Assembly (NCBI GenBank): GCA_965208835.1
Contig: OZ242358.1
Location: 1,728,001 to 1,792,000, forward strand
DNA: 64,000 nt
Source of the DNA: Candidatus Latescibacterota bacterium
Lineage (GTDB): Bacteria; Latescibacterota; UBA2968; GCA-2709665
Direction: 5' to 3'
Both the position numbers and the translations under genes were made by a program. The notes beneath the pieces are model-generated. The model saw nothing but the letters and a program-made list of their open reading frames with translations, was not told where the DNA came from and did not search any database. Of this stretch, positions 1 to 64,000 are shown piece after piece; positions within the stretch are counted from its first letter, which is position 1, and every line of letters starts with the position of its first letter.

Positions 1-16
1 ATATTGGAAGGTTGTT

Positions 17-1414
17 ATGTCGATGCGTATCGTTGTGATCGCGCTCGCCACATGCATGATCTGGAGTTGTGGAGGTGAGCGCGTGATGCAGTTGCAGGAG
101 CCGGAAACAGGCGGTCAGGTCCCACAGCCGCTGGGTAAACTGGCCGCCCGACCGGATGCCCGACCGGCGGTAGTGATGGTCACCCTGACCAGGGATGGCG
201 CCCCGGTTACCGGTGCATCCGTAGAATTCTCGCGGTCTATTGCGGGACGGGCGGCTGATTACACGGAGTTCGCCGGCGCGTCGATTTCAACCGATGAGAA
301 CGGTCAGGCGGAACTGAAACTTTCAGGGGACAATCTAACGGGTTATTATCGGGCGCGCGCCTCGAAGGATGGGGTCCGGATCGGTACATGGTCCAGCATT
401 CCGATTAACGCCGGTTTCAAGGTGTTGCTGGACTTGCCCGCTGGCGGAACGGCTCGCGTGACAGACATATACACCCTTCCTAGAGAAACCATCGTTTTCA
501 GCGAACTGCACTGGGCAAGCGTCCAGCTGCAGAACCGCATCGCCCAGTATATTGTTGAGAAGGGCTACGGCTATCCTACCGATCTGATCGCCGGCTCCGC
601 GCTACCTCTGTTGGACAGCCTGCGGAGAGGCGACACCCATGTTTACATGGAGGTCTGGCTGCCCAACCAGGACGAAGGCTGGGCGGAATCTCAAGCCGCC
701 GGGGATGCGATTAACGTGGGCCCGAGTCTTGGCAGCGACTGGCAGTCGGCGTTCGTCATTCCCGCGTATCTCCAGGAGCAGCATCCCGATCTGGACAGCG
801 TGGAAGATCTCAAAGAAGACCGTTTCAAAAGCCTGTTCGCGACCGAGGAGTCTGAAGGCAAGGCGCGCCTGATGTCTTGCGTCAGCACCTTGGGCTGCGC
901 GGAGATCAATGCGGCCCAGATTGAAGGCTATGGCCTGTCCGACCACGTGCAAATCGTCACCCCCGAGGATGCCGACGCCTTAAACGCGAACCTGGAAAGC
1001 GCCTACGAGAAAGGCGAGCCATGGCTCGGTTACCAGTGGGGCACCAGTACGTCGGCCTTGTTCCTGGACCTGGTACGCCTTGAGGAGCCGGAGTACAGCG
1101 ACGAGTGCTGGGCTGGTGACAAGGCGTGCGCCTACGAGGACGCAACCATCTCTATTGCGGTGAATTCCGGTCTGCCCGCCAGGGCTCCGGACGTGGTCGA
1201 GATGCTGGGGGCCTGGGGCCTCGACATCGACCGCTACAAGGAGGTTGCCGTCTGGCAGCGCGACAACCCGGAGGCCGGCATTAACGACGCGGCTCTGTGG
1301 TGGCTGGGCGCCAAATCCAGCCATTGGAGCGGCTGGGTGACTGGCAATGCGGCTGCCGCCATCCAGGCCGCGCTCGATGCCAACGAAATACCGGACGGCT
1401 GGCCGGAAGAGTAG
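17..1414 (+). CDS. Lipoprotein: N-terminal Ig-like module fused to a glycine betaine/proline ABC substrate-binding domain (OpuAC/ProX-like)
   Basis: Lipobox-like MIWSC; C-terminal 310 aa has ProX-type motifs (ELHWAS, YMEVWLPN, WLGYQWG). Confidence 0.8.
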   Translation: MSMRIVVIALATCMIWSCGGERVMQLQEPETGGQVPQPLGKLAARPDARPAVVMVTLTRDGAPVTGASVEFSRSIAGRAADYTEFAGASISTDENGQAELKLSGDNLTGYYRARASKDGVRIGTWSSIPINAGFKVLLDLPAGGTARVTDIYTLPRETIVFSELHWASVQLQNRIAQYIVEKGYGYPTDLIAGSALPLLDSLRRGDTHVYMEVWLPNQDEGWAESQAAGDAINVGPSLGSDWQSAFVIPAYLQEQHPDLDSVEDLKEDRFKSLFATEESEGKARLMSCVSTLGCAEINAAQIEGYGLSDHVQIVTPEDADALNANLESAYEKGEPWLGYQWGTSTSALFLDLVRLEEPEYSDECWAGDKACAYEDATISIAVNSGLPARAPDVVEMLGAWGLDIDRYKEVAVWQRDNPEAGINDAALWWLGAKSSHWSGWVTGNAAAAIQAALDANEIPDGWPEE

Positions 1415-1501
1415 CCCTTTGACCTCGTATTCCCGACCTCATTTCAAACGCTCCTCTACGCCCAATATGCGACACTGAACCCGGTGGGATCGAGAAAACC
1501 A

Positions 1502-1526
1502 GGGCACCCACAAGGGATGCCCCTAC
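1502..1526 (-). repeat. GTAG-type REP palindrome
   Basis: Reverse complement GTAGGGGCATCCCTTGTGGGTGCCC; near-identical to 22628-22652. Confidence 0.75.
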
Positions 1527-1595
1527 ACTGAGGCAAGCACCTGTCTGTAGCAGTGGCAGTCGTTGAGGTATCAAGATTTTCTGGATTGTAAGCGA

Positions 1596-1625
1596 AAAGG
1601 GCGGCTCATGCGTGAGTCGCCCTTT
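1596..1625. terminator. Bidirectional intrinsic terminator
   Basis: AAAGGGCGGCTCA-TGCG-TGAGTCGCCCTTT hairpin between convergent genes. Confidence 0.7.
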
Positions 1626-1685
1626 ATCCTATAAATTCGGTTTTTCTTGAACCAGCCGCCGTGATTCTGGCCTAAGCCGCGCTTC

Positions 1686-2447
1686 TCACCCCCTCACGGC
1701 TTCGACCATGCTGCGGCAGCCGTGCAAGTAGATGCCGGTGTCTACCGACAGGGCGATGTAACGCACGCCGGCGTCGATCCAGCGATTGGCTGCTTCGGGG
1801 CTGTCCGCGAAGGTGCCCACGGTGAGGCCGGCCTTATTGATCTCAACGGTGGCCTCCCGCATCCGGTCCACCACCCTGGGATCGCTCACCTGGCCCGGGA
1901 TGCCGAGGGACTGGGAGAGGTCGTACGGCCCCAGGAAGACGACGTCCAAGCCGGGCACGGCGATAATGGCATCCAGGTTTTCCAGGCCCTCCACCCCTTC
2001 CACGTGGATCAGGACCATGGATTCCCGGTTGAGGCGTTCGAAGATCTGGCCGCCTTCGGCGAAGTACCGGGCCGCGCGGGTGTAGGGCGAGACACCCCGC
2101 ATCCCTAGCGGCGCGTACTTTGCCGCCTCGACGAGGGTCTCGGCGTCGGAGCGGGTGCGTATCTGCGGGACTTGGACGCCCTCCGGGCCGATGTCCAGCG
2201 CCCGGAGTACCTGGGGCGGGTCGTTTTCCCTGACGCGCACAATCGGGGAAATACCCGCGCCCTTTGCCACGCGGCAGAGGTTCTCGGTGGTCTCGATATC
2301 CAGCGGACCGTGTTCGGTGTCCAGGACAACGAAGTCAAACCCCGCGTAAGCGGCGATTTCGACGAGCGCGCCGGACGCGAGGTTGACGAACGGACCCAGG
2401 ACGACCTCACCGGCCTTCAGTTTGGCTTTCAGGCTGGTTTCAGACAT
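1686..2447 (-). CDS. HpcH/HpaI class II aldolase family
   Basis: GFDFVVLDTEHG, ALDIG, VFLGPYDLSQSLG motifs. Confidence 0.9.
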   Translation of the reverse strand: MSETSLKAKLKAGEVVLGPFVNLASGALVEIAAYAGFDFVVLDTEHGPLDIETTENLCRVAKGAGISPIVRVRENDPPQVLRALDIGPEGVQVPQIRTRSDAETLVEAAKYAPLGMRGVSPYTRAARYFAEGGQIFERLNRESMVLIHVEGVEGLENLDAIIAVPGLDVVFLGPYDLSQSLGIPGQVSDPRVVDRMREATVEINKAGLTVGTFADSPEAANRWIDAGVRYIALSVDTGIYLHGCRSMVEAVRG

Positions 2448-2562
2448 GGTGTATCTCCACGACAGGGGTCAAGTCATTTCGGTTTCGATTGCGATAGGGA
2501 TTCGGGATTGATAACCCCCCGCCGCAGAGTTTGGGAGCGCATGCGGCGGACGCATTTCGCCC

Positions 2563-2591
2563 AATATAGGTTGCCCCGAATGTTGTGTAAA
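2563..2591 (-). promoter_or_regulatory. Sigma70-like promoter for the aldolase gene
   Basis: TTTACA-17nt-TATATT on the minus strand. Confidence 0.55.
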
Positions 2592-2616
2592 GCGGAAAGC
2601 CCCGGCGCCGGACCGC

Positions 2617-2645
2617 TTGACATTCGAATGCCGCATCCGTATATA
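2617..2645 (+). promoter_or_regulatory. Sigma70-like promoter for the small ORF
   Basis: TTGACA-17nt-TATATA. Confidence 0.65.
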
Positions 2646-2680
2646 TATGATACGAGATCAGCAACGGGGAGGAGGTTGGA

Positions 2681-2809
2681 ATGAACACCGATCTGCGGGA
2701 ATTTGCGTTGCGCCTTAAAGTTATCGAAATCCTGAAGCGGTACACCTGGGTACGACATCAGTTGAGGGTCATTCAGTTGTGGAAGAAGCTCTACATCCAC
2801 CCGAATTGA
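2681..2809 (+). CDS. Small 42-aa basic protein (below the ORF-track cutoff)
   Basis: GGAGGAGG RBS before ATG; MNTDLREFALRLKVIEILKRYTWVRHQLRVIQLWKKLYIHPN; flanked by promoter and terminator. Confidence 0.65.
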   Translation: MNTDLREFALRLKVIEILKRYTWVRHQLRVIQLWKKLYIHPN

Positions 2810-2832
2810 CGCGTGCTGACTGGCTGCTTAAG

Positions 2833-2867
2833 AGGCGCTCGGGCGGTGACGGTCCGGGCGCCTTTCT
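2833..2867 (+). terminator. Intrinsic terminator after the small ORF
   Basis: AGGCGCTCGGGC...GTCCGGGCGCCT stem followed by TTCTGTT. Confidence 0.55.
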
Positions 2868-2986
2868 GTTGTCCGGAACAACCTCTGAGCGGCTTCCGAA
2901 AGACGTCAGGTCCCAACACAGGCACATCCCATCGAAATGATTAGGTGTTGATCGACATCCGTCCATTCGTTAGATTTCCGCCCGAT

Positions 2987-3661
2987 ATGGCCTCCGGACA
3001 GAACAGGATTCGCGTGGTCTTCGACCGGTTGATGGATGCTTTCGGACCCCAGGGATGGTGGCCGGCTGAAACCCCGTTCGAAACGATGGTTGGGGCCATA
3101 TTGACGCAGAATACGGCCTGGACAAACGTGGAACGGGCGATGGGAGCGCTGAAAGCCGCGGAGGCCCTTGAAGCCCGTACCATGCTGGAAATGCCCGACG
3201 TCGAACTGGAATCCCTCATCCGTTCCGCGGGCACCTTCCGCGTAAAGGCCAGGCGGCTGAAGGCATTCCTGGCGTACTACGTTGTCAGGTACGATGCGGA
3301 CGTTTCACGGATGAGGGATGTCCCGACCGGGCGTCTGCGCAAGGAACTGCTGTCGGTAAACGGAATCGGACCCGAAACCGCGGATTGCATCCTGCTGTAT
3401 GCGCTCGAAAGGCCGAGTTTCGTGGTGGATGCATATACGCGGCGGGTCTTCGGGCGTTTGGGACTGCTGGACGCGAGACTCGATTATCACGACATCCAGC
3501 GCAGGTTTCAGGCCGCGCTGCCGGCAAGCGCGGCGGTCTACAACGAGTATCATGCCTTGATCGTAGGGCTGGGCAAGCGCGTCTGCACGCCCGCGCCCAG
3601 GTGCGGGGCGTGCGTGCTGAACGCGGTATGCGAGACAGGAGTACAGGATGGCCCGGTTTGA
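2987..3661 (+). CDS. Endonuclease III-related HhH-GPD DNA glycosylase with 4Fe-4S motif
   Basis: GAILTQNTAWTNV, LLSVNGIGPETAD, C-x6-C-x2-C-x5-C; start uncertain (2945 or 2987). Confidence 0.88.
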   Translation: MASGQNRIRVVFDRLMDAFGPQGWWPAETPFETMVGAILTQNTAWTNVERAMGALKAAEALEARTMLEMPDVELESLIRSAGTFRVKARRLKAFLAYYVVRYDADVSRMRDVPTGRLRKELLSVNGIGPETADCILLYALERPSFVVDAYTRRVFGRLGLLDARLDYHDIQRRFQAALPASAAVYNEYHALIVGLGKRVCTPAPRCGACVLNAVCETGVQDGPV

Positions 3662-4472
3662 ATTGTGTTTTAATACGAGCACGATACAACCCACACCCGT
3701 CGACGGGAAGATCCGCATCGCGGGCGCCGCGGGGTATGAGTCGATCGAGCTCTGGAACGACGACCTGACGGACTGGGAACGCAGGGGCGGGAGGTTGTCC
3801 GAACTCAAACGGATGCTCGATGACCACAATCTCGCGGTACCGGACGTTGTCCACCTTTCCGGATGGATGGACGCGGCCCAGCCGGACTTCGAAACCGGGT
3901 TGCTCGATAAGGCCCGGCGGCTGATGGAACAGGGCGTGGCCGTGGGCGCGCCCCGGATCATCGCCGGACCCGCGCGCGGTCGGGTAGACCTCCACCGGGC
4001 GGCGGACCGTTATTGCCGGCTGATCGAACTGGGTCGGGAAGTGGGATGTCTGCCCGCCCTCGAATTCCTGGGATTCGTGGACCACGTGAATAACGTGGAC
4101 GTGTTGATGGAGATCGTTACGCTCGCGGACCATCCGGATACCACGGTCGTGATGGACGCGTTCCATATCTATCGCGGCGGCGGGCGGGACGAGGATGTCC
4201 TGAAGGTTCCCGGTTCGCAGGTGGCCATGTTCCACATTGACGATGTACCGAAGACAGACCGTAATCGCGAGACGCTGGCCGACGGAGACCGGGTATATCC
4301 GGGCGACGGGATTCTGAACCTGCCGAAGATGCTGGAGATGCTGGCCTCGCAGGGGTTCTCCGGCCCGGTATCTCTCGAATTGTTCAATGAAGACCTCTGG
4401 CGTCAGGACCCGGGTGAAGTCGCCCGGGTGGGGGCGGAGAAGGTGAGACGGCTGATCGAGTCGGTAGAATGA
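3648..4472 (+). CDS. Sugar phosphate isomerase/epimerase (xylose isomerase-like TIM barrel)
   Basis: ALEFLGF, DAFH, FHIDD, YPGDG, SLELF motifs. Confidence 0.85.
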   Translation: MARFELCFNTSTIQPTPVDGKIRIAGAAGYESIELWNDDLTDWERRGGRLSELKRMLDDHNLAVPDVVHLSGWMDAAQPDFETGLLDKARRLMEQGVAVGAPRIIAGPARGRVDLHRAADRYCRLIELGREVGCLPALEFLGFVDHVNNVDVLMEIVTLADHPDTTVVMDAFHIYRGGGRDEDVLKVPGSQVAMFHIDDVPKTDRNRETLADGDRVYPGDGILNLPKMLEMLASQGFSGPVSLELFNEDLWRQDPGEVARVGAEKVRRLIESVE

Positions 4473-5473
4473 ACGTGCGGAGCCCCGACATGGTATACGT
4501 TGGCGAAACCGCGATACCCGGATCGACCGTGCTCGCGCCGCTGGCCGGCGTGACGGACCGGTCGTTCCGTCTGCTGTGCCGTGAGCAGGGCGCGGGGCTG
4601 GCCGTGACGGAGATGGTGAGCGCCCGCGGGCTGGCCGACGGCAGCGAGCGTTCGAGCCGATACCTGGACTTCGAGGCGGACGAGCATCCGATTTCCGTGC
4701 AGATATTCGGGTCCGAACCCGGTGAAATGGCCGAAGGCGCGCGGGTGGCCGCCGAACGCAATCCGGACCTGCTCGACATCAACTGCGGGTGTCCCGTGAA
4801 GAAAATCGTGAACAGGCGCGCGGGCGCGGCCCTGTTGAAGAATCCGTCGCGTCTGGGCCGGATCGTATCGGCGATGGCGCGGGCGGTGTCCATCCCGGTC
4901 ACGTTGAAGATCCGCAGCGGATGGGACGATGCGGACAACGCATCCGACGTCGCGCGCGTGGCGGAAGATATGGGCGCCGCGGCTATCGCCGTGCACGGCC
5001 GGACTCGACAGGCCGGATTCACGGGCCGGGCGGACTGGGATGTGATCCGGGAAGTGTCCGAAGCCGTTTCGATTCCAGTCATCGGCAACGGCGACGTCAG
5101 GGACCCGCTGGCCGCGAAGGACATGATGGAGCAGACCGGATGTGACCTCGTGATGGTGGGCCGGTGGGCGATTGGCGATCCGTGGCTGTTCGGACGGATC
5201 GAGCACTTCCTGAACACCGGCACGCTGCTGGATGCGCCGACAGCAGGCGAACGGGTGAGGATGGCCATCCGGCACCTGCGGCTGTCGGTGCAGAACAAGG
5301 GGCTGCCCGCCGGGGTCCGTGAAATGAGGAGGCATTTCGCCGCCTACATCAAGGGCATCGAGGGCGCGGCGGCGTTTAGGCGCGCGCTGATGACGGAGGA
5401 CGACCCGGATGCGGTTGAAGGCATCCTGAACGCGGTACGCAGGAATGCGGAGGAGGTATCCGGTGACGCCTGA
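4469..5473 (+). CDS. dusB: tRNA-dihydrouridine synthase DusB
   Basis: LAPLAGVTD, DINCGCPVKK, AVHGRT, IGNGDV. Confidence 0.93.
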   Translation: MNVRSPDMVYVGETAIPGSTVLAPLAGVTDRSFRLLCREQGAGLAVTEMVSARGLADGSERSSRYLDFEADEHPISVQIFGSEPGEMAEGARVAAERNPDLLDINCGCPVKKIVNRRAGAALLKNPSRLGRIVSAMARAVSIPVTLKIRSGWDDADNASDVARVAEDMGAAAIAVHGRTRQAGFTGRADWDVIREVSEAVSIPVIGNGDVRDPLAAKDMMEQTGCDLVMVGRWAIGDPWLFGRIEHFLNTGTLLDAPTAGERVRMAIRHLRLSVQNKGLPAGVREMRRHFAAYIKGIEGAAAFRRALMTEDDPDAVEGILNAVRRNAEEVSGDA

Positions 5474-6239
5474 ACAGATCCGGAACGTGCTGGAGGCCGT
5501 CCGCGAGAACGAACTGGACGTCGACAGCGCAATGGATCAGTTAAAGAAGCTCCCGTTTGAAGATCTGGGATTCGCGCACGTGGACCATCACCGGGCAATG
5601 CGGCAGGGGTTCCCCGAGGTGATTTTCTGCCAGGGCAAGACCGCCGAACAGGTGACGGAAATCGCACGTCGGATTTCGGACTCGGGATCCACGCTGCTGG
5701 CGACCCGGGCCGACCGCGCTCACGCGGACGCCGTTGTCTCCGCGCTGCCGGCGGTTGACTACAACCCGGTAGCGCGGACATTGCTGTTGCGCGGCGACAA
5801 TCCGGGCAAGGTAGCGACGGCGGGCGAGGTCCTCGTCATTTCCGCGGGAACGTCCGATTTGCCGGTTGCGGAAGAGGCGGTTGTGACGGCCGATGCGATG
5901 GGCAGCCGCGTGAGGAAGCTGTTCGACGTGGGCGTTGCGGGGATTCACCGGCTGTTCGCGTACAGGGAACAGATCGACCGGGCGGCGGCGATCGTGGTGG
6001 TGGCGGGCATGGAAGGCGCCCTGCCGTCGGTCGTGGGGGGACTGGTGGAAGTACCCGTGATTGCGGTGCCGACAAGCGTGGGCTACGGCGCCAGTTTCGG
6101 TGGTCTGGCCGCGCTGCTCGGGACGTTGAATTCCTGTGCGCCCGGGGTGGCGGTGGTGAATATCGACAATGGATTCGGCGCAGGTTTTTTCGCGGGTCTC
6201 GTCACGCGCGTGCAGGACCGTGGAGGGGAAGGATCTTAG
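5463..6239 (+). CDS. larB: Nickel-pincer cofactor biosynthesis protein LarB (PurE-like)
   Basis: DHHR..RQGFPEVI, AGTSDLPVAEEA, GMEGALPSV, VNIDNGFGA. Confidence 0.92.
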   Translation: MTPEQIRNVLEAVRENELDVDSAMDQLKKLPFEDLGFAHVDHHRAMRQGFPEVIFCQGKTAEQVTEIARRISDSGSTLLATRADRAHADAVVSALPAVDYNPVARTLLLRGDNPGKVATAGEVLVISAGTSDLPVAEEAVVTADAMGSRVRKLFDVGVAGIHRLFAYREQIDRAAAIVVVAGMEGALPSVVGGLVEVPVIAVPTSVGYGASFGGLAALLGTLNSCAPGVAVVNIDNGFGAGFFAGLVTRVQDRGGEGS

Positions 6240-6242
6240 CCG

Positions 6243-7697
6243 CTACCCGCGTCCCAGCCCGAGGCGGTTCTCGAGGGAAACGGGGCGTCCCGTGGTATCC
6301 GCAAGCGGGCGTGCCGGAACGGAGCCTTTCGTTTTCAGGCTGACAACCGCCAGACAGACCAGCGCAACCGGTACGGCCATCAGGTCCGCCGGCAGGTCCG
6401 GCGTCAGATAGATGAAGCAGATCCAGGCAACGAAGCCCGAAACCATGGCTGCGAGCGCGCCGGGGAGATTGGCCCGGGGCCACCAGATTCCGGCGGTGAG
6501 CGGCACGAAGAGGGTGGCCAGCAGGATCGACCACGAATTCACCATCAGCGTATAGACGGTATTGTGCGCCAGGGCGAGGTAGAGGGCAATCAGCCCGAGA
6601 ATCGGGACGCTGATGCGGCAGATCCTGAGAATGGCACGTTCGTCGGCGTCCGGTCGAACGTAGCGGGCCAGATCCCAGCCGATGACGCTGGCAGGGGCGA
6701 GCAGCGCGCTGTCCGCACTGCTCATCAGGGCGGATACGAGCGCTCCCAGGAATACCGCCATCGCCAGGGGCGAGAGGTATTTCATGCCCAGCCGCATCAT
6801 GATCATGTCCGGATCGGCGAGGTCGGGAAAGATGAGGGTCCCGGCGATGCCGAGAAAGACCGGCAGCAGCCCCACCGTTAGATAGAGCGCCCCGGCAAGG
6901 TAGGCGCTGTTCTGTGCAACGGTCTCGCTCCTGCTTGAAAGGCTGCGCTGAATAAGATCCTGCCCCGCGAGATTTCCGAGTCCGATGACCAGCCAGTCCC
7001 TGGCGTAGGCGAACCAGCCGGGTGCGCCGGCGTCCCGGGGATAGAGGTAAAACCGGTCTTCCGGGATGCGCGCGCTGATTGCCGACCATCCTCCCATATC
7101 GTTCAGCAGTAGCGGCGTGATGACCAGGAGCCCCACCGTCAATACGGCAACCTGGATGAAATCCGTCAGCGTGACGGCCCACATGCCTCCCGCGGTCGTG
7201 TAAACGAGGACGATCGCGGCGCCGATACAGATACCCAAGGTGGGGTCGAGTCCGGTGAGCGATTGGATGACCCGCCCGAAAGCGACCATGAGGGACGCCA
7301 CCCATCCCAGGTACGCCGGGATGGTACACAGCGCGGCTACCGCGCCCGCTGAGGGCCCGAAGCGGCTTTCGAAAAAGCCCGCGATGGTCGTCAGGCCCAT
7401 TCGCCGCATGACTCTCACGTAGAAGAGCCCCGCGAGGAAGAGACAGAGGGCCGCGCCGAACGGGTCGGCGATAACGCCAAGGAAACCCTTCTTGTAGGCC
7501 TCGCTTGCAGCGCCGATGACGATCCCGCCCCCGAACCACGTGGCCGCCAGGGTCCCGGTGGCCAGCAAGACGCCCAGCCTCCTTCCCGCGACGATGAAGT
7601 CCGCGGAGCCTTTTATCCGGCGCCCGGCGTACAGCCCGACCCCCAGGGTTATCAGGATGTAGACCGAAAGACCGAGAATGATTGGAAGGTTGGGCAT
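6243..7697 (-). CDS. Sodium:solute symporter family transporter
   Basis: DFIVAGRRL, ATWFGGG, YTTAGGMWAVTLTDFIQ; many TM segments. Confidence 0.9.
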   Translation of the reverse strand: MPNLPIILGLSVYILITLGVGLYAGRRIKGSADFIVAGRRLGVLLATGTLAATWFGGGIVIGAASEAYKKGFLGVIADPFGAALCLFLAGLFYVRVMRRMGLTTIAGFFESRFGPSAGAVAALCTIPAYLGWVASLMVAFGRVIQSLTGLDPTLGICIGAAIVLVYTTAGGMWAVTLTDFIQVAVLTVGLLVITPLLLNDMGGWSAISARIPEDRFYLYPRDAGAPGWFAYARDWLVIGLGNLAGQDLIQRSLSSRSETVAQNSAYLAGALYLTVGLLPVFLGIAGTLIFPDLADPDMIMMRLGMKYLSPLAMAVFLGALVSALMSSADSALLAPASVIGWDLARYVRPDADERAILRICRISVPILGLIALYLALAHNTVYTLMVNSWSILLATLFVPLTAGIWWPRANLPGALAAMVSGFVAWICFIYLTPDLPADLMAVPVALVCLAVVSLKTKGSVPARPLADTTGRPVSLENRLGLGRG

Positions 7698-7717
7698 GGC
7701 GAAAGGTGGAATCCGGT

Positions 7718-8869
7718 TTATTCGATTCGGTTGTGCTGTTTCATAATATCGACGAGTCGATCCAGCGGGAGGCCGGGCATCTTCCTGCCGTCCCGCCCGG
7801 TCATGGTGTCCGCGGCGCAAAGTGCGTTGACGATGGCTTCTTCCGTCGCCTCGACCGTGGCCTGCAGGAGCGGGTTGAGGCGGTGGTCGCGCAGGGTGTG
7901 AACCGTATCCACAGTCGCCGCATCCCGCGGGATGCGGCGGGCGGTGGAGAATGCGAGGGCCAGGTCGCCGCTGCTGGTTCTCGAGAAGGTGCCGGTGCGG
8001 CCCACGCCCAGAGCGGACCGTTTACAAAGCCGCCGAAGCTGGATGGGGATCAGCGGCGCATCGGTGGCGATGATGATCACGATCGAGCCGTCGCGGGTCG
8101 GGGGACTCGCTTTCGTCGGCAGGTGTCGTCCGACAGGAACGCCGTCGATGACCAGATTCGGACGGCGGCCGCAGTTTGCTACGACGAGCACGCCCAGGGT
8201 ATAGCCTCCCTGGGCTTCGTTGAGTACTCGCGATGCGGTTCCGATTCCCGCCTTGAAGCCGTAGGCGCGCATGCCGGTACCGGCGCCAACCGAGCCTTCG
8301 GCAACCCGACCGCCAGCCGCGGATTCAATTGACTGTATGACATGAGCCTCTTTTACGTGGCGGCCCGCGATGTCGTTCAGGCCGCCGTCGTAACATTCGG
8401 CCACTACGGGAAGGGGCACGCGCCCCGGGTTCTTCTGAAGCATATAGGCAACGACCCCGCTGTACCCTTCGCCGACGCTCAGGGTGTTCGTGATGATCAC
8501 GGGCACCTCGAGCAGACCCCGCTCGTTGATCCACTCCATACCAGTCATTTCGCCGTTGCCGTTGAGCGCTTCCGCCGCCGCGAAGACCTGGTTCAGATAG
8601 ACGTCGTCGGGCCGGGGCACCACCGCGCTGACACCGGTGCGTACGGGACCCTTCCCGGCAACCAGTTCCCCCTCGCCGCTGATCAGTGTGACGTGCCCCA
8701 CCCCCACGCCGGAGACGTCGGTGATGGCGTTTCGAGGGCCGGGCGCGAGCGTACCGATGAGGATGCCGAGATCCCGTGCGCGGGGGCGTTGGGCGCCGGC
8801 GGTGCCCGCGCAGAGAGCGAGACCGAGAAGCGATATTGCCCATCGGCGGATTTTCGGACGGGAAATCAT
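7718..8869 (-). CDS. Secreted P1/S58 (DmpA-type) aminopeptidase
   Basis: Signal peptide; NAITDV.GV.VGH, GSVGAGTG, DGSI autocleavage site, SGD. Confidence 0.9.
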   Translation of the reverse strand: MISRPKIRRWAISLLGLALCAGTAGAQRPRARDLGILIGTLAPGPRNAITDVSGVGVGHVTLISGEGELVAGKGPVRTGVSAVVPRPDDVYLNQVFAAAEALNGNGEMTGMEWINERGLLEVPVIITNTLSVGEGYSGVVAYMLQKNPGRVPLPVVAECYDGGLNDIAGRHVKEAHVIQSIESAAGGRVAEGSVGAGTGMRAYGFKAGIGTASRVLNEAQGGYTLGVLVVANCGRRPNLVIDGVPVGRHLPTKASPPTRDGSIVIIIATDAPLIPIQLRRLCKRSALGVGRTGTFSRTSSGDLALAFSTARRIPRDAATVDTVHTLRDHRLNPLLQATVEATEEAIVNALCAADTMTGRDGRKMPGLPLDRLVDIMKQHNRIE

Positions 8870-8998
8870 AACGCGTAAAGCGGGATTCCTGCTGTCGGCA
8901 GACGGGTTTCACTGAAGCGTCAGGATGTCTCCTGCGCACGGAAAGCCCGGCCCGCGTTTTCCCTCACATGCGGATCGAGCCGGGTGACGATTCGCCTC

Positions 8999-10198
8999 CT
9001 ACCTCAGGCGAAGTCCACATCTCGAAAAAAACCCTTCTTTCAAAGAATCCGCCTGACGCGCCCGGTGGGTTCTGCCCTTCCAGACGAAACTTCCGAACGA
9101 TCCGAACAGCCCCACCAGAGTCGTATAAGGCATCTGCAGGAGTTCCCACACCGGCAGCACCGGGAGCAGGTCGGTCCGGCCGAAAAGTCGGGCGCCCGTC
9201 CATACCACCGCCAGATCCGCCAGCGTTTTGCCTGCCAGACACGACAGGGGCAGGCCGAAGGCGTTTTTTCCGATACCCAGGATAATTCCAGCCGGAATGA
9301 GGAGGTTGAGCAGAAATACGTTCGCCAGATAGACGAAGAAGAGAGGGTTGAGCGCCGCCATGTTTCGGGCGTTCGACGCCCACCGGCGCCGCTGGGTCCA
9401 GAAGCCGGCCAGGGATTCCGCCCGCCGGGTGCTGACATAGGTGCGGGGATCGTCTGCAAATGCGATCTTCGCGCCGGCCCGTCGGAACAGCTGAAGCAGG
9501 AGAACGTCGTCGCCGGAAGGGCAACGGGCGACCTCTTCGAAGCCGTCGACCCTTTCGAAGAACGCCTTCCGATAGGCGAGATTCTGACCGGATGCAGCCA
9601 GCGGCATCCCGAGGTTGGCCGCGCCGGCCGAAGCGCACATGAGCGCGAGAAAGTCGAAGGCCTGGATGCGTTCCGTGGGCGTGAGCCGGTCTCCGGCGGT
9701 TTTTACCTGCGAGAATCCGATGACGACGTCCGCACCGGCTTCGAGTTGGGATACCATTCCCGATACCCATGTGGCCGGGACGGAGCAATCCGCGTCGGTA
9801 GTCAGAATGATGGGCCCGCGCGCCGCCCGGACGCCTTCGGAAAGGGGCCGTTTCTTTGCGGCCATGTGCCGAAAGGCGTCGGTAACTTCAATGCATTGGA
9901 TGTGTGGATATTCAACGGCATAACGCGCCACGATTTGCGCCGTCCCGTCCGTCGAACCGTCGTCGACAACCAGGACTTCGTACCGGTCGGCGGGATAGCT
10001 CTGGCCGGCCAGGCCCTTAAGGCAATCGCCGATGTACCCGGCTTCGTTTCTGGCCGCGATGACGACCGATACGAACGGAGAGGCGTGGGCATCGGCGCGC
10101 CGTTTCCTTCGCCGCAGGCCGGCCAGAAACGCAATTGCGGCGCCGAGGTAGATTGCCGTCGATATCAACAGGAACGCATTGATCGGAATGGTCGACAC
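8999..10198 (-). CDS. Membrane GT2 glycosyltransferase
   Basis: AARNE, VDDGSTD, TTDADC, GDD, QRRRW. Confidence 0.9.
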   Translation of the reverse strand: MSTIPINAFLLISTAIYLGAAIAFLAGLRRRKRRADAHASPFVSVVIAARNEAGYIGDCLKGLAGQSYPADRYEVLVVDDGSTDGTAQIVARYAVEYPHIQCIEVTDAFRHMAAKKRPLSEGVRAARGPIILTTDADCSVPATWVSGMVSQLEAGADVVIGFSQVKTAGDRLTPTERIQAFDFLALMCASAGAANLGMPLAASGQNLAYRKAFFERVDGFEEVARCPSGDDVLLLQLFRRAGAKIAFADDPRTYVSTRRAESLAGFWTQRRRWASNARNMAALNPLFFVYLANVFLLNLLIPAGIILGIGKNAFGLPLSCLAGKTLADLAVVWTGARLFGRTDLLPVLPVWELLQMPYTTLVGLFGSFGSFVWKGRTHRARQADSLKEGFFSRCGLRLR

Positions 10199-10323
10199 GG
10201 GTATCCGGGGTTGGCGGCGGTTGTATTTGGTAGAGGGTCAGTAACGACGCGAAATGACGACAATCGGCGGTCTGTGGCGACCCCTCATCGTTACTTCACT
10301 CGATTTCGGCAGGATGCCTGGAT

Positions 10324-11382
10324 TCAGTGTTTTACCTCTTCGATGTCGTAGAACATGCCCTTGATGCCCTCGGAACAGTTATTGCAGATGGGTACAGCGG
10401 ACCGGTCCTTGAGGATGGCATTTCTGAAGTCGGTATATGCCTCTCCGGACCAGACGCTGTCGAAGTCCGGGTCTTCGAGCGCGTTGCCCAGGCCATAGTG
10501 CACGTCTTTATCGAAGCAGCAAGGTGAAACGGCCCCGTCCCAGTTCACCACAGTACTGAACCAGAGATGCCTGCAGGCATTGGTGATCTTGCCGTTCATC
10601 GTGAGATTGTCCGCGTCGTAGCGGTAGCGGCTGTAGGATTCGTCTTCGGGAAGGTACTGTTCCGCTTCGGTATCGGTATACACCTGGGCCGTCTTCAGCG
10701 AGAGCCGGTCCACGCCCAGTTCGCGTGCGAGGTTCCTGGCGGCTTCGATTTCGGACTCGTTGTGCTTGAAGATGATGAACTGCAGGTGGATGACGGGATT
10801 GTCCGCATTCAGTGCCCTCTTGGCCGTACTCAGAAAGCGAATCCCGTCAAGAACCCGGTCGAAGTTGCCTCCCACGCGATATTTGACATAGGATTCCGGT
10901 GTCACACCGTCGAGGGAGACCACGATTTCATCCAGACCGGAAGTGACGATATCCTCGGCGTCGCTTCGGCTTCGGATGTAGTGGACGTTGGTGCTGGTGA
11001 TGGTGGGTACGTTGTGTGCTTTCGCCAGACGGAACATGTCGGTCAGACGCTTGTTGATGAAGGGTTCGCCCTGGTTCCAGAGCATCAGCAGCAGGAGGTC
11101 CTTCGCCTGTTCCTCAAAGATTCGCTTGAAGGCTTCGTATTCCATCGTGCCCCTGGGCCGCGTCAGTCCGCCGTTGCCGGATGGGCAGAGGGGGCATTTC
11201 AGATTGCAGAGGTTCGTCGGTTCCATCATCAGGACGAAGGGGCGGCCCATGCGGATATCCCGTCCGGCCAGTCGCGACAAGCCGTAGGAGAAAACCACCT
11301 TGGCGGCATTCCAGGCGCGCCGGGCCGTGAGCGTCCGATGGTAGCGCGCAACGGTCCTGGGCAACAGTCTGAGTGAGAGCAT
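10324..11382 (-). CDS. Radical SAM protein with SPASM/Twitch domain
   Basis: CNLKCPLC motif; C-terminal C..CCFD..CxxC. Confidence 0.92.
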   Translation of the reverse strand: MLSLRLLPRTVARYHRTLTARRAWNAAKVVFSYGLSRLAGRDIRMGRPFVLMMEPTNLCNLKCPLCPSGNGGLTRPRGTMEYEAFKRIFEEQAKDLLLLMLWNQGEPFINKRLTDMFRLAKAHNVPTITSTNVHYIRSRSDAEDIVTSGLDEIVVSLDGVTPESYVKYRVGGNFDRVLDGIRFLSTAKRALNADNPVIHLQFIIFKHNESEIEAARNLARELGVDRLSLKTAQVYTDTEAEQYLPEDESYSRYRYDADNLTMNGKITNACRHLWFSTVVNWDGAVSPCCFDKDVHYGLGNALEDPDFDSVWSGEAYTDFRNAILKDRSAVPICNNCSEGIKGMFYDIEEVKH

Positions 11383-11384
11383 GT

Positions 11385-12485
11385 CTACTTCCAGCGGGAG
11401 GGCGCCAGTACGCCTGCGGCGCAGATGACGACGACATACGGTACGGAAATCAGTTCAAGGAGCGGAAACAGCCGGAGGATCTTCCGCGCGTGGTAACGGC
11501 GGGCGGCTCTGGAAAGCAGCAGCCAGTCGGCGAGTAATTTCGCCGCAACCATCAGTCCGAAGGGGACGCGGAACGCCGGGTGGTGCCACGCGAGGAAAGG
11601 CGCCGCGGCGAGAGCCACGTGGAATATATAGATACACACCGAGACAAGCAAGACTGAAAATCCGTAGTGTACCGCTTTTGACTGATAGCGCACCTGGCGG
11701 CGAAAAAGACCGTCGGCATGGGGGTGCGAGTCCACCCTGGCTTCCGGATTGAACCGGATACGCCAGCCCGTCCGGGTGGCGATGCGCCGCATCAGCAGGA
11801 CGTCGTCCCCGCCGCGTATATGGCCGATGGGCGCGAAGCCGCCAGCGTCCTGGAAGGCTGCTCTGCGGTATGCCAGATTCCGCCCGGAACAGGTCAGCGG
11901 AATACCCAGGCCCATGCTGCCCGCCGCGAGTGTGGATACCACGAGGCTCTGCAGGGCAAGCAGTCTGGATAGCAGACCCTTTCCAGGCAAAAGGGGCGCG
12001 TATCCGGCGACCATGCCGACCTCGGGGTCGAAGGCGCGTACCGTGGAAGCGATCCAGTCGGTGGAGGGAATACAGTCGGCGTCGGTGGTGAGGATGATCC
12101 TCCCGGCGCCGGCGCGGATGCCCGCGTCCAGGGCACTCTTCTTCGGGCAGGCGAGCGCACTTTCGGAAACCCGCACGACCTTGAGACCGGGAATCCGATC
12201 CGTCCAGGTGAGCGCCCGGCGGGCGGTATCATCCGTCGAACGGTCGTCGACGACGATGACTTCGGTGCGTTCGGGAGGATAGGTCTGTTCGGCGATGGCC
12301 GCGAGGCACGTTTCGATGCTGTGGGCTTCGTTGCGGGCGGGAATAACCACTGTGACGTCGTGAAGTTCTGCGTTGCAACCCGAGGCCAGGCGACTCAGGC
12401 CTCGATGGATGGCGCCTGCGACGATGACATAGATCAGGCATAGGAGATAGGTGGCAGAAACCAGCGCTTCGATCGTCGATGTCAT
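11385..12485 (-). CDS. Membrane GT2 glycosyltransferase (paralogue of 8999-10198)
   Basis: PARNE, VDDRSTD, TTDADC, GGDD, QVRY variant of QxxRW. Confidence 0.9.
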   Translation of the reverse strand: MTSTIEALVSATYLLCLIYVIVAGAIHRGLSRLASGCNAELHDVTVVIPARNEAHSIETCLAAIAEQTYPPERTEVIVVDDRSTDDTARRALTWTDRIPGLKVVRVSESALACPKKSALDAGIRAGAGRIILTTDADCIPSTDWIASTVRAFDPEVGMVAGYAPLLPGKGLLSRLLALQSLVVSTLAAGSMGLGIPLTCSGRNLAYRRAAFQDAGGFAPIGHIRGGDDVLLMRRIATRTGWRIRFNPEARVDSHPHADGLFRRQVRYQSKAVHYGFSVLLVSVCIYIFHVALAAAPFLAWHHPAFRVPFGLMVAAKLLADWLLLSRAARRYHARKILRLFPLLELISVPYVVVICAAGVLAPSRWK

Positions 12486-13663
12486 GTATCACTGGCGCGG
12501 CGGTTATCGCCGATGCACTGCCTGATCCAGGCCAGATTGGCCGGCGGCATAATACCGTAGTTGTAGAACGAAAAGCGGCGGATGCCCAGTTCCAGCGCGC
12601 GTTCGACGCCCGCGCCGAGCGTCGGGGCGTCCGGAGAAGCGGGAGGATAGGCCTGGAGCCCCACCACGAGTTGCTGCGGATTCTTCAGGTCCGGGACAAT
12701 ACCGGAGATGGTCGCCTGGATCCGGTCGGCGTCCGGCGTATAGGCGAGTGTTTCCGCATAATCCGCGATTTCCGCGAGGCGTGAGCGATTGATGGCGGCG
12801 TTGAACCGGTCGCCCATGAAGATGAATGAGACGGGGACCCCGGCGGCCGCCCTGACCTCCTCCAGCAGGCTCGCGACCACCTCGTCGCGCATCCGGACGA
12901 ACGGCTCGAGTTGCGGCACGGTGGCGATGAGTTCCTCGGGTGGCTCGGCAGGCGGGATGCCGGATGCCAGGATTCGGCGCAGCCTGTATGCTGCGGCCCG
13001 TGAAAGGGCATCGGGGTCCAGGCCCTTACCCTTCGCGCGGGTCCGACAGGCGTCGCAGAAGCAGAGGGAGAGCAGCATTCGGCCTGCCGACCCCAGGTCG
13101 ACGCCGTGCTTGACGTGATAGTGTGTGTGTCCGAACCCCCCATAGGAGAGGGATTCGCACTCAAGAAGGGCGATTCCGTAGTTTTCTGAAAGGTCTCTGG
13201 CCAGCGCCGCGGCGAAGGCGCGCACACCCGGGTTGGCCGGGCAGAGCCAGGACGTGCTGACGTCTCCGGTACAGGTGACCTCAGCGCATTCCGGATGGCG
13301 GCCGGCCTGGAAGGAATTGTGGAGGAATACCGTCCAGGCGATGAGTTCAATTCCGGCGCCTACCGCGGCATCGGCGGCGTCAGCGTACCAGTTGTCTCGG
13401 CCCATCAGGGGGCTGACGTGCGGTTGTATCGGCGTGTGGGCATACAGGCCCGCGTCGGGCTGGAAATAGACGGCGGCCTGCGGGATCTGGAGCAGCACCC
13501 GCTTCGGCGAATGGGGACGCAGCATCTCGAAGGTATGGTACGCCGCGGCCAGGCTGATGCCATCGAGGCCGATGTCATCCCGGAGCCGTTTTGCAATGGC
13601 CCGGGGGTCGCCGTCGGCCAGGTCCCAGGGGTAAGTCCAGAGGGTTGTGTGAAGGTTGGACAA
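12482..13663 (-). CDS. Hypothetical protein, glycoside-hydrolase-like TIM barrel
   Basis: YPWD, AYH, AWTVFLHN, LCPANP, CFCxxC, FYNYG; TTG start with GGAG RBS. Confidence 0.65.
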   Translation of the reverse strand: MSNLHTTLWTYPWDLADGDPRAIAKRLRDDIGLDGISLAAAYHTFEMLRPHSPKRVLLQIPQAAVYFQPDAGLYAHTPIQPHVSPLMGRDNWYADAADAAVGAGIELIAWTVFLHNSFQAGRHPECAEVTCTGDVSTSWLCPANPGVRAFAAALARDLSENYGIALLECESLSYGGFGHTHYHVKHGVDLGSAGRMLLSLCFCDACRTRAKGKGLDPDALSRAAAYRLRRILASGIPPAEPPEELIATVPQLEPFVRMRDEVVASLLEEVRAAAGVPVSFIFMGDRFNAAINRSRLAEIADYAETLAYTPDADRIQATISGIVPDLKNPQQLVVGLQAYPPASPDAPTLGAGVERALELGIRRFSFYNYGIMPPANLAWIRQCIGDNRRASDT

Positions 13664-13755
13664 TCCGATGTCTCCAGGCCCGGGTGGTGCTCACCGGGAC
13701 AGGCAATTCGCTATGCCGGCGACGGGGCGATCTGCAGTCTGTCCCTGACGCGTTG

Positions 13756-13784
13756 ATTTTACCAACTGAATGCGGCGATCGCAA
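13756..13784 (-). promoter_or_regulatory. Sigma70-like promoter for the GT2/rSAM operon
   Basis: TTGCGA-17nt-TAAAAT on the minus strand. Confidence 0.55.
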
Positions 13785-13921
13785 GTTTTATTGGCAGGAG
13801 TATCAATGGCCAAGACACATGGAAAGGCGAATCTTGGTTGATGTCCCGTGTCCTTCCAGATCACCATGTGTATGATTATTATATTGTTATTATTTTATTT
13901 ACGCCAACGGATTGGAACCTT

Positions 13922-14234
13922 AGTTAAAGCTGAGAGTGCGTAGAGCCGATGGTTAGATGCTGCTCGCACTCAGGAAGACACACGGTTGTCTAACGAAATT
14001 CGTACAAGGAGCACCGCCAGAGCAGGGCGCGTTCTTCCGTCCACCACCCAAGTACGTTGTTATCCTGGGTTGGCAGGCCGGCGTATGACGTGAGTCCGGT
14101 GAGGGTATTCGCGCCATGCATAAGGCAGGCCCCGCGCCCAGCGGCGACTTTTGGTTCCTTTTGGTCGCTTCAAAAGGAACACGCCGTAGGCAGGGAATTT
14201 GAGGGGGAGTGGTTTTTTCGATTTTGCTTTAACT
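13922..14234. mobile_element. MITE-like structured intergenic element
   Basis: 9-bp terminal inverted repeat AGTTAAAGC/GCTTTAACT with several internal hairpins. Confidence 0.45.
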
Positions 14235-14253
14235 TGACCGCCGATAGCTGCTT

Positions 14254-15396
14254 CTAAATGTACCCAGTGGACCCATCGGGACGGACTGGCGCCGTGCGCT
14301 GCCAGTGGGGTGGGTCTGAATCCGCGAGCGCGTCTTCGTTCACCTCGATGCCCAATCCAGGACGATCTCTGAGTTCAAGGTATCCGTCCACAGGCAGGTA
14401 CGGATCCGGGACGTATTCCATCCATCTGGAGCCTGCGGGGATGACGTATTCGAGGATCTTGAAGTTGTGGGTGGCCGCGGCAAAGTGCACGTTGACCGCC
14501 GTGGCGATGGGTCCCATCGGATTGTGCGGCGCGATGGTGACGTAGTGGGCCTCGGCGATCGCAGCGATCTTTCGCATTTCCAGAAGGCCCCCGCAGACGC
14601 AGACGTCGGGCTGTATGATGTCGGCGGCCCTGGCGGCGATGAGATTAAGGAACTCGAATCGCGCGTAGAGACATTCCCCGGTTGCCAGTGGCACCTGCAT
14701 CTGGTTGCGCAGCTGCTGCCACGCGGGGATGTGTTCCGGTCTGAGGGGCTCTTCGTAAAACAGGGGGTCGTACGGCGCCAACGCGTTGGCCAGTTGCAGG
14801 GCTCTGACCGGTTCGAAGATCTTGGCGTGCGGATCGAACGCGAATTCCCAGTCGTCGGGGGTGTGCTTCCGGAGGCTCTCGAAATACTCGGCGGCGGCCG
14901 CGCAGACCCGGCCCCAACGATTCGCGTCGGGATTCAGCAGGAAGGGGCTGGTCTTGAACGCCGTGAACCCCCATTGCTCATTCAGACGGTGCGCGCCTTC
15001 CGCCGCGACCTCTCCGGTCGGGCCGCCGCAGCTCTGGTAGACTCTTACCCGGTCTCGCAGGTTGCCGCCCAGAAGCATATAGACGGGTACGTTTGCGGCT
15101 TTGCCGCTGATGTCCCAGAGCGCGTGTTCGATACCGGAAATGGCTGCCAGTCCGGTGCCGCCCGCGGGGAAGCGAAACTGCTGATGAATCTTCATCATCA
15201 GGTATTCGATGCGACGGGGATCTTCGCCGACAAGCCACGTGGCCACGTAGTCGACGATGGGCTCGATAGAGAGGTCCGGCCCGATGGAATAGGCTTCGCC
15301 CCATCCGTACAGGCCCTCGTCGGTCTCGACTTTGACGAGCGCCCTCGGGCGGTTGCTGTAGGTCACGAGGAAGGTCTTTACCGAGGTGATCTTCAT
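14254..15396 (-). CDS. Mandelate racemase/enolase superfamily acid-sugar dehydratase (DgoD-like)
   Basis: GLYGWGE, AISGIEHALWDI.GK, FYEEP, ATGE, QPD, APHNP. Confidence 0.9.
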   Translation of the reverse strand: MKITSVKTFLVTYSNRPRALVKVETDEGLYGWGEAYSIGPDLSIEPIVDYVATWLVGEDPRRIEYLMMKIHQQFRFPAGGTGLAAISGIEHALWDISGKAANVPVYMLLGGNLRDRVRVYQSCGGPTGEVAAEGAHRLNEQWGFTAFKTSPFLLNPDANRWGRVCAAAAEYFESLRKHTPDDWEFAFDPHAKIFEPVRALQLANALAPYDPLFYEEPLRPEHIPAWQQLRNQMQVPLATGECLYARFEFLNLIAARAADIIQPDVCVCGGLLEMRKIAAIAEAHYVTIAPHNPMGPIATAVNVHFAAATHNFKILEYVIPAGSRWMEYVPDPYLPVDGYLELRDRPGLGIEVNEDALADSDPPHWQRTAPVRPDGSTGYI

Positions 15397-15653
15397 GATG
15401 ACAACTCTCCTTTTTCCGGTGATTCGGGCCTGGGATCTGACTCGGGATTGTAATTAAAGAGGTCGCCGGGCGTGCATTCGAGCGCCTGGCAGAGAGATTC
15501 GATGGTGGCCAGGTCTATCCGCTTCGCGCGGTTGTTGAAGATGGCCGAGACCGTATTGGCCTGAAGCCCGGTCAGCCTGGCGATTTCCGAGATCCTGTAC
15601 GGACGGCCGGGTCCCTTTTCGGCCATGACAATATGGAGTTGGAATCTAAGCAT
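15393..15653 (-). CDS. Small Cro/C1-type HTH regulator
   Basis: ISEIARLTGL..NTVSAI...TIESLCQALECTPGDLF. Confidence 0.85.
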   Translation of the reverse strand: MLRFQLHIVMAEKGPGRPYRISEIARLTGLQANTVSAIFNNRAKRIDLATIESLCQALECTPGDLFNYNPESDPRPESPEKGELSS

Positions 15654-15929
15654 TCTATCGACCGTGATGGCGTCAGTGCGGGACGTTTTATCTCGACAAA
15701 GTTCTGCCAATGAAGGTTAATAATGATGTTGAATATATAAAATATATGGTATTTTACGTATATAGTTACTTGTTAATTCAGAATAAGCGTCTATTGGGTG
15801 AATCGACGCCGTTGGTGTCGAGCTGGATGTCCAGCTGCCAGGCTCTTGACCGTGATGTCTCTCTGGATGCGCCCCATCGCGTTTTGTCTCCTGTAGAGGG
15901 GGTGTTGCGCCCGGGCCGGATCGCGTTTC

Positions 15930-16430
15930 TCAGTCCTTGAACGTCAGGGAGATGCCGGCCTTGGCGCCGTATTTGTTCTCCGTTCCCTCCGCTACGCCCC
16001 GGTCAAGGGTGGCTTCCGCGAAAAATCGAAAAGGCCCCAGCATCTTCAGATTCATCCCCGCCACGGCGGTCAGAAGCACCTTGCTGGCCGACCCGTCGAT
16101 GAGTTCCGCATCCGATTCTTCCTTGGTGTAGATCAGCCCGCTACCGGCCCCGCCGTAGATCCGGAGGTTATCCCCCAGGCTGACTTTGTAGAGTCCGCGG
16201 ATGGAAACGGGCACGGTAATCGCGCCGTCTTTCTTGTAATACTCCCCGGCCAGCATTACCCCCGCGGGTTTGCTGCCGAACGGAAGGATGATGGATCCGT
16301 GCCAGCCGGGTTCCTTGTCTTCGACATAGAGTCCGCCCCCGGCGCGCAAGGCGATCTGGGCGTGCGTCTCGGCTGTGGCCGCACCCAGCAGGCAGAACAC
16401 GGTTACTGCCGGGGCGAGGTATCTGATCAT
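15930..16430 (-). CDS. Small outer-membrane beta-barrel protein
   Basis: Signal peptide, alternating beta strands (IYGGAGSG), near-terminal Phe. Confidence 0.65.
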   Translation of the reverse strand: MIRYLAPAVTVFCLLGAATAETHAQIALRAGGGLYVEDKEPGWHGSIILPFGSKPAGVMLAGEYYKKDGAITVPVSIRGLYKVSLGDNLRIYGGAGSGLIYTKEESDAELIDGSASKVLLTAVAGMNLKMLGPFRFFAEATLDRGVAEGTENKYGAKAGISLTFKD

Positions 16431-16479
16431 AATTGCGTTCTCCTCTTGATTTAGACACGTGACGCCCGGGGCACCGTCC

Positions 16480-16842
16480 TCAATGTTGATACGCGATTCC
16501 CAGGCGGCCGGCCGCAGCCCGCAGGTTTCCCTCCGATGTCCACAACAGAAGGTCGGACAACCGGGCGGATGCCATCAGATGCGCGTCGATCAGGCCGACC
16601 CCCGCGGCGGAGAGCCGGTGGTGTTCGATGAAATGCAGGACTTCGCGCTCGCTGGCAGCGGATGCCTGCGGAAGCGTCTGAAGCAACGTCAGAAACTCGG
16701 TCCTGTTGGCCAACCTGCCGCACGCAAGTTCACCGACGATCAGCGGATGGCACGCGACCCTCCCTTCTCGCAGGAGCGCCTTCAGTCGTCCATTTCCTGT
16801 ACGAAGGAAAGAGACCCAGATTGACGTATCGACGAGGACCAT
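16480..16842 (-). CDS. vapC: VapC PIN-domain toxin
   Basis: MVLVDTSIW, GELACG, GLIDAHL motifs; starts 2 nt after vapB. Confidence 0.9.
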   Translation of the reverse strand: MVLVDTSIWVSFLRTGNGRLKALLREGRVACHPLIVGELACGRLANRTEFLTLLQTLPQASAASEREVLHFIEHHRLSAAGVGLIDAHLMASARLSDLLLWTSEGNLRAAAGRLGIAYQH

Positions 16843-16844
16843 GG

Positions 16845-17042
16845 CTACGGGATGTCCGTACATCGGCGCGGGACCGGCAACAGGTTTGTTTCCGTGCCTT
16901 CGAGCTCCGCCAGCCGCTTGCTGCTCTCGCGGGCGATCAGGGTTTCCAGACCGAGCCTGACTAGGGCTGTTTTCTGTTTGATACCGGTTAACGTGGATGC
17001 CCGCTTCAACAGGGCATCGTCTATATTCAGCGTCGTTCTCAT
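16845..17042 (-). CDS. vapB: VapB antitoxin
   Basis: MRTTLNIDDALL..A..LTGIK.KTALV. Confidence 0.9.
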   Translation of the reverse strand: MRTTLNIDDALLKRASTLTGIKQKTALVRLGLETLIARESSKRLAELEGTETNLLPVPRRCTDIP

Positions 17043-17175
17043 ATGCTAAAATATGCATAAATTATACATATAAGTCAATGGTAATCAGATGTCTGGAATC
17101 ATCGCACGGCGGGAACGTTACCGGAGCGGACACTTTGATGAAACTTGCTTGAGAGACAGGCCGGCGGTATGTTAG

Positions 17176-17199
17176 GTAGGGGCGACCGGCCGGTCGCCC
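17176..17199 (+). repeat. GTAG-type REP palindrome
   Basis: GTAGGGGCGACCGGCCGGTCGCCC; degenerate copy at 22591-22614. Confidence 0.7.
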
Positions 17200-17205
17200 A
17201 AAGGC

Positions 17206-17310
17206 GGTGAGAAGGTAGAGGGAAGCCGGTAGAAGAAATGCGGGTAGACGGTAGAGGTGAGACGGTAGAAAAAAGGCGGGTAGAGGTAAGAGGGTAGACG
17301 GTAGAAGAAA
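17206..17310 (+). repeat. GGTAGA short tandem repeat tract
   Basis: 8 exact GGTAGA copies at spacings 14,15,7,14,15,14,7. Confidence 0.8.
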
Positions 17311-17421
17311 CCCTTGTCCGGTATATTCTTCCTCTTTGCCTTTGGCACGAGAAGAATCCTCACAAGGCAGGCAATCTCTCCCGTCTTCCTTAGCTAAATA
17401 GCACGCGAAACCGTCTTTCCT

Positions 17422-17445
17422 CCCTCTCTCCCGCGGGAGAGAGGG
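17422..17445. repeat. Perfect 24-bp palindrome (REP-like)
   Basis: CCCTCTCTCCCGCGGGAGAGAGGG. Confidence 0.75.
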
Positions 17446-17550
17446 CCTGGAAGAGAGGTCTGGGCGGATGCGAGAGGAGGGTTTTGATCCTGGTTTTCGT
17501 TTCTTGGCTGACATCCGACCGATGATAGGTGAAAGCTGATTTGCTGACCA

Positions 17551-17988
17551 ATGGCTGAAAAATTCAAACTGATTCCTGAAGCCCACGTCTTCCTGATGAA
17601 GGGCAGCGACGAAGTGTTGCTGCTGAGGCGTTTCAATACGGGGTTTGAAGACGGGAAGTACAGCGTGATTGCCGGGCATATCGACGGAAACGAAGAGGTC
17701 AGGGCTGCGGCGATCAGGGAGGCGCGTGAGGAGGCGGGAATCGAGATCAGGCCAGCGGACATCGAGGTGGTCGGCGTGATGCACCGAAGGAGCGAGGACG
17801 AACGGGTGGGGTTCTTCCTTGCGGCCACGACCTGGATTGGAGACGTCGTGAACGCCGAGCCGCACCGGTGCGACGACCTGTCGTGGCATTCCATCCACGA
17901 TCTCCCTGACAATATGGTGCCATACGTCAGGCGCGCGCTCGAAAACTATCTGAACGGCAGGTTCTACGACAGCTTTGGTTGGGAATGA
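17551..17988 (+). CDS. NUDIX hydrolase
   Basis: Nudix box GHIDGNEEVRAAAIREAREEAG. Confidence 0.92.
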   Translation: MAEKFKLIPEAHVFLMKGSDEVLLLRRFNTGFEDGKYSVIAGHIDGNEEVRAAAIREAREEAGIEIRPADIEVVGVMHRRSEDERVGFFLAATTWIGDVVNAEPHRCDDLSWHSIHDLPDNMVPYVRRALENYLNGRFYDSFGWE

Positions 17989-18127
17989 CCATCCGGAGTG
18001 GAGGTCGAAAGAATGTCTCCGGTTTCGGCCTCACGCGCGTTTTGAACCTGTCGGACTCGGATGCGGTATTCAGGGTCACGAAATCTCCGCACCCTGCATT
18101 ACGGCGCAGGAGAGGAGGCCAATATCC

Positions 18128-18577
18128 ATGGACGACAGGACAATCGATCTCACGGTCTCGATTCCCCCTCAATTCAGAGTCCTTCTGGTCACCCTTGGCG
18201 TTATCCACGTGCTTGGCGGCGCTCTTTTCCTGAGCAGCGGGAACGGATTTTTCGGAGTCCTGAATCTGGTCCTCGGTCCCTCGTGGCTATCGTGGGGTCT
18301 GTTTTACGAACGAATCAACAGGCACACCATCGCGATCGATGACGGGCAAATCGAAATCGTCCGAGGCCTTTTCCGCCGGCGCAGAATCCCCTGGACAACG
18401 ATTTCGGAAATCCGCTTTGAGTCGTGGAGGATGGATATTCAGGTCACCCGAGGAAAGCCCGCCACGGTGAATTTCCGGGAAATAAGCTCTGGTGCGAGCC
18501 GGTTGATCAGAGACGAATTGGTCTCGAAACTCACGCCCCTTGCCGAGACCAACGGGGTGTCGATGGAGAGCGTTTAG
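18128..18577 (+). CDS. Hypothetical membrane protein (2 TM plus PH-like domain)
   Basis: GGAGG RBS; two hydrophobic helices followed by RRIPWTTISEI. Confidence 0.65.
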   Translation: MDDRTIDLTVSIPPQFRVLLVTLGVIHVLGGALFLSSGNGFFGVLNLVLGPSWLSWGLFYERINRHTIAIDDGQIEIVRGLFRRRRIPWTTISEIRFESWRMDIQVTRGKPATVNFREISSGASRLIRDELVSKLTPLAETNGVSMESV

Positions 18578-18698
18578 TGACCCCGGCCGCCTTGTTCGAC
18601 CGTCGTTCGGGTCGGTTTTCAAATCAGCGGCGTCAATTGGGGAACGGAAATACGGATCACGACGACGGACGGGAAAGATGCCAAGTCGAGGATAGAAT

Positions 18699-19433
18699 AT
18701 GGGTGATGCGACGCACGAAGGATTCAGCTATTTCGCGGAAATCGCGGAATCGTACGATCGGGTCCAATCGGTCCTGAGCCCTCCCTATGCGAAGGGGCTC
18801 GAGATGATCGTCGAGCTGGTCCCGTTCGATCCGGACGAACCGTTCGATTTCGTGGATCTGGGCTGCGGCACGGCAGAGTCCACGGCGCGGGTTTTGGAGC
18901 GATTTGGCCGGGCTAGCGGCACGTGCATAGACAGCGAACCGGAGATGCTCCGGATTGCGAAACGAAAACTGACGCATTATCCCGGGAGAGTCGAGGTAAG
19001 AGAAGGAGACCTCACCGATTGCGCAATTCCGGCCTGCGACCTGGTTTTCTCAGCGAAGACCCTTCACCACGTGCACCCCGACCGTTTGTCGTCGCTCATT
19101 GCGCGAATCGCGGCCGCGCTGCGTCCCGGCGGCTGTTTCATTCTGTACGATACGATGTCGGTCGGGCCCGGCTGGTCGGACGAGGTCCGGCGGCAGGCGG
19201 CGCGCTTCCGCGAGCGTCACGTTCAGCGGGCGATCGATTCGGGAAGGGTGACGCGGGAGGAAATCGACGCCAGGCGGGATTATAAACGAATGATGAAGGC
19301 AGCCGGGAAGGACGTTGAGTACGAGCACCGCGCGGAAGACCTCATCAGCGCGATGACGGGGGCGGGGTTCAAGGAGGCCGCCGTCGTCTGGCGTCTGTTC
19401 GCCGACACGATACTGCTGGCGTTTGTGACGTAG
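18699..19433 (+). CDS. Class I SAM-dependent methyltransferase
   Basis: VDLGCGTA, LHH, LRPGGCF. Confidence 0.9.
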   Translation: MGDATHEGFSYFAEIAESYDRVQSVLSPPYAKGLEMIVELVPFDPDEPFDFVDLGCGTAESTARVLERFGRASGTCIDSEPEMLRIAKRKLTHYPGRVEVREGDLTDCAIPACDLVFSAKTLHHVHPDRLSSLIARIAAALRPGGCFILYDTMSVGPGWSDEVRRQAARFRERHVQRAIDSGRVTREEIDARRDYKRMMKAAGKDVEYEHRAEDLISAMTGAGFKEAAVVWRLFADTILLAFVT

Positions 19434-20297
19434 CTATTGCTGTCCGGCGCTGACCACGGGTTGCGTCGACTCGTGCGAGCAGAGGACGACGAGCAGGTTG
19501 CTGACCATGTTCGCCCTCTGTTCTTCATTCAGTTTGATCACGTCGTCGTCCATCAATCGCTTCAGGGCCATCTCCACCATCCCGACGGCGCCGTCGACAA
19601 TCTTCGCCCGTGCAGAAATCACCGCCTCCGCCTGCTGGCGCTGCAGCATGGCGTTGGCGATTTCCGGCGCGTAGGCGAGGTGGTTGATCCGGGCTTCCTC
19701 GATGCTGACTCCCGCGTCCTGAACGCGTTGCTGGATCTCCTTTCCGAGGGATTCAGACACCTCCGTGATCGAGGATCGCAGGCTGATTTCTTCGCCTTCA
19801 GACTGATCATAGGGGTAGCTGGTCGCGAGGTGTCTGATCGCCGATTCCGATTGGACCCTTACGTAATGTTCGTAGTCGTCCACGTCGAACAGTGCCTGCG
19901 CGGCAACCTCCACTTTCCAGACGATAACGGCGGAAATCTCAATGGGATTGCCCCTGCTGTCGTTCACCTTCAGCCGTTCGCTGTCGAAGTTCCTGACGCG
20001 CAGCGACACCTTTTTCCGGCTCTTGAACGGGTTGGTCCATCGAAACCCCTGGGTCGTTTCCGTACCCTTATAGTCGCCGAACAGCAGCATAACGACGCAC
20101 TGATTCGGTTCCACCGCGAACAGGCCCGTCAACAGGACGATCACGATCAGCAGAAGCACGATCGACGGAATAACGAAAACCGCAGCGCCAACCGCAACAC
20201 CGTGTATGAACCCGGCCACGCTCACAGCCAGAAGCAGAAGCGATACAACCAGCATCAACCAGCCGCTGGACTGAGGGGCGATCTTTTCTTCCGTCAT
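19434..20297 (-). CDS. SPFH (band 7) domain membrane protein
   Basis: [36 protein letters not shown]. Confidence 0.92.
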
Positions 20298-20490
20298 GGG
20301 AGACCTCCGTAATGATGTGATTGGATATCGTCCAACTCCGAATCGGATAATTCGCGTTCCGGCGAGGAATGAGTCCACTGGTGCCGGAAGCTTTATCGCA
20401 TATTAAACGGTACGACGCGAAACCGGGGCATTTTGTTTCGGCGGTATCGTGGACACGGCCGGCGGTCGGACGTGGAGGAGGGGAATCACG

Positions 20491-21717
20491 ATGTCTGAAA
20501 TCGTCACGCTTGTCGATCGGATCGAAGAGGTCCCAGTCGTCGCGACGGGCTTACGATGGCCGGCGATGCGCGAGGGCAGGGCGTCGGACGACTATTTCAC
20601 GCGTTTTCCCGAATGCAGGAACGACTCGCTGCGGAACGACTACGGGAGCGTGCGCGCCTTCCCGAGACCATTCGCGAGGGGAGGCGGGTTCTTTCCGGTA
20701 CTTCTGAAGATGGCCGACGGGACACTCTGCTGCGCGACGCGGACCGGTTCGTGTCACGCTGGAAGCGGGGGCGAAATCAGCTTGTCGTTTTCATCTGATC
20801 GAGGGATTAAGTGGACGGACTATCGCGCGGCGGTGCGGGGAGACCCGGATCGGAATATCGACGTGCGGAACCCGGCGCTTGGCCAGGCGGGGAATGGCGA
20901 CCTCGTACTCGCATACGGCGTGATGTGCGGGATCGACGTCCGGGGACGCATCTCGACGCCCGATCCCTATGAATCGATCCAGGTGATCCGTTCGGCCGAT
21001 GGCGGGGTGACCTGGACGAATCCCGACAAGATCCCGTTCCCCGAAGTGGACCTCATGCTCCACCCTCACGGACAGATGCGATGCCTTTCTGACGGATCGC
21101 TGGCATTCAACGCGCGGGGCTTTTATTCGAAAGAGGCGTATGGCCGGGACCCGAAGCTGCCCGTGAGGATGAGCTACATTTACCGGTCGCGTGACGGAGG
21201 AAAGACCTGGTCGGACAAAACACTCGTCAAATCAGGAGGGAGCGAGACAGGTTTCCTGGCCCTGAGTGAAGATCACTGGCTCGCGTACGTCCGTTTCAAC
21301 GACGGACCGAACCGGATCGCCCGTTCGTATGACGGCGGGCGGTCCTGGTCGGGGTGGGAGCCGGCTGAACCGGAATCCGGGAGACACGACGACGGGACGA
21401 AAGGCAACTCAAGGGCCGCTTCGCCGGGCAGTATCGCGGAACTGCCGAATGGAAACGTACTGATCACGTACGGGTACCGAGCGTATCCCTTCGGCGTGCG
21501 CGCCATTGTAAGCCGCGATGGTGGAAACACCTTCGACGCGAATCGGGAGTATATCATCAGCGATACGGCCTACCATCCGGATTGCGGGTATCCGAGTACC
21601 GTGTGCTTCGAGAACGGTACAATCGTGACGGCCGCATATTCGCTGATGGACGTCGCGAATCCGGAGTGGGGCACGTGCTGTCTTGCGTACCGTTATTCGC
21701 AGCAGAACTTCGATTGA
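20491..21717 (+). CDS. BNR/Asp-box sialidase-like beta-propeller
   Basis: Repeated S.DGG.TW Asp-boxes; DCGYPST. Confidence 0.85.
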   Translation: MSEIVTLVDRIEEVPVVATGLRWPAMREGRASDDYFTRFPECRNDSLRNDYGSVRAFPRPFARGGGFFPVLLKMADGTLCCATRTGSCHAGSGGEISLSFSSDRGIKWTDYRAAVRGDPDRNIDVRNPALGQAGNGDLVLAYGVMCGIDVRGRISTPDPYESIQVIRSADGGVTWTNPDKIPFPEVDLMLHPHGQMRCLSDGSLAFNARGFYSKEAYGRDPKLPVRMSYIYRSRDGGKTWSDKTLVKSGGSETGFLALSEDHWLAYVRFNDGPNRIARSYDGGRSWSGWEPAEPESGRHDDGTKGNSRAASPGSIAELPNGNVLITYGYRAYPFGVRAIVSRDGGNTFDANREYIISDTAYHPDCGYPSTVCFENGTIVTAAYSLMDVANPEWGTCCLAYRYSQQNFD

Positions 21718-21790
21718 GGCGGCCGCGCGTCAGCGCAGAGGTCACGGCGCCGTCGATCCGTTTGTTTGAGAGTACAGGGAGTCGTATAAC

Positions 21791-22528
21791 ATGCTGATGC
21801 AGATCTCGTCTTCCGTATACTGCTGGTCCGAGATACATGGCGCAGCCAGGAATGAGCCCTATCCGTGGAACAGCTTTGTGATCCGGACCAATCACGGAGA
21901 CGACCTCGTCCTTGTCGATCCGCTCCCGCTCCCGGCTGAAGATGCGAGGGGGATCGAAGCCATGGGTAAACCTGCGCATATTCTTCTGACCTGCGAGTAC
22001 CACCTGCGCGAATCGGAAGCATTCAGGGATCGATGGGGATGCGACATTCACTTGCACGTGGACGGTTTGGATTATTCTGAGGTGACGATTGACGGGGCGT
22101 TTCTGGACGGAGACCTGCTGTGGGACCGGATCGAAGTGATCCATATTCCCGATGCCTACCATCCCGATGAGGTCGCGTTTATGGTACACGGAGAGGGAAA
22201 TACGATGATCGTGGGAGACGCGGTCTGCGGGGGCAGGAAGGATCGAGGCATACCGGACGGCGAAATCTGGATCAACGCCCCCGAGTACATCGTCGCCGAT
22301 ATGTCAAGCGCGCGAGATTCGCTGCGCAAGCTGGCCGGTCATTCATTCGAGAGAATGGTTTTCGGACATGGATCACCCATCCTGCGTGCAGCCAGCGACC
22401 GGTTCAGGGCGTTCCTGGAAGATAATGAGGCCTGGGCGAAACTGGAATCCGAAAGCGCCGAGAGAACGAACCCCGCATCGCTGGAATTCATCCGGGAAAC
22501 GGAAGCGAGAAAATCCCGTGGAGGATGA
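21791..22528 (+). CDS. Metallo-beta-lactamase-fold protein
   Basis: ILLTCEYHLR (degenerate HxHxDH), IVGDA, FGHG. Confidence 0.75.
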   Translation: MLMQISSSVYCWSEIHGAARNEPYPWNSFVIRTNHGDDLVLVDPLPLPAEDARGIEAMGKPAHILLTCEYHLRESEAFRDRWGCDIHLHVDGLDYSEVTIDGAFLDGDLLWDRIEVIHIPDAYHPDEVAFMVHGEGNTMIVGDAVCGGRKDRGIPDGEIWINAPEYIVADMSSARDSLRKLAGHSFERMVFGHGSPILRAASDRFRAFLEDNEAWAKLESESAERTNPASLEFIRETEARKSRGG

Positions 22529-22627
22529 AGGCGAGGGGGCCGGGGTAGTGATACCCGGGATCGAGGGCAATTCCTCGCCGCACGGAATCTGCAGGGGCGA
22601 CCGGCCGGCGCGCCATCTCCAGGGTGG

Positions 22628-22652
22628 GTAGGGGCAACCCTTGTGGTTGCCC
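22628..22652 (+). repeat. GTAG-type REP palindrome
   Basis: GTAGGGGCAACCCTTGTGGTTGCCC. Confidence 0.75.
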
Positions 22653-22733
22653 GGCCATCAGGGAGCGGCTAAGGTCCATTCATGTAAATTTCCTATGCAA
22701 AGATGCATAACAGGACAAAAAGGAGGATTCCCC

Positions 22734-23129
22734 GTGCCTCAGAACACCGGCTTCGGCCTGTCCGTGATCGGGCAGATTTCGGTAACCGTTCAGGACCTCG
22801 ACCGGGCGGTCGCATTTTACCGCGATAAACTTGGCATGCAGTTCCTGTTCCGCGTTCCGGGGATGGCCTTTTTCAATTGCTCGGGCGTCCGGCTTCTGCT
22901 CGGTCTGTCGGAGGATGAATCGGCGGACGTGCACGCTTCAGTGATCTATTACAAGGTCGACAACCTCGAAGGCACATGTGAGGAACTGCGTTCGCGCGGT
23001 GTCGATTTCGAGAGTGAGCCTCACAAGATTGCCGATATGCCCGACCATGAGCTGTGGATGGCGTTCTTCAGGGACTCCGAGATGAATCTGATGGCGCTGA
23101 TGGCCGAGAAGCCGAGAGAGGACCATTAG
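22734..23129 (+). CDS. VOC/glyoxalase family protein
   Basis: IGQISVTVQDLDRAVAFYRDKLG, WMAFFRD.E.N; AGGAGG RBS before GTG. Confidence 0.9.
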   Translation: MPQNTGFGLSVIGQISVTVQDLDRAVAFYRDKLGMQFLFRVPGMAFFNCSGVRLLLGLSEDESADVHASVIYYKVDNLEGTCEELRSRGVDFESEPHKIADMPDHELWMAFFRDSEMNLMALMAEKPREDH

Positions 23130-23324
23130 CCTCAATCCGAAAGAAACTGCAACGCGGCGACGCGATAAAACCCTCCGAAACGGGGCAATATCGACGTATG
23201 GAATGACGTTTTTTCCCTTCACGTCCAGTGACTTGGTGTATCCTGGTAATCCGCCGTTTAATCGCCTTTATTTACAAGCACATATTTGAATTAACGTCAC
23301 CAAAGACTTACGAATCAAGGTTAG
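23126..23324. mobile_element. 199-bp MITE, copy 1
   Basis: Highly similar to 54459-54657; bounded by TTAG direct repeats; imperfect TIR CCTCAATCC/GAATCAAGG. Confidence 0.85.
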
Positions 23325-23351
23325 TCGCCGCACTCCAGACGGAGCAGACCG

Positions 23352-23807
23352 GTGGATCAAATCGAAGAACTGTCGTTTTCATTTCGCTGCGTCATCGATA
23401 AGCCCGTGGCCGAGGTCTTCGATGCCGTCACGGGCAGGACGGCGATCAGCACCTACTTCACCGATGACGCCAGCGCGGGACTGGATGCCGGGCGAACGGT
23501 TAATTGGCGATTCGGCGACGTCGAGGTGGACGTCGCGGTAGAGGAGGTGATCCGCAACAGGAGAGTCGTCTGCACCTGGCCCGCCTGCAACGACGTCGGT
23601 TACAGGACGCGCTTCGTGTTCGATTTCGAAGCGCTGAACGGCGGAACGAGGATTTCGGTGAGCGAATCCGGATGGCGGCCCGACCGGGACGGGATCGACA
23701 GCGCTTTCGATCAGTGTTCGGGCTGGACGCATTTCTTCGCGAGCCTGAAGGCACGGCTTGAATACGACGTGGACCTCAAACGCTTCTACGAACATGATGA
23801 TGGCTGA
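23352..23807 (+). CDS. SRPBCC/AHSA1 domain protein
   Basis: PVAEVFDA, T.ISVSESGW, GWTHFFASLKA.LE. Confidence 0.85.
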   Translation: MDQIEELSFSFRCVIDKPVAEVFDAVTGRTAISTYFTDDASAGLDAGRTVNWRFGDVEVDVAVEEVIRNRRVVCTWPACNDVGYRTRFVFDFEALNGGTRISVSESGWRPDRDGIDSAFDQCSGWTHFFASLKARLEYDVDLKRFYEHDDG

Positions 23808-24085
23808 TCGACCGTCGTCCGATCAGCGAAATCCGCCGATCGCTCGATGGGATTTGGCGAACACCGCGCGCCGTGCCGGGTAGACCGGTCTGCGGCGCGT
23901 TTCACGTTATGTTCGCGCCTTACAGGGAGAAGCGGACCGGGGATTCCCGGCCCGCGGGTTGCGGCGTCGTGGGTTTGTAGAACGATCGGCACGTATAGCG
24001 TAGGCGGCGCCGGTGTGACAGGCGTCAATTGCGTCGACCGGCGAGCGAATCTCGTGTATTTCAACACCGGCGGCTAAGCGCCGTC

Positions 24086-24574
24086 TCAGTCCCGTCCGGA
24101 AGGCGGATCCGCCGGACCTGAGGCTCGCCGCAGACCGCGCCAGATCGCGAGGATCAGCATGGGAATGCCGACCAGAACCAGAAACGGGACGAGCGCGTAG
24201 ATGACCACCATGTGGGGTCCGAGCAAGCCGCCCAGAAGGCTGAACAGGACCGCAAGCGGCGTTGCGATCGCCAACCCGACCAGAATCCAGACCCTGGGGG
24301 TACCGCTGACGCCCCTCAATAGGTGCTGCGCGAGCAATCCTATCAACGCGCCGGCGATAAAAAACAGAGCCAGGCCGGACAGGATGCCCGGAAGCGCAAG
24401 AAGCAACCCGAACGGGTCGGAGTGATGCATCGTGCCGAAACGAATAACGGCCACCAGCACCTGAAGAATGCACAGCCCCAGACCGAACCACACCGGTAGC
24501 TTCCAGTAGTCCCACGAGCGACGGTTTGGCGCTTCCGGTTGACCTGTAGCGGCGGTTCCGTCGGCGTGTTCCAT
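24086..24574 (-). CDS. Hypothetical 4-TM membrane protein
   Basis: GGAGG RBS; four hydrophobic segments. Confidence 0.65.
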   Translation of the reverse strand: MEHADGTAATGQPEAPNRRSWDYWKLPVWFGLGLCILQVLVAVIRFGTMHHSDPFGLLLALPGILSGLALFFIAGALIGLLAQHLLRGVSGTPRVWILVGLAIATPLAVLFSLLGGLLGPHMVVIYALVPFLVLVGIPMLILAIWRGLRRASGPADPPSGRD

Positions 24575-24679
24575 GGCAGTGATCCTCCGTCGGTTTCGAT
24601 GCAACGAACGGAAGGGTTTCCGTCCGACTGAAAGAACGTCGTGCTCAGGGAGCGGCGTCCCTGGATGGCAGATGAGACA

Positions 24680-24860
24680 TTACACTCGCTTCCCCGGAAA
24701 ATCGAAAAAGGTGTCCGGAAAGGGTCCCATCTGCGAGTGAAAAGTGGCACCATTCACTGTCACAATTGACAAAGCCGTGTCGTTCCATCAACGCCTTCAG
24801 CAATTGACGGTTGCGTTTTTTGTCGTTCGGCAATCCGGGAATCCGCCGCACGAAATGAAC
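24680..24860 (-). pseudogene. 3' remnant of VanX/DdpX D-Ala-D-Ala dipeptidase (M15D)
   Basis: NRQLLKALMERHGFVN..SEWCHFSL, then after a frameshift PFPDTFFDFPGKRV*. Confidence 0.7.
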
Positions 24861-24994
24861 CTTTGGCCCCCCGGTCGCGCCTTGCAGGATAGAGGAAATG
24901 CGATTGAATGTATGTTCTGTGAAATGCCACAGAAAAAACCTCGCAGCGTGTGAAGTGACTTGACGTTTCGCCAGGATCTTTGGGAGAGAAAGCC

Positions 24995-25816
24995 ATGATA
25001 CTCGAAAACGAAACGATAGCAAATCATCCGTTTCCGCTGACAAGGCCGGATGTCACAATACTCGAGAGTTCCGAGAAGATAGACGAGATTGATTGCAAGG
25101 AGCTGCAGTGGTGGTTCGCCATTCCGAAACTGTGCGAACACTGCCTTTGGGCAGCCTATGAGTCCGAAACGTTGGCGTTAACCGCGGTCGTCGAGATTGT
25201 ATCCACTGTTCCTGCGACGATCCGGGACATCGACTGCGTCGAACTCCGATTGAGAGAATGGTCGGCTCGTGACCATTGGCCGATGGACTTTAACCCTGGT
25301 CTCATGTACGCACTGCTGGACGAACAGCAGGCGAGGTGGCTTTCCGTCGTCAAGACCCGAGATGGAAGACGCGTCTTTGAAACCGTGGGGGACAAATGGT
25401 TTGAGGAGAACTGGGGGGGAACGATGAGGCGCCGAATTGTAGATGATCGTCGCTACCGACGCCAACCCGATGGCTCGTATAAGACTGGCAACGGTACAGG
25501 GATAGGTGCAGGGACCTACGATGTAACGATCGGCGGAAATTCTTTTTGTTGTCTCCGTGTATTGGAAGCCGACCTTGCCGAACCGAACGGCGGCGAACTT
25601 GTGGAGGCATTCATTGAGCGCGGAGGGCGGACCGTGTTCTTTAGACGGTACGATGGTCAGTTCTACCGAGACGGCGATCTGGTCAGGAAGTATCCGGACA
25701 ATCGCCGAATCGTCATCAACGACACGGTGTATGTGCATCATGACTGCAGCGGGCGGGCTCACGATACAATCACGCAATATGCTCTGCAACCTGCTCGCTC
25801 GGACGATTGCCAGTAA
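24995..25816 (+). CDS. Hypothetical protein, paralogue of the C-terminal domain of the adjacent sigma factor
   Basis: Collinear motifs shared with 26413-27243. Confidence 0.8.
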   Translation: MILENETIANHPFPLTRPDVTILESSEKIDEIDCKELQWWFAIPKLCEHCLWAAYESETLALTAVVEIVSTVPATIRDIDCVELRLREWSARDHWPMDFNPGLMYALLDEQQARWLSVVKTRDGRRVFETVGDKWFEENWGGTMRRRIVDDRRYRRQPDGSYKTGNGTGIGAGTYDVTIGGNSFCCLRVLEADLAEPNGGELVEAFIERGGRTVFFRRYDGQFYRDGDLVRKYPDNRRIVINDTVYVHHDCSGRAHDTITQYALQPARSDDCQ

Positions 25817-25857
25817 CTGCGATTGAGGTGCACAGCGCACAATACAGCGGTTTTCGA

Positions 25858-27243
25858 ATGACAAATCCACACGACCAACAACTGGCGAAGCGGGTTCTGG
25901 AGGGCAGCGAGGCCGCCTTCGTGACTCTCATCCGACGCTACGAGCGCGTCCTGGCCGGGTTGATCCGTTCCCGTATCGGTTCCGGCGAACAGGTGCGGGA
26001 CGTGATGCAGGAAACCCTTGTCCACGCCTGGTGCGGCCTGCGACGGGCCACGCCGCGTGACGTGCGTCCGTGGTTGCTGCAGGTGGCCCGAAACCGCTGC
26101 CGCGATTACTTCAGGTCGCCCCAGCGCCGCGAACTGTACGTCGGGAGCGAAGTCCTGACGCCGCTGGTCAACCGCAGCGGGCTCGCGCAGTCACGGGAGC
26201 GGGAGGCCGCCATGGCTATCCTGGAAGCCATGGACGAGGTACCCGAACGCGAGAGGGCCGCGCTGCGCGCGTTCTACGTCGACGGTCTGAGCATCGCCGA
26301 AATCGCCGCCCGCCACCGCAGTCCCGACGGCACGGTCAAGCGGCGTCTCTCGTACGGCCGCGACCGGATCCGAAGAGCCATGGGAATCACCCCAACGAGG
26401 AGGAAGACCGACATGAAAGCAAGACAACAAGACTTTCCGCGACATCGCCCCGAGATTCGCATTCACCCCAGCGCGGAGAAATCCCTCCGTGTCGATTTCA
26501 CGGAAATGGCGTGGTGGTTTGTCGTGCCGGTGGTGGGTGACAGGACCGGATGGGGCATGTACGATCGTTTGGACGACCCTGACGAGTCGTGGTGCTTGAC
26601 TGAAACGGTATGGCTCACGGCCCATCGTCCTGCGGTGATCCACGGCCGATCATGCGTCGAGGTGGAGGTGGAGGAATTGACGGCCGAAAAGACGCGCCCA
26701 CAACGAAAGTACTGCATCACAAGGGTATGGGGCCACCTGGCCGACGACGAGGTAGAGTGGATCGCCGTGGAATCGACAAAGCCCGACGGCGTGAGTGAAC
26801 TGGAGACGTTTCTGGACGATAGATTCCACGACGACTGGTGGGGTTCACGGCGCGTCGTCGAGGACTGCAAATGCTTGTCCGAACGGGCCGATGGCACCTG
26901 GGTCAGACAGCCAGATACACCCGCCTTCACAGGCACGAGCGTGTTCGACGTCCACGTCGGCGGGCGTCAGTTCACCTGCTTGCGGGTCATTGACCTCGAT
27001 CAAAACGCCACTGAGCATGACAATTTGATAGAGGCCTATATCACCCCCGCCGGACGCACCGTGCTGTGCCGTCGTTACAACGGAAGCCGCTGGGGCAAGA
27101 AAGACGCCCCGCCGCACAACCAGGGCGAAGCGATGACATGGGAAGAGGAACTGCCGGAGAACGACCGCATCGTCATCGACGGGGTGACCTACGTGCACTG
27201 GTACGACAGGTTGTCTGCAGCGGCGTGCGGTATCGAGGATTGA
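25858..27243 (+). CDS. ECF sigma factor with ~275-aa C-terminal extension
   Basis: Region 2 DVMQETL..AW...WLLQVARNRCRD; region 4 GLSIAEIA...GTVKRRL. Confidence 0.9.
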   Translation: MTNPHDQQLAKRVLEGSEAAFVTLIRRYERVLAGLIRSRIGSGEQVRDVMQETLVHAWCGLRRATPRDVRPWLLQVARNRCRDYFRSPQRRELYVGSEVLTPLVNRSGLAQSREREAAMAILEAMDEVPERERAALRAFYVDGLSIAEIAARHRSPDGTVKRRLSYGRDRIRRAMGITPTRRKTDMKARQQDFPRHRPEIRIHPSAEKSLRVDFTEMAWWFVVPVVGDRTGWGMYDRLDDPDESWCLTETVWLTAHRPAVIHGRSCVEVEVEELTAEKTRPQRKYCITRVWGHLADDEVEWIAVESTKPDGVSELETFLDDRFHDDWWGSRRVVEDCKCLSERADGTWVRQPDTPAFTGTSVFDVHVGGRQFTCLRVIDLDQNATEHDNLIEAYITPAGRTVLCRRYNGSRWGKKDAPPHNQGEAMTWEEELPENDRIVIDGVTYVHWYDRLSAAACGIED

Positions 27244-27270
27244 CGGACACAGATCGTGCCTGACGACAGT

Positions 27271-27831
27271 CTATCGCACTCGGCGGTAGGTCATCGTATG
27301 AGACATGGTCTGCTTGCCACCCTCGTACATCGTCCAGGTCTGAGACATCTCGTCGGGGCCGTTGAAAGCGATCGAGACGGAATGCATGTGCGACTCGTCG
27401 GGCGAATCGAGAGAACCCTCGACCAGCTCTAGCGCGATCACCCCGTCGGTGGATTTTGCCAGGCTCATCTGCGGCTGATTGCCCTTCGCGCAATAGTGGG
27501 TCATCCACAGCCTGCCGCCGCGGTCGTGGTAGACGGAGATCATCTCCTTTGGCGTGTCCGGGAAGTTGCGCTCGACGATGACGCTGCCATTGGCCGCCAC
27601 CCGGTACTCCGTTGCAACCGTGGTCATCGCGCCCTTCCCGCCCCCGGGCATCGGCATCTCGGACTCCCAGCGCCCGACCAGCGTTTTCAGCCGCTCGAAT
27701 TCCGCCGAGCCGGCGTGTGCTCCAGCCTGCTTTTCTGCCTCTCCTTCCGGTTTACCCCCGTTTTCCCCTGCAAAAGCCGAAAAAGCGAAAATTGCAATAA
27801 GGACCGGCAGAACGAGTGTGGCTCTCTTCAT
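27271..27831 (-). CDS. Secreted hypothetical protein (lipocalin/DUF1579-like barrel)
   Basis: Signal peptide; FERLKTLVGRW, MTHYCA.GNQP. Confidence 0.7.
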   Translation of the reverse strand: MKRATLVLPVLIAIFAFSAFAGENGGKPEGEAEKQAGAHAGSAEFERLKTLVGRWESEMPMPGGGKGAMTTVATEYRVAANGSVIVERNFPDTPKEMISVYHDRGGRLWMTHYCAKGNQPQMSLAKSTDGVIALELVEGSLDSPDESHMHSVSIAFNGPDEMSQTWTMYEGGKQTMSHTMTYRRVR

Positions 27832-27938
27832 TATGGATTGCTCCTTTCGGCAGTGCAACAAAAACACAATTGAAATGAGGATATTGGCGACGGCAATTAC
27901 CTAACAAATCCCGGATTCGTCTCGAGTCCTTCCTCCTG

Positions 27939-28334
27939 TCAGACCGACTCGAGAAACGCAACGACTTCAGCCGCCTCCGCGCCTCCGTTCCTGGCGTGGA
28001 CGATCAGTGGAATCCCGTGGGGTCCCTCTACGTTAACGACCTCAGGATTGTCGGCGACGGCCGCGCGCACGATGTCGAGTTTGCCCAGCATCGCCGCGGC
28101 GAAAACATCGATCCGTGCGCCCCTGTCCAGCAGATACATTGCGATGTCCCTGCGTCCCACGTGCGCCGCCGCACCCAGGCCCGTCTCCCAGTCGCCGCCG
28201 CCCCAATCCCAGCACGCATTGACCAGGTTCGGTTCTTCGTCGAGCAGTTCTTTCACGCGGTCGAAGTCGCCGTGGGAACACGCGACGAAATCCCTGACGA
28301 AGTCCGATGCAATGGCTGGCTTATTCTCCGCCAT
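27939..28334 (-). CDS. Ankyrin repeat protein
   Basis: HGDFDRVKELL, ETGLGAAAHVG..DIAMYLLDRGA. Confidence 0.88.
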   Translation of the reverse strand: MAENKPAIASDFVRDFVACSHGDFDRVKELLDEEPNLVNACWDWGGGDWETGLGAAAHVGRRDIAMYLLDRGARIDVFAAAMLGKLDIVRAAVADNPEVVNVEGPHGIPLIVHARNGGAEAAEVVAFLESV

Positions 28335-28534
28335 TGGTCAACTCCTTGTCCAAGGCGTTAATTCAGTACGTGTTCGCAGGCGGTACGGGATGACGTCCTG
28401 ATGCCGATTGATGTGTACCCGGGAAAATTTCGAGAGTTTTCGATTCCCGGTATTGGAGCGTGGAGGCGGGACGAGGGCGGGATCGGTTGATTCAGAACGC
28501 AAGATATTAATAATTAAAAAATTATGCGAAAAAC

Positions 28535-28609
28535 TGGTGACCCCGAGGGGAGTCGAACCCCCGTTGCCGGGTTGAAAACCCGGTGTCCTAACCACTGAAC
28601 GACGGGGTC
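28535..28609 (-). tRNA. tRNA-Glu(UUC)
   Basis: Cloverleaf GACCCCG..CCGGG-TTTTCAA-CCCGG..GGTTCGACT..CGGGGTCACCA. Confidence 0.96.
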
Positions 28610-28843
28610 ACCTGAATCGAAGGACGGAATTTATAGAAATCCGATTTCGCTGTCAAGTCAATCGTTTCAAACGGGGGGGACCGGGAAGCCTCCCTTCAAA
28701 CCGGAATGCGCTTGACAGATCCGGTTGATTTTTGTTTATTCAAAGGGCTTAAATCCGTTATTTCATCCATAGTTGAAACAGCGATTTTTCGCGGCGCATC
28801 ATTGGGGAACACACGTTACGTGAACCGTCTGATTCCTTCAGGT

Positions 28844-28920
28844 GGGCGATTAGCTCAGATGGTTAGAGCGCTGGTTTCACATACCAGAGGTCACTGGTTC
28901 GAGTCCAGTATCGCCCACCA
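28844..28920 (+). tRNA. tRNA-Val(CAC)
   Basis: GGGCGAT-TAGCTCAG..CTGGT-TTCACAT-ACCAG..GGTTCGAGT..ATCGCCCACCA. Confidence 0.96.
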
Positions 28921-29031
28921 CAATCCGAAAGGCGAGGTGACCTCGGCCTGTCCGCAGGTGGATTCGGAAGGCCGGCAAACGTCAGGGTGCATCCACTAAT
29001 CGGATGCGCCTTTCTTTTTTGGAGAACGTGT

Positions 29032-29745
29032 ATGAAGGATAGTCTGCTAAAACTTTTGAACCTGCAGCGCATCGATACAGAACTGGATAAACTGAAACAG
29101 GTACAGGCGGATTATCCCGAAGCCATTTCCGACCTGCGCGGTAAGCTTGAAACCGCTAAACAGGCAGTCGACGCCAAAAAGGAGCAGGCGTCCGACCTGG
29201 AAAAAACACGTCGCCAGTTGGAGGGTGAGCTCGAGACCATACAGGCGGACCTGAAAAAACACCAGGACCGCCTCTACGAAGTCAAGACAAACCGCGAATA
29301 CGACGCGCTGCAGATAGAGATCGAAGTCCTGAGGAACCGGGCCGACGAGAACGAGACCATTATCCTCGAGGGCATCGAGCAGCACGATGAACTGAATACA
29401 ATGCTGGAGGAAGAGGAACGCGCGTACAAGGCGCTGGAAGCCGATTATCGGGGTCAGATTCAAGATCTGCAGAACCGGCTGGACCTGGTTGACGGCGAGG
29501 CCAGCGGCTGGCGTGAAGAACGTTCGGTCGCCGAAGAACTGGTCGACAGACCCGTCCTGTCCAACTACGACCGCATCCGCCGCGTCGTAAAGGACGGTGT
29601 CGCCGTGGTGCCGATCGGAAAGGGGTCCTGCGGCGGATGTTTCAGGCAGCTGCCTCCCCAGCTGCGCGTGGAAGTCAGGCGTCAGGACCGGATCATCCGC
29701 TGCGAAAACTGCGGCCGGATCCTCGTGTGGAGGGAAGAAACCTGA
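29032..29745 (+). CDS. Coiled-coil C4 zinc-ribbon protein (DUF164/HP0958-like)
   Basis: LQRID, long coiled coil, CGGC...CENCGRIL. Confidence 0.9.
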   Translation: MKDSLLKLLNLQRIDTELDKLKQVQADYPEAISDLRGKLETAKQAVDAKKEQASDLEKTRRQLEGELETIQADLKKHQDRLYEVKTNREYDALQIEIEVLRNRADENETIILEGIEQHDELNTMLEEEERAYKALEADYRGQIQDLQNRLDLVDGEASGWREERSVAEELVDRPVLSNYDRIRRVVKDGVAVVPIGKGSCGGCFRQLPPQLRVEVRRQDRIIRCENCGRILVWREET

Positions 29746-29746
29746 C

Positions 29747-30169
29747 ATGGCCGGCAACGAGACAATAGACGTCTACGTCGACGGTGCTGCGAAGGGCAAT
29801 CCCGGCCCGGCGGGTATCGGCGTGCGGTTGGAGCTCGAAGGCGTGGTTCTGTCTGAACATTCGGAATACATCGGCAACGCCACCAACAACGTCGCGGAAT
29901 ACAAGGCGCTCATCTACGGATTGGAAATTGCCCGGAGGTATCGCGTAACACGCGTCAACGCCATATCGGACAGCGAATTGCTGGTCCGGCAGTTGAACGG
30001 CGAATACAAGGTAAAGAACGAGAACCTGATTCCGTTGTATCGCGATGCCCGTGAACTCGCCGGTACGTTTGAGGAATTCCGTATTCGGCATGTTTCGCGG
30101 ACGGAAAACCAGCACGCGGACCGCCTCGCGAATCAGGGCATAAAGGACGGTTCGAAACGAAAATCCTGA
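29747..30169 (+). CDS. rnhA: Ribonuclease HI family
   Basis: DGAAKGNPGPAG, TNNVAEY, DSELLVRQ, N..AD.LAN. Confidence 0.9.
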   Translation: MAGNETIDVYVDGAAKGNPGPAGIGVRLELEGVVLSEHSEYIGNATNNVAEYKALIYGLEIARRYRVTRVNAISDSELLVRQLNGEYKVKNENLIPLYRDARELAGTFEEFRIRHVSRTENQHADRLANQGIKDGSKRKS

Positions 30170-30198
30170 GCCGCCTGCGGTTCAGGATCCACATTCAA

Positions 30199-30591
30199 GG
30201 CAAGCGGGCCGGATGGCCGCGCCCCTGCCAGTCCGCTGGTATGGGCGAGGAAAGTCCGAGCTCCACGGGGCAGGATGCTGGGTAACTCCCAGGCGGGGCA
30301 ACCCGAAGGAAAGTGCCACAGAAAACAGACCGCCAGCGGGCGAAACCACGGTTTCGTTGCGGGCAAGGGTGAAACGGCGGGGTAAGAGCCCACCGCGCTC
30401 CCGGAGACGGGAGCGGCACGGTAAACCCCATCCGGAGCAAGGCCAAATAGGAGCGGAGAGGCGGCCCGTCTCGCAATTACGCTCGGGTAGGCTGCGCAGA
30501 GGCGCCGGGCAACCGGCGTCCCAGATAAATGGCCATCCGTTCGGCGTGTATTGCGCCGGACGACAGAACTCGGCTTACAGGCCCGCTTGCC
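30199..30591 (+). ncRNA. rnpB: RNase P RNA, type A
   Basis: GAGGAAAGTCCGAGC, AGTGCCACAGAAAA, GGTAAACCCC, ACAGAACTCGGCTTAC; P1 helix GGCAAGCGGGCC/GGCCCGCTTGCC. Confidence 0.96.
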
Positions 30592-30599
30592 TGAATTAC

Positions 30600-30654
30600 G
30601 AAGCTGTGTTAAAATCCCCGGTGCGAAGACCGCTGGGGAGTTTAATACAGCTTC
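30600..30654. repeat. 55-bp hairpin, minimal derivative of the MITE at 61466
   Basis: GAAGCTGTGTTAAA..TTTAATACAGCTTC; shares CCCAGCGGTCTTCGCAC with the 61466 element. Confidence 0.7.
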
Positions 30655-30679
30655 TAAGAGTCCCGTCCAGGAGCGACGG

Positions 30680-31504
30680 TTGAGTTTTCTGGAGAAATAT
30701 CGCAGCGCCGCAGACTCCCGGAAGAGCCTGGTCTGCGTCGGCCTGGATCCCGACCCTGAGCGCCTTCCCGATCACCTCAGAGGCACGGCGGACCCGGTTT
30801 CGTCCTTTCTCAAGGAGGTCGTCGCGGCCACCCGCGACCTCGTCTGCGCCTACAAACCCAACTTTGCGTTTTTCGGCGCGATGGGTGCGGCCGGATGGCG
30901 GAGCCTGGAGGACGTTCTCAGCGCCATTCCCTCCGCAACGCCGGTTGTGCTCGACTTCAAAGCCAATGACATCGGAAACAGCGCCCGCCGTTACGCTCAG
31001 ATGGCGTATGAAGCGTTGGGCGTAGACGCGGTCACCGTGAACCCGCTCATGGGCTCCGACTCGGTGGCCCCTTTTCTGGAATACCCGGACGGCTGCGCAT
31101 TCCTGCTCTGCCTGACGTCCAACCCCGGCTCGGCGGACTTCCAGCGGCTTTCCACGCAGGACGGTCCACTCTATCAGCACGTTGCGAGGAAAGCGCTCGA
31201 GTGGGCCGGTACAGGTCCATGCGGCCTCGTGGTCGGCGCAACTCACGCTCGCGAGCTCGCCGCCGTACGGAGAATCGCGCCGGGACTTCCTTTCCTGGTC
31301 CCCGGCGTCGGCGCCCAGATGGGTGATCCCGGCGAGGTGGTCAGGTGCGGCTCGGACAGGAACGGCGAGGGCTTGCTTGTCAATGTTTCCAGGAGCGTAC
31401 TCTACGCCTCCTCCGACAGGGACTTCGCGGACGCCGCCCGGCGCGCCGCCGAATCGCTTCGCGCCGAACTGGAACGGGAACGGGCCGCGTCTTTGAGCCC
31501 ATAG
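30680..31504 (+). CDS. pyrF: Orotidine-5'-phosphate decarboxylase
   Basis: CVGLDP, YKPN, DFKANDIGNS, TSNPGS, LVPGVGAQ. Confidence 0.95.
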   Translation: MSFLEKYRSAADSRKSLVCVGLDPDPERLPDHLRGTADPVSSFLKEVVAATRDLVCAYKPNFAFFGAMGAAGWRSLEDVLSAIPSATPVVLDFKANDIGNSARRYAQMAYEALGVDAVTVNPLMGSDSVAPFLEYPDGCAFLLCLTSNPGSADFQRLSTQDGPLYQHVARKALEWAGTGPCGLVVGATHARELAAVRRIAPGLPFLVPGVGAQMGDPGEVVRCGSDRNGEGLLVNVSRSVLYASSDRDFADAARRAAESLRAELERERAASLSP

Positions 31505-31538
31505 TACGAAAACGGCTTCGATTTCAGGAGACTACGTC

Positions 31539-32354
31539 ATGGAACCCCTGAAACTGACCGAGGAACAGAAACAGCAGTGGGCGATTGACGGGTATATTCT
31601 GCTCAAGGGGGTCCTCTCCGCCGAAGAGTCCGGAAACCTCAGACGTGAGGTGGACCGGCTGCACAGGAGATTTGTAATCAACAAGGCCGGCGCAGAACCG
31701 AAATCCGGCCTGGACCGAAGAAACATCCTGCCGGATGGCGACGCTTTCATCCATCTGATGGACCATCCCGCCGCATTTGACGTCATTCTGGAACTGATGG
31801 GCCCGTATATCCAGCTGAGTATGGCCGAAGCCGTTGTGCGTCCGCCCAACCCGGGTTATAAGGGCTTTATCCATACGGACGGCGGCCAGGCCCTGCGGCA
31901 CATCCGCGTGACCGAAACGAGCTGGCCGCTTCAGATCAAGATACAGTATTTTCTCACGGACGTCAGGAAGCCCGACCGCGGCAATTTCACCGTTTTCCCG
32001 GGCAGCCACCTGCGGCCCTATCCCGAGGGGGACATGTCCATAACGGCGCAGACGCCGGGTGCGGTGCAACTTTGCGCGGAAGCCGGAGACGCGGCGGTCT
32101 TTTCCCATGCCCTCTGGCACGGCGTTTCCCCCAACCTTTCCGGACGGTCCCGGAAGACCCTCATCTATTGCTACAGCCAGCAGTGTTTCCGTACCTTTGA
32201 CTTTAACGGCCACACACGGGAAGTTCTGGCGAAATGTACGCCCAGACAACGCCGTCTGCTGGGGGACCTGGGCAGAGACTGGCGCCCGGGTGCGTACTTC
32301 TACAGTCCGGAAGACCAGGTTGAGGTCATCGAACAGAGGTCCGAAGTCGCCTGA
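31539..32354 (+). CDS. Phytanoyl-CoA dioxygenase (PhyH) family
   Basis: DGY, HTD, PGSH, AGDA..F...LWHG. Confidence 0.9.
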   Translation: MEPLKLTEEQKQQWAIDGYILLKGVLSAEESGNLRREVDRLHRRFVINKAGAEPKSGLDRRNILPDGDAFIHLMDHPAAFDVILELMGPYIQLSMAEAVVRPPNPGYKGFIHTDGGQALRHIRVTETSWPLQIKIQYFLTDVRKPDRGNFTVFPGSHLRPYPEGDMSITAQTPGAVQLCAEAGDAAVFSHALWHGVSPNLSGRSRKTLIYCYSQQCFRTFDFNGHTREVLAKCTPRQRRLLGDLGRDWRPGAYFYSPEDQVEVIEQRSEVA

Positions 32355-32547
32355 ACGTCACTCCTCGCACGCGCGTTCCGACAACCGCGCCGTCTCCCGC
32401 CCGCCTCGTTCCGTCGTCTCCACTACAGAGCCTGTCTTCAGCAGTGCCCGTGTCCGCAGGTTTCGCGGCGGGATTTCGGTACCTAGGGCCAGGCGAGGCA
32501 GTGTCTTCACGCCATCCGTAAACGTCAGCCTGCGGGGAAGAACAGAA

Positions 32548-34452
32548 ATGCCGCTGGTTCAACTCGAAAACGTCCACAAGGCCTATGGGGCCAACACGGT
32601 GCTGAGCGGTCTGACCTGGAAGATCGAAGCGGGTACCCGCGTCGGACTGGTCGGGCGAAACGGATGCGGAAAGACGACGCTCTTCCACCTCATGACAGGG
32701 CGGCTGCACCCGGACCGAGGACGGATTCATAAGCGTCGGAATCTGAACGTGGGATATCTCGCGCAGGATCCCGAATTGGAGGAAGGGTCCGTTGTTCTTG
32801 CCACCGTACTCGACGCGTTTTCCGACCTGCTGGACCTGCAGCGACGAATGGGCGTGTTGGAAGACCGCCTGGCCGAAAGCCAGGAACAACCCGGCCTCCT
32901 GGAAGAATACGGACGCCTTCAGCACAGCTACGAAGCCCGCCACGGCTACGATGTCGAAGCCCGCGCGAAGGCCGTCCTTCACGGGCTGGGTTTCGCCCGG
33001 ACAGATTTCGAAACCCCGGTTTCGCTGCTCAGCGGCGGTCAGAAAAACCGCCTCGCGCTCGCGCGCCTGCTGGTACGGGAACCCCACCTGCTTCTTCTCG
33101 ACGAACCCACCAATCACCTGGACCTCGAGGCCATCCAATGGCTGGAAGGGTTTCTGCCTGCATTCGACGGCGCGTATGTGGTCGTTTCCCACGACCGGTA
33201 TTTTCTGGACAGCACCATCGACCGCATCGTCGAACTCGAGAACGGAGACCTTGCCGCGTACGCGGGCAATTACAGCTTCTATGCCGCCGAACGGCAGGAG
33301 CGCATGGCGAGGCGTTTCAAGGCCTATGAGCGCCAGCAGGAACACATCCACAGGACCGAAGAATTCATCCGGCGCAATATTGCAGGCCAGAAGACCAAAC
33401 AAGCCCAGAGCCGTAGACGAGCTCTCGAGAAACTCGAAAGACTCGACCGTCCAATGCGCGACGAGGAGTTCCGGCTGGAATTTACGGCCGGCGCGAGGGG
33501 CGGAAATCGGGTTGTGGAACTCGAACGGACATCGAAAGCCTATGGAGAGACGGTCCTCTTTCGGAATCTGGACGTGCTTGTTCGACGGGGCGATCGACTG
33601 GGCATCATCGGACCGAACGGTTCGGGCAAATCCACGCTGCTGAAGCTGCTCGGCGGCCGCGTCGCGGCCGATAGCGGGACCATCAGGACCGGTTCGAATA
33701 TACAGGTGGGTTATTACGATCAGCATAGGGACGAACTTGATCCCGGTCATACGTTGCAGGAGGAAATCTGGGCGGTCACCCCGGACGCGCCGGCGGGGGA
33801 AATCCGCGACGTTCTGGGTGCGTTTCTCTTTTCGGGTGACGATGTCGAGCGCAAAGTCGGCAGCCTCAGCGGAGGAGAAAAGAGCAGGGTGGCCCTGGCC
33901 AGGCTCATGAGGTCCGAAACCAACCTCCTGGTACTGGACGAACCCACCAATCACCTGGACATACCTTCCCGGGACGTTCTGGAGGATGCCCTGAAAGCCT
34001 ACGAGGGCACGCTCATCGCCGTCTCTCACGATCGCTACTTCCTGAACCTGCTGGTGGACCGACTGCTGGTCCTCGGGAATGGAGAGTGGGAGCTCGTGGA
34101 GGGCAACTACGACGCCTGGCAGCGCCAGCGTGGACAGCAAGAGGATACTTCCAGTGCGCGCTCACGCAGAAATCCCGCGCGGAAAGCCGAGTACGAACGG
34201 ACACGCGCCGACCGCAGGGCCCGGGACAGGCGTCAGCGGCGGCTGGAGGCCATCGAAGAAGAGATCCAGGACCTGGAGGCGAAACTCGAGCGGCTGGACG
34301 GGCAACTTGCGCTGGACGACCGTGCGTCGGATTGGGAGCACCTGCAGTCGGTCACCGAGGAACGACGGCGGATTCAGGCCCGGATCGAAGAACGCATCGC
34401 GGCGTGGGAAACGATCGAGACGGCGGTAGCGGAGGGCGGGGAAGGGACATGA
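32548..34452 (+). CDS. ABC-F family ATPase
   Basis: Two NBDs (GRNGCGKT, GPNGSGKS; LSGG; LDEPTNHLD), no TM segments, C-terminal coiled coil. Confidence 0.95.
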   Translation: MPLVQLENVHKAYGANTVLSGLTWKIEAGTRVGLVGRNGCGKTTLFHLMTGRLHPDRGRIHKRRNLNVGYLAQDPELEEGSVVLATVLDAFSDLLDLQRRMGVLEDRLAESQEQPGLLEEYGRLQHSYEARHGYDVEARAKAVLHGLGFARTDFETPVSLLSGGQKNRLALARLLVREPHLLLLDEPTNHLDLEAIQWLEGFLPAFDGAYVVVSHDRYFLDSTIDRIVELENGDLAAYAGNYSFYAAERQERMARRFKAYERQQEHIHRTEEFIRRNIAGQKTKQAQSRRRALEKLERLDRPMRDEEFRLEFTAGARGGNRVVELERTSKAYGETVLFRNLDVLVRRGDRLGIIGPNGSGKSTLLKLLGGRVAADSGTIRTGSNIQVGYYDQHRDELDPGHTLQEEIWAVTPDAPAGEIRDVLGAFLFSGDDVERKVGSLSGGEKSRVALARLMRSETNLLVLDEPTNHLDIPSRDVLEDALKAYEGTLIAVSHDRYFLNLLVDRLLVLGNGEWELVEGNYDAWQRQRGQQEDTSSARSRRNPARKAEYERTRADRRARDRRQRRLEAIEEEIQDLEAKLERLDGQLALDDRASDWEHLQSVTEERRRIQARIEERIAAWETIETAVAEGGEGT

Positions 34453-36491
34453 GCTTCGACAGATCGCTGATGGCGCCCGCGGAATTCGAGTTCGTGGTTC
34501 TGGGCGATACCCACTACATGCTCGATCCCGGCGGCCGGGCGCTGGAATTCGAGTCGCGTCGCAAGCAGACGGCCAGATCGGACGCGGCCCTCAGGCTGGC
34601 GGCCTCACTGAGCCCGGACTTCGTCGTGCACATGGGCGACCTGGTGCAGGAGTACCCCGAGTCCCGGCGCCACCGGGAGGCGATCGACGAGGCGAGGGCG
34701 CAGCTGGCGCGCCTGAACGTTGAAGTGTTCCACGTTGCCGGAAACCACGACGTGGGCGACAAACCCGATCCCACCATGCCCACCCGGCCCGTCACGGCCG
34801 AGTCCCTGAAGCGGTATCAGACCCGTTTCGGGCCGTCCTGGTACAGCTTCGACCGCCGGGGGTGTCACTTCATCGTGATCAACTCCCAGATTCTCAACAC
34901 CCGCCTTCCGGAATCCGGGTCTCAGCGGGACTGGCTTGAAAGGGACCTGGAAACCCATGGGCAGGACCGCGCTTTTCTCTTTCTCCACCTGCCGCCGTTT
35001 CTGGAACACCCGGACGAACCGCACCGCGGCAACTACGACAATGTCGGCCAGCCCGACCGGCGCTGGATACTTGACCTGATCCACCGAAACCGGGTCGAAG
35101 TCGTCTGCGCCGCGCACGTCCACTTCGGGTTTCTGAACCGGGTCGGGTCGACTCGAATACACAACATTCCATCGACCTCCTTCGTGCGCCCCGGCTTCAG
35201 CCACCTGTTTACCGGTCCGTCTCCGCCGGAGCAGGGCAGGGACGACGCGCCCAAACTCGGCTTCTATCTGTTCCGCGTCTTTCGAGACCGCACCGACGTA
35301 CACTTCATCCGTACCGGCGGCGCGGTTGTTCCGGAAAAAGAGGCGGACGACGACCCGATCCGCCTGCTCACCCGGACTTCTCCGGCTTTGTCCGCTTCTC
35401 CTGTGGCGTTGACCCTGCTGCATCCCCTTGCAACCCGAGCGGAAATTCCAATCGCGTTTCCAAGTGTCGTCAGGCAGCGCGTCCGAAACGACTATCCGCT
35501 GCTTGCCTGTGTGGAGCTGGGCGCGGCCGCTATTCGATTCCCCGTCGACGATCTCGACGACCCCCTTCAGCGGGAGCGACTCCGGATCCTTCGCGACGAC
35601 GGTTTGAGGCTCACCGCGATGGCGCCCGCGCCATCCCGGCCGGATCTTTCGGCGTACGCCCGACGGCACTCGGACATCGTCGACATCTGGGAGGTCCAGT
35701 TACCCGGTACACGACTGCCATCGCGGGATCTCATCGGCGCGCTCGCGGGTACCGGCAGCGAATCCTCCACGCGTTTCGCGCTTGCACCCATCCTGCCTGG
35801 AGAGATCCGTCCCGGCAAACAGCACCCACGCACCCGAATCGGATATGTCCCCGGGGAATTGCGGGAACTGGACCATTTCCTGGCGGAACGGGGCGTCTCC
35901 ATCGACCGGGTCCTGTGCCGTGTGGAGGAGAGCCCACCCTGGAATACGGTTCGGGAACTCCTGGATCTGGGCACACTCAGCCACGTCGGCGCCGTGGACC
36001 TCGCGGTGACGTTCACGTCTCGCGACGACGTGCGGAACGCCAATACCGCCGCGGAGACCCTGTTTGGCGCCGTCCTGTTACCCGGCGGCAGAATCTACTT
36101 CGAGCCGTTCGTCGATCTGGACCGGACGCTTGACGTGGCACACGGTCTCCTGGACACGTCCAGCAACCCTCGTCCGCCCTTTCACGTGTTGCGGACGCTG
36201 AATACGGTACTCTTTCACGAGCGGATTTCCCGTCCGAAACCGGGCGAACTCGAACTGCGCGGGGCCGAGATCCGGACCCTCACCGGCGCGGCCGGCTTTC
36301 ATGCGCTGATTACTTCGTGCGCCGTCGAGTTGCCGGACCTTCGCGGACTCACGTTTTCCGGGATCTCGCCCGGCGCTCCCTCCCGTCTCTACCGCCTCGC
36401 CGACGGCGCAGTTGAGAGGGGTCCGCTTGAGCGCCTCATCCGGTCCGCGTCAGGTCTGTCGCCTCCGGTTCTCCTGACATCGGGCTTCTGA
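34449..36491 (+). CDS. Calcineurin-like metallophosphoesterase with long C-terminal domain
   Basis: DTH, GDL, GNHD, AHVH motifs in the first ~280 aa. Confidence 0.85.
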   Translation: MSFDRSLMAPAEFEFVVLGDTHYMLDPGGRALEFESRRKQTARSDAALRLAASLSPDFVVHMGDLVQEYPESRRHREAIDEARAQLARLNVEVFHVAGNHDVGDKPDPTMPTRPVTAESLKRYQTRFGPSWYSFDRRGCHFIVINSQILNTRLPESGSQRDWLERDLETHGQDRAFLFLHLPPFLEHPDEPHRGNYDNVGQPDRRWILDLIHRNRVEVVCAAHVHFGFLNRVGSTRIHNIPSTSFVRPGFSHLFTGPSPPEQGRDDAPKLGFYLFRVFRDRTDVHFIRTGGAVVPEKEADDDPIRLLTRTSPALSASPVALTLLHPLATRAEIPIAFPSVVRQRVRNDYPLLACVELGAAAIRFPVDDLDDPLQRERLRILRDDGLRLTAMAPAPSRPDLSAYARRHSDIVDIWEVQLPGTRLPSRDLIGALAGTGSESSTRFALAPILPGEIRPGKQHPRTRIGYVPGELRELDHFLAERGVSIDRVLCRVEESPPWNTVRELLDLGTLSHVGAVDLAVTFTSRDDVRNANTAAETLFGAVLLPGGRIYFEPFVDLDRTLDVAHGLLDTSSNPRPPFHVLRTLNTVLFHERISRPKPGELELRGAEIRTLTGAAGFHALITSCAVELPDLRGLTFSGISPGAPSRLYRLADGAVERGPLERLIRSASGLSPPVLLTSGF

Positions 36492-36619
36492 GCTCCCGCC
36501 TGCAGGGTTGACATTTTCCGTCATTCTATGGATCTTTCTTGCGCAACGGCTCGGTACATTTCGGCTTTGCCTGAAACCCCGGTTTTCCAATCGATTCAAA
36601 AAAAACGAGGACTCGCCAG

Positions 36620-37417
36620 ATGGCGAAAACGCTCCGCGTCTGTCTGGCTGCCCTGAAGCAGCGGCCCTCCGTTCCCGAAGGCGTTGAAAAGCTGATTTCG
36701 GTTCTCCGCGAGTGCCAGGACCGGAAGGTGGATATCGTCTGCACGCCGGAGACTTACCTTCCGGGACTCAGAGGCGCGACGTTCGATCTGCCGGATCCGG
36801 ACCAGCCGGCAATGGAACGGGCCCTGAAGGACCTTCGTGCGGCCTGCCGGGAAACCGGCGTCGCCATCATCGCGGGCATGGAGTGGCAATCCGAACTCGG
36901 CCTTGAAAACAGGGCCTTCGTCATCTCTCCTGCGGGCCGGGTGCTGGGCTACCAGACCAAGAACCAGATCACCCCGGGAGGCGAGTCGGAGAATTACGTG
37001 CCGGACGGCCGGAGAAAGGTGTTCACCGTAAAGGGCGTCAGGTTCGGAATTACGATCTGCCACGAAGGATGGCGCTATCCGGAGACCGTACGGTGGCCCG
37101 CCGTCCGGGGCGCGCGGGTGGTCTTCCAGCCCCAGGTCACGGGGAGCGACGATCGGGGGCAGGAGCCCAGGAAGTGGGGCGAGTCCTTCTACGAGAAGGC
37201 GATGCAGTGCCGCGCCGGGGAGAATAACATCTACTTCGCCAGCGTCAATCAGGCCATGAAAGGTCAGAATTCAGCCACCAGCCTCATCGACCCGCAGGGA
37301 AATCTCATCGAACATATCCCGTGCGGAAAGGAAGACCTTCTCATTGCCGACCTCGACATCGAAGAAGCCACACGTTTCTACACCAGGCGGTACCGGTCCG
37401 AACTCTATCCTGCCTGA
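36620..37417 (+). CDS. Carbon-nitrogen hydrolase (nitrilase superfamily)
   Basis: TPE, QTK, ICHEG catalytic triad motifs. Confidence 0.9.
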   Translation: MAKTLRVCLAALKQRPSVPEGVEKLISVLRECQDRKVDIVCTPETYLPGLRGATFDLPDPDQPAMERALKDLRAACRETGVAIIAGMEWQSELGLENRAFVISPAGRVLGYQTKNQITPGGESENYVPDGRRKVFTVKGVRFGITICHEGWRYPETVRWPAVRGARVVFQPQVTGSDDRGQEPRKWGESFYEKAMQCRAGENNIYFASVNQAMKGQNSATSLIDPQGNLIEHIPCGKEDLLIADLDIEEATRFYTRRYRSELYPA

Positions 37418-37437
37418 CCCGTCCCGGGGGAATTTAT

Positions 37438-38766
37438 ATGGCCAGATTCGCGCTCGTTTTGCTCTGTGTCTGTTTCACGATAAACGGCAACGCCGCAGCG
37501 CAGGAGACCACGCCGGCCGACTTCGACGGAGACGGCGAAGTCGACTTCTCGGATTTCCTCATCTTCGCCCGTGGTTTCGGCAGGACGGACCAGGACGCGG
37601 ACTTCGATGCCAGGCTGGACCTGAACGACAGTGGAGCGGTCGACTTCCAGGACTTCCTCCTATTCGCGCGGCAGTTCGGCGGCTCGACGCCACCCGAAGA
37701 CGCGGACAGGGAGCCGTTCGATCCTGCGCGGATCTATATCGCGGATTTTCGGGCAGACAGAGTCTTTGTGGTGGATGCCCAGTCGAATTCTTACGATCCC
37801 GGCCTTTCCGTCTCCGTCAGTCAGCCACGTAGCATAATTTACTCGTATTTGAACAGACGCTTCTATGTAGTCGGACAGGACTCGTTCTATGCACTTACAG
37901 AGTCCAGCGAGATCGACTTCCGGCTGCCGCTTCTGGACCGGCCCGAATCGCCGGATTCCAGGCCGCGCACGCGTGGCGGATTCCGCATCGCACTTTCCCC
38001 CGACCACCGTCTTGCCTACGTCACGGAAGACATCGCCAGTCAAATCGAAGTGATCCATCTCAAAAACGTCGATTCTGTGGGTTTGATTCCCCTTACGCTG
38101 CCGCCCAGTGGAGTCGGCGTATCTCCGGACGGCGGCACGCTCTATGTGGCGCATAACAATATACCCTGGATTTCGGTAGTCGACGCTTCCGCACAAGCAC
38201 TCGCGGATAGTATCCGGCTTAACGGAAGGGGCAACGCGAGGATCGTGGTGTCTCCTGAGGGCGACAGGATCTATACCGCAACCACCCAGGGCGGCGACGA
38301 CCCGTCGGTACAGATTGTTTCGATCGATCCTGAGACTAAAGAAATCGTCAATTCGCTGGAAGTCGCGCCGGATTCGACAACAAAGGTTTGGGACCTTCAG
38401 GCATCCAGGGACGGCAGCAAGCTATACGCCACCGTAAGGCGGTTCTTTATTGCGCCGACGGAACAGTTCGGATTCGTGTTAGAGGGTTATTTCCGGACCG
38501 TAGATTCTGTAACTTTCAAATTGACGAGCGAAGTCCAGATCGAAGGGGAAGCGGTCAATTTCGGAGTTTCCCGCGACGACAGGACCGCATACGTCGCCGT
38601 CTCCGATCCGTTTACCGGCGTGCTTCGACTCGCGATCCTCGACCTGGAAGACAATGCGGTACTTGGGGCCATTCCCGTGACCTTCCTTTCGGCGTTCGAC
38701 GTCAAGGCCTTCGGCGGCAAGGCGGCGTTGGGTCGTATTATGTTCCCTGAGATAACCGTATTCTGA
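37438..38766 (+). CDS. Secreted dockerin/EF-hand plus YncE-like beta-propeller protein
   Basis: Signal peptide; DFDGDGEVDFSDF and DLNDSGAVDFQDF; SPDG..LY repeats. Confidence 0.8.
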   Translation: MARFALVLLCVCFTINGNAAAQETTPADFDGDGEVDFSDFLIFARGFGRTDQDADFDARLDLNDSGAVDFQDFLLFARQFGGSTPPEDADREPFDPARIYIADFRADRVFVVDAQSNSYDPGLSVSVSQPRSIIYSYLNRRFYVVGQDSFYALTESSEIDFRLPLLDRPESPDSRPRTRGGFRIALSPDHRLAYVTEDIASQIEVIHLKNVDSVGLIPLTLPPSGVGVSPDGGTLYVAHNNIPWISVVDASAQALADSIRLNGRGNARIVVSPEGDRIYTATTQGGDDPSVQIVSIDPETKEIVNSLEVAPDSTTKVWDLQASRDGSKLYATVRRFFIAPTEQFGFVLEGYFRTVDSVTFKLTSEVQIEGEAVNFGVSRDDRTAYVAVSDPFTGVLRLAILDLEDNAVLGAIPVTFLSAFDVKAFGGKAALGRIMFPEITVF

Positions 38767-39010
38767 TCGCCTGTCGCACGGATCGGCAATGGCGGTACGA
38801 GTACTATTGCCGCCCGCGTCAGGCCGATCTGCCCTAGACGTATCGCACGAGGATTTCGCCCGCCTACGGACCGGCGCGGGGATCCGGGCCATGTGTCCTA
38901 TCTGTGACTCTGGAGACGAAAGCCCTTGCAAACCGCCCCGATTTCCAGTAGATTTTCATATAGAGCAATTTTGTACATGATGCCTCACCTTTTGATGAGG
39001 AGCGAGGACA

Positions 39011-40066
39011 ATGCTTTCATCGCTTCTTCTTGAGCCCGGCCGACTGGAACTGCGGGATGTCGACATCCCCAGCGCCGGTCCCGGCGAAGTGGTTGTCAGG
39101 GTGCGGTCCGCGCTGACGTGCGGGACCGAATTGAAGACATTCCGCCGCGGCCATCCCAAAATACCCACGCCAACGCCGCTTGGGCATGAGTTCTCGGGCG
39201 ATATCTACGAGGTCGGCGAGGGCGTTACCCGATTCAAGCCGGGCGACCAGGTAATGACTGCGCCCACCGCGCCGTGCGGCGAGTGCGTGGACTGCCGGAA
39301 GTCGCGCGAAAACCTCTGCCGGTACGCGATCGATGAAATGGTTTTCGGCGCCTTCGCGGAGTACGTCCGGGTGCCGGCCCACGTCGTTCAGAACAACATG
39401 TTCAAGAAGCCCGCCGATCTTTCCTACGAAGAAGCGGCCATGCTGGAGCCGCTCTCGTGCGTGGTCTACGGCATGGACCAGGTACTGATGGGGCCGGACG
39501 CGACGGTGCTCATCATCGGCGCTGGCGCTATCGGATTGATGCACACGGCCGTCGTACACGCTTTCGGCGCCAGCCGCGTGATTGTGGCGGGCAGGCGCGA
39601 ATACCGTCTAAGACTCGCCACGACGCTCGGCGCCGACGAGATTATAGACGTGGAAAGGGAAAACGCGATCGACCGCGTAATGGAGCTTACAGGCGGCATC
39701 GGCGCCGACCTGGTGATCGAATGCACCGGCCAGCTCGCCGTCTGGGAGAGCACGCCCGACCTGGTTGCCAAGGGGGGAACGATCGTCCTGTTCGGCGGCC
39801 TCCCGAAGGGCACGGTCGCCACCTTCGACACCGCCCGCTTGCACTACGATCAGATTACGCTTAAGGGCGTGTTCCACTACAGCCGCAGCGCCGTGAAGAA
39901 GGCCTACCAGATGCTGGTCGACAGAAAGATCCACCTCAACGGCCTGATTTCCGGCACCTATTCACTGTCCGATCTGAAACACGTCTTCGAGCTTCTTCTT
40001 GAGAAGGGCAACGACGTGAAGTTTGCTGTCGTTCCCTCCGAAGCCAGCCCGGAAAAAGCCGGATGA
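39011..40066 (+). CDS. Zn-dependent alcohol/polyol dehydrogenase (MDR)
   Basis: GHEFSG, CGECVDC..C, GAGAIG. Confidence 0.92.
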   Translation: MLSSLLLEPGRLELRDVDIPSAGPGEVVVRVRSALTCGTELKTFRRGHPKIPTPTPLGHEFSGDIYEVGEGVTRFKPGDQVMTAPTAPCGECVDCRKSRENLCRYAIDEMVFGAFAEYVRVPAHVVQNNMFKKPADLSYEEAAMLEPLSCVVYGMDQVLMGPDATVLIIGAGAIGLMHTAVVHAFGASRVIVAGRREYRLRLATTLGADEIIDVERENAIDRVMELTGGIGADLVIECTGQLAVWESTPDLVAKGGTIVLFGGLPKGTVATFDTARLHYDQITLKGVFHYSRSAVKKAYQMLVDRKIHLNGLISGTYSLSDLKHVFELLLEKGNDVKFAVVPSEASPEKAG

Positions 40067-41106
40067 TGCGCGTAGCCCGTCTCTACGACTACGGCGACAT
40101 CCGCATCGAAAAAGAACCGATCCCCGAAATCGGGCCCGAAGACGCCCTCGTCAAGATGGCGGTCTGCGGTATCTGCACGAGCGATACCCTGCCCTGGTAC
40201 GTGCGACGCAAGGCGCCGATCGTTCTCGGGCACGAACCCGCCGGGACCATCGTCGACGTCGGCGTCAGAACCTCCGGTTTCTCACCGGGCGATCGGGTCT
40301 TTGTTCACCATCATGCCCCCTGCATGCGCTGCCGTTTGTGCCGCCGGGGGCATTTTTCAATGTGCCCCACCTGGAAGGCCTCCGCGCTGGACCCCGGCGG
40401 ACTCGCCGAATTCGTGCGCGTTCCGGGCCTCAACCTCGCAACGGATACCCTCAAGCTTCCTGCGTCGGTTTCCCTCGAAGACGGCGCGTTCGTGGAACCG
40501 ACGGCCTGTGCGGTACAGGCGCTGAAGCGCCGCGCCCGCATGCGTCGGGGAGACCGCGTTCTCATCATTGGTATGGGCATTATGGGTCAGATTCTTGCCC
40601 TGGTCGCCAGGCACTACGGCGCGTCTGCCGTGATTGCGGCCGACCTGGTGCCCTACCGGCTGGCGAAAGCCCGGGAACTCGGAGTCGACGCAGGCGTCGA
40701 CGTTACACGGGAGACCCTCGTCGAATCCGTTGCCGCCGCCACGGGAGGTGAACTGGCCGACGTGGTTGTGGTCGGCCCGGGCACGATAACGGCGATGGAG
40801 GCGGGACTATCGGCTGTGGGCGTGGGCGGGACGGTACTTCTGTTTACGCCTGCAGAACCCGGCCGGACCCTGACGGTCGATCCCTATGATCTGTATTCCA
40901 GGGACATCACGCTGACAGCCAGCTATTCGTGCGGTCCGCCGGACACCCTGGAAGCGCTCGACATCGTCGGCCTGGGAGTAGTGAGCGCGGAAAAACTCGT
41001 CACTCACCGCTTTTCCCTGGAAGAGACCGCCGCCGGTTTTCAGACCGTGGCTGATGCCGGTGAATCCATCAAGACCCTCGTCGTCATCGACGAGACACAG
41101 GCATAG
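40063..41106 (+). CDS. Zn-dependent alcohol/polyol dehydrogenase (MDR), second copy
   Basis: GICTSD, GHEPAG, CMRCRLC..C, GMGIMG. Confidence 0.92.
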   Translation: MMRVARLYDYGDIRIEKEPIPEIGPEDALVKMAVCGICTSDTLPWYVRRKAPIVLGHEPAGTIVDVGVRTSGFSPGDRVFVHHHAPCMRCRLCRRGHFSMCPTWKASALDPGGLAEFVRVPGLNLATDTLKLPASVSLEDGAFVEPTACAVQALKRRARMRRGDRVLIIGMGIMGQILALVARHYGASAVIAADLVPYRLAKARELGVDAGVDVTRETLVESVAAATGGELADVVVVGPGTITAMEAGLSAVGVGGTVLLFTPAEPGRTLTVDPYDLYSRDITLTASYSCGPPDTLEALDIVGLGVVSAEKLVTHRFSLEETAAGFQTVADAGESIKTLVVIDETQA

Positions 41107-41138
41107 CGTTCCGTCCCGCAAGCAGGTCGCAGAATTGG

Positions 41139-41298
41139 CAGTCCGTTGATGAAGTCGCTCTGCAGGCGAGGCCGAGCCATTGTAGCCGAAGACAAGGCGC
41201 GCAACCGAGACCCATCCTGCGATTCGGCGAGGGCCCGCAACGCAGTATTTCGACTGCAAGGGCCGGACGCAGCCCGGATGGGCTTTTTCGACGTGCTG
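41139..41298. mobile_element. MITE-like element, degenerate
   Basis: Imperfect TIR CAGTCCGTTGATGAAGTC / GGCTTTTTCGACGTGCTG. Confidence 0.5.
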
Positions 41299-41425
41299 TC
41301 AGGGCTGCAGTCGTTGCAGATTCGATTCAAGCCTGTTTTTTCCAATCCCGTATCTGTCAGCTGATTCGTCCGCCAGGGCTCGACCCTGCATTTCATGGCT
41401 TTTCGCCAACAGAAAGGATACCGGC

Positions 41426-41617
41426 ATGCCCTACGTCAATGTCAAGATGCTCGACGGCCGCACGAACGACCAGAAACGCGAACTGGCCAGGGCCATCACA
41501 GACGCCCTTGAAGACATCTGCGGAGCAAAACCGGATGGCACCATGGTCGTCATCGAGGAAGTGGCACGCGACCACTGGGCCGTCGGCGGCGTACTGATTT
41601 CAGACCGGGACGGATAA
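41426..41617 (+). CDS. 4-oxalocrotonate tautomerase family
   Basis: N-terminal Pro (MPYV), GRT.DQK, WAVGG. Confidence 0.92.
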   Translation: MPYVNVKMLDGRTNDQKRELARAITDALEDICGAKPDGTMVVIEEVARDHWAVGGVLISDRDG

Positions 41618-41711
41618 TCCGCGAAAACGCCGTCATTGCGCAGACACGCCCGCGCGACGTTTGGCGTTGCGGTCCCGGTATGCACGAAGCCGGGTTTTCA
41701 CGCGTTTGACC

Positions 41712-41740
41712 TTGACAGGAATATACGGGCCGCCTATATT
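41712..41740 (+). promoter_or_regulatory. Sigma70-like promoter for TPR-mdh
   Basis: TTGACA-17nt-TATATT. Confidence 0.65.
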
Positions 41741-41887
41741 GCACCGATCCGCAGTTTGATTCGCTAAAAGCGGTACGATTGCCGATCGGCGCCAGCATTG
41801 GCTTGTACCGTTCTCCGTGGCTTTTGCTCTTGTCGGCGGCGACCGCGAGACGTCGAAAAAAGAAAGGGGAAGGCTTTGAACCCTACA

Positions 41888-43114
41888 ATGCGATTCCTTC
41901 GCCGGGCGGGCATTCCGGTACTCGCACTGCTCGTGTTGGCATCACTCGGGACCGCGCCCCCGGAGGCGTTGGCAAAAAAGAAGAAGATCACGAAGGGGGA
42001 CGCCAAGATTGCCAAGCGGTCCGCCCACCTCTACGTCAGCCAGCGCCTGTTCGACAAGGCCCTGGCCCAGTTGCTGATCGTCATCGAAGGCGACCCCAAT
42101 GACGTACAGGCGCACTTCATGCTGGGCGAGATATATTCCGAGAAGAACATGCAGGACGAAATGAGGAAGGAATTCGAGTGGGTCCTGGGTACCAAGAAAG
42201 GCAAGAAAAAATACGCCAAGAAAATCCAGCCCTACCTGGACATGTGGTGGAGCCGGAACTACAATAACGCCGTACGGGCGATCGGCGCGGAAGACTTCGG
42301 CCCGGCTATCGAATCGCTTCAGAAAGCAATCGCACTCGCGCCGGAGAAGCCTATGTCCTATCAGGCGCTGGGGGTGGCCTACCTGAACATGGGCCAGGCG
42401 CAGGCCGGCATCGACGCCTACGAAAAGGCGGTCGAGCTCGACAGCACGGAAGCATCCTCGTTCGTCAACCTGGGCCGGGCGTACATGAATCTCAAGAGTT
42501 ACGAAGAAGCCACGCAGTGCTTCACCAGGGCCCATAAACTGGCTCCCGATAACGCCGGCTACCTCAACGACCTCGCCCGCGCCCACCAGTTCAACGGCGA
42601 CACCGCGGCCGCTCTCGAATCCGCGGAGAAGGCCCTGGCCATCGAACCCGACAACGTGGACGTTTCGCAGATGGCCGGACAGATGCACCTGTTGGGCGGC
42701 AACTACGAGAAGGCTGCCGAACTCCTGGAGACGGTGGCCGCTCAGAAGCCGGAAGACGTGGACAACCTGTTCAATCTCGCGGAGTGTTACAGGAATCTCG
42801 GAAGGGTCGACGAGGCCGTCAACCTGTTCCTGAAAAGCGTCCAGGCCAATCCGCAGGACGCCGACGCATGGTTCCGGCTGGGCCGGATTTACGAAAAACA
42901 GGAAAAGTACGAGGATTCCATCGAGGCATTGAAGATGGTCGTTAGCATCAGACCCACCAGCGTCCAGGGCTGGCAGGCGCTGTCCCGGTCGTGGGCCCTG
43001 CTCTCGCAGGTGCAGTCTGATGCGGGAATGGACGACGCGGCATCGGAAAGCGCAAAGAAGGCCGAAGAGGCCTACAACATGAGCACGAGCCTGCAGGGTC
43101 AGGCAGACGAGTGA
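41888..43114 (+). CDS. Exported tetratricopeptide repeat protein
   Basis: Signal peptide; about 8 TPR-like repeats. Confidence 0.88.
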   Translation: MRFLRRAGIPVLALLVLASLGTAPPEALAKKKKITKGDAKIAKRSAHLYVSQRLFDKALAQLLIVIEGDPNDVQAHFMLGEIYSEKNMQDEMRKEFEWVLGTKKGKKKYAKKIQPYLDMWWSRNYNNAVRAIGAEDFGPAIESLQKAIALAPEKPMSYQALGVAYLNMGQAQAGIDAYEKAVELDSTEASSFVNLGRAYMNLKSYEEATQCFTRAHKLAPDNAGYLNDLARAHQFNGDTAAALESAEKALAIEPDNVDVSQMAGQMHLLGGNYEKAAELLETVAAQKPEDVDNLFNLAECYRNLGRVDEAVNLFLKSVQANPQDADAWFRLGRIYEKQEKYEDSIEALKMVVSIRPTSVQGWQALSRSWALLSQVQSDAGMDDAASESAKKAEEAYNMSTSLQGQADE

Positions 43115-43143
43115 ACAGGAAGCGCCGCCAGGAGAGAGAATCG

Positions 43144-44154
43144 ATGTATCTGACGGAGGAAAAAGTAGCCGTTCTGGGTGCGGCGGGAGCCATCGGCTCA
43201 AATCTCGCCCAGACCCTGCTGGCATCGGGAACAGCCGGCAGGGTATCCATGTACGACCCGTTCGAACCAGGGCTGGAAGGGGCCGCGGAAGAAATCTGGC
43301 ACTGCGGATTTCCGGGGGCGAACGTCACCTGGACCGCGGACGTCGCCGAAGCCCTTGCCGGCGCCAGCTATGTGATCAGTTCGGGCGGCGCCCCCAGAAA
43401 GGAAGGGATGACGCGCGAAGACCTCACGCGCGATAACGGACTGATCGCGAAGCAACTCGGTCTCGACATCAAACAGTATTGCCCCGATTGCAAATTCGTC
43501 ATTATCATCTTCAACCCCGCCGATATCACAGGGCTCACCACGCTGGTGCATTCCGGGCTTTCAGCCGGCCGGGTGTCCACGCTCGCGGCCCTGGACAGCA
43601 CGCGGCTGCAGACGGCGTTGGCCCAGCATTTCATGATTCAGCAGGACCGCGTGACCGGCTGCAAGACCTACGGAGGTCACGGCGAATCGATGGCCGTATT
43701 CAAGAGCGGCACCGCCGTGGACGGGATACCACTCACGGATATACTGGCGGGTAAATCCGTCAACGGTATTTGCATGACAACGGAAGCGTGGAGCGGCATC
43801 CAGGCCCACGTGACCGGCGGCGGCGCCCGGATCATCCAGTTGCGCGGGCGTTCGTCCTTCCAGTCACCCGCGCAGCAGAGCGTCTTCATGTTGAGGGGGC
43901 TCTTCGGCGAACCCTACGACTGGCCCTGCGGCGCTTACGTCAACAATGGCGAATTCAGCAACATAATGATGGCCATGCCTGCGACCCTTTCGGCAGACGG
44001 CGTAACCGGCAGCATGCCTGAGGGAACGGAGGAAGACCTGCAGGCATTGAGGAAATCCTACGCGCACCTGGTCGGATTGCGGGACGAAATCATCGCGGAG
44101 GGCATCCTGCCACCGCTGGCCGAATGGGGAAGCTGCAACCCGAATCTGGCATAG
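43144..44154 (+). CDS. mdh: Malate dehydrogenase
   Basis: GAAGAIGS, PRKEGMTREDL, NPAD, LDSTR, GGHGE. Confidence 0.9.
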   Translation: MYLTEEKVAVLGAAGAIGSNLAQTLLASGTAGRVSMYDPFEPGLEGAAEEIWHCGFPGANVTWTADVAEALAGASYVISSGGAPRKEGMTREDLTRDNGLIAKQLGLDIKQYCPDCKFVIIIFNPADITGLTTLVHSGLSAGRVSTLAALDSTRLQTALAQHFMIQQDRVTGCKTYGGHGESMAVFKSGTAVDGIPLTDILAGKSVNGICMTTEAWSGIQAHVTGGGARIIQLRGRSSFQSPAQQSVFMLRGLFGEPYDWPCGAYVNNGEFSNIMMAMPATLSADGVTGSMPEGTEEDLQALRKSYAHLVGLRDEIIAEGILPPLAEWGSCNPNLA

Positions 44155-44178
44155 CACCGGTAAGGATACGGTACATTC

Positions 44179-44206
44179 AAGGGGCGCCCCTCGGGTTGCC
44201 CCTTTT
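44179..44206 (+). terminator. Intrinsic terminator after mdh
   Basis: AAGGGGC..CCC-TC-GGG..GCCCCTTTT. Confidence 0.6.
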
Positions 44207-44321
44207 CGTTTGCCGCGGTTTTGCTTTTTCGTTATTTTCCGGCCGCATCCGGCCGCATCCGGCCGACCGCGGATCTCTTGTTGTTTCCACCGCAGAGGAA
44301 CCTCTGTCCGCACCATACGAC

Positions 44322-45452
44322 ATGCTCGTCAAGGGCGGTACGGTAATCGACCCGGCGCAGGGTCTGCACGCCGTGCGGGACGTGGCTATAGCGGCGGGGC
44401 GCATCGCCGCGCTCGACAGTGAGATCTACGAAGAGACGGCGCAGACCGTGATCGACGCCGCCGGCTACCTGGTAACGCCCGGTCTGATCGATCTGCACGT
44501 CCACGTCTGGTGGGGGGTATCGCACTTCGGCGTGGAACCGGACCCTACCTGCCTGGCGAGGGGCGTGACGACCGTGTACGACACCGGTTCCTCGGGCGCC
44601 GACACGTTTCCGGGATTCAAGAAGTACGTGATCGACGCCAGCGCCACCCGAATCAAGGCCTTTCTGCACGTCTCGTCCCAGGGCCTGTTGACCGCCGACG
44701 TCGGCGAGCTCACCGATCTTCGTTATGCCGACGTGGACCGCGCCGTGCGGATGTGCGAGGCGTACAGTGACGACATTATCGGCGTTAAGATCAGAATGTC
44801 GAAGGGCCTGGTGGGTGAGAACGGCAGGGAAGGCCTGAAACGGGCTTGCGAGATACGCGACGCCACCGGTCTCCCGTTGATGGTCCATCCCAACGCGAGC
44901 CCGGTGTCTTTCGAGGACATGATGGACGCCCTGCAACCCGGAGATATCGTCACGCACTGTTTTCACCAGAGCGACACCGGTATTCTGGATGATTCCGGCG
45001 CGGTCCGTCCCGCCGCTCGCAAAGCAGCGGAAGACGGAATCCTGTTCGACGTGGGTCATGGCCAAAGTAGCTTCGTGTTCGACGTTGCCGAGGCCGCGAT
45101 GTCCCAGGACTTTCCGCCGGACACGATCTCCAGCGACCTCCACGTCTACAATCTGAATGGGCCCGTGTACGACCTTGTCACCACCGTCTCCAAGTTTCTC
45201 TTCTTGGGCCTTTCGCTGGAAGAGGCCGTCGAGAAGGTGACGGCGGCTCCCGCGCGCGCCATGGGTGTGCTCGGCGAAATCGGCACCCTGAGGCCAGGCG
45301 CGAAAGCAGACATGGCCATCCTCGAACTCAAGGCGGGCAGTTGCGTATTCACCGATACCCGCGAACGCACCCGTCAGGCCGAACAGAAACTCGAATGTGT
45401 TTCCACCATCCGCGCCGGCCGGCTATACGCGCCGTCGGCTTTCGACGATTGA
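44322..45452 (+). CDS. Amidohydrolase/deacetylase (dihydroorotase-like) metallohydrolase
   Basis: PGLIDLHVH, THCFH, FDVGHG, TISSDLH; start uncertain. Confidence 0.88.
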   Translation: MLVKGGTVIDPAQGLHAVRDVAIAAGRIAALDSEIYEETAQTVIDAAGYLVTPGLIDLHVHVWWGVSHFGVEPDPTCLARGVTTVYDTGSSGADTFPGFKKYVIDASATRIKAFLHVSSQGLLTADVGELTDLRYADVDRAVRMCEAYSDDIIGVKIRMSKGLVGENGREGLKRACEIRDATGLPLMVHPNASPVSFEDMMDALQPGDIVTHCFHQSDTGILDDSGAVRPAARKAAEDGILFDVGHGQSSFVFDVAEAAMSQDFPPDTISSDLHVYNLNGPVYDLVTTVSKFLFLGLSLEEAVEKVTAAPARAMGVLGEIGTLRPGAKADMAILELKAGSCVFTDTRERTRQAEQKLECVSTIRAGRLYAPSAFDD

Positions 45453-45468
45453 CATCGGAGAGACCCCC

Positions 45469-46251
45469 TTGAATATCATGGTACTGTGCGACCTCGAAGG
45501 CGCCGCCGGCGTTGTCGATTTTCAGACGCAGACCTATGACAACACGCGGTACAACGACCAGGCGAAGAACCTGTCCACCCTGGAAATCAATGCGCTTGTG
45601 GACGGTGCCCTGGAAGGCGGAGCCGAGCAGGTCATCGTCCTTGACGGACACGGCAGCGGGGGAATCAACATCGAGCTGATACACTACGAAGCACGGGTCA
45701 TGTTCGGCCGTCCGCTGGTTTCCGCGTGGGATCTCGGCATTGACTTCGACGCCATGTTCCTGTATGGCCACCACGCGATGGAGAACACGCCCGGGGGCGT
45801 GCTGTGCCACAGCTGGAGTTCTCGCGCGATTTCCAACTGCTGGCTGAATGGCGAGCTCATCGGCGAAATCGGGTTCAACATCGCAAACGCCGCGGAGGCC
45901 GGCGTTCCCACGGCGTTTATCAGCGGCGACCGGGCGGCCGTGGACGAAGCGAGGGAGTACGTGGGAAATATCGAAGGCGTTGTCGTCAAGAAGGGGCTCA
46001 GCCGTACAGCGGCCCTCACGCTTTCTCCAGCAAAAGCCCGGGACCTCATCCGCGAAGGCGCGAAGAGGACAATGGGCCGCATCGGGGAATTCGAGCCTTA
46101 CCGCGTTGCGGGTCCCTACACATTTGAGACGGAATACAGGGCCGAATCCAGCGCGGCATCCAAAGCGTCCAGCCCCGGCGTCGAGCGCGTTGATACCCAC
46201 ACCGTCAGGATAACCGGCGACACCCTCGCCGGGATCGCAGAAAGAAAATAA
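45469..46251 (+). CDS. M55 D-aminopeptidase (DppA-like)
   Basis: DLEG, DGHG, GHHA, LCHS, GEIG, ISGD. Confidence 0.9.
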   Translation: MNIMVLCDLEGAAGVVDFQTQTYDNTRYNDQAKNLSTLEINALVDGALEGGAEQVIVLDGHGSGGINIELIHYEARVMFGRPLVSAWDLGIDFDAMFLYGHHAMENTPGGVLCHSWSSRAISNCWLNGELIGEIGFNIANAAEAGVPTAFISGDRAAVDEAREYVGNIEGVVVKKGLSRTAALTLSPAKARDLIREGAKRTMGRIGEFEPYRVAGPYTFETEYRAESSAASKASSPGVERVDTHTVRITGDTLAGIAERK

Positions 46252-46265
46252 CCGCGCGGTTAAAG

Positions 46266-47372
46266 GTGCTGATTATGAGCTACTCTCCCGTCGGATTCGA
46301 AAAGTGGGACCTGGATACGCCGGCATTGATGCTGGACCTGGACCTTCTGGAAGACAACATCGCCCGGATTGCCGCCCGCTGCAAAGCCTGCGGCGTCCAC
46401 TGGCGCCCGCATACCAAGGGGAACAAGACCCCGGCCATTGCGCACAAACTGCTTGACGCCGGCGCGATTGGAGTCACCTGCGCGAAACTCGGTGAAGCGG
46501 AAGTCATGGCCGCGTCGGGCATCAAGGATATCCTGGTTGCAAACCAGGTCGTGGGCGAAAGAAAGATGGCCCGCCTGACGCACGTGCAGCGACACGCCGA
46601 CGTTATGGTTGCCATCGACCACCCGGTCCACGTCAACATGATTTCGGAAGCGGCGCAAGCAGTTGGCGTGAGCGTGCGTGTCCTCGTCGAACTGGATATA
46701 GGCATGGGACGCTGTGGCGTCGGGGCGGGGAAGCCCGCCCTGGAGCTGGCGCAGCAGGCCGACGCCGCTCCGGGCGTGACATTCTCGGGCCTGATGGGCT
46801 ACGAGGGCCAGGCAATGGACCTGCCCGATCCGGAGAAGGAAGCCGCCTGCGCCGAAGCCGTCGCCCTTCTCGCGGACTCGCAGGAGCACATCGAGGCGTC
46901 GGGCATCGAATGTCCGATCGTCAGCGCGGGCGGTACCGGAACGCTGGCGTTCACGCCGGACTGCCCGGGCCTCACCGAGATTCAGGCCGGTGGCGGGATC
47001 ATGATGGACACCCTCTACGCCACGTCGATGGGGGTACGGGGGCTGGAACACGCACTCTCCGTTCTTGCCACGGTGGTCAGCCGCCCCGCTCGCGACCGGG
47101 CGTATATCGACGCCGGCCGAAAAACCACTTCGTCACAGTTCGGTCTGCCCTGGGCGAAGGACAGGGAAGGTATTGACGTTGTCGGCCTGTCTGCGGAACA
47201 CGGTCATCTGGAGCTGAAGAATCCCGATCACCCGTTGAAGATCGGGGACAAAATCGAACTCATCTCCGGTTACAGCGACATGACGGTTTTTCTGCACAAT
47301 GAGATCCACGGCATTCGGAACGACCGGGTGGAAGTCGTATGGGACATCCTCGGCCGCGGCAAATTACAGTAG
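46266..47372 (+). CDS. DSD1-family PLP enzyme (D-threonine aldolase/D-serine dehydratase-like)
   Basis: LDTPAL, RPHTK, GMGRCGV, GLMGYEG, IDAG.K, SAEHG. Confidence 0.9.
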   Translation: MLIMSYSPVGFEKWDLDTPALMLDLDLLEDNIARIAARCKACGVHWRPHTKGNKTPAIAHKLLDAGAIGVTCAKLGEAEVMAASGIKDILVANQVVGERKMARLTHVQRHADVMVAIDHPVHVNMISEAAQAVGVSVRVLVELDIGMGRCGVGAGKPALELAQQADAAPGVTFSGLMGYEGQAMDLPDPEKEAACAEAVALLADSQEHIEASGIECPIVSAGGTGTLAFTPDCPGLTEIQAGGGIMMDTLYATSMGVRGLEHALSVLATVVSRPARDRAYIDAGRKTTSSQFGLPWAKDREGIDVVGLSAEHGHLELKNPDHPLKIGDKIELISGYSDMTVFLHNEIHGIRNDRVEVVWDILGRGKLQ

Positions 47373-47468
47373 CGGCAGGAACCGGCCCGCGTGCGTTTCC
47401 CGGATCGATAGTCGTTTCTGCAACCCCGATCTTTCCGTTTCCAATCCGCAATTCAATGGAAGAACGAG

Positions 47469-47675
47469 ATGACTGAGCCGCGGTTCGTGGTGGACCAGGC
47501 CGGTAACCGGGTCGGCGTCCTGCTGGACATCGACGAATACAACCGCCTCCTCGAGGCATCCGGATTGCCGGAATCCCGACGCGCAGGGGAAGAGGATGGG
47601 GCATCCGGCCCTGCCTATACCCGTGACGAGAAAAAGCTGATGGAAGACCGGCTTGAATCTCTGGGCTATCTATGA
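47469..47675 (+). CDS. Small 68-aa protein with C-terminal RLxxLGYL tail
   Basis: ORF fills the gap before the sulfotransferase; recognisable N- and C-terminal motifs. Confidence 0.7.
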   Translation: MTEPRFVVDQAGNRVGVLLDIDEYNRLLEASGLPESRRAGEEDGASGPAYTRDEKKLMEDRLESLGYL

Positions 47676-47733
47676 GGTGCCTCTTCATCCCGCGTAGACG
47701 TCCCGTCTCGTACGGCGTGATCGAAGGCGTCCC

Positions 47734-48312
47734 ATGATCGATCCCGATACGATCGTCGTCGTCTCCGGACTGCCCAGATCGGGCACTTCGATGATGATGC
47801 AGATGCTTGAAGCTGGCGGTATGGAGGTCATGACGGATGGGCTGAGAGCCGCGGATGAAGACAATCTAAGGGGCTATTTCGAATATGAGACCGTCAAAGC
47901 GCTCGACACGGACCGGAGCTGGCTGCCCGAAGCCAGAGGCAAGGCCGTCAAGATCATCTCTGAACTGCTGAAATACCTTCCCGAAACACAGACATACAGA
48001 ATTATCTTCCTGCGCAGGGCACTGGAGGAAGTGCTCGCCTCACAGGACCGAATGCTGGTCCGTCGGGGCGTGCAGCCGGGCGGGCCGGCGGAAAACGCGG
48101 AGATCGCCCGGATCTTTCGCAAACATCTCCGGCAGACGGAAGCCTGGCTGTCCGGACGACCCGGCTTCCGGACCCTCTATGTCCACCACCGGAAGATTAT
48201 GGCGGACCCCGCCCGGGAGGCCGCCCGCGTCAATGCCTTTCTCGACGACCGCCTCGATGAAGCCGCCATGGCCGCCTCCGTAGATGCATCTCTCTATCGC
48301 CAACGTGGATAG
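47734..48312 (+). CDS. PAPS-dependent sulfotransferase family
   Basis: VSGLPRSGTSMM (5'-PSB loop), N..GYFE, R..EEV.AS. Confidence 0.88.
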   Translation: MIDPDTIVVVSGLPRSGTSMMMQMLEAGGMEVMTDGLRAADEDNLRGYFEYETVKALDTDRSWLPEARGKAVKIISELLKYLPETQTYRIIFLRRALEEVLASQDRMLVRRGVQPGGPAENAEIARIFRKHLRQTEAWLSGRPGFRTLYVHHRKIMADPAREAARVNAFLDDRLDEAAMAASVDASLYRQRG

Positions 48313-48341
48313 ACTCGCGTTTCCCATGCGATAACCCAACC

Positions 48342-48363
48342 AGGCGGCCCATACGGGTCGCCT
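48342..48363 (+). terminator. Putative terminator hairpin
   Basis: AGGCGGCCC-ATAC-GGGTCGCCT followed by TCTT. Confidence 0.5.
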
Positions 48364-48400
48364 TCTTCATTTCCCTCCATCCTTTCCATGTCGGGCCTGA

Positions 48401-48652
48401 CCTACCCCATTTCCTGCAGGAAGGGGGGAATTGTCACGCCATGAAGATACTTTGCTTTTCTCCCCCTTTCCTTTAGGAGAGGGGGCCGGGGGGAGAGGTC
48501 CCGCGCCTCATTGAGGCGCTGACGTACGTGATTGACGGCACCAAGCCCTATCTAAGGCCGGTGGCGCGCGGGATAACCTCCAACCTTCTTCCTTCTGCCT
48601 TCTGCCTTTTTCCTTCTTCCGCCTTTCTTTGTGTCTTCACGTCTTTGTGTGA
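48401..48652. repeat. Mosaic of REP-like palindromes and a CCTTCTG heptamer tract
   Basis: CCCCCTTTCCTTTAGGAGAGGGGG at 48462; CCTTCT(T/G)-type units every 7 nt from 48584; CTTTGTGT twice. Confidence 0.7.
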
Positions 48653-48881
48653 GCCGGTTTTTGGGTTTGTCGGGACTGCCGGATGTCGCTGATGTTCACA
48701 AGTGTGGACGATAGACGACAGATTCGTCGGCCGGTGTAAATACATATCCCATTGTTTTTAAGAGTTTTATAATATTGGCACGCTGATTGCATATACCCTC
48801 GGTAGCGATAACGGGCGGAAAAGAAAGTTGCCTCATTTCCATTTGCCGGACCTCGCTGCTTGCAGGGTCCGCGGAGTTTCC

Positions 48882-50246
48882 ATGAAGAACTTGCTCAAAT
48901 TGCAATCCGGCCTGCTTCTGTGTGTCTTCTTCAGCGGTTGCGCCACCTATACCCACAATGCCGTCACCTTCAGAAGCAGCCTCGCCGGTGGCCACTACGA
49001 AACCGCGCTGCAGACTCTGGGTAATGCCCGGAAAGGCCCCGCACGTCTGCTCTATCTTATGGAGAATGGCCTCATTTCGCACTATAGAGGCGAATATCAC
49101 GCGTCGAACCGGTTTTTCGAGTCCGCCGAACGGCTCTCGGATAGGCTCTTTACGAGGTCGTTGTCCCGCGAGGTGGCCTCGCTGATCACCAATGACCAGG
49201 TACGCGCCTATCGGGGCGAGGAATTCGAACTCGCGTTCATCAACTATTACAGGGCGCTCAACTACTGGTATCTGAATGAGCCGGAGGACGCCCTTGTGGA
49301 GTGCCGAAAGGCCAACCTGAAACTGGATCGTTACGCGGCCCAGGCCGATTACGACGCCACGTACAGGAACGATGCCTTCATTCATTACATAACGGGCCTG
49401 ATTTACGAAGCAACCGGCGAACTCAACGACGCATACGTGTCCTATCGGAACGCATTGGACGCATACGAGACGTATCACGAAGCGTTTGGCCTTGCAGCGC
49501 CGGAGACCCTCGCGAGAGACCTGAGGCGCGTCGAGACCGCCCTGGACTTTGTCGACAACCCCGGGGAAGCAGTCGCCACCCGTGACTCGCACTCAGCCGG
49601 GGACGGCGAACTGATCGTCTTCTCGGAAATCGGATTCGTACCGCACAAGGTAGAGGAGGAAATCAGCCTGCCGATCTACGAGGGCGATGACTTTGGCGGA
49701 AAGAAGGACCGCCTTGAAGGTGTCTCCCGAAAAATCGCGTACCGGCATTTCAAACCGCACTATGCGGGTAAATCAAAAGTCAAATACTGGTTGCGCGTGG
49801 CCCTGCCCGCGTACAAGGACGTCGTGCCGCACACCCACACGATACGGGTCAGCGCCGCGGGACGTCAGACCGCCACCACACTGGCCGAAGACCTCTCGTC
49901 GATCGCGTGGCAGACGTTTCAGGACAAACAGCCGGCGATCCTCGCGCGTACGGTCGCGCGAGGACTGGTCAAGTATTCGGCTTCAGTCAAGGCGAAAGAG
50001 AAGAGCAAGGTCCTTGGATTCATCGTCAATCTGTTCTCTGCCGCAATCGAAACGGCCGATACCCGGAGCTGGGTTTCGCTGCCGCACAACGTGCAGATTG
50101 GCAGGCTCGCGCTGCCCGCCGGGACGCACACCCTGACGCTGGAATCCCTCGACAACCGGGGGCGCGTCATCGAAACCGGAACCATTTCGGATATAGACAT
50201 CCGACCTGGAACCCGGACCTTCGTAAACTACCGGACGTACAAATAG
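48882..50246 (+). CDS. COG3014-type TPR-like lipoprotein
   Basis: Lipobox FSGC; Y.GE..E, ALVE.R, ADTRSW.SLP. Confidence 0.8.
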   Translation: MKNLLKLQSGLLLCVFFSGCATYTHNAVTFRSSLAGGHYETALQTLGNARKGPARLLYLMENGLISHYRGEYHASNRFFESAERLSDRLFTRSLSREVASLITNDQVRAYRGEEFELAFINYYRALNYWYLNEPEDALVECRKANLKLDRYAAQADYDATYRNDAFIHYITGLIYEATGELNDAYVSYRNALDAYETYHEAFGLAAPETLARDLRRVETALDFVDNPGEAVATRDSHSAGDGELIVFSEIGFVPHKVEEEISLPIYEGDDFGGKKDRLEGVSRKIAYRHFKPHYAGKSKVKYWLRVALPAYKDVVPHTHTIRVSAAGRQTATTLAEDLSSIAWQTFQDKQPAILARTVARGLVKYSASVKAKEKSKVLGFIVNLFSAAIETADTRSWVSLPHNVQIGRLALPAGTHTLTLESLDNRGRVIETGTISDIDIRPGTRTFVNYRTYK

Positions 50247-50272
50247 CCACTGCAACCGAGAGGAGGAACACC

Positions 50273-51073
50273 ATGAAGCAACAGATTCGGATCTGCCTGG
50301 CCCTTGTTCTCGCCGGATGGAGCCAGACGGTATGGGCGGCGGACATTCCAACGCGGGGCGCCGTCGTCAACATCGTGACGTGGGACGGCAGGAACCTGCC
50401 GCCCATCTACGAACGTTCCGATCAGCTGCCCCTCACCCTGGAAGACGTCGTCAATCTCAGCCGGAATGACTTTGACGACGAGGCGATCCGCCGGATGGTG
50501 CAGGAACGCCGGTTTGCGGGAGACGCTTCCGCCGGCGCGCTGATCGAACTCAAGAAGGCAGGCGTTTCGCAGAAGGTCATTCAGGCCATTTCACTGCATG
50601 CACTGCCTCCCAACCGGGCGTTGACCCTTTCCATTCAACTCGAGTTTTCAGGTCGGTCGCGAGAGGCGCGCAGACGATATCTGTACGTCATCATTCCTGA
50701 CGGACCGGCCGAACGCATCTTCACCGCGGATTTGGGGGCCGTACTGGCGGGGAACTGGAGACGGGACGAGCGTGTGGATCTTACGGATCCCCTCCTCCCC
50801 AGGCAGGTCAGGCGCATCACGTTTGCAGACCGCGTGCCGCTGAAGACGTACGGCGCCAAGACAATGCAGGTCTTCACGTCGACCAAACCGGATATCTTCC
50901 AGTCATCCGATATTCCCGAAGCGGACCGCGCCGGCATCCGGGAGTTCCCCTTCGACTATCCGGTGAGTTCGACGCTGCAGGACTGCCGGCTGCAGGTGCG
51001 CTATCGCGAGGATGTCCTGTTGCCCTACAAATGGCACATGGCGGGCGCACGCTTCCAGTGCGAATGGCACTGA
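50273..51073 (+). CDS. Secreted hypothetical protein
   Basis: AGGAGG RBS, signal peptide; LIELKKAGVS..VI helical motif. Confidence 0.75.
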   Translation: MKQQIRICLALVLAGWSQTVWAADIPTRGAVVNIVTWDGRNLPPIYERSDQLPLTLEDVVNLSRNDFDDEAIRRMVQERRFAGDASAGALIELKKAGVSQKVIQAISLHALPPNRALTLSIQLEFSGRSREARRRYLYVIIPDGPAERIFTADLGAVLAGNWRRDERVDLTDPLLPRQVRRITFADRVPLKTYGAKTMQVFTSTKPDIFQSSDIPEADRAGIREFPFDYPVSSTLQDCRLQVRYREDVLLPYKWHMAGARFQCEWH

Positions 51074-51150
51074 ATCACACGCCACCTGCCCGGGAGAATC
51101 ACATTCAGCCGCATCGCCTTACAAACCATCTTGCCAGGAGGAGAATCGCC

Positions 51151-51747
51151 ATGAAACCAGGAAACTGCATCGCCGTCGCCATCGTCCTCGCGTTCGCGGT
51201 CAGCTGCGCGGGACCCAGAGCCTTCACGAAGGGCTCGTACGAAGATCCCAACACCATTGCGCTGCTGGATGACCGGTTCAGCGAAAATGACATGCAACTC
51301 ATCGCGAAGAAGATGATTCAGTCCATGGCCGACAGCGACATTTCCGGCAGCAGCGGCACGCCCGTTGTCATGATCGGAAAAATGCGCAACCGTACAGCGG
51401 AACACATCGACATGACGATGCTTTCCAACAAGGTCCGCACACAGCTCCTCCAGAGCGGCAGGTTTCGTTTCGCCGACGTGGTGAACCGCCGGGACATCGC
51501 CGAGGAGTACGAGTACCAGCAGTCCGGATACGTGGACCCGGACCAGGCCAGGGGTCCCGGCAGCCAGACGGGCGCGGAATACCTGCTGACGGGCACGCTC
51601 ACGGCAAACGTGCAGCAGGTCGGCAAGAACAAACTGGTCTACTACAAGGCGACCTTCCAGCTGACCAATCTGCTTACGTCGGAAATCGCCTGGGCCGACG
51701 AAAAGGAAATCCGGAAGGCTTACAAGAAACGGCATATCGGAATCTGA
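51151..51747 (+). CDS. lpoB: LpoB-like lipoprotein (PBP1b activator/CsgG-like fold)
   Basis: Lipobox AVSC; NRTAEHID, GAEYLLTG, EIAW..EKEI.K. Confidence 0.8.
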   Translation: MKPGNCIAVAIVLAFAVSCAGPRAFTKGSYEDPNTIALLDDRFSENDMQLIAKKMIQSMADSDISGSSGTPVVMIGKMRNRTAEHIDMTMLSNKVRTQLLQSGRFRFADVVNRRDIAEEYEYQQSGYVDPDQARGPGSQTGAEYLLTGTLTANVQQVGKNKLVYYKATFQLTNLLTSEIAWADEKEIRKAYKKRHIGI

Positions 51748-51797
51748 TCGGCAGGCATTCGGCCCTGTCCCCCGTCAAACCCAAAAGGAGAATCGCC

Positions 51798-52352
51798 ATG
51801 AAAATCGCAAATCTCACCCTGATCTTCACCATCTGCGGCGCACTGGTCTGCCTGCCGCTGGAAGCCGGGGAGTCCGGCAGGACCGACGGCCCGGAAGGCA
51901 GCGAACTGGGCCGGGGCGGCTATCCGTTCGGCGGCCCTGAAGGCCGGTTTTACGTCAGCCCCGCGTTCGGCTCCGGTATATTCGACGGGAACGCGGACGG
52001 CAACCGCACCGGACTGCTCTACAGCCTGAACCTGGGCTACGAGCGGGACGGGTGGCTGGCGATCGAAGGCGGTTATGCGTATCTTTCGGACAGAAAGCTG
52101 TCCATCTACAGCCTGGGTTCACGCCTGGACTACAACGCCGATCCGTTCGTCTATTATTTCTCCACGCAGGCCGGGCTATACAAGCCGGAGGACGGTGAAA
52201 GCAACTTCGGCCTTGCACCGGGCGCGGGCATCGACATCATTCTCAACGACAGGATTCGCCTGGGCCTGAACTACAAGCGGGACTTCATCTTCTCCGACGG
52301 CAGCACGACGGAAATCGACCGGCTGTACGCGGGACTCAAGTTTTATTTCTAA
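51798..52352 (+). CDS. Outer-membrane beta-barrel protein
   Basis: Signal peptide; amphipathic strands; C-terminal AGLKFYF. Confidence 0.82.
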   Translation: MKIANLTLIFTICGALVCLPLEAGESGRTDGPEGSELGRGGYPFGGPEGRFYVSPAFGSGIFDGNADGNRTGLLYSLNLGYERDGWLAIEGGYAYLSDRKLSIYSLGSRLDYNADPFVYYFSTQAGLYKPEDGESNFGLAPGAGIDIILNDRIRLGLNYKRDFIFSDGSTTEIDRLYAGLKFYF

Positions 52353-52379
52353 GCAACGGCATTGAACGTCAATGCAAGC

Positions 52380-52416
52380 AAACGGGCTGCCGGGCTCTTT
52401 CACCGGCAGCCCGTTT
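52380..52416 (+). terminator. Intrinsic terminator
   Basis: Perfect 14-bp stem AAACGGGCTGCCGG/CCGGCAGCCCGTTT. Confidence 0.75.
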
Positions 52417-52514
52417 CGCTTGATGCGTTTGCATTGCCACGTGTCGACCGATTGGTTACCTTTGAACGGCTGGCGGGCAGGAGGGGCGGCGTTCGGCTAT
52501 CGAGGCTCCGGTTC

Positions 52515-53747
52515 ATGATCATTCGAGATCCAATCCACGGTGACATCCGGTTTGGCGAAGTGGAACGCCGGCTGATGGATACCCGTCAGTTTCAGCGGCT
52601 GCGGGGCATCCGGCAGACGGGTACGGCGCATCTCGTTTACCCGGGGTGTACGCATACCCGGTTCGAACACTCCCTGGGCACCGCCGCAATGGCGAGGCAT
52701 ATCACTGGCGTCCTCCGGGAATCCGGGACCGACGTGAGCCCCGAGCAGGAAACCACGGTTGTTCTGGCGGCTCTCGTACACGACGTGTCTCATTTCCCGT
52801 TCGGCCATACCTTCGAAGACGAACGCAAGCTGTTTCCGCGCCACGATTCGGCGGAACGGATGCGAAATGCGCTCTCACAGGACGAACTGGCGAGTGCACT
52901 CGACGCGTCGGGTCAGAGAGAACAGGTGGTCGCCCTGCTGACCGAGCGCGGTTTCGATCCGCCCTGGATGAGGCAGATCGTTAGCAGCACAGTCGACGCG
53001 GACCTGCTGGACTACCTCCGCCGCGACGCGTATTTCGCGGGCTTGAAGCATGATTACGACGACCGCATTCTGAGTACCTTCACCGTTGCCGACAACAAGC
53101 TCGCTATCAACCTAGAGAAACTCAGCACACGGACGGAATTGCTGCACCTTCTCCGCCTTCGTTATTTTCTCACCGAACGTGTCTATTTTCACCATGCGAA
53201 AGTCGCGTCCGGCACGATGATCGCCAAGGCCGTGGAACTGGCCGTGCAACTTGGCCTTCGGGAAGAGGACATTCAGACCCATACCGACGGCGCGCTTCTT
53301 CGTTCTCTCGTCGCTCGAAAGGACGAGCGCATCGAACGCCTGGTCCGCGGCGTGGTCTACCGCGATCTTCTGAAGCGGGCATACGTGTTGTCCACCGGAG
53401 AAATCGGTCGGCGCGCCAGGGATGAACTGATCGCCTCGTACACCAGGTCCGTCGAGTCCAGACAGCGGGTGGAACGCGAAATCGCGGACGCCATCGTCGT
53501 CGAGCCCGATCAGGTTATCCTGTACTGTCCGGACATTTCCTCCATCAAGGAGGCGAGGGTCTTTACGAAAACGAAGACCGGCGTTCGGCGCCTCAACGAA
53601 CCCCTCGACAGTCCGCCGTTTGACGTCAAGGCGGTCGAGGACCAGTACGAACGCCTCTGGAAGCTGTACGTCTTTGTCCCCGACGGCTACCAGGAACGCG
53701 CCGGCAAGGTCTGTGAACGCCTTTTCGGAGAGAAGAACGCCCTCTAG
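52515..53747 (+). CDS. HD-domain phosphohydrolase (dNTP triphosphohydrolase/SAMHD1-like)
   Basis: RDPIHG, QRLRGIRQ, HTRFEHSLG, HDVSH.PFGH, DAD.LDYL.RD, VYFH. Confidence 0.92.
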   Translation: MIIRDPIHGDIRFGEVERRLMDTRQFQRLRGIRQTGTAHLVYPGCTHTRFEHSLGTAAMARHITGVLRESGTDVSPEQETTVVLAALVHDVSHFPFGHTFEDERKLFPRHDSAERMRNALSQDELASALDASGQREQVVALLTERGFDPPWMRQIVSSTVDADLLDYLRRDAYFAGLKHDYDDRILSTFTVADNKLAINLEKLSTRTELLHLLRLRYFLTERVYFHHAKVASGTMIAKAVELAVQLGLREEDIQTHTDGALLRSLVARKDERIERLVRGVVYRDLLKRAYVLSTGEIGRRARDELIASYTRSVESRQRVEREIADAIVVEPDQVILYCPDISSIKEARVFTKTKTGVRRLNEPLDSPPFDVKAVEDQYERLWKLYVFVPDGYQERAGKVCERLFGEKNAL

Positions 53748-53770
53748 TGCCATTTATCCGATATTGCTCG

Positions 53771-54295
53771 TCATCCGCGATCCCGCCGCTGGCCGGGATG
53801 TCTCACGTCGCGGAAGAGTGGGAGTTCGTCCGCCGTCCTGTCTTCCATGCGCTTGTGGCACGGCCGGCAGACCGAGATCAGATTGTCCGGGCGGTTGGCC
53901 GCAGCGGCCGATGCGAACAACCGGACAGGTATCTTGTGATGGACGTCAAGTTGCCGTCCCAGCGTCTCCTCCGCAACGCCACAGTTCCGGCACCGGAAAC
54001 CGTCCCGTTCTCTCGCCAGCGCGGCCCGCACCTTCCAGTTCCCGCCCCTGAATTGCGGTCGGCCCGTCAAGACCAGGCGTTCCTCGACGTCCGGAAGCAG
54101 GGATGCCCACGCCTCAAGGCAGGATTTGCTGCAGAAGTGCAGCCGGATTCCTGTCGGGTCAGACCACTGCGGGAAGCCAAATCGGTTTCCGCACTGTTCG
54201 CACCGCGCCGGGACCGTCCGTACCCGGGGCCTCGGCAGACCATCCGGGAAACGCAGTTGCAACTGGTTCAGGCATACTGGAATGTTGCGTCCCAT
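53771..54295 (-). CDS. HNH endonuclease with N-terminal Zn ribbon
   Basis: CEQC..FCSKSC; RERDGFRCRNCG..LDVHH..NLISVCRPCH; start 54295 or 54337. Confidence 0.85.
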   Translation of the reverse strand: MGRNIPVCLNQLQLRFPDGLPRPRVRTVPARCEQCGNRFGFPQWSDPTGIRLHFCSKSCLEAWASLLPDVEERLVLTGRPQFRGGNWKVRAALARERDGFRCRNCGVAEETLGRQLDVHHKIPVRLFASAAAANRPDNLISVCRPCHKRMEDRTADELPLFRDVRHPGQRRDRG

Positions 54296-54369
54296 ACGTA
54301 CCCACCCGGGCTTAATCCAGGACCGCTCAATACCCATTCCGACAACCGCACCGATATCCAAAAACCGGA

Positions 54370-54409
54370 ATAACACATTGACTATAAGCGTGTTATGGAA
54401 TAAAGTCAA
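54370..54409 (-). promoter_or_regulatory. Sigma70-like promoter of the HNH gene overlapped by an inverted repeat
   Basis: TTGACT-17nt-TATAGT; ATAACAC-N13-GTGTTAT. Confidence 0.6.
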
Positions 54410-54458
54410 ATTGGGACTCCATGCCGGCCGGCTTAACTCTCGATCCAGATCACAGAGG

Positions 54459-54657
54459 TTAGCCTCAATCCAAAGAATACAGTAACGCGGCGACGCGATA
54501 AAACCCTCCGAAACGGGGCAATATCGACGTATAGAATGACGTTTTTTCCCTTCACGTCCAGTGACCCGGTGTATCCTGGTAATCCGCCGTTTAATCGCCT
54601 TTATTTACTAGCACATATTCGAATTGACGTCCCCGAAGACTTATGAATCAAGGTTAG
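54459..54657. mobile_element. 199-bp MITE, copy 2
   Basis: Highly similar to 23126-23324; bounded by TTAG direct repeats. Confidence 0.85.
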
Positions 54658-54664
54658 ATCCGCC

Positions 54665-56275
54665 ATGGCGCAGGTAACGTCGACCGACCGGACGTTAGCT
54701 TCCGGCATCCGTAGGTGCGCTCCCAGGGGCCGCCGGCGTCTGATTCACACCAGCGACACGGGTTCGCATTTCGGAAAGGGTACCTTCCTCTTCGGCGATC
54801 CGGCCGAACCCGGCCATCTCCGGGAGTGGATACGGAACGTTGCTGCCGGAGGCGCCGACACCTATGTCCCGGAAGTGTATTTCGACGGCCTCATCGCGTA
54901 CTACCGAAGCAGTAGATGCCCGAACTGGCGCTCGCCGGCGTTCGGACGATTCGACGCGATGATGGACGGCGGCGTGATGCCCCTGGAAATATTCGTCGAC
55001 GAAGCCCGAAACCAGGGTATCGAGCTGCTCGCGGGCTTCCGGATGAACGATCGCCACGGCGTCAACAGACCCTTTTTCGAAGCGAATCCCGGGTGGATTC
55101 TGAAGGACCTCGGCCATGGCGTTGACTACTCGCTGCCCGACGTGCGGGACTGGGTCTTCTCAATCCTGGAGGAGGTGCCCGGCAGATTCGACGTTGACGG
55201 AATCGAACTCAATTTTGTCCGCCATGGGTACTGTTTTCCGCCGTCCGAGGCCCGCAGCCGGCATCCGGTGATGTCCGACTTCATGCGGCGACTGCGGGCG
55301 ATGCTGGACAGGAACGGCGAAAAGACGGGCCGCCGTCTCCTTCTGGGCGTAAGGGTGCCCACGACTCTGGATGAATGCCGGCACTTCGGGTTCGACGTAC
55401 CCGCGTGGGTCGGGGAAGGGCTCGTCGACTACGTTGCGCCCACCGACTATCACTACACCGATTTCAACATGAAGGTGGACGAATTTGCCCGTGTTGTCCG
55501 CGGCGCCGACAGCTGTTACCTGTATCCCGCCATTCAGGCCGACGTGCCGGGAAACTGCGCAATCATGTCGCTGGACAACTACCGCGCCGCCGTCCGCAAC
55601 TTCTATGAATCCGGCGCCGACGGGATTTCCACCCACAACTACGATGTCTATATGTGGGGCCAGCTACGCAGCAGGAGCTATCCCGGACCCGCGGACATGT
55701 ACCCCGGGGCGTTGGGGTACTTCAACACCCTCAAGGACCCTGATGCGGTTGCCGGTGGAGACAGGCACTATCTATTCCTGCCGCTCTGGGCGCACGAACT
55801 CCACCCGAAGGGCTACCGGAACATCGTCATCCCGCATCCCCGCGCAACCGTGAGCGAGTCGGGCGCGAGCGCGGAATTTCCTTTCCGGATCTGCGAGCAC
55901 CTGCCGGAAGAGGCCGACCTGCCCCTGGACGAGCGCGGCGTATACGCGGGCACATTCAACCGTGCCGGCAAACCTCCGGGCGCCTGGCTGGTTTTCAGAG
56001 CCATCGGAAAGAGACCCGAGGATGAGATTGCCGTAACGCTCAATGCCCGGGAGATTCCGGCCGGCGCGATCAGGTCGATCTGGCATCCGCAAGGCCGACC
56101 GGCGTGGGAGGGGCGTCCACTGGCGCCATACACTGAATTCCGCGTCAGTCTGACGTCGCCGCCCGCAATCCACGGAGACAATACCCTGGGCATCAGGCTG
56201 GTCGAGAAGAATCGCGCCGAAACCTGCGACATTACGGTAGACGAAGTCGAGGTCGTCGTCAACGTCGTGGACTGA
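54665..56275 (+). CDS. GH10-like (DUF187/GHL10) TIM-barrel protein
   Basis: FRMNDRH, DYS.P.VR, FDVDGIELNF.R, W..EGLVDY. Confidence 0.75.
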   Translation: MAQVTSTDRTLASGIRRCAPRGRRRLIHTSDTGSHFGKGTFLFGDPAEPGHLREWIRNVAAGGADTYVPEVYFDGLIAYYRSSRCPNWRSPAFGRFDAMMDGGVMPLEIFVDEARNQGIELLAGFRMNDRHGVNRPFFEANPGWILKDLGHGVDYSLPDVRDWVFSILEEVPGRFDVDGIELNFVRHGYCFPPSEARSRHPVMSDFMRRLRAMLDRNGEKTGRRLLLGVRVPTTLDECRHFGFDVPAWVGEGLVDYVAPTDYHYTDFNMKVDEFARVVRGADSCYLYPAIQADVPGNCAIMSLDNYRAAVRNFYESGADGISTHNYDVYMWGQLRSRSYPGPADMYPGALGYFNTLKDPDAVAGGDRHYLFLPLWAHELHPKGYRNIVIPHPRATVSESGASAEFPFRICEHLPEEADLPLDERGVYAGTFNRAGKPPGAWLVFRAIGKRPEDEIAVTLNAREIPAGAIRSIWHPQGRPAWEGRPLAPYTEFRVSLTSPPAIHGDNTLGIRLVEKNRAETCDITVDEVEVVVNVVD

Positions 56276-56291
56276 CCGCCGTCATCCAAAG

Positions 56292-57512
56292 GTGAAGGCA
56301 CAAGCAGACAAGAGGAATCCGGTCATGCCCGTACCGGACATCTACACGGAAACAAGAATCTCCATGCTCACGCCCGAACTCAGGCAGAGGGTGAGGGACA
56401 ACCTTGTAACCTCGCAGTTCACGAAGGCGGGATGCACCCGGCCCGACGGAAAGGATTGGCCGGCATGGTTCGACCAGGCACCGATCCGGCGAATTCGTGT
56501 GGCGACAGGTTCGCGGGCGTTCGGTACCTACAATCATCAGGCCGGAATCTGCAGGTGGCGTGGAAAATACTGGTACGTCTTCTCCAACGGACGCGTGGAC
56601 GAAGAGGCGCCCGGCCAGCGGACCCTGATTACACACAGCGAGGATCTGGCCGCATGGTCACGGCCGGGTTGCGTGGCGCCCGGCGACGTCCAGGGAAGGA
56701 TGTGGCGAAATACCGGTGGAATCATGGGTTACGACGACCGTCTCGTCGTATTCGTGCAGACGAAAACCGGGGGCGGCGTGGCTCGCAGGCCGGGGATGAG
56801 CGCGAGAGACGAAAGCAGGATAACCTGCGGCGTCGGACTCTGCGTGTCTGCTGACGGTGAGAGCTGGACGGAGCGCGACGTCGCCGAGGACTGCTACTGG
56901 TTCGAGGCGCCGCGGCTGACGCGGGAGGGCAGGCTTCTGTGCGCCGGGTCACGGCGAGGACACCCGATCGTGTTCCTCTGGCCCGGAGAGAATCCTCTGG
57001 ATCGTCCCGAGGTCGTGGAGATCCCCTTCGACGGTTCGCGGGGGATGGATTCGGGACGGTTTCCGTACGGAGAAGCATCGTGGTACGAAACGGACGAGGG
57101 CGCGATATTCATGTTCCACCGGAACGAGACGGACGAGATGAGGCTGCGCGTGGCGGTCAGCGAGGACGGCGGCCGAAGCTGGACACCGCCCATGCTGTCG
57201 AATATTCCCGACTCGAAATCCCGCGTCAGTGCGGGACGCCTGACCGACGGTCGTTTTTTTCTTATCAACAACGCCATTGCCGACCTGCTGAACCGGGTGC
57301 CCCTGATGATTTCCATTTCGTCGGACGGCGTGAAATTCGAGCGACAATACTTTCTGATCAACGAAACCACCGCCATTGCGTTTCCTGGCGCGCTCAAGGC
57401 GCACGGCCACCAGTATCCCTGCGCGCTGGTCGAGCAGGACCGGCTGATCGTGGCCTACTCTGTCAACAAGGAACACATGGAACTCCTCACCGTGGAACCG
57501 AGCGACCTGTAA
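56292..57512 (+). CDS. BNR/Asp-box sialidase-like protein
   Basis: SADGESW, SEDGGRSW, SSDG..F, QYP. Confidence 0.8.
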   Translation: MKAQADKRNPVMPVPDIYTETRISMLTPELRQRVRDNLVTSQFTKAGCTRPDGKDWPAWFDQAPIRRIRVATGSRAFGTYNHQAGICRWRGKYWYVFSNGRVDEEAPGQRTLITHSEDLAAWSRPGCVAPGDVQGRMWRNTGGIMGYDDRLVVFVQTKTGGGVARRPGMSARDESRITCGVGLCVSADGESWTERDVAEDCYWFEAPRLTREGRLLCAGSRRGHPIVFLWPGENPLDRPEVVEIPFDGSRGMDSGRFPYGEASWYETDEGAIFMFHRNETDEMRLRVAVSEDGGRSWTPPMLSNIPDSKSRVSAGRLTDGRFFLINNAIADLLNRVPLMISISSDGVKFERQYFLINETTAIAFPGALKAHGHQYPCALVEQDRLIVAYSVNKEHMELLTVEPSDL

Positions 57513-57526
57513 AGCCGCCGAATCGC

Positions 57527-58168
57527 TCAATCGTTCAGCCGAAACCGGATGGGCATCGACATCTTCACCGCGACCAACCGGTCGTTCTGAACGGCAGGCT
57601 CGAACACGAACTGCGAAACCGCCTCGATCGCCGCTTTCCTGAAGATCTCCGGTCCTCGTACGGCACGGACCTGTCTGACGCTCCCGTCTGCGCCCACCGT
57701 GAACGCAACGAACACTACCCCCTCCAGCCCGGCTTTCCTCGCCAATTCAGGGTAGACCGGCATCGTGAAACGGGTCAGCGAGGGTTTCTGCTCAACTCTC
57801 CAGAATTCCAGGACCCCCTCATCGACGGGCGCAGTCTCGTGACGCGCCGGCGGCGACAGCTCCACGGGAACACGATCCAGGTCCAGTTCGGTCAATTCAA
57901 TGGTCACATCTTCGGGCACCTCGTCGGCATCCGCTTCAATCGGCATTGAGGGCCGCTTGGGGTCAGGACGTCTCGGATGCCGGATTTCGGGAATTGGCTC
58001 GACAATGATCACCTCGGTGCGGCGCACCCGCGCCGGTGTGTCCATCTCGAAAGTTGGAAACATCACTGCGAGGACCAGAAGAAACACGACGGAGATCCCG
58101 ACACTCCGTGCCATCACCTTCGGGTACGCCAGCTTCAGATCCGCTTCGGGATGCTTATAACGCAACAT
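57527..58168 (-). CDS. tonB: Energy transducer TonB
   Basis: TM anchor, Pro-rich linker, YPELARKAGLEG.V, F.PA.Q. Confidence 0.9.
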   Translation of the reverse strand: MLRYKHPEADLKLAYPKVMARSVGISVVFLLVLAVMFPTFEMDTPARVRRTEVIIVEPIPEIRHPRRPDPKRPSMPIEADADEVPEDVTIELTELDLDRVPVELSPPARHETAPVDEGVLEFWRVEQKPSLTRFTMPVYPELARKAGLEGVVFVAFTVGADGSVRQVRAVRGPEIFRKAAIEAVSQFVFEPAVQNDRLVAVKMSMPIRFRLND

Positions 58169-58229
58169 CGTCGGCCTCCTTTCAGGTTGTATGTTAACCG
58201 TGACAGGTTGATTTTCCGTTCACCGTCTC

Positions 58230-58802
58230 TCACCTGATATCCAGAATGCGCCTGAGTTTCTCGCCCCAGAGAGCCAGCTTGAGGGAAACGTAGGATCCTC
58301 CAACCATCCGGTCTCTCAACACTCCGAACCGATCCACAAGAAACGTCGTCGGAATGGCATCGACGCCGTACTGCCTTCTGGCCTTGTGTGCTTCATCAAT
58401 CAAGGTGATGAAGTCGTAGTCCCTCTCCATCACAAAATGACGAGCGATGTCCAGAGATTCAATGTTAACGGCCATTACTACAAGGTCGAGACCCGTCTCT
58501 GACACGTGCGCCTGGTTCAGGTGCGGCAGCGAATCAACACACGGTCCGCACCACGTCGCCCAGAAATCAATAAGAACGGTCTTGCCCACATAATCGCTGA
58601 GCCGTACGAAATTACCGTCGATGTCGTGGAGGACAAGATCGGGCGCTCTCTTCTTCAGTTCGGCTGCCGCCTCTCCGTCCGCACCCACGGACACAGGGAT
58701 CTTTCAAGGAAAGGCAGTATAGATGTAGAACATGTGGCCGAGAACCAGTATCGCGAGAACGGCATTGATGCGCTTCAGCGGAAACCCTTTCGCTGGTCTC
58801 AT
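58230..58802 (-). CDS. TlpA/ResA-like membrane-anchored thioredoxin with in-frame TGA at codon 33 (58704-58706)
   Basis: AAGGA RBS and ATG at 58802; TM segment then TGA, in frame with the DFWATWCGPC and IPTT domain. Confidence 0.8.
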
Positions 58803-58857
58803 CGCATTCCTTTGCGGCTTCTAGGCCCGTCCGCACGCGGGCAGACCCAGACAGTGA

Positions 58858-58871
58858 ATTAACGAATTAAT
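58858..58871. promoter_or_regulatory. Palindromic operator ATTAA-N4-TTAAT
   Basis: Same palindrome at 61701-61714 and 61745-61758. Confidence 0.6.
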
Positions 58872-58917
58872 ATTTGGATTTAAAAAAACGGACGAGTATC
58901 CTCTGCCCGGGCGGATG

Positions 58918-61062
58918 TCAGTCTTCGATGCCTGGCCCGGCCGTCGCGAGCCGGTCCTCGTAGAACGGCCCCGTTTCGAACGTCCTGGCCACGACGTCCA
59001 GTTGACGAAGATAGGTCTCTTTTCTTCTGTTAGGGCCGTAAACTCCAAGGTCCAGGAAATAGAGCCGGTCCTTTTTCTCGTCCACCAGCACGTAGCTCCT
59101 GAAGGGCCCGCCCTTCCACGAGCGATCGTTCTGCCACAGTCCTTCCAGATGCACTGCCAACCGGCTTCCGAGCTCCCGCTGACTCACGGTCAGGCCGGTT
59201 GGGTCCACGACGTCGTTTTCAAAGAACCTCTCGGCGATCTCGTTCCGCTTCCGGATACACCACGCCTCGGTCAACCGGTCCGGCGGCACGCCGTCCTCCC
59301 GGTAGACAAACATCCACTGGCGCACCCTTGCGTGGGTACGCGTCAGTACCACGAATCCGCTATCGGCGTGTGAGTCGATCATATTGAAGCCGAAGGGCAC
59401 CCGCACGCGCCACCCGAACCGCTCCGCCAACTCCGAAGCGAGCGTCTCTCGTTCGCCGAATCGATAGAGGATGTCGGCGACCCATTCGTCCCGCTTCCCT
59501 TCGACCGCGCCGTAAATCCGGTCCGCTTCCGTCAGGAAGTTGGCTTTCAACGCACCGCGGTCCTCGCCCGTAATCAGCGCGACGACCTGGTCATCCGCCC
59601 ACACGTCACGGCGGATGACAATTGGCGCAGCGCCGTTACGGATGGCTTCTCTCCTTCCGTCCGGAACCAGCGAGCGTACCAGCCTGGCTGCTTCGTGGTC
59701 TCCGTCAAGCGCCGCCGCGATCACGATATTCCTGCGACGCAACGCCCGGAAGTCTCCCGCTCGTACGAACGAGACATGGTATAGACGCTCCTTCCCTGGT
59801 GTCCTTATTATCCTCTCGAAAACGCCGCGGATGGGTATACCCAACATCCGGGCATCCAGGGAATCCGCAATTACCGTAACCAGGTCCGAGCGCCCGGAAC
59901 TGGAGGGCAGGCCGTCCAGCCGCAGGAATGACAGCAGCCGATCCTTGATGGTTGCCAGTTTCACGAAGGCTTCCGACCTGCCCGGCACCTCGACCGCCGG
60001 CCCGCCTCCGCAGTTTGTCAATACCGCGAGGACCAGACCGAAAGCCAGTACGAGGCCGGCCCGTGACAGCCGCCGATCGCGGCCGCCCGGGGCATTCAAC
60101 AGCCGTGAGACCCGCCGAACGACCTGCTTCCGGTTTCCGGGGGCGCCGATTCCCATCGTCAACCCGACCGGCGATGCCAACATCTCGGTCAGCCGGGTGA
60201 GGCAGACCGCGTAACCTCTGGCTCTTCCGGTTATGCCGACCACCGTATCGTCGCACGCGACTTCTCGCTCAAGGTCCATCTGTCGACCGATCCACCATGC
60301 GGCCGGATGGAAGAACAAAACGCACCCGACAATCGCCTGCAGGAGCCTGGACCAGTCATCCAGCCGGTGCAGGTGCGCCAGTTCGTGCAGGACCACCTGA
60401 TCGAATTCCGCCTCCGTCAGCCGCTCCAGCATGGACTCTGGGATCAGAATCACAGGTCTGAAGAGGCCCGTCGCCGCGGGAGCGACCACCTGTGTGGAGC
60501 TGCAAAGGCGCACCCAGCGACGCGTCTCGCAAGCCCGAAGCAGGCGACGCAACCTGTGCTGATAGCGGGCGGGAAGGGGACTTGCACTCCGCTTCAGGCG
60601 CCGAATATGACGAAAAGCCAGGAAGAGCTTCGCCGACAATGCCAGTACGACCAGCATCCATACCGCGAAGACAATCGGCGGCCACGGGCGGGGAAGCTCA
60701 GCCACGATATCCGGCTCCAGGCCCTCCGGCGCTTCGGAGGCGCGCGTCGATTCGTACCCTTTCTCCCGGCTGAGATTCCGGCTTTCGGAGGCCTGCTCCT
60801 CTCTCAATTCCGCTGCCCGGGACCATATTCGTGCGGCGCCCGCATGGTCCGGCGGACTCAAAACTCCGGACCAGGACAGTGCGAACACCGCCGCCAGCGC
60901 GACCGTCCAGATTACGTACCGGGTCCGCGCGTTGAGCCACTTCGCGAAGTTCAGGAGGCACGCGAGCGAAATCGTAACGAGCAGTCCCGGCCAGAGTCCT
61001 TCCAGCACAGCAGACACCGCCAACCGTGAAACAGCGTCGAAGATTTCGTAGGCCGCGAACAT
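58918..61062 (-). CDS. BlaR1/M56 metallopeptidase fused to a DUF4837-like domain
   Basis: RYVIW, P.ILIP, HELAH..R.D, FFHP..W, REVACD; C-terminal GLW...GGPF.SY. Confidence 0.88.
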   Translation of the reverse strand: MFAAYEIFDAVSRLAVSAVLEGLWPGLLVTISLACLLNFAKWLNARTRYVIWTVALAAVFALSWSGVLSPPDHAGAARIWSRAAELREEQASESRNLSREKGYESTRASEAPEGLEPDIVAELPRPWPPIVFAVWMLVVLALSAKLFLAFRHIRRLKRSASPLPARYQHRLRRLLRACETRRWVRLCSSTQVVAPAATGLFRPVILIPESMLERLTEAEFDQVVLHELAHLHRLDDWSRLLQAIVGCVLFFHPAAWWIGRQMDLEREVACDDTVVGITGRARGYAVCLTRLTEMLASPVGLTMGIGAPGNRKQVVRRVSRLLNAPGGRDRRLSRAGLVLAFGLVLAVLTNCGGGPAVEVPGRSEAFVKLATIKDRLLSFLRLDGLPSSSGRSDLVTVIADSLDARMLGIPIRGVFERIIRTPGKERLYHVSFVRAGDFRALRRRNIVIAAALDGDHEAARLVRSLVPDGRREAIRNGAAPIVIRRDVWADDQVVALITGEDRGALKANFLTEADRIYGAVEGKRDEWVADILYRFGERETLASELAERFGWRVRVPFGFNMIDSHADSGFVVLTRTHARVRQWMFVYREDGVPPDRLTEAWCIRKRNEIAERFFENDVVDPTGLTVSQRELGSRLAVHLEGLWQNDRSWKGGPFRSYVLVDEKKDRLYFLDLGVYGPNRRKETYLRQLDVVARTFETGPFYEDRLATAGPGIED

Positions 61063-61072
61063 ACAAAGTTCC

Positions 61073-61450
61073 CTAACTGCTTTCGTCCACCATTCGTTTC
61101 AGGCGATCGATAACGTCTCCGTCGACCGTTTCGTTCTCTAGAATGTTCAGCATCAGCGCTTCGGGCGAATTGTTGAAGAACCGGCTCATCATGTACCGTA
61201 CCACGCTTCTCCTGGCGTCCTCGCGGCCGACGACGGGCTGGTAGACGTAGGCCCTGCCCTCCTTTTCGTGGGATACGTAGCCCTTCCGCTCGAGAATTCT
61301 CAGCGTTGTCAACACCGTGCTATAGGCGAGCGGTTCGTTACCCGGCAGCGCCGCGACAACGTCGCGCACGGTGGCTGCCTCCTTTTTCCAGAGCACGTCC
61401 ATCAGCCTGAGTTCAGCTTCCGTAAGCGTGGGCGACTTCGGCCTTGCCAT
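61073..61450 (-). CDS. BlaI/MecI/CopY family repressor
   Basis: LTEAEL.LM.VLW, LAYSTV.T.L..LE.KGY, GRAY.Y. Confidence 0.93.
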   Translation of the reverse strand: MARPKSPTLTEAELRLMDVLWKKEAATVRDVVAALPGNEPLAYSTVLTTLRILERKGYVSHEKEGRAYVYQPVVGREDARRSVVRYMMSRFFNNSPEALMLNILENETVDGDVIDRLKRMVDESS

Positions 61451-61465
61451 ACATTGAACTCCTTA

Positions 61466-61651
61466 GAAGCCGTTTTAAAATTCCCAGCGGTCTTCGCACG
61501 GCTGCAAAAGCGCCGGTCAGCGTTGGTCAAACCCACCCGTCTTACGAGATCGAGGCTGCGCTTGCTCGCCTCTCATAGGCGGGTTTTCCCGCCTTGACCG
61601 CCACTTTTTCGCTCGCGCTCGGGAACTCACCGGTAATTTTAAAACGGGTTC
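61466..61651. mobile_element. 186-bp MITE
   Basis: 17-bp TIR with one mismatch, GAAGCCGTTTTAAAATT / AATTTTAAAACGGGTTC. Confidence 0.8.
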
Positions 61652-61700
61652 ATAAAAGGTTGTATTTGAGTCACGAAGTTTCGTGATATTGGGGTGCGCG

Positions 61701-61758
61701 ATTAATTCCTTAATATAAATATACGGAAGATCCGCATTTTGTCAATTAAAAAATTAAT
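61701..61758. promoter_or_regulatory. Two ATTAA-N4-TTAAT operators upstream of blaI
   Basis: ATTAATTCCTTAAT and ATTAAAAAATTAAT. Confidence 0.6.
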
Positions 61759-61823
61759 ATTTTTGCGATTTGCCATTTGGGGACGCCATATTCCTCTTGA
61801 CATACGTCAGGAGATTCGGTAAT

Positions 61824-61858
61824 TTAAAACGTTCGTTTTAATCATACGTTTGTTTGAA
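61824..61858. promoter_or_regulatory. Tandem PsrA-like TetR operators
   Basis: TTAAAACGTTCGTTTTAA and ATCATACGTTTGTTTGAA just downstream of TTGACA. Confidence 0.65.
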
Positions 61859-61882
61859 ACTGATCATCAGTTGTGTGATTCC

Positions 61883-62527
61883 ATGAATCAGTCCGATACT
61901 CACGACCGTTTGCTCGACGCCGCCGAACATCTGTTTGCCGAACACGGAATCGCAGCCACGTCCCTGCGCGCCATAACTTCCGAGGCGTCCGCAAACCTGG
62001 CCTCCGTCCACTACCACTTCGGCTCCAAAGAAGCGCTCATCGAAGCGGTTTTCGCCAGGAGGCTGGAACCTCTAAACCGGGAACGGTGCCGCCTTCTCGA
62101 TGCCGAAGAATCGGCCGCCGGAGACGCACCCTCCATTGAAGGCATCGTAAATGCCTTCGTAGCACCCGCGATGCGGCTGGCGTACGACCCCGCGGGCGGC
62201 GGCGAGAATTTCATGCTGCTCATCGGAAGGCTCTATTCCGAACCTGGAGACCTGGGGTACAGAATTACCGAACAGTTCGCCGAAGTCTTTCAGCGCTTTA
62301 CGTCCGCCCTTGCCCGCAGCCTTCCCCACCTGTCCCGGACCGACCTGCTCTGGCGGTTCTTCTTCATGGTCGGCTGCATCAGCATGCCGCTGATGGGGAG
62401 ACACATCATCCCGCGACGGACCGGCGGCCTGTGCGATCCTTCCGATATCGAAAACAACATCAGGCGCCTCGTCGCGTTTCTCGCAGCCGGCCTTCGCGCC
62501 GCCGCCCCCAACGGAGACCCAACTTGA
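61883..62527 (+). CDS. TetR/AcrR regulator (PsrA-like)
   Basis: RLLDAAE.LFAE.G...TSLR.IT..A.ANLASV.YHFGSKE. Confidence 0.92.
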   Translation: MNQSDTHDRLLDAAEHLFAEHGIAATSLRAITSEASANLASVHYHFGSKEALIEAVFARRLEPLNRERCRLLDAEESAAGDAPSIEGIVNAFVAPAMRLAYDPAGGGENFMLLIGRLYSEPGDLGYRITEQFAEVFQRFTSALARSLPHLSRTDLLWRFFFMVGCISMPLMGRHIIPRRTGGLCDPSDIENNIRRLVAFLAAGLRAAAPNGDPT

Positions 62528-63966
62528 GACCGGTTCTTTCCATTCTCTCCCTGCTACTTGCGGCCTGCGCCGCGGCCCCGCAGGTGAACCCACCGGACGT
62601 CGACGTCACCATTCCGGAACGCTGGGCGGCAGGTAAAGCCGGCGCCACGCCCGCGGACACGCTCTGGTGGCGTTCCTTCAATGACGAAACCCTGACCGGC
62701 ATCGTTGCCGAAGCGCTGGCGAGAAACCACAACCTGCAGGCTTCCGCCGCCCGGGTACGCGCGGCCGCGGCACGGGCGAAGATCGCCGGCGCCCCTCTGT
62801 ATCCCGATGTCGGAGGCCGAGTGAGCGGGTCCCGCCGCAAACAGAATTTCATAGGCCTGCCCATCCCCGGTTCCGGGAACGGCGTTCTGACCTCAACGTC
62901 AAGCAGCTTTGGACTGTCCCTCGACGTCTCCTGGGAACTCGATCTCTGGAACCGGCTGGGAGCCGGCGCCTCGGCCGCTCTGGCCGACGCGCAGGCCGCG
63001 CGCGCGGATCATGCAGGCGCACGGCTCTCGCTGGCGGGACAGACCGCCAAGCTCTGGTTCGCGGCCGTGGAGGCCCGCAGACAGGTCGATCTTTCGGAAG
63101 CCACGGTAGAGAACCTCGAGACGTCAAGCGAGGTCGTACGGGAACGTTACAGGCGCGGATTGAGACACGCACTGGACCTGCGGCGCGCGCTTTCGGACCT
63201 GGCGGGCGCCGAGGCCGTCCTCCAACAGCGTCGGCTCATTCTGGACGGTACCCGGCGGCAGCTCGAAGTCCTTCTGGGCCGGTATCCCGACGCCGCGCTC
63301 AACACCGGCTCTAACCTGCCGGAACTTCCGGAAGCCATTCCAGCCGGCCTTCCCGCCGACCTGGTGTCCCGCCGGCCGGACCTGATGGCGGCGGAACGGA
63401 GGCTGGCGGCGTCCCACGCCCGGTACAAACAGGCCAGGCGGGCGCTCTATCCCCGCATCAGCCTCACGGGTTCCGCCGGCACCAGCAGCAGGGAACTGGA
63501 GAGTCTTCTCGACGGCGACTTCAGCGTGTGGAACCTGGCGGGAAATGTCCTGCAGCCCCTCTTTCAGGGCGGACGGATTCGCGGCGGCATCCGGTTGGCC
63601 GCTTCACAATCCGAAGGGGCCGCATCCACATACGTACAAAGCGTCCTGTCCGCCTTTGCCGAAGTGGAGACCGCACTGGAGGCGGAAAGCCTTCTGGCCA
63701 AACGACAGGCGGCGCTTGAAACCGCAACCGAACAGGCTCTTGCCGCGCGCCGCCTTGCCGAGGACAGGTACGCGGGAGGCCTGGTGGACCTGAACACGAT
63801 GCTGGAAGCCCAGCGCGGGGCGTACGCGTCCGAAAGCCAGCTCATCGCCGTACGCAGGCAGCGCCTCGAGAACCGGGTCAACCTGCACCTCGCCCTTGGC
63901 GGGGGTTTCGCGGGTCCCCGCGGAACGGCTTCGACGACGTCGACAACGCAAACGGAAGGACTGTAG
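62524..63966 (+). CDS. RND efflux outer-membrane lipoprotein (NodT/OprM family)
   Basis: Lipobox LAAC; WW..F.D, SWELDLW, RRPDL, L..ALGGG. Confidence 0.93.
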   Translation: MRPVLSILSLLLAACAAAPQVNPPDVDVTIPERWAAGKAGATPADTLWWRSFNDETLTGIVAEALARNHNLQASAARVRAAAARAKIAGAPLYPDVGGRVSGSRRKQNFIGLPIPGSGNGVLTSTSSSFGLSLDVSWELDLWNRLGAGASAALADAQAARADHAGARLSLAGQTAKLWFAAVEARRQVDLSEATVENLETSSEVVRERYRRGLRHALDLRRALSDLAGAEAVLQQRRLILDGTRRQLEVLLGRYPDAALNTGSNLPELPEAIPAGLPADLVSRRPDLMAAERRLAASHARYKQARRALYPRISLTGSAGTSSRELESLLDGDFSVWNLAGNVLQPLFQGGRIRGGIRLAASQSEGAASTYVQSVLSAFAEVETALEAESLLAKRQAALETATEQALAARRLAEDRYAGGLVDLNTMLEAQRGAYASESQLIAVRRQRLENRVNLHLALGGGFAGPRGTASTTSTTQTEGL

Positions 63967-63969
63967 AAC

Positions 63970-64000
63970 ATGAGCATGAGACCGTTGAAAAGCACACGCC
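63970..64000 (+). CDS. Truncated start of next gene (probably efflux adaptor)
   Basis: ATG 3 nt after the previous stop, AAGGA upstream; identity inferred from context only. Confidence 0.4.
   Translation, partial: MSMRPLKSTR

Follow-up and report, generated by a model that had tools for sequence, protein, structure and literature searches.

The window analysed here, a stretch of DNA of 64,000 nucleotides, contains a gene for an ECF sigma factor that bears a lengthy C-terminal extension, directly preceded by a gene for a free-standing paralogue of that same extension (Table 1). This arrangement raises the question of what the two proteins are to each other. The initial annotation had proposed a soluble system in which the free paralogue partners, titrates or acts as an effector of the sigma-fused domain. 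The reading at which we arrive, and to which we give a probability of roughly 0.55, is a different one: the sigma fusion would be a sensor made of a single protein, and the free protein an output of the sigma factor and not its obligatory partner.

Table 1. Features of the sigma locus, with positions counted within the window.
Feature	Position	Strand	Description and basis
Divergent multi-pass membrane protein gene (context)	24086..24604	-	172 aa; directly upstream
ECF-type promoter-like motif TGAACCTTT-N13-CGCCTT (TGAACC, 16 nt, CGCCTT)	24856..24883	+	conservation
Remnant of ancestral sigma start context GCGATTGAATG, then 4-codon mini-ORF	24908..24922	+	upstream-region alignment
Free-standing domain protein, ORF A	24995..25816	+	273 aa; always-free clade, D-C-T/S-G insert
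Spacer between free gene and sigma gene	25817..25857	+	41 nt; conserved in other pair-bearing loci
ECF sigma gene fused to C-terminal domain	25858..27243	+	461 aa
Sigma region 2	25927..26127	+	Pfam PF04542 Sigma70_r2, E 1.7e-12, 47.4 bits
Sigma region 4	26212..26367	+	Pfam PF08281 Sigma70_r4_2, E 1.3e-11, 44.4 bits
C-terminal beta-rich domain, paralogue of free protein	26434..27240	+	~270 aa; BLASTP and domain profile

The reading frame of the sigma gene is open from a TTG at 25807, and its true start was placed at the ATG at 25858 since the relatives (461-466 aa) begin at the M of MTNPHDQQ; most of the 103 clusters of sigma homologues measure 456-473 aa. Region 2 spans residues 41-107 when translation is taken from the TTG, and its coordinates were converted from these; in the same numbering the tail domain profile matches residues 204-477. 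Judged by its sequence, the N-terminal part is a genuine ECF (group 4) sigma factor, with both regions 2 and 4 and with ECF profiles above threshold, the NCBIfam model TIGR02937 (sigma70-ECF) scoring 76.6 bits where the cut-off is 42.9, while no equivalog or subfamily model of NCBIfam matches at its cut-off. A regulatory C-terminal extension is understood as one that runs for over 50 aa beyond sigma4 and is conserved across a sigma clade; in the present case ~ 270 aa follow residue 190, and the extension is found in 73 fused sigma cores belonging to one clade with a support of 95.

The initial annotation had also stated that the upstream ORF aligns with this tail and that the tail is an uncharacterised domain, and both statements hold. 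In BLASTP, residues 13-248 of the free protein align with residues 210-464 of the sigma factor (TTG numbering) over 263 columns, with 83 identities (32%) and an E value of 7e-35, and all the motifs that had been listed are visible. No curated family matches the tail, as its domain family has no sequence match in Pfam, NCBIfam or the PDB, and over 53 members of the family Pfam returned three single-member chance matches only. A weak match to DUF4178 (E 0.038) lay below the cut-off and was dismissed. Furthermore, in 54 of the 64 passages on a "C-terminal extension" in the ECF classification supplement (PMC7826278) no group with such an extension appears, and a full-text literature search, covering parts of PMC7826278 and PMC8999054, found no description of the domain, which may still be published elsewhere. 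This is a new domain family, large (249 clusters at 50% identity), unannotated and confidently folding: the AF2 model of the free protein is all-beta with a pLDDT of 91.8 and a pTM of 0.90, and the tail domain is likewise all-beta within the model of the full-length sigma factor.

The predicted fold weakly resembles the half-barrels of LolA, RseB and YmcC. With Foldseek against the PDB, YmcC-like lipoproteins come out on top (E ~ 1e-3, with a TM of ~ 0.3 only), a result that excludes no fold family, and in the fold comparison the YmcC-like structure 3fzx is the best match (Z 7.3, rmsd 5.0, 164 residues aligned), followed by RseB (2v43, Z 6.4), LolA (8cgm, Z 5.9) and MucB (6jau, Z 5.8), all of these Z scores being below 8 and within the range that the tool calls common. 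The structural matches span model residues ~ 27-267 of the predicted domain fold, and the likeness extends to ligand-carrying half-barrels of the LolA/RseB/EPDR1/LprG type; given that the matches are middling, they argue only weakly for ligand binding. For the full-length sigma fusion, the AF2 model reaches a pLDDT of 86.5 and a pTM of just 0.72; its linkers (residues 91-110 and 182-188) have low confidence, and such values together with floppy linkers do not establish a docking of the tail onto the sigma core.

Across the family, the domain is encountered in four layouts: fused to the ECF sigma factors of one clade, encoded by a gene directly downstream of such a sigma factor, in operons made of sigma factor, zinc anti-sigma and domain, and alone. 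Of the rows in the set used for the trees, 112 are fused and 79 free. In 80 metagenome loci, retrieved with a narrower alignment (A3) as the query, 22 carry the fusion, and in 17 the domain gene directly follows, on the same strand, the gene of a plain ECF sigma factor, the gap between the two genes ranging from -9 to 512 nt. Twelve of the split sigma factors were tested, half of which (6/12) nest in the 95-supported sigma clade, a clade of 79 rows that comprises 73 fused sigma cores and is free of other ECFs. The remaining six head sigma/zf-HC2/domain operons. Taken together, the fused, split and anti-sigma-linked layouts suggest that the tail domain is most likely a regulatory or sensor module of the sigma factor, even if it need not regulate sigma directly everywhere, given that a classical anti-sigma is also present in some lineages.

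We turn to the free protein, whose start is most likely the ATG at 24995, with GGGAGAG 7-13 nt upstream; in public records it is listed as "hypothetical protein". In the domain tree it belongs to a clade whose 17 rows are all free (support 95), away from the tail domain encoded next to it, and this clade has signature residues of its own, C251 and E201 in 12/12 members, C34 in 11/12 and H256 in 10/12. With a dN/dS of 0.18-0.24, the gene is under purifying selection. From these sequence comparisons, the free protein is an old, separately evolving and always-free branch with its own Cys/His/Glu signature. The possibility that it is only a local truncated duplicate of the sigma tail, against which the initial annotation had set its proposal, is ruled out by the placement in the all-free clade and by the purifying selection. 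A protein atlas search with the free protein gave no usable match. Neither the free protein nor the tail has a zf-HC2 or other anti-sigma match in Pfam, and with an all-beta model as well, assignment to the Class I anti-sigma factors (ASD / zf-HC2) was rejected.

The claim that finds no support is that of a conserved soluble two-protein system. Indeed, the free gene precedes the sigma gene in only 5 of the 15 genomes of the genus, the other 10 having the sigma fusion and lacking a free copy, as do most sigma-fusion genomes of the phylum; moreover, none of 21 metagenome loci with signature-bearing members of the free clade has a sigma ORF nearby, and no relative of the free protein elsewhere adjoins a sigma-domain fusion. 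The adjacent pair is a lineage-specific operon capture and not a conserved two-part system. Its traces can be read in the upstream alignment, in which the similarity to loci devoid of the free gene extends through an ATG and then ends, the remnant of the start context marking the left edge of a segment of ~ 950 nt that holds the free gene. The pentamer GAATG is repeated at the sigma start (25856-25860), so that it flanks this segment. The segment would have arrived by insertion, or else have been deleted in 10 of the 15 genomes; the repeat fits either, and the direction can be inferred only.

Upstream of the pair lies the promoter-like motif, which is kept in 28 distinct upstream regions and is also seen at the split-gene loci L076, L077 and L126. 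Where the free gene is absent, the motif precedes the start codon of sigma by ~ 30 nt; in all five pair-bearing genomes it is found upstream of the free gene and not between both genes. The free gene thus sits between the promoter-like motif of the sigma gene and its coding sequence, a position that links both genes. A consensus scan of the spacer between them gave no sigma-70-type promoter and no terminator-like site, which is a weak negative. In the window the motif occurs once against 0.01 matches expected, and a strict regular expression finds it once in the 5.18-Mb genome; with an nhmmer profile of the motif, the site has an E value of 9e-14 versus 0.35 for the next match in the genome. 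A loose pattern gave 87 genome matches, which were treated as background. Neither the strict and loose scans nor the profile revealed a second convincing site, and hence no regulon beyond the operon was identified. Upstream of the stray copies of the free gene there is no motif either, apart from one loose match at L056 that is compatible with chance. We regard the motif as the putative promoter of the operon, probably under the control of the sigma factor that the operon encodes.

According to the proposed explanation, the sigma fusion would be a cytoplasmic signalling device consisting of one protein, an ECF core followed by the ~ 270-residue all-beta domain. By analogy with ECFs that are controlled by C-terminal extensions, the tail would most likely gate the activity of sigma2 and sigma4 upon sensing a ligand that is small and probably hydrophobic, and the sigma gene would probably be positively autoregulated from the candidate promoter TGAACC-N16-CGCCTT. 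The free gene appears to have been placed, within a handful of species of a single genus, between this promoter with its leader and the sigma coding sequence. Placed in this way, it probably shares a transcript with the sigma gene, as the leading gene of the operon, and for this reason the most likely role of the free protein is as an output of the sigma factor, possibly one acting on the same class of ligand.

The first rival reading, which is that of the initial annotation, makes the free paralogue bind directly to the sigma fusion: it would form heterodimers with the fused domain, or else titrate the core as a decoy or in the manner of an anti-sigma factor, and the outcome would be a soluble two-protein switch. 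The genes do adjoin and are probably co-transcribed behind one promoter-like motif, the split forms show that domains of the family can act as separate proteins beside sigma, and the pair has been retained in five genomes, where purifying selection acts on the free gene. However, an obligatory partner fits poorly with the absence of a free copy from the other 10 genomes of the genus and from most sigma-fusion genomes of the phylum, and the free clade is otherwise unlinked to sigma, in the metagenome loci as well as at the stray copies L043, L044, L045 and L049, which have no sigma neighbour. The free protein has moreover diverged at clade-specific positions, and its gene is decoupled in synonymous divergence from the adjacent sigma gene. 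We hold a direct partnership to be distinctly improbable. A complex prediction with the full-length sigma fusion and the free protein gave scores of 0.04 and 0.01, the mark being 0.32, which is evidence neither way. Another rival makes the free gene a passenger, an accessory gene whose function has nothing to do with the sigma factor (it might encode an enzyme or binding protein that depends on a metal or a thiol) and which landed by chance in the sigma leader, its co-transcription being devoid of regulatory meaning. Orthologues elsewhere adjoin genes for an IS110 transposase, a HigB toxin, ANT(6), APH, GNAT and ankyrin proteins, in keeping with a varied accessory life; the free protein shares 87% identity with its orthologue at L043, which comes from another family of the phylum, versus ~ 58-60% for sigma fusions at a comparable distance, and the identity profile against L001 is a mosaic. 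A chance landing is nevertheless harder to reconcile with placement and junctions that are identical across five species, and the stray orthologue at L046, which lies directly upstream of another ECF sigma gene, this one with a TPR tail, hints at a recurring sigma link, so that the passenger account seems to us unlikely, if worth keeping in mind.

The remaining rival concerns the tail itself, which might be an effector or targeting module (an enzyme, a tether, or an extra contact to DNA or RNAP) and not a regulator, the sigma factor being controlled elsewhere, for instance by the product of the divergent membrane protein gene. The pTM of 0.72, too low to establish a docking on the sigma core, leaves room for this, and so does the zf-HC2 anti-sigma encoded between sigma and domain gene in some lineages; furthermore, the membrane protein gene is syntenic in 10 of 11 loci. 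The initial annotation had noted that no transmembrane anti-sigma gene is adjacent. This stands insofar as none is recognisable: the 172-aa protein has no Pfam match, zf-HC2 included, and the sigma neighbours in the window have no zf-HC2 or other anti-sigma match in Pfam. It has to be amended insofar as a multi-pass membrane protein is encoded directly upstream. Against this rival, the repeated fusion and fission with one sigma clade is the pattern of regulatory extensions, and the main sigma clade has no recognised anti-sigma-like gene beside sigma. We consider it very unlikely, and keep as our reading the tail as the probable regulatory or sensor module of a one-protein device.

Among known systems, this device is best compared with the ECF41 type (SigJ and relatives), in which, according to passages of PMC8999054 and PMC7826278, a SnoaL-like regulatory domain is fused to the C-terminus. 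Both are soluble ECFs with no recognisable anti-sigma partner, both carry after sigma4 a compact, non-helical and potentially small-molecule-binding domain, and in both autoregulation from an ECF-type promoter is expected. The extension here, however, has ~ 270 aa versus ~ 120 aa in ECF41, its predicted fold is a large beta half-barrel with no match to SnoaL_2 or any other Pfam family, and outside the fusion the domain is encountered in orphan proteins and as the product of a separate gene downstream. Membership of ECF41, ECF56, ECF294 or ECF295 was rejected, as no SnoaL match was obtained for the sigma factor and the free protein at E values up to 1 or for the 53 family members at E values up to 0.01. 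ECF42, as presented in part of PMC8999054, has a soluble TPR extension of ~ 200 aa that is needed for activity, and a conserved neighbouring gene is suspected to take part. A long soluble extension and a neighbouring gene are thus common to both, whereas here the neighbouring gene encodes a paralogue of the very extension and only a minority of genomes have it; with no TPR match in the extension and an all-beta model, membership of ECF42 was rejected as well. The best structural resemblance of the domain is to the RseB, MucB and LolA half-barrels, at Z scores that the tool calls common, and RseB and MucB are ligand-sensing regulators in an ECF pathway. These proteins are periplasmic, whereas the domain here is fused to a cytoplasmic sigma factor, has no signal peptide discernible by eye, and shares no sequence similarity with them, a PDB profile search giving E values of at least 0.6.

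A bolder extension of our reading, speculative and in our estimate unlikely to hold in full, is that the domain represents a class of soluble ECF regulators, as yet undescribed, acting in cis when fused or in trans when encoded at +1, and that the pair joins a sensor to a sink. The LolA-like half-barrel would then sense a hydrophobic cytoplasmic ligand, and the Cys/His/Glu site acquired by the captured free paralogue would bind or transform the same ligand. If true, a sigma-driven free protein would close a negative feedback at the level of the ligand, with sensor and sink built from one fold. The locus provides a new case of a large, confidently folding and unannotated ECF extension domain, as well as a caution that, where a fused domain has a free copy next door, the latter can stem from a late operon capture limited to one lineage, without being a conserved partner. 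Finally, the natural fused, split and anti-sigma-associated versions amount to ready-made truncation and trans-complementation experiments, and a sharply defined candidate promoter is at hand for reporter assays.

Two open reading frames on the same strand fill positions 24995-27243 of the window, a free protein termed ORF A and, downstream of it, an ECF sigma factor with a C-terminal tail, termed the sigma fusion. ORF A is preceded by a purine-rich GGGAGAG, 7-13 nt before its ATG. Since the relatives of the sigma fusion (461-466 aa) have the M of MTNPHDQQ as first residue, the sigma gene was taken to begin at that methionine. On BLASTP ORF A and the sigma protein share 83 identities out of 263 (32%, E 7e-35), in an alignment that spans residues 13-248 of ORF A and, on the sigma side, the C-terminal 255 residues. 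This bears out the likeness between tail and free gene proposed in the initial annotation, all the motifs of which are present. Its description of an ECF sigma factor with an unannotated C-terminal domain also holds, as the N-terminal 190 residues match both Pfam regions 2 and 4 and the NCBIfam sigma70-ECF model (76.6 bits, cut-off 42.9) while neither the tail nor ORF A matches any Pfam or NCBIfam family. None of the finer NCBIfam models reached its cut-off for the sigma protein.

Features of the sigma fusion locus and its surroundings (window positions)
Feature	Position	Strand	Remarks
MBL-fold, VOC/bleomycin-resistance-like and AHSA1/SRPBCC protein genes	21791-23807		syntenic trio, upstream of sigma locus
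Promoter-like motif	24856-24883		111 nt upstream of ORF A
ORF A	24995-25816	+	ATG start to stop; 273 aa
Spacer between ORF A and sigma gene			41 nt
Sigma fusion gene	25858-27243	+	461 aa; ORF open from TTG 25807
tRNA-Glu(ttc)	28535-28609	-	downstream of locus
tRNA-Val(cac)	28844-28920	+	downstream of locus
Bacterial class A RNase P RNA	30201-30593	+	298 bits; downstream of locus

Of the near-complete copies gathered of the beta-rich domain common to ORF A and the sigma tail, 112 follow a sigma core in the same protein and 79 stand free; in the domain tree there are at least 15 switches between these two states, counting only starred branches. A metagenome scan gave 80 loci, sorted by profiles into 22 fused, 17 immediately preceded, in the same orientation, by the gene of a plain ECF sigma (-9 to 512 nt between the two), 28 free with at least 700 nt available and no sigma upstream, 8 free with a flank too short to judge, 3 truncated or possibly frameshifted and 2 partial. 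The sigma-core tree comprised 103 rows: 77 fused, 12 split (separate domain gene with a plain sigma gene upstream), 10 further ECFs encoded in this genome and 4 more nearby ones. One clade of 79 rows with a support of 95 contains 73 fused and 6 split forms, and the other ECFs are absent from it. Hence, a single ECF clade has seen both fusion and fission, and the domain is able to exist as a protein of its own, its gene occupying the usual position of an anti-sigma gene. The remaining 6 split sigmas form a clade of their own and are first in sigma/zf-HC2/domain operons, such as locus L116, where the sigma is followed by a 96-aa zf-HC2 protein and then by the domain protein, the operon of L047 being similar. 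It is mainly because this linkage to sigma genes recurs that we infer the domain to be the regulatory or sensor module of the sigma. In the AlphaFold2 model of the full-length sigma fusion (pLDDT 86.5, pTM 0.72), confidence is low for the linkers at residues 91-110 and 182-188, and the model is no proof of docking. At loci L016/L050 and L018/L051 (genomes G119 and G126) and L048 (G052), all that remains of the sigma before the domain is the last part of region 4, in ORFs of 322 and 298 aa. In L048 a 129-aa region-2 fragment is located ~1.9 kb upstream. Disruption or truncation of sigma fusions may explain these cases.

The domain family is large despite the missing annotation, with 249 representative clusters at E ≤1e-3, of which 125 at ≤1e-10, in exhaustive phmmer and 103 clusters for the tail in a word-indexed search. 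Public records name the relatives of ORF A "hypothetical protein" and the sigma fusion only "sigma-70 family". Scanning 53 members singly against Pfam returned three chance matches only, in one member each, and a profile search with the domain of all PDB sequences gave no match below E 0.6. The AlphaFold2 model of ORF A, built from a 53-row alignment, is all-beta and confident (mean pLDDT 91.8, pTM 0.90). Its top structural matches are YmcC-like lipoproteins (3fzx, Z 7.3, rmsd 5.0, 164 residues aligned; 4fvs, Z 7.0), and RseB (Z 6.4), MucB (5.8), Ependymin/EPDR1 (5.9-6.3), LmcA (6.2), LolA (5.9) and LprG (4.4-4.7) are matched as well, all of them unclosed beta-barrels carrying lipids or other hydrophobic ligands. 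These scores are middling and, because Z below 8 is common according to the tool, the predicted fold is regarded as only tentatively LolA-like; with Foldseek the TM is only about 0.3. In a giant protein of 2852 aa found by phmmer, the GxGxYDVxIGxxxFxCLRV hairpin (residues 163-198 of the free protein) is matched by 20 separate stretches; this giant may be a repeat protein made of the beta-hairpin.

On the domain tree ORF A belongs to clades made up entirely of free forms (6, 8 and 17 rows; support 97, 97 and 95), and the tail of the neighbouring sigma to all-fused ones. ORF A was thus rejected as a local duplicate of the sigma tail, and the objection raised in the initial annotation, that the free copy might be only a local truncated duplicate, falls. 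The ORF A clade has a D-C-T/S-G insert with C251 in 12/12 members, E201 in 12/12 (hydrophobic elsewhere), H256 in 10/12 (Tyr elsewhere) and C34 in 11/12; the positions C34, C186, E201, C251 and H256 and the insert separate it from all sigma-linked forms. Judging from the residues themselves, they may represent an acquired polar/metal or catalytic site. Orthologues of ORF A display a dN/dS of 0.18-0.24, that is purifying selection.

Where the free gene is missing, the sigma start codon is preceded at ~30 nt by a conserved motif consisting of GTGAACCTTT, 13 variable bases and CGCCTTG. Its invariant parts across 28 distinct upstream regions are TGAACC(TTT) and CGCCTT, 16 nt apart, a spacing which is that of ECF promoters. 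The split loci L076, L077 and L126 also show the motif before the sigma, with an unrelated spacer sequence. In the window it is matched once against 0.01 expected; in the 5.18-Mb genome this site is unique as a strict match and the only significant one with nhmmer (E 9e-14, the next 0.35). The likeness to the loci without free gene takes in the old start context GCGATTGAATG, whose ATG is at 24908, and is lost beyond it, and GAATG is repeated at the present sigma start, which places the ~950-nt ORF A segment exactly between sigma leader and coding sequence. The placement is identical in all five pair-bearing genomes. A consensus scan of the spacer found neither a sigma-70-type promoter nor a terminator-like site, which is a weak negative. 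The simplest reading is that ORF A and the sigma fusion would be co-transcribed from an autoregulated promoter.

Across the phylum, 43 of 168 genomes contain the domain at E ≤1e-10, and every one of the 14 other members of the genus is among them. Five of the 15 genus genomes have the free and fused genes side by side (G000, G047, G048, G052 and G055; L001, L007 and L010 are three of their loci) and the other 10 have sigma-linked copies only. Orthologues of ORF A apart from the fusion occur in G136, G101 and G106 and as a second copy in G047, with neighbours that include APH, ANT(6), GNAT, ankyrin, HigB and IS110 genes. G060 lacks any fusion, and its orthologue immediately precedes the gene of a different, TPR-tailed ECF sigma. 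Of the 21 metagenome loci bearing the clade signature, 0 have any sigma ORF in the fetched locus. When window 24856-27848 was compared with L001 4043-7040 in 100-nt bins, the sigma-fusion gene (25849-27248) was 96-100% identical per bin, ORF A (24955-25648) 76-91% and the flanks 71-84%. The dS of ORF A is about 0.31-0.44 to every orthologue, whatever the species distance, and that of the sigma gene ranges from 0.03 to 0.9. This mosaic profile and the flat ORF A dS suggest that one of the two genes has recombined or been exchanged.

Most likely, with a probability of roughly 0.55, the sigma fusion would be a one-protein sensor-regulator, the tail of which would gate the sigma core on a cytoplasmic, probably hydrophobic, ligand, and it would amplify itself via its own promoter. 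The operon would begin, in a few species, with a diverged free paralogue acting as output, perhaps handling the same ligand as the tail. The initial annotation had proposed that the free paralogue is a direct protein partner of the fusion, which seems unlikely given that the distribution of the pair is patchy and that the free clade lives independently and has a diverged signature. With the pair limited to 5 of the 15 genus genomes, the arrangement was downgraded from a paired two-protein system to a lineage-specific operon capture. ORF A could also be a pure passenger, a doubtful reading for which the accessory-like gene contexts of its orthologues and its divergence, decoupled from that of the sigma gene, nevertheless speak. 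That the tail is non-regulatory appears improbable in view of the recurrent linkage of the domain to sigma genes.

The sigma fusion would work as ECFs with regulatory C-terminal extensions do, such as ECF41 (SnoaL-like) and ECF42 (TPR), but its tail lacks the domains that define these two groups (PMC8999054, PMC7826278). Among the extension-bearing ECF groups described in the portions of these two articles and the supplement considered here, none has a soluble ~270-aa beta domain. ECFs with regulatory extensions being already known, what appears new, as far as these portions go, is an extension domain that occurs naturally both fused and split.

A second sigma-domain fusion of 440 aa is present in the same genome at C1:3306830-3308152 (L013 916-2238), far from the window and with no free copy adjoining. 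Its neighbours are a VOC/glyoxalase gene, a Nudix-like ORF and an ankyrin-repeat gene, and VOC and ankyrin genes flank the sigma fusion of the window as well. Twelve ORFs of this genome match the sigma-core profile and six of them (478, 440, 455, 434, 381 and 622 aa) far exceed plain ECF length, which makes C-terminal extensions a frequent feature of this organism. The upstream trio of the window and the APH, ANT(6) and GNAT neighbours of the stray free-gene copies give a putative xenobiotic-response flavour. Two tRNA genes and an RNase P RNA gene follow the locus.
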